Source: a virus (taxonomy: Duplodnaviria; Heunggongvirae; Uroviricota; Caudoviricetes). From it: a stretch of 8,806 bases of DNA. The stretch is taken from IMG/VR virus record IMGVR_UViG_2609459856_000004. One strand, 5' to 3'. Positions within the stretch are counted from its first letter, which is position 1. Every line of letters begins with the position of its first letter. Both the position numbers and the translations under genes were made by a program. A model generated the notes under the pieces. That model did not search any database. It saw only the letters and a list, made by a program, of their open reading frames with translations, and was not told the DNA's origin. Of this stretch, positions 1 to 8,806 are shown piece after piece.

Positions 1-2950
<2,950 letters not shown>

Positions 2951-2951
<1 letters not shown>

Positions 2952-3649
2952 TGCAGGATATCCGGCAGGAAACACTGAATGAATGCACCCGTGCGGAGCA
3001 GTCGGCCAGCGTGGTGCTCTGGGAAATCGATCTGACAGAGGTCGGTGGAGAGCGTTATTTTTTCTGTAATGAGCAGAACGAAAAAGGTGAGCCGGTCACC
3101 TGGCAGGGGCGACAGTATCAGGCGTATCCCATTCAGGGGAGCGGTTTTGAACTGAATGGCAAAGGCACCAGTACGCGCCCCACGCTGACGGTTTCTAACC
3201 TGTACGGTATGGTCACCGGGATGGTGGAAGATCTGCAGAGTCTGGTCGGCGGAACGGTGGTCAGGCGTAAGGTTTACGCCCGTTTTCTGGATGCGGTGAA
3301 TTTCGTCAACGGAAACAGTGATGCCGATCCGGAGCAGGAGGTGATCAGCCGCTGGCGCGTCGAGCAGTGCAGCGAACTGAGCGCGGTCAGTGCCTCCTTT
3401 GTGTTGTCCACGCCGACGGAAACGGATGGTGCTGTTTTTCCGGGGCGCATCATGCTGGCCAACACCTGCACCTGGACCTATCGCGGTGATGAGTGCGGTT
3501 ATAGCGGTCCGGCGGTCGCGGATGAATATGACCAGCCGACGTCCGATATCACGAAGGATAAATGCAGCAAATGCCTGAGTGGCTGTAAGTTCCGCAATAA
3601 CGTCGGCAACTTTGGCGGCTTCCTTTCCATTAACAAACTTTCGCAGTAA
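2951..3649 (+). CDS. L: Minor tail / tail-tip protein gpL (Cys-rich C-terminal region, Fe-S cluster binding in the lambda homologue)
   Basis: 232-aa ORF, same length as lambda gpL. TGATG 1-nt overlap with the M stop. C-terminal Cys cluster CTWTYRGDECGYSGP...DKCSKCLSGCKF. Confidence 0.9.
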
Positions 3650-3653
3650 TCCC

Positions 3654-4397
3654 ATGACAGAGACAGAATCAGCGATTCTGGCGCACGCCCGGCGATGTGC
3701 GCCAGCGGAGTCGTGCGGCTTCGTGGTGAGAACGCCGGAGGGGGAAAGATATTTTCCCTGCGTGAATATCTCCGGTGAGCCGGAGGATTATTTCCGGATG
3801 TCGCCGGAGGACTGGCTGCAGGCAGAAATGCAGGGTGAGATTGTGGCGCTGGTCCACAGTCATCCCGGTGGTCTGCCCTGGCTGAGTGAGGCCGACCGGC
3901 GGCTGCAGGTGCAGAGTGATTTGCCGTGGTGGCTGGTCTGCCGGGGGGCGATTCATAAGTTCCGCTGTGTGCCGCATCTCACCGGGCGGCGCTTTGAGCA
4001 CGGGGTGACGGACTGTTACACGCTGTTCCGGGACGCTTACCATCTGGCGGGGATTGAGATGCCGGACTTTCATCGTGAGGATGACTGGTGGCGTAACGGC
4101 CAGAATCTCTATCTGGATAATCTGGAGGCCACAGGGCTGTATCAGGTGCCGTTGTCAGCGGCGCAGCCGGGCGATGTGCTGCTGTGCTGTTTTGGTTCAT
4201 CGGTGCCGAATCATGCCGCCATTTACTGTGGTGACGGCGAGCTGCTGCACCATATTCCTGAACAACTGAGCAAACGAGAGAGGTACACCGACAAATGGCA
4301 GCGACGCACACACTCCCTCTGGCGTCACCGGGCATGGCGCGCATCTGCCTTTACGGGGATTTACAACGATTTGGTCGCCGCATCGACCTTCGTGTGA
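3654..4397 (+). CDS. K: Tail tip assembly protein gpK: N-terminal JAMM/MPN (JAB) metalloprotease-like domain plus C-terminal NlpC/P60 cysteine peptidase-like domain
   Basis: Track ORF 3579..4397; first ATG after the L stop is at 3654 (MTETESAILAHARRCA...), giving 247 aa. JAMM motif H-x-H-x7-S-x2-D present as HSHPGGLPWLSEAD (His codons 3855..3857 and 3861..3863, Asp 3894..3896). NlpC/P60-like Cys in GVTDCYTLF (codon 4014..4016) with downstream His residues (NHAAIY, LLHH). Alternative start at ATG 3798 (MSPEDW..., 199 aa, the classical lambda K length) is preceded by GGAGGA at 3782..3787. Confidence 0.75.
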   Translation: MTETESAILAHARRCAPAESCGFVVRTPEGERYFPCVNISGEPEDYFRMSPEDWLQAEMQGEIVALVHSHPGGLPWLSEADRRLQVQSDLPWWLVCRGAIHKFRCVPHLTGRRFEHGVTDCYTLFRDAYHLAGIEMPDFHREDDWWRNGQNLYLDNLEATGLYQVPLSAAQPGDVLLCCFGSSVPNHAAIYCGDGELLHHIPEQLSKRERYTDKWQRRTHSLWRHRAWRASAFTGIYNDLVAASTFV

Positions 4398-4966
4398 AAA
4401 CGGGGGCTGAAGCCATCCGGGCACTGGTCACACAGCTCCCGGCGTTTCGTCAGAAACTGAGCGACGGCTGGTATCAGGTACGGATTGCCGGGCGGGACGT
4501 CAGCACGTCCGGGTTAACGGCGCAGTTACATGAGACTCTGCCTGATGGCGCTGTGATTCATATTGTTCCCAGAGTCGCCGGGGCCAAGTCAGGTGGCGTA
4601 TTCCAGATTGTCCTGGGGGCTGCCGCCATTGCCGGATCATTCTTTACCGCCGGAGCCACCCTTGCAGCATGGGGGGCAGCCATTGGGGCCGGTGGTATGA
4701 CCGGCATCCTGTTTTCTCTCGGTGCCAGTATGGTGCTCGGTGGTGTGGCGCAGATGCTGGCACCGAAAGCCAGAACTCCCCGTACACAGACAACGGATAA
4801 CGGTAAGCAGAACACCTATTTCTCTTCACTGGATAACATGGTTGCCCAGGGCAATGTTCTGCCTGTTCTGTACGGGGAAATGCGCGTGGGGTCACGCGTG
4901 GTTTCTCAGGAGATCAGCACGGCAGACGAAGGGGACGGTGGTCAGGTTGTGGTGATTGGTCGCTGA
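4295..4966 (+). CDS. I: Tail tip assembly protein gpI: N-terminal ubiquitin-like domain plus Gly/Ala-rich hydrophobic C-terminal region
   Basis: 223-aa ORF (MAATHTLPLASPGMARICLYGDLQRFGRRIDLRV...), same length as lambda gpI and matching it by recollection. Start overlaps the 3' end of K by 103 nt in a different frame. Gly-Gly at residues 100-101 (codons 4592..4597) followed by a hydrophobic stretch. Confidence 0.9.
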   Translation: MAATHTLPLASPGMARICLYGDLQRFGRRIDLRVKTGAEAIRALVTQLPAFRQKLSDGWYQVRIAGRDVSTSGLTAQLHETLPDGAVIHIVPRVAGAKSGGVFQIVLGAAAIAGSFFTAGATLAAWGAAIGAGGMTGILFSLGASMVLGGVAQMLAPKARTPRTQTTDNGKQNTYFSSLDNMVAQGNVLPVLYGEMRVGSRVVSQEISTADEGDGGQVVVIGR

Positions 4967-4984
4967 TGCAAAATGTTTTATGTG

Positions 4985-5005
4985 AAACCGCCTGCGGGCG
5001 GTTTT
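4985..5005 (+). other. Short GC hairpin followed by T-run in the I–J intergenic spacer (possible attenuator or mRNA-stabilising stem-loop)
   Basis: aaaccgcc-tgcg-ggcggttt (8-bp stem, 4-nt loop) then T-rich tail, between the I stop (4964..4966) and the J ribosome-binding site (GGAG at 5015..5018). Confidence 0.3.
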
Positions 5006-5026
5006 GTCATTTATGGAGCGTGAGGA

Positions 5027-8000
5027 ATGGGTAAAGGAAGCAGTAAGGGGCATACCCCGCGCGAAGCGAAGGACAACCTGAAGTCCACGCAGTTGCTGAG
5101 TGTGATCGATGCCATCAGCGAAGGGCCGGTTGAAGGTCCGGTGGATGGATTAAAAAGCGTGCTGCTGAACAGTACGCCGGTGCTGGACACTGAGGGGAAT
5201 ACCAACATCTCCGGTGTCACGGTGGTGTTCCGTGCCGGTGAGCAGGAGCAGACACCGCCGGAGGGGTTTGAATCCTCCGGCTCCGAGACGGTGCTGGGTA
5301 CGGAAGTGAAATATGACACGCCGATCACCCGCACCATTACGTCTGCAAACATCGACCGTCTGCGCTTTACCTTCGGTGTACAGGCACTGGTGGAAACCAC
5401 CTCAAAGGGGGACAGGAATCCGTCGGAAGTCCGTCTGCTGGTTCAGATACAACGTAACGGTGGCTGGGTGACGGAAAAAGACATCACCATTAAGGGCAAA
5501 ACCACCTCGCAGTATCTGGCCTCGGTGGTGGTGGGTAGCCTGCCGCCGCGCCCGTTTAATATCCGGATGCGCAGGATGACGCCGGACAGCACCACAGACC
5601 AGCTGCAGAACAAAACGCTCTGGTCGTCATACACCGAAATCATCGATGTGAAACAGTGCTACCCGAACACGGCACTGGTCGGCGTGCAGGTGGACTCGGA
5701 GCAGTTCGGCAGCCAGCAGGTGAGCCGTAATTATCATCTTCGCGGGCGCATTCTGCAGGTGCCGTCGAACTATAACCCGCAGACGCGGCAATACAGCGGT
5801 ATCTGGGACGGAACGTTTAAGCCGGCATACAGCAACAACCCGGCCTGGTGTCTGTGGGATATGCTGACCCACCCGCGCTACGGCATGGGGAAACGTCTTT
5901 GTGCGGCGGATGTGGATAAATGGGCGCTGTATGTCATCGGCCAGTACTGCGACCAGTCAGTGCCGGACGGTTTTGGCGGCACGGAGCCGCGCATCACCTG
6001 TAATGCCTACCTGACCACGCAGCGTAAGGCGTGGGATGTGCTCAGTGATTTCTGCTCGGCGATGCGCTGTATGCCGGTATGGAACGGGCAGACGCTGACG
6101 TTCGTGCAGGACCGACCATCAGATAAGGTGTGGACCTGTAACCGCAGTAATGTGGTGATGCCGGATGATGGCGCGCCGTTCCGCTACAGCTTCAGCGCCC
6201 TGAAGGACCGCCATAATGCCGTTGAGGTGAACTGGATTGACCCGAACAACGGCTGGGAGACGGCGACAGAGCTTGTTGAAGATACGCAGGCCATTGCCCG
6301 TTACGGTCGTAATGTCACGAAGATGGATGCCTTTGGCTGTACCAGCCGGGGGCAGGCGCACCGCGCCGGGCTGTGGCTGATTAAAACGGAACTGCTGGAA
6401 ACGCAGACCGTGGACTTCAGCGTGGGTGCAGAAGGGCTTCGCCATGTACCGGGCGATGTCATTGAAATCTGCGATGATGACTATGCCGGTATCAGCACCG
6501 GCGGGCGCGTGCTGGCGGGAAACAGCCAGACCCGGACGCTGACGCTCGACCGTGAAATCACGCTGCCATCCTCCGGTACCACGCTGATAAGCCTGGTTGA
6601 CGGAAGTGGCAATCCGGTCAGCGTGGAGGTTCAGTCCGTCACCGACGGCGTGAAGGTAAAAGTGAGCCGTGTTCCTGACGGTGTTGCTGAATACAGCGTA
6701 TGGGGGCTGAAGCTGCCGACGCTGCGTCAGCGACTGTTCCGCTGTGTGAGTATCCGTGAGAACGACGACGGCACGTATGCCATCACTGCCGTGCAGCATG
6801 TACCGGAGAAAGAAGCCATCGTGGATAACGGGGCGCACTTTGACGGTGACCAGAGCGGCACGGTGAATGGTGTCACGCCGCCAGCGGTGCAGCACCTGAC
6901 TGCCGAAGTCACTGCAGACAGCGGGGAGTATCAGGTACTGGCCCGCTGGGACACGCCGAAGGTGGTGAAGGGCGTGAGCTTCCTGCTTCGCCTGACCGTG
7001 GCAGCGGACGACGGCAGTGAGCGGCTGGTCAGCACGGCCAGGACGACGGAAACCACATACCGCTTCAGGCAACTGGCGCTGGGGCGTTACACGCTGACGG
7101 TCCGGGCGGTAAATGCGTGGGGACAGCAGGGCGATCCGGCATCGGTATCGTTCCGGATTGCCGCACCGGCAGCGCCGTCGCGGATTGAGCTGACGCCGGG
7201 CTATTTTCAGATAACTGCCACGCCGCATCTTGCGGTTTATGATCCGACGGTACAGTTTGAGTTCTGGTTCTCGGAAACGCGGATTACCGATATCAGGCAG
7301 GTTGAAACCACAGCCCGCTATCTTGGCACGGCGCTGTACTGGATAGCCGCCAGTATCAATATCAAACCGGGCCATGATTATTATTTTTACATCCGCAGTG
7401 TGAACACCGTTGGCAAATCGGCATTTGTGGAGGCTGTTGGCCAGCCGAGTGATGATGCATCCGGCTATCTGGATTTTTTCAAAGGCGAGATAGGGAAAAG
7501 CCATCTGGCTCAGGAGCTGTGGACGCAGATTGATAACGGTCAGCTTGCGCCTGACCTGGCTGAAATCAGGACGTCCATTACGGATGTCAGCAATGAAATC
7601 ACGCAGACCGTCAATAAGAAACTGGAAGACCAGAGTGCGGCAATTCAGCAGATACAGAAGGTTCAGGTTGATACAAATAATAACCTGAACAGCATGTGGG
7701 CTGTGAAGCTGCAGCAGATGCAGGACGGACGCCTTTATATCGCGGGTATTGGTGCCGGTATTGAGAACACCCCTGACGGCATGCAGAGTCAGGTGCTGCT
7801 GGCGGCGGACAGGATTGCGATGGTTAATCCTGCGAATGGCAACACAAAGCCGATGTTTGTTGGTCAGGGCGATCAGATATTCATGAACGAAGTGTTCCTG
7901 AAATATCTGACGGCTCCCACCATTACCAGCGGCGGTAATCCTCCGGCATTTTCCCTGACACCGGACGGGCGGCTGACGGCGAAAAATGCCGATATCAGCG

Positions 8001-8506
8001 GTAACGTGAATGCGAACTCCGGGACGCTCAACAACGTCACGATTAACGAGAACTGCCGGGTTCTGGGAAAACTGTCCGCGAACCAGATTGAAGGCGATCT
8101 CGTTAAAACAGTGGGCAAAGCTTTCCCCCGGGACTCCCGTGCACCGGAACGGTGGCCATCAGGGACCATTACCGTCAGGGTTTATGACGATCAGCCGTTT
8201 GACCGGCAGATTGTTATTCCGGCGGTGGCATTCAGCGGCGCTAAACATGAGAGAGAGCATACTGATATTTACTCCTCATGCCGTCTGATAGTGCGGAAAA
8301 ACGGTGCTGAAATTTATAACCGTACCGCGCTGGATAATACGCTGATTTACAGTGGCGTTATTGATATGCCTGCCGGTCACGGTCACATGACGCTGGAGTT
8401 TTCGGTGTCAGCATGGCTGGTAAATGACTGGTATCCCACAGCAAGTATCAGCGATTTGCTGGTTGTGGTGATGAAGAAAGCCACCGCAGGCATCAGTATC
8501 AGCTGA
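5027..8506 (+). CDS. J: Central tail fibre / host specificity protein gpJ (tail tip attachment protein)
   Basis: 1159-aa ORF beginning [34 protein letters not shown]..., matching the lambda gpJ N-terminus by recollection. GGAG Shine-Dalgarno 8 nt upstream. Fibronectin-III-like repeats in the middle (about residues 615-805). C-terminal ~150 aa would be the receptor-binding region. Confidence 0.9.
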
Positions 8507-8525
8507 ATTTTATAACCTCAATACG

Positions 8526-8549
8526 GGCGTCAGAAATGACGCCTTTTTT
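8526..8549 (+). terminator. Rho-independent terminator downstream of J
   Basis: Stem ggcgtca (8526..8532), GAAA tetraloop (8533..8536), stem tgacgcc (8537..8543), then TTTTTT (8544..8549). Lies 20 nt after the J stop. Confidence 0.7.
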
Positions 8550-8573
8550 ATTGCAGAAAAGCGAGAGGTAATT

Positions 8574-8806
8574 ATGCGTAAATTATGTGCTGTTATTCTG
8601 TCCGCAGTAGTCTGGCTGGTTGCCGCTGGTACGCCAGCGAGCGCAGCAGAGCATCAGTCCACACTAAGCGCCGGGTATCTTCAGGCCCATACTGATATGC
8701 CAGGCAGTGATGACCTGAAGGGCATTAACGTGAAATACCGTTATGAATTTACGGACACGCTGGGGCTGGTGACGTCATTCAGTTATGCCAATGCCAAAGA
8801 TGAGCA
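8574..8806 (+). CDS. lom: Lom-like outer membrane protein (Ail/Lom/PagC/Rck family), N-terminal 77 codons; continues beyond the window end
   Basis: ATG at 8574 preceded by GAGAGG (8563..8568). Translation MRKLCAVILSAVVWLVAAGTPASAAEHQSTLSAGYLQAHTDMPGSDDLKGINVKYRYEFTDTLGLVTSFSYANAKDE has a signal-peptide-like N-terminus and matches lambda Lom by recollection. Position immediately after J is as in lambda. Confidence 0.85.
   Translation, partial: MRKLCAVILSAVVWLVAAGTPASAAEHQSTLSAGYLQAHTDMPGSDDLKGINVKYRYEFTDTLGLVTSFSYANAKDE

What the first reader, a model, noticed from the sequence alone, without database searches (positions are those of the whole stretch)
3654..4966. K–I pair as a JAMM peptidase plus ubiquitin-like domain module
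gpK carries an intact JAMM motif and a separate NlpC/P60-type Cys-His-His set (Cys codon 4014..4016). The adjacent gpI has an N-terminal region previously described as ubiquitin-like, ending at a Gly-Gly (codons 4592..4597) immediately before a hydrophobic Gly/Ala-rich segment. Comparative genomics work (as I recall, Iyer, Burroughs and Aravind) proposed that JAB domains in K process the Ubl of I, an arrangement reminiscent of ubiquitin C-terminal GG processing. To my knowledge the catalytic role in tail-tip assembly is not fully resolved. All catalytic residues appear conserved here.
Basis: partly seen in the sequence, partly recalled or inferred. Interest (0 to 1): 0.5.

Follow-up and report, generated by a model that had tools for sequence, protein, structure and literature searches.

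The report
Lambda tail-tip K peptidase and I
These are the well-known lambda-type tail-tip genes K (a two-domain peptidase) and I (a plug protein with a removable ubiquitin-like N-terminal domain), so the finding is real, intact here and correctly read, but already described.

Summary
K (3654-4397, 247 aa) has a complete JAMM motif (E19, H68-S-H70-x7-S78-xx-D81) and an NlpC/P60 Cys121-His187-His199 set. I (4295-4966, 223 aa) has a Lambda_tail_I N-domain, Gly100-Gly101, a hydrophobic Gly/Ala-rich stretch and a C-terminal plug.

I differs from lambda gpI at 2 residues. The L-K-I-J arrangement with the same domains recurs in six distant phages.

This is the Iyer, Burroughs and Aravind 2006 proposal. 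Virion structures resolve only gpI 134/135-223 and find no gpK. [quoted passage not shown]

Caveat: the family-conserved glycine is G96 (97%). It aligns with MoaD's terminal Gly-Gly, whereas GG100-101 is present in about half of relatives. The scissile bond is unresolved.

Verdict: already known, low interest. In passing: an IS3-family element disrupts gene H here, and the 199-aa lambda K annotation stems from a one-base difference.

The parts
3654..4397 (+). Gene K: 247-aa tail-tip assembly peptidase (stop included)
   Evidence: ORF and translation. Pfam Prok-JAB + NLPC_P60. 96-98% identical to abundant 247-aa E. coli prophage proteins. Phage 21 annotates the same 744-nt gene.
3654..3968 (+). 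K residues 1-105: JAMM/MPN+ (Prok-JAB) zinc-metallopeptidase domain
   Evidence: PF14464 residues 4-98, E 4.5e-14. pLDDT 88-96. Foldseek to 5ld9/5lda PfJAMM1, Rpn11 and CSN5. Weak NCBIfam 'desampylase' match, below its cut-off.
3708..3710 (+). K Glu19, catalytic glutamate of the JAMM motif
   Evidence: Invariant in 29 close and 7 distant homologues.
3855..3896 (+). K H68-S-H70-x7-S78-x-x-D81, zinc-binding core of the JAMM motif
   Evidence: Regex match HSHPGGLPWLSEAD. Invariant in 29 close homologues. Kept in 7/7 distant ones, allowing a one-residue shorter loop in cyanophage S-2L.
3984..4325 (+). K residues 111-224: NlpC/P60 (C40) papain-like cysteine peptidase domain
   Evidence: PF00877 residues 111-224, E 5.8e-13. 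Foldseek to MepS, LytE, CwlO and Acd autolysins.
4014..4016 (+). K Cys121 (TGT), NlpC/P60 nucleophile. Partners are His187 (4212-4214) and His199 (4248-4250).
   Evidence: All three invariant.
4295..4966 (+). Gene I: 223-aa tail-tip protein (stop included)
   Evidence: Differs from lambda gpI of PDB 8iyk at 2 residues (A45V, I164T). Shine-Dalgarno-like GAGAGAGG upstream.
4295..4397 (+). 103-nt overlap of K and I, with I in the -1 frame relative to K
   Evidence: Coordinates. Both reading frames are conserved at protein level.
4334..4585 (+). I residues 14-97: MoaD/ThiS-like beta-grasp (ubiquitin-like) domain, ending in conserved P92-x3-G96-A97
4592..4597 (+).
   Evidence: GGT GGC. G101 invariant among close relatives. 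The equivalent position is Gly in 48/64 distant relatives, and the GG dipeptide is present in 35/64.
4598..4750 (+). I residues 102-152: hydrophobic Gly/Ala-rich segment, variable in length between G108 and G143
   Evidence: Composition. Indels. Residues 137-152 are described as hydrophobic and possibly membrane-interacting in PMC10721106.
4697..4963 (+). I residues 135-223: plug ('insertion') domain that stays in the virion as a trimer holding the tape-measure C-termini
   Evidence: Resolved residues 135-223 (PMC10721106) and 134-222 (PMC12617516). PDB 9e7m chains cover 133-222.

Best explanation
K and I are the lambda-type tail-tip assembly pair. I is made as a precursor of three parts: an N-terminal MoaD/ThiS-like ubiquitin-like domain (about residues 14-97), a hydrophobic Gly/Ala-rich segment, and a C-terminal plug domain. 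K is a non-structural two-domain peptidase, with an N-terminal JAMM zinc metallopeptidase and a C-terminal NlpC/P60 cysteine peptidase. During tip assembly, once I is bound to J and L, the JAMM domain of K recognises the ubiquitin-like domain of I. It cuts the polypeptide at the small-residue tail just after the beta-grasp, either G96-A97 or G100-G101. The ubiquitin-like domain and K then leave. The C-terminal part of I stays as the trimeric plug that grips the C-termini of the tape-measure protein H. The removable domain thus acts as an assembly checkpoint. Shown here: the sequence features, both folds, conservation of all catalytic residues, and the conserved L-K-I-J arrangement. Taken from the literature: absence of K and of the N-terminal part of I from virions, and K-dependent cleavage. 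Inferred: the exact bond cut and which K domain cuts it.
Against: No primary paper with the cleavage data was found in the library, so the key experiment is known to me only from a meeting summary. The model of I is low-confidence (mean pLDDT 41, N-domain 51-64). A profile of the I N-domain searched against PDB sequences gives MoaD only at E above 1. The scissile bond is not determined, and GG100-101 is not universally conserved. The role of the equally conserved NlpC/P60 domain is unexplained. In this particular window, gene H upstream is interrupted by an IS element, so the module may not currently be used to build tails.
Confidence: 0.85

Rival explanations
1. The NlpC/P60 cysteine peptidase domain of K, not the JAMM domain, cuts I. 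Alternatively the two domains cut at two different sites, for example G96-A97 and G100-G101. In either case the JAMM domain would serve mainly to dock the ubiquitin-like domain.
For: C121, H187 and H199 are as invariant as the JAMM residues. The 2006 paper speaks of processing by 'the peptidase domains' of K. Two small-residue sites follow the beta-grasp.
Against: A fully conserved zinc-site motif argues for JAMM catalysis. JAMM enzymes are the ones known to cut after the tail of MoaD-like and ubiquitin-like domains (PfJAMM1-SAMP2 is the closest fold match). The conference summary attributes the activity to the 'deubiquitinating domain'.
Confidence: 0.1
2. K is a cell-wall hydrolase, as database names such as 'C40 family peptidase' or 'cell wall-associated NlpC family hydrolase' imply. 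On this view it helps the phage cross peptidoglycan, and the N-terminus of I is merely disordered rather than removed.
For: The closest NlpC/P60 fold matches are peptidoglycan endopeptidases such as MepS, LytE and CwlO. Sources give such names. There is a weak TIGR02219 'phage cell wall peptidase' match, below its cut-off.
Against: gpK is not detected in virions by mass spectrometry or cryo-EM. PA0639 is absent from mature F-pyocin yet required for tip assembly. The N-terminus of PA0640 is detected in stalled tips but not in mature particles. K has no signal peptide or wall-binding domain in the Pfam scan.
Confidence: 0.03
3. The ubiquitin-like domain of I is a true modifier or sulphur carrier. 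After release, its exposed glycine terminus would be activated and conjugated to a phage or host target, as with SAMPs, ThiS/MoaD or the bacterial Bil system.
For: The closest folds are MoaD, SAMP1, Urm1 and CysO, all of which are adenylated at a C-terminal glycine. A conserved glycine ends the domain.
Against: No E1- or E2-like gene lies in the window, whose large ORFs are H, M, L, K, I and J. None appears among the four to six annotated tail genes of each distant locus. The residue after G96 is usually Ala or Ser, not Gly.
Confidence: 0.02

Closest known systems
Bacteriophage lambda gpK / gpI (TAPK / TAPI of Iyer, Burroughs and Aravind 2006; PDB 8iyk, 8iyl, 8k35, 8xcg, 9e7m for gpI)
   Same: Same genes. 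I differs from lambda gpI at 2 of 223 residues. The JAB domain of K (residues 1-110) is 96.4% identical to that encoded by independently sequenced lambda derivatives. L-K-I-J order and the 103-nt K/I overlap are identical.
   Different: Here K is an uninterrupted 247-codon ORF, whereas reference-type lambda records annotate 199 aa because of a one-base difference. This copy lies next to an H gene interrupted by an IS3-family element.
F-type pyocin PA0639 / PA0640 and phage T1 gp34 (PDB 25vf, 9l9p)
   Same: These are homologous tip-plug proteins: PA0640 E 1.3e-12 and T1 gp34 E 4.1e-15 against the I N-domain profile. Only the C-terminal part is seen in particles. The PA0640 N-terminus is removed on maturation and the K homologue is essential.
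   Different: About 30-35% identity. In T1 the model begins at residue 92, which aligns with lambda G101, whereas lambda models begin at 134/135.
Archaeal JAMM1 desampylases with SAMPs (P. furiosus JAMM1-SAMP2, PDB 5lda; H. volcanii JAMM1)
   Same: A small JAMM metallopeptidase acts on the C-terminal tail of a MoaD-like beta-grasp domain. These are the best JAMM fold match for K and the best beta-grasp matches for I.
   Different: SAMPs are free modifiers attached through an E1-like enzyme. Here the ubiquitin-like domain is translated in cis as the N-terminus of a structural protein, no E1 is present, and the JAMM domain is fused to an NlpC/P60 domain.
Eukaryotic ubiquitin fusion precursors (ubiquitin-ribosomal protein fusions) processed by deubiquitinases
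   Same: The logic is the same (from general knowledge). A ubiquitin-fold domain is made as an N-terminal fusion to a structural protein of a large assembly and is clipped off by a dedicated peptidase.
   Different: Different peptidase classes do most of that processing, ubiquitin is then re-used for conjugation, and homology is only at fold level.

Membership tests
JAMM/MPN+ metallopeptidases (Pfam Prok-JAB PF14464) | Motif E-x(n)-H-[S/T]-H-x7-S-x2-D | tested here: met
   E19 and H68-S-H70-x7-S78-xx-D81. Motif definition from PMC300881. Invariant in homologues.
JAMM/MPN+ metallopeptidases (Pfam Prok-JAB PF14464) | Profile match above the curated cut-off | tested here: met
   52.7 bits against a cut-off of 25, residues 4-98.
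JAMM/MPN+ metallopeptidases (Pfam Prok-JAB PF14464) | MPN fold | tested here: met
   AF2 pLDDT 88-96 over residues 1-100. Foldseek probability 1.0 to PfJAMM1 5ld9/5lda (TM-score normalised to the target 0.59-0.62) and Rpn11 4ocm_E; probability 0.97-1.0 to the CSN5 chains.
JAMM/MPN+ metallopeptidases (Pfam Prok-JAB PF14464) | Zinc binding and peptidase or isopeptidase activity on a ubiquitin-like substrate | not testable with these tools
   Known only second-hand, from the conference summary that gpK cleaves gpI (PMC12908700).
NlpC/P60 (MEROPS C40) papain-like peptidases (PF00877) | Profile match above the cut-off, and the fold | tested here: met
   49.2 bits against a cut-off of 23, residues 111-224. 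Foldseek to MepS, LytE, CwlO and Acd33800.
NlpC/P60 (MEROPS C40) papain-like peptidases (PF00877) | Cys-His-His/polar catalytic triad | tested here: met
   C121, H187 and H199 are invariant in 29 close and 7 distant sequences.
NlpC/P60 (MEROPS C40) papain-like peptidases (PF00877) | Peptidoglycan (gamma-D-Glu-mDAP) endopeptidase activity | not testable with these tools
   The substrate is unknown. Absence of K from virions argues against a role in cell entry.
ThiS/MoaD-like beta-grasp ubiquitin-like domains (Pfam Lambda_tail_I PF06805) | Profile match above the cut-off | tested here: met
   98.2 bits against a cut-off of 23.8, residues 14-97.
ThiS/MoaD-like beta-grasp ubiquitin-like domains (Pfam Lambda_tail_I PF06805) | Beta-grasp fold | tested here: met
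ThiS/MoaD-like beta-grasp ubiquitin-like domains (Pfam Lambda_tail_I PF06805) | Conserved C-terminal glycine (Gly-Gly) at the end of the domain | tested here: inconclusive
   G96 is conserved in 62/64 relatives and aligns with the penultimate Gly of MoaD and ThiS, but residue 97 is Ala, Ser or Gly. GG100-101 exists here but in only 35/64 relatives.
Ubiquitin-like conjugation systems (E1/E2 + modifier + JAMM peptidase, such as SAMP or bacterial Bil-type operons) | E1-like adenylating enzyme (and E2) encoded with the modifier | tested here: not met
   The window holds only H, M, L, K, I and J plus an IS end. The six distant loci show only L, K, I and J. This is therefore not filed as a conjugation system.
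Lambda-type tail-tip assembly module | Gene order L-K-I-J with near-identity to lambda proteins | tested here: met

The most novel reading that the evidence does not exclude
The strictly conserved but unassigned NlpC/P60 domain of K may have a second substrate. One candidate is the tape-measure protein H. Its maturation cleavage (gpH to gpH* plus a C-terminal fragment) has no known protease. It is thought to lie near a hydrophobic Gly/Ala-rich segment (window 2137-2253, about lambda residues 692-730) that resembles the segment following the ubiquitin-like domain of I. K would then be a dual maturation protease that couples removal of the I N-domain to tape-measure processing. Nothing here tests this. 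It rests on the conserved triad, the statement in PMC12617516 that the catalyst of gpH cleavage is unknown, and the F-pyocin observation that the N-domain of the I homologue is still present in mutants lacking the tape measure, distal tail protein or tube.
Probability: 0.1. Interest if true: 0.6.

Novelty: already known. Interest (0 to 1): 0.15.

Why it matters
The K-I pair is a textbook case of a ubiquitin-like domain and a JAMM deubiquitinase-type peptidase working together outside eukaryotes, used as an assembly checkpoint in a virus tail. It was predicted in 2006, and experimental confirmation is now being reported. This window adds no new biology, because it is an intact, near-identical copy. 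Two points remain open and are testable with this module: where exactly I is cut (after A97 or after G101), and what the second peptidase domain of K does.

Tried and rejected
- The search for related loci with the I N-domain alignment and with the full-length diverse alignment failed, because no stretch was conserved enough. I sampled annotated phage records instead.
- The AF2 model of I from a shallow alignment (69-99% identity) was poor (pLDDT 41). Both prediction jobs were then spent, so no deeper-alignment model could be made. The fold searches were nevertheless consistent.
- hmmsearch of the I N-domain profile against PDB sequences gave MoaD only at E 1.3-1.6, which is not significant.
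- I considered the second Gly-Gly (133-134), which sits just before the first residue resolved in virions, as the cleavage site. I rejected it for two reasons. It lies in an indel-rich, unconserved region (47-59% gaps, Gly in under 10% of relatives). Also, T1 gp34 is modelled from the residue aligned to lambda G101.
- I considered programmed -1 frameshifting from K into I, since they overlap by 103 nt and fusion proteins exist in databases. By eye I found no X XXY YYZ slippery heptamer in 4295-4397, and the fusions are mostly singletons. I regard them as likely frameshift errors or pseudogenes and did not pursue this.
- P0281, a 2,783-aa protein with 23 matches to I residues 10-57, is a spurious low-complexity repeat.
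- The IS-H junction was not found in 5,426 complete E. coli genomes, so the source strain was not identified.

Full report
**What is in the window.** The 8,806 bases are a lambda-type tail-tip operon on the + strand.
- Tape-measure gene H, lambda-like from base 279 and ending at 2625.
- M (2622-2951), L (2951-3649), K (3654-4397), I (4295-4966) and J (5027-8506).
- Pfam assigns M, L, K and I to their expected families.
- The best phage matches are E. coli lambdoid phages at 95-97% identity from base 279 onward (PhiR46_1, 2G7b, phage 21).
- Bases 1-278 are the end of an IS3-family element (ISEc31-like, 97-98% identity). Its transposase OrfA is read on the - strand. It abuts H at about codon 72, so H is disrupted in this copy.

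**Check of the observation.**
- K starts at the ATG at 3654, four bases after the L stop, and encodes 247 residues.
- E19 and H68-S-H70-PGGLPWL-S78-EA-D81 fit the JAMM motif EXnH[S/T]HX7SXXD as defined in PMC300881.
- C121 is TGT at 4014-4016, and H187 and H199 complete an NlpC/P60-type set.
- I starts at 4295 behind a GAGAGAGG ribosome-binding sequence.
- G100-G101 are GGT GGC at 4592-4597.
- Residues 102-152 are hydrophobic, with 47% Gly+Ala.
- Pfam scores are well above the curated cut-offs: Prok-JAB 52.7/25, NLPC_P60 49.2/23, Lambda_tail_I 98.2/23.8.

- The AlphaFold2 model of K is confident (mean pLDDT 84.3, pTM 0.79).
- Foldseek against the PDB returns two sets of hits, at probability 1.0 for the named top hits. 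One set is NlpC/P60 peptidases (MepS, LytE, CwlO, C. difficile autolysins). The other is JAMM enzymes: P. furiosus JAMM1 alone and bound to the MoaD-like SAMP2, Rpn11, CSN5 and the Caldiarchaeum Rpn11 homologue with ubiquitin.
- The model of I is poor overall (pLDDT 41, N-domain 51-64), because the alignment I could supply was shallow.
- Even so, all 50 best Foldseek hits are ubiquitin-fold proteins.
- A profile of 62 diverse I N-domains aligns to a small MoaD profile with E 6.6e-4 but only 27% probability. A plain HMM search of PDB sequences finds MoaD only at E above 1.
- I conclude that the MPN fold and the beta-grasp fold are both supported, the latter with moderate confidence.

**Conservation and context.**
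- In 29 K homologues at 68-98% identity, E19, H68, H70, S78, D81, C121, H187 and H199 are all invariant.
- tblastn finds I relatives in 1,733 of 50,697 phage records.
- I sampled six distant ones: Mannheimia, Burkholderia, Pseudomonas, a T1-like Klebsiella phage, cyanophage S-2L and Acinetobacter. All have L-K-I-J order, and every K has Prok-JAB plus NLPC_P60. The four I proteins scanned have Lambda_tail_I.
- The catalytic residues are kept in all seven sequences, allowing a one-residue shorter JAMM loop in S-2L.
- PHROGs also contains K-I fusion families (phrog_28576, phrog_35166).

**What is known.**
They detected the ubiquitin-like domain in lambda and T1 tail protein I. They noted the JAB + NlpC/P60 architecture of K and proposed that the JAB domain releases the ubiquitin-like domain at its C-terminal-most glycine.
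- At that time I was thought not to be in the tail. Cryo-EM has since shown a trimer of gpI residues 135-223 (PMC10721106) or 134-222 (PMC12617516). It acts as a plug holding the C-terminal helices of gpH.
- gpK is absent by mass spectrometry and in the maps.
- Virion mass spectrometry found one gpI peptide with 9.87% coverage. That figure matches only the C-terminal tryptic peptide 202-223, which is weak but consistent evidence that the N-domain is missing.
- In F-type pyocin, the I homologue PA0640 is seen only from residue 127. Its N-terminal region is absent from mature particles by mass spectrometry but present in mutants stalled before tube attachment. The K homologue PA0639 is essential for tip formation (preprint 10.64898/2026.02.24.707460).
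[quoted passage not shown] Cleavage occurred only after gpI binds other tip proteins (PMC12908700).
- I found no primary paper for this.

- Among 64 relatives at 50% identity or less, P92 is invariant. The residue four positions later (G96) is Gly in 62, and the next residue (A97 here) is Ala, Ser or Gly in 62.
- The position equivalent to G101 is Gly in 48, and a Gly-Gly dipeptide occurs in the linker in only 35.
- hhalign places the terminal Gly-Gly of MoaD and of ThiS on G96-A97, not on G100-G101. These alignments are weak but agree with each other.
- In phage T1, the I homologue gp34 was modelled from residue 92 (PMC11945409). That residue aligns with lambda G101. The hydrophobic segment is therefore retained in the particle, and the cut must lie at or before this glycine. 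At 4.3 A resolution the boundary is approximate.
- The second Gly-Gly (133-134) sits in an unconserved, indel-rich stretch and is not a candidate.
- The scissile bond is therefore either after A97 or after G101, and only protein chemistry will decide.

**Mechanism and rivals.**
- Best model (confidence 0.85): the ubiquitin-like domain is a removable N-terminal module of the plug protein. The JAMM domain of the non-structural protein K clips it off at a defined assembly step.
- Rivals:
  - The NlpC/P60 domain does the cutting or makes a second cut (0.1).
  - K is a wall hydrolase and the N-domain is merely disordered (0.03). This is contradicted by the absence of K from particles and by the F-pyocin data.
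  - The released domain is a true conjugated modifier (0.02). No E1/E2 genes are present.
- The role of the strictly conserved NlpC/P60 domain remains unexplained. A speculative possibility is processing of the tape-measure protein, whose maturation protease is unknown.

**Verdict.** The finding is real, accurately described and correctly interpreted. It is also already in the literature for a protein pair whose I differs at 2 of 223 residues and whose K JAB domain is 96.4% identical. The novelty category is 'already known' and the interest is low (0.15).

**Side observations.**
- Lambda record OR974322.1 has K, I and J at 14276-14875, 14773-15444 and 15505-18903. These match the classical reference coordinates as I recall them; I did not examine the reference record itself. 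This record lacks one G that is present in this window, in phage 21 and in the independently sequenced Lambda imm21 (GGAGGC-TATTTCC versus GGAGGCGTATTTCC).
- This single base explains why lambda K is annotated as 199 aa starting at Met49. That annotation removes Glu19 and the first 48 residues of the JAMM domain.
- DE3, Lambda imm21 and Lambda h434 imm21 all encode the JAB domain as one uninterrupted tblastn piece.
The many database entries showing 'NlpC/P60 only' 199-aa K proteins probably reflect this annotation rather than a real JAB-less variant.

Noticed in passing
window 1-278 (- strand), junction at 278/279: This is the end of an IS3-family insertion sequence (ISEc31-like, 97-98% identity; OrfA N-terminus [30 protein letters not shown]... 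read on the - strand). It abuts tape-measure gene H at about codon 72, so H is disrupted and the prophage is probably tail-defective, although K, I and J are intact. The junction is absent from 5,426 complete E. coli genomes.
   Followed up: partly
window 3786-3790; L008 (lambda OR974322.1) 783-806; L009 (Lambda imm21 OM418625.1): A lambda record with reference-type coordinates lacks one G that is present in the window, in phage 21 and in Lambda imm21. This splits the K reading frame and explains the 199-aa K annotation, which loses the JAMM glutamate. Independently sequenced lambda derivatives (DE3, imm21, h434 imm21) have the uninterrupted 247-codon frame, although Lambda imm21 is still annotated with the short gene. 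This is probably a legacy sequence or annotation error.
   Followed up: yes
window 4295-4397: K and I overlap by 103 nt, with I in the -1 frame, and both frames are conserved at protein level. Databases hold mostly singleton K-I fusion proteins (such as P0009, P0013, P0017, P0134, P0156, P0206) and two PHROG fusion families. In distant phages the overlap is only 4 nt or the genes are separated. I saw no slippery heptamer.
   Followed up: partly
window 2137-2253 (gene H): The tape-measure protein has a hydrophobic Gly/Ala-rich segment ([39 protein letters not shown], about lambda residues 692-730). It resembles the segment after the ubiquitin-like domain of I and lies near the uncharacterised gpH to gpH* cleavage region, whose protease is unknown.
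   Followed up: no
window 4984-5011, between I and J: There is a G+C-rich hairpin followed by a T-rich tract (AAACCGCCTGCGGGCGGTTTTGTCATTT). The corresponding place is annotated as a terminator in phage 21 (L001 6205-6229), but the simple terminator scan here did not flag it.
   Followed up: no
window 5027-8506 (gene J) and 2400-2560 (3' part of H): J is 1,159 aa here, and several phage matches break into pieces or stop near base 8126, which suggests a mosaic receptor-binding C-terminus. By my recollection of the lambda sequence, J there is 1,132 aa and the last ~60 residues of H also differ.
   Followed up: no
L002 (Mannheimia phage 535AP2) 1232-1501: In this distant relative, K and I do not overlap. 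They are separated by an annotated terminator and a 41-codon ORF, yet its K keeps the lambda-type C-terminal helix (DFDGILNDIAVNN).
   Followed up: no

Follow-up and report, generated by a model that had tools for sequence, protein, structure and literature searches.

A lambda-type J gene built of three recombined modules, with a receptor-binding domain that probably uses OmpC instead of LamB

The window, which is the whole stretch of 8,806 nucleotides analysed here, holds the end of an insertion sequence followed by tail genes in the order H-M-L-K-I-J-lom. In blastn it aligns collinearly with lambda 10757-18002 (96% identity), and its gene order also matches the annotation of PhiR55_1. The features considered are as follows.

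1-285, minus strand: terminal part of an IS3-family (ISEc31-like) element that borders on the truncated H, recognised by sequence identity
280-2625, plus strand: tape-measure gene H without its first 72 codons, the translation corresponding to lambda H from residue 73 onward
5027-8506, plus strand: gene J (tail tip attachment or central tail fibre protein), intact by open reading frame list and translation
5027-7441 (aa 1-805), plus strand: module 1 of J, lambda-type hub domains and two FN3/Ig domains, from identity profiles
7442-7906 (aa 806-960), plus strand: module 2 of J, a 'long' shaft (alpha-helical shaft and upper beta-prism fibre), from the identity profile
7907-8030 (aa 961-1001), plus strand: conserved island and second recombination joint, from the identity profile
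8031-8506 (aa ~1002-1159), plus strand: module 3 of J, the Ig-like receptor-binding domain (RBD) of 1A2 / VT1-Sakai type, a putative OmpC binder by sequence identity
8525-8552, plus strand: hairpin and T-run resembling an intrinsic terminator, between J and lom
8574-8806, plus strand: 5' part of lom (Ail/Lom outer-membrane protein), homologous to lambda Lom and running off the window

At the left edge, homology to lambda begins in blastn at window nt 279. Copies of ISEc31 in thousands of E. coli records match the insertion sequence at 97-98% identity, the transposase start lies on the minus strand, and the Rfam model isrC matches positions 88-210 of the same strand with 150 bits. The exact junction between this element and H was absent from the GTDB species representatives, and in complete E. 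coli genomes it was not matched contiguously. At the right edge, the terminator-like hairpin was the single site found in a consensus scan where 0.4 would be expected by chance, and 434 and Ayreon have an annotated terminator in this position. The lom translation starts at nt 8574 (MRKLCAVILSAV...KGINVKYRYEFTD), and lom is annotated at the same offset in PhiR55_1.

Gene J opens with ATG and encodes 1159 residues with zero internal stops. Lambda J (NC_001416 15505-18903) has 1132, so that the two lengths given in the preliminary description are correct. The NCBIfam model NF049904 (lambda_TipJ) aligns end to end with the protein, residues 1-1159 falling on model positions 1-1163, with a score of 2378.6 bits (cut-off 1950). 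Pfam detects six J domains, all above cut-off and in the expected order of hub, two FN3/Ig domains, shaft, tail-tip fibre and C-terminal Ig-like RBD (the domain nomenclature is that of Ge & Wang 2024).

aa 86-207: FNIII-A_GpJ
aa 330-495: Phage-tail_3
aa 610-714: Ig_J
aa 716-818: Ig_J_second
aa 872-1000: Phage_Tail_Tip
aa 1029-1159: Ig_GpJ_C

Judged by its sequence, this J is a common natural lambda J allele, a mosaic of three modules of the kind routinely annotated as gpJ. Codon differences from PhiR55_1 comprise 70 synonymous and 18 nonsynonymous changes and private substitutions are not in excess, which together indicate that purifying selection has acted on the gene. Antisense or alternative-frame reading frames within J (6119-7504 and 7873-8169 on the minus strand, 8010-8288 on the plus strand) are regarded as by-products of a GC-rich coding region. 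An Rfam scan gave no matches inside J, and a repeat search there returned only short two-copy matches.

Module boundaries were placed with nucleotide-identity profiles against eight alleles together with mismatch maps. In module 1, residues 1-805 are identical to lambda J at 785 of 805 positions (97.5%, global alignment), in agreement with the earlier view that the N-terminal two-thirds are lambda-like. In bins of 120 nt, this part matches lambda, 434, 2G7b, Ayreon and ev203 at 92-100% nucleotide identity and, as far as nt ~7186, VT1-Sakai and JLK-2012 at only 61-88%. Divergence from lambda sets in at nt ~7435-7470, where the mismatch map has a dense run, and identity to lambda J over aa 801-950 falls to 23/50, 14/50 and 29/50 in successive blocks of 50 columns. 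The preliminary description had put this change after the FN3-like repeats, which holds, and had started it at 7480, which is ~10-45 nt downstream of the true onset. The 16-residue motif that it cited covers aa 817-832 (nt 7475-7522).

Module 2, the shaft, is 28-70% identical in nucleotides to lambda, 434 and 2G7b, 96-100% identical to PhiR55_1, Ayreon and ev203, and 86-97% identical to VT1-Sakai. It is here that the protein gains its length. The global alignment places a net addition of 28 residues at about aa 833-868 (nt 7523-7630), and the total difference of 27 residues from lambda J is made up of these 28 in the shaft and the loss of one in the RBD; the preliminary description had by implication placed the extra length in the receptor-binding region, which is incorrect. 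The segment between Ig_J_second and Phage_Tail_Tip has no Pfam coverage. A single-sequence AlphaFold2 model of aa 801-1159 reached a mean pLDDT of 40 and a pTM of 0.27, too poor for a fold search, and its helices over aa ~812-884 have a pLDDT of only 50-68. A test of the inserted segment for heptad periodicity gave no significant result, 342 of 2000 shuffles showing a contrast as high as the real sequence, so that no coiled coil is claimed from sequence statistics. The 28 additional residues may simply lengthen the helical shaft. The long shaft is the majority form among E. coli prophages.

The conserved island that follows restores the likeness to lambda J, with 46 of 50 residues identical over aa 951-1000 (global alignment). 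Its nucleotide identity is 76-100% to all alleles and 89% to lambda, and the longest lambda-identical runs in the 3' third of J (7916-7935, 7949-7968 and 8006-8030) all lie within it. The island also contains a published chimera fusion point, lambda aa 964, which corresponds to window aa 992 (nt 8000-8002).

Base composition is of no help in locating these joints. The GC fraction of J falls from 0.59 (gene nt 1-2415) to 0.50 (shaft) and 0.515 (RBD), so the 3' third is indeed more AT-rich, as had been noted. The further suggestion that this marks a mosaic recombination joint fails. The drop has its onset near gene nt 2161 (window ~7187), which precedes the joint by ~250 nt and lies in sequence still 93% identical to lambda, and it is equally strong in lambda, 434 and all other J alleles examined. 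GC was thus discarded as a joint marker, since a drop common to lambda and all eight other alleles and lying upstream of the divergence point gives no evidence for a joint of this allele.

The RBD, where the global alignment gives about 42-45% identity, is of another type than that of lambda. Over aa 1001-1159 it is identical to lambda J at 71 of 159 positions (44.7%), with nucleotide identity of 52-61% per bin, and the C-terminal 150 residues are thus not near-identical to those of lambda J. Neither the 434 type (45.5% amino acid identity) nor the A8 type (64.5%, PDB 9wca) fits, both with loop indels. The close relatives are VT1-Sakai (98.1%, 156/159), 2G7b and JLK-2012 (98.7% each) and PhiR55_1 (99.4%). 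RBDs of this type also occur in many prophages of the long-tailed Stx kind and of commensal E. coli. Matches with E values of 1e-104 to 3e-126 are obtained to the solved structures of lambda gpJ with LamB (8xcj and others) and of 'A8 gpJ 713' (9wca/9wcb).

Among these relatives, the combinations of modules differ. VT1-Sakai (Sp15), the long-tailed Stx1a/Stx2a phages of O157:H7, JLK-2012, 2G7b and PhiR55_1 share the RBD at 98-99% protein identity and 95-100% nucleotide identity over nt 8027-8506. In PhiR55_1, nucleotide identity is 97.4% across the whole J-lom query (window 5027-8806). In contrast, VT1-Sakai and JLK-2012 are only 61-88% identical in the hub and FN3 part, the VT1-Sakai J being in addition frameshifted, and 2G7b joins the same RBD to a short lambda-type shaft. 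In Ayreon and ev203 the long shaft is combined with other RBDs. Shaft and RBD therefore assort independently, and because they recombine at the conserved NADISG-containing island, J length is unsuitable as a proxy for receptor type. Lambda gpJ itself (P03749; PDB 8iyk, 8xcj, 8xck) has the same domain architecture and gene neighbourhood and shares aa 1-805 and the island before the RBD; it differs in a shaft that is 28 residues shorter and diverged, in the RBD, and in being a LamB binder.

The receptor of this RBD type can be read from published work on gpJ 1A2, which is lambda J with the residues after aa 964 swapped for those of a natural prophage J (Brödel et al., Nature 2024, PMC11338833). 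The two proteins share the C-terminal ~168 residues after the NADISG motif and have the same RBD type. They differ in that 1A2 is an engineered fusion on the short lambda shaft with recoded DNA, whereas the window J occurs naturally and has the long shaft. The comparison was made by frameshift-tolerant alignment to the supplementary DNA as recovered by OCR from a PDF, with ~10 damaged codons in the compared stretch. Over aa 971-1159, 171 of 178 readable codons are identical in encoded residue, while lambda J on the same DNA reaches 93 of 177; over the RBD, aa 1001-1159, the count is 146 of 153. Of the seven RBD differences, three are the exact VT1-Sakai residues and four lie directly beside OCR frameshifts or beside an in-frame stop that is impossible. 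The three are R1076K, D1134N and S1157T (R, D and S in the window; K1076, N1134 and T1157 in 1A2).

In the 1A2 assay, MG1655 ΔlamB ΔompC cells carried ompC alleles on plasmids, and the C-terminal swap alone was sufficient to shift delivery from LamB to OmpC (PMC11338833). At the top MOI at least 76% of cells were GFP-positive with 20 of 23 OmpC variants, and at most 2% with variants G1, G2 and G40, the G1 values being those given for K-12 MG1655 OmpC (PMC11338833). Wild-type lambda J gave at most 3% delivery in ΔlamB cells (PMC11338833). According to the authors, 1A2 recognises EDL933 OmpC (PMC11338833; STEC reuse, bioRxiv 10.1101/2025.02.28.640725). In the source data of Extended Data Fig. 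2c, the values for 1A2 on EDL933 OmpC are low and equal to those of panel b (PMC11338833); they clash with the text of that paper, its Fig. 1b and its G17/EDL933 data, and are treated here as a duplicated block. OmpC is also the target of the A8 gpJ (PDB 9wca/9wcb) and the phage 434 J, which have the same fold and position in the protein as the window RBD; A8 accepts K-12 OmpC and 1A2 does not. Phage phi330, which uses OmpC, was considered as a comparator and set aside as a distant J type, with a reported RBD identity of 35-40% to lambda and 434 (PMC12502783).

Taken with the module structure, these data suggest that the window J is a three-piece recombinant whose RBD type uses OmpC, not LamB, as irreversible receptor, with a probability of about 0.85. 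The proposal that the C-terminal region specifies a receptor other than LamB is thereby supported, the domain being close to that of 1A2, which is OmpC-dependent in ΔlamB cells. As a trimer, J makes up the cone of the tail tip and the central fibre; the Ig-like domain at its C-terminus binds the outer-membrane receptor and so triggers tail opening. From the experiments on the near-identical domain, this RBD type would take most natural OmpC variants and refuse that of K-12, and the exact window allele would be expected to behave like 1A2 and Sakai despite R1076K, D1134N and S1157T. The hosts shown for phages bearing this RBD are E. coli C, ECOR13, O157:H7 and O55:H7. K-12 is the host in none of 59 phage records with the window-type RBD, among the hosts shown, and this absence fits the failure of 1A2 on K-12 OmpC. 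The only paper found that mentions the PhiR55_1/PhiR46_1-series phages contains no receptor data for them.

What this J does at present is a separate matter. Since H is cut by the insertion sequence, the prophage copy is probably defective and its J may not now be assembled into virions. Even odds can be given to the reading that the intact-looking J is a passenger in a defective prophage, setting no host range now and serving only as a reservoir module for lambdoid recombination. As this reading would have it, the first 72 codons of H are missing, and the gene adjoins the IS3-family element at window nt ~279-285. The window begins inside the element, where a simple insertion (with the 5' end of H just upstream) and a deletion look alike, and H is disrupted both ways. 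On the other side, J has kept a reading frame without stops and the 70:18 ratio of synonymous to nonsynonymous changes. Passenger status would in any case describe the state of the prophage, not the binding target of the protein, and is compatible with an OmpC-type explanation.

A narrower alternative accepts an OmpC-directed RBD and lets R1076, D1134 and S1157 shift the accepted variants from the 20/23 profile, for example by gaining K-12 or losing others. Alleles differ by indels in the segments to which residues 1076 and 1134 belong, probably loops that face the receptor. At position 1134, RBDs at least 98% identical have D, N or G, and A8 and 1A2 show that the OmpC-variant range differs between RBD alleles. 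With three residue differences, two of them in probable loops, the accepted range could differ. However, the substitutions are conservative (R/K, D/N, S/T), and RBDs the same as this one, or nearly so, are extremely common throughout the E. coli lineages; this suggests that the type is broadly functional and not a specialised variant. Such a shift is therefore unlikely. It is a tentative idea, and a distinctly doubtful one, that the long shaft is a functional unit of its own, acting in tip reach through O-antigen or capsule or in the mechanics of the helix-to-sheet trigger described for lambda, and/or that loop residues 1076 and 1134 tune recognition of OmpC variants.

It is highly improbable that the RBD still uses LamB or another porin (OmpF, FhuA), with the host-range reading wrong or nominal: the near-identical 1A2 domain functions in ΔlamB cells, it fails in ΔlamB ΔompC cells with a non-cognate K-12-type ompC though ompF and fhuA are not deleted, and the window RBD is far from that of lambda, even if a receptor switch is not provable from divergence alone. 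Phage 21 uses LamB though its J RBD differs from that of lambda. According to the title of one report, the receptor-binding protein of that phage evolves new receptor functions (PMC11336670).

If the RBD is an OmpC binder, then phages and prophages with this J should show a predictable dependence on OmpC rather than LamB and poor plating on K-12. The window J in itself matters little, being a common allele with an RBD type whose receptor and swappability are known; lambda particles have already been retargeted by making use of the OmpC specificity and modular exchange of this type. At nucleotide identities of 95% or more, the window-type RBD is found in about 2,300 replicon records from complete E. 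coli genomes and in 53 phage records, many long-tailed Stx phages among them. At any identity, RBD matches occur in 3,398 of the 5,426 genomes of the complete E. coli set.

By analogy with the gpJ chimera 1A2, OmpC can be assigned with good confidence as the receptor of this J protein. The allele type is known and abundant, and its function has been published and exploited already. J lies in a lambdoid tail-tip module, with M, L, K and I as its 5' neighbours. The NCBIfam model lambda_TipJ matches the protein across both ends (2378.6 bits, cut-off 1950); since this model has 1163 positions, the long form of J is the norm of the family. The Pfam domains occur in the order FNIII-A_GpJ, Phage-tail_3, Ig_J, Ig_J_second, a gap, Phage_Tail_Tip and Ig_GpJ_C, the gap (J aa 819-871) being without Pfam coverage.

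Features of the window and of J
1-~285, - strand: end of an ISEc31-like IS3-family element, adjoining H at codon 73
88-210, - strand: Rfam isrC (Hfq-binding sRNA family), 150 bits, in the 5' region of the IS element
279-2625: tape-measure gene H, without its first 72 codons
5027-8506, + strand: J ORF, ATG start, no internal stops, 1159 aa
To nt ~7441: module 1 of J, hub and FN3 part, lambda type
7442-7906: module 2, shaft, long type
7907-8030 (J aa 961-1001): conserved island between shaft and receptor-binding domain (RBD)
8031-8506: module 3, RBD
J aa 872-1000: Pfam Phage_Tail_Tip
J aa 1029-1159: Pfam Ig_GpJ_C ("C-terminal receptor binding domain")
8525-8552: terminator-like hairpin, 3' of J
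8574: start of lom, 3' of J and the hairpin

Nucleotide-identity profiles against eight alleles (lambda, 434, 2G7b, Ayreon, ev203, PhiR55_1, VT1-Sakai and JLK-2012) set the boundaries and resolve J into three modules that, on this evidence, assort independently. Module 1 is 92-100% identical to lambda, 434, 2G7b, Ayreon and ev203; up to nt ~7186, VT1-Sakai and JLK-2012 are at 61-88%. The long shaft is common to the window, PhiR55_1, Ayreon and ev203 (96-100%) and VT1-Sakai (86-97%), while lambda, 434 and 2G7b have a short type only 28-76% identical to it. The RBD is 94-100% identical to those of PhiR55_1, 2G7b, VT1-Sakai and JLK-2012, and 52-72% to those of lambda, 434, Ayreon and ev203. The J of 2G7b combines a short shaft with the window-type RBD and that of Ayreon a long shaft with a 434-like RBD, so J length and receptor specificity are separable. 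Between shaft and RBD, the island keeps 76-100% identity across alleles that otherwise diverge and appears to be a natural crossover site for RBD exchange. The fusion point of the engineered gpJ chimeras (lambda aa 964, window aa 992) falls within it. By the domain names used in Ge & Wang 2024, module 2 covers the alpha-helical shaft together with the upper beta-prism, and module 3 corresponds to the Ig-like RBD, whose loops face the receptor. Heptad statistics and a single-sequence AF2 model gave nothing informative on any role of the longer shaft.

Comparison with lambda J (1132 aa) bears out the preliminary description, which had called this J longer and its N-terminal two-thirds lambda-like: aa 1-805 are identical at 785 of 805 positions. 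Divergence begins with a dense mismatch run at nt ~7435-7470 (aa ~804-815), just 5' of the 16-residue motif (aa 817-832, nt 7475-7522) near which it had been placed. Over aa 801-950 there are just 14-29 identities per 50 columns; in the island, aa 951-1000, there are 46. The net gain of 28 aa lies entirely within aa ~833 to ~868, that is, in the shaft and not in the receptor-binding part. The C-terminal receptor region does differ as proposed: the last 159 residues have 44.7% identity to lambda and lack one aa relative to it.

The suggestion of a receptor other than LamB gains support from the near-identity of the RBD to that of the OmpC-directed 1A2. Brödel et al. (Nature 2024, PMC11338833) engineered lambda particles by keeping lambda J up to aa 964 and taking the remainder from natural prophage J sequences; A8 and 1A2 are two named chimeras of that design. 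Their supplementary DNA is machine-read text with indels, and the proteins were aligned by a frameshift-tolerant dynamic program. Of the codons that read cleanly, window aa 971-1159 match 1A2 at 171/178 (aa 1001-1159, 146/153); lambda J matches the same DNA at 93/177, and the window matches A8 at 123/172. At three of the seven differences, 1A2 has the exact residues of natural VT1-Sakai J (K1076, N1134, T1157); the VT1-Sakai RBD is identical to the window's at 156 of 159 positions, and these three loop-region substitutions may affect the range of OmpC variants accepted. The other four differences adjoin either sites of OCR repair or an in-frame stop that cannot be genuine. Among RBDs at least 98% identical, aa 1134 (nt 8426-8428) is D in the window and PhiR55_1, N in VT1-Sakai, JLK-2012 and 1A2, and G in 2G7b; it adjoins an indel-prone loop and is a possible specificity-tuning site.

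The annotation splits J into two CDSs in both VT1-Sakai and JLK-2012. At 3473 nt, the length of VT1-Sakai J is not a multiple of three, and JLK-2012 J has one in-frame stop; these are thus inactivated or mis-sequenced copies, both with the window-type RBD.

In MG1655 ΔlamB ΔompC carrying ompC alleles on a plasmid, 1A2 was assayed on 23 natural OmpC variants; at the highest MOI, 20 of them gave at least 76% GFP-positive cells, and G1, G2 and G40 at most 2% (PMC11338833). The values for G1 are those given for K-12 MG1655 OmpC, and wild-type lambda J reached at most 3% in the same ΔlamB cells (PMC11338833). According to the authors, EDL933 OmpC is recognised by 1A2 and MG1655 OmpC is not (PMC11338833); they later employed the chimera against O157 strains. 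In the PDB, structures of lambda gpJ, alone or bound to LamB, and "A8 gpJ 713" (9wca/9wcb) match the 3' region of J with E from 1e-104 to 3e-126. These matches make the lambda mechanism described by Ge & Wang 2024 most likely, in which the trimeric RBD would insert its loops into a trimeric porin; for the window J this porin would be OmpC, not LamB.

In the source data of Extended Data Fig. 2 (supplementary file 10, PMC11338833), panel C (OmpC-EDL933) repeats the numbers of panel B (OmpC-MG1655) for both 1A2 and A8. Panel C clashes with the paper's text, the Fig. 1b data and the G17/EDL933 data, and is probably a duplicated spreadsheet block.

The RBD segment (nt 8027-8506) occurs at any identity in 3,398 of 5,426 complete E. 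coli genomes, the median genome having it at two places; 2,310 records of that set have it at ≥95% identity. At ≥95% it is also found in 53 phage records, mostly long-tailed Stx2a- or Stx1a-converting phages, plus isolates with E. coli C or ECOR13 as propagation host; among the hosts listed for phage records with this RBD type, none is a K-12 strain. The best whole-gene match, PhiR55_1 (97.4% nucleotide identity), differs by 70 synonymous and 18 nonsynonymous codons. There is no excess of private substitutions in window J (7, equal to lambda).

The window starts inside the IS element, and lambda homology starts only at nt 279, H codon 73, so the listed ORF 178-2625 is an IS/H chimera. With H disrupted, the prophage copy is probably defective, which tempers a "host range" reading of J. 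Neither the 5,426 complete E. coli genomes nor the GTDB species representatives yielded a match to the exact IS-H junction. The isrC match arises because the IS3-family element carries that sequence and is no stand-alone sRNA locus.

The preliminary description had also taken an AT-rich 3' third as consistent with a recombination joint. GC content is indeed 0.59 upstream and 0.50-0.52 in shaft and RBD, but the drop was rejected as a marker of the window allele's joint. In every allele examined, lambda included, GC goes from ~0.62-0.67 to ~0.50 at J gene nt ~2161 (window ~7187), where the sequence is still 93% identical to lambda, and the step is of equal degree in all eight comparison alleles. 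It is a general property of the J gene, uninformative on that joint, and lies in the second FN3/Ig domain, 5' of any allele-specific joint.
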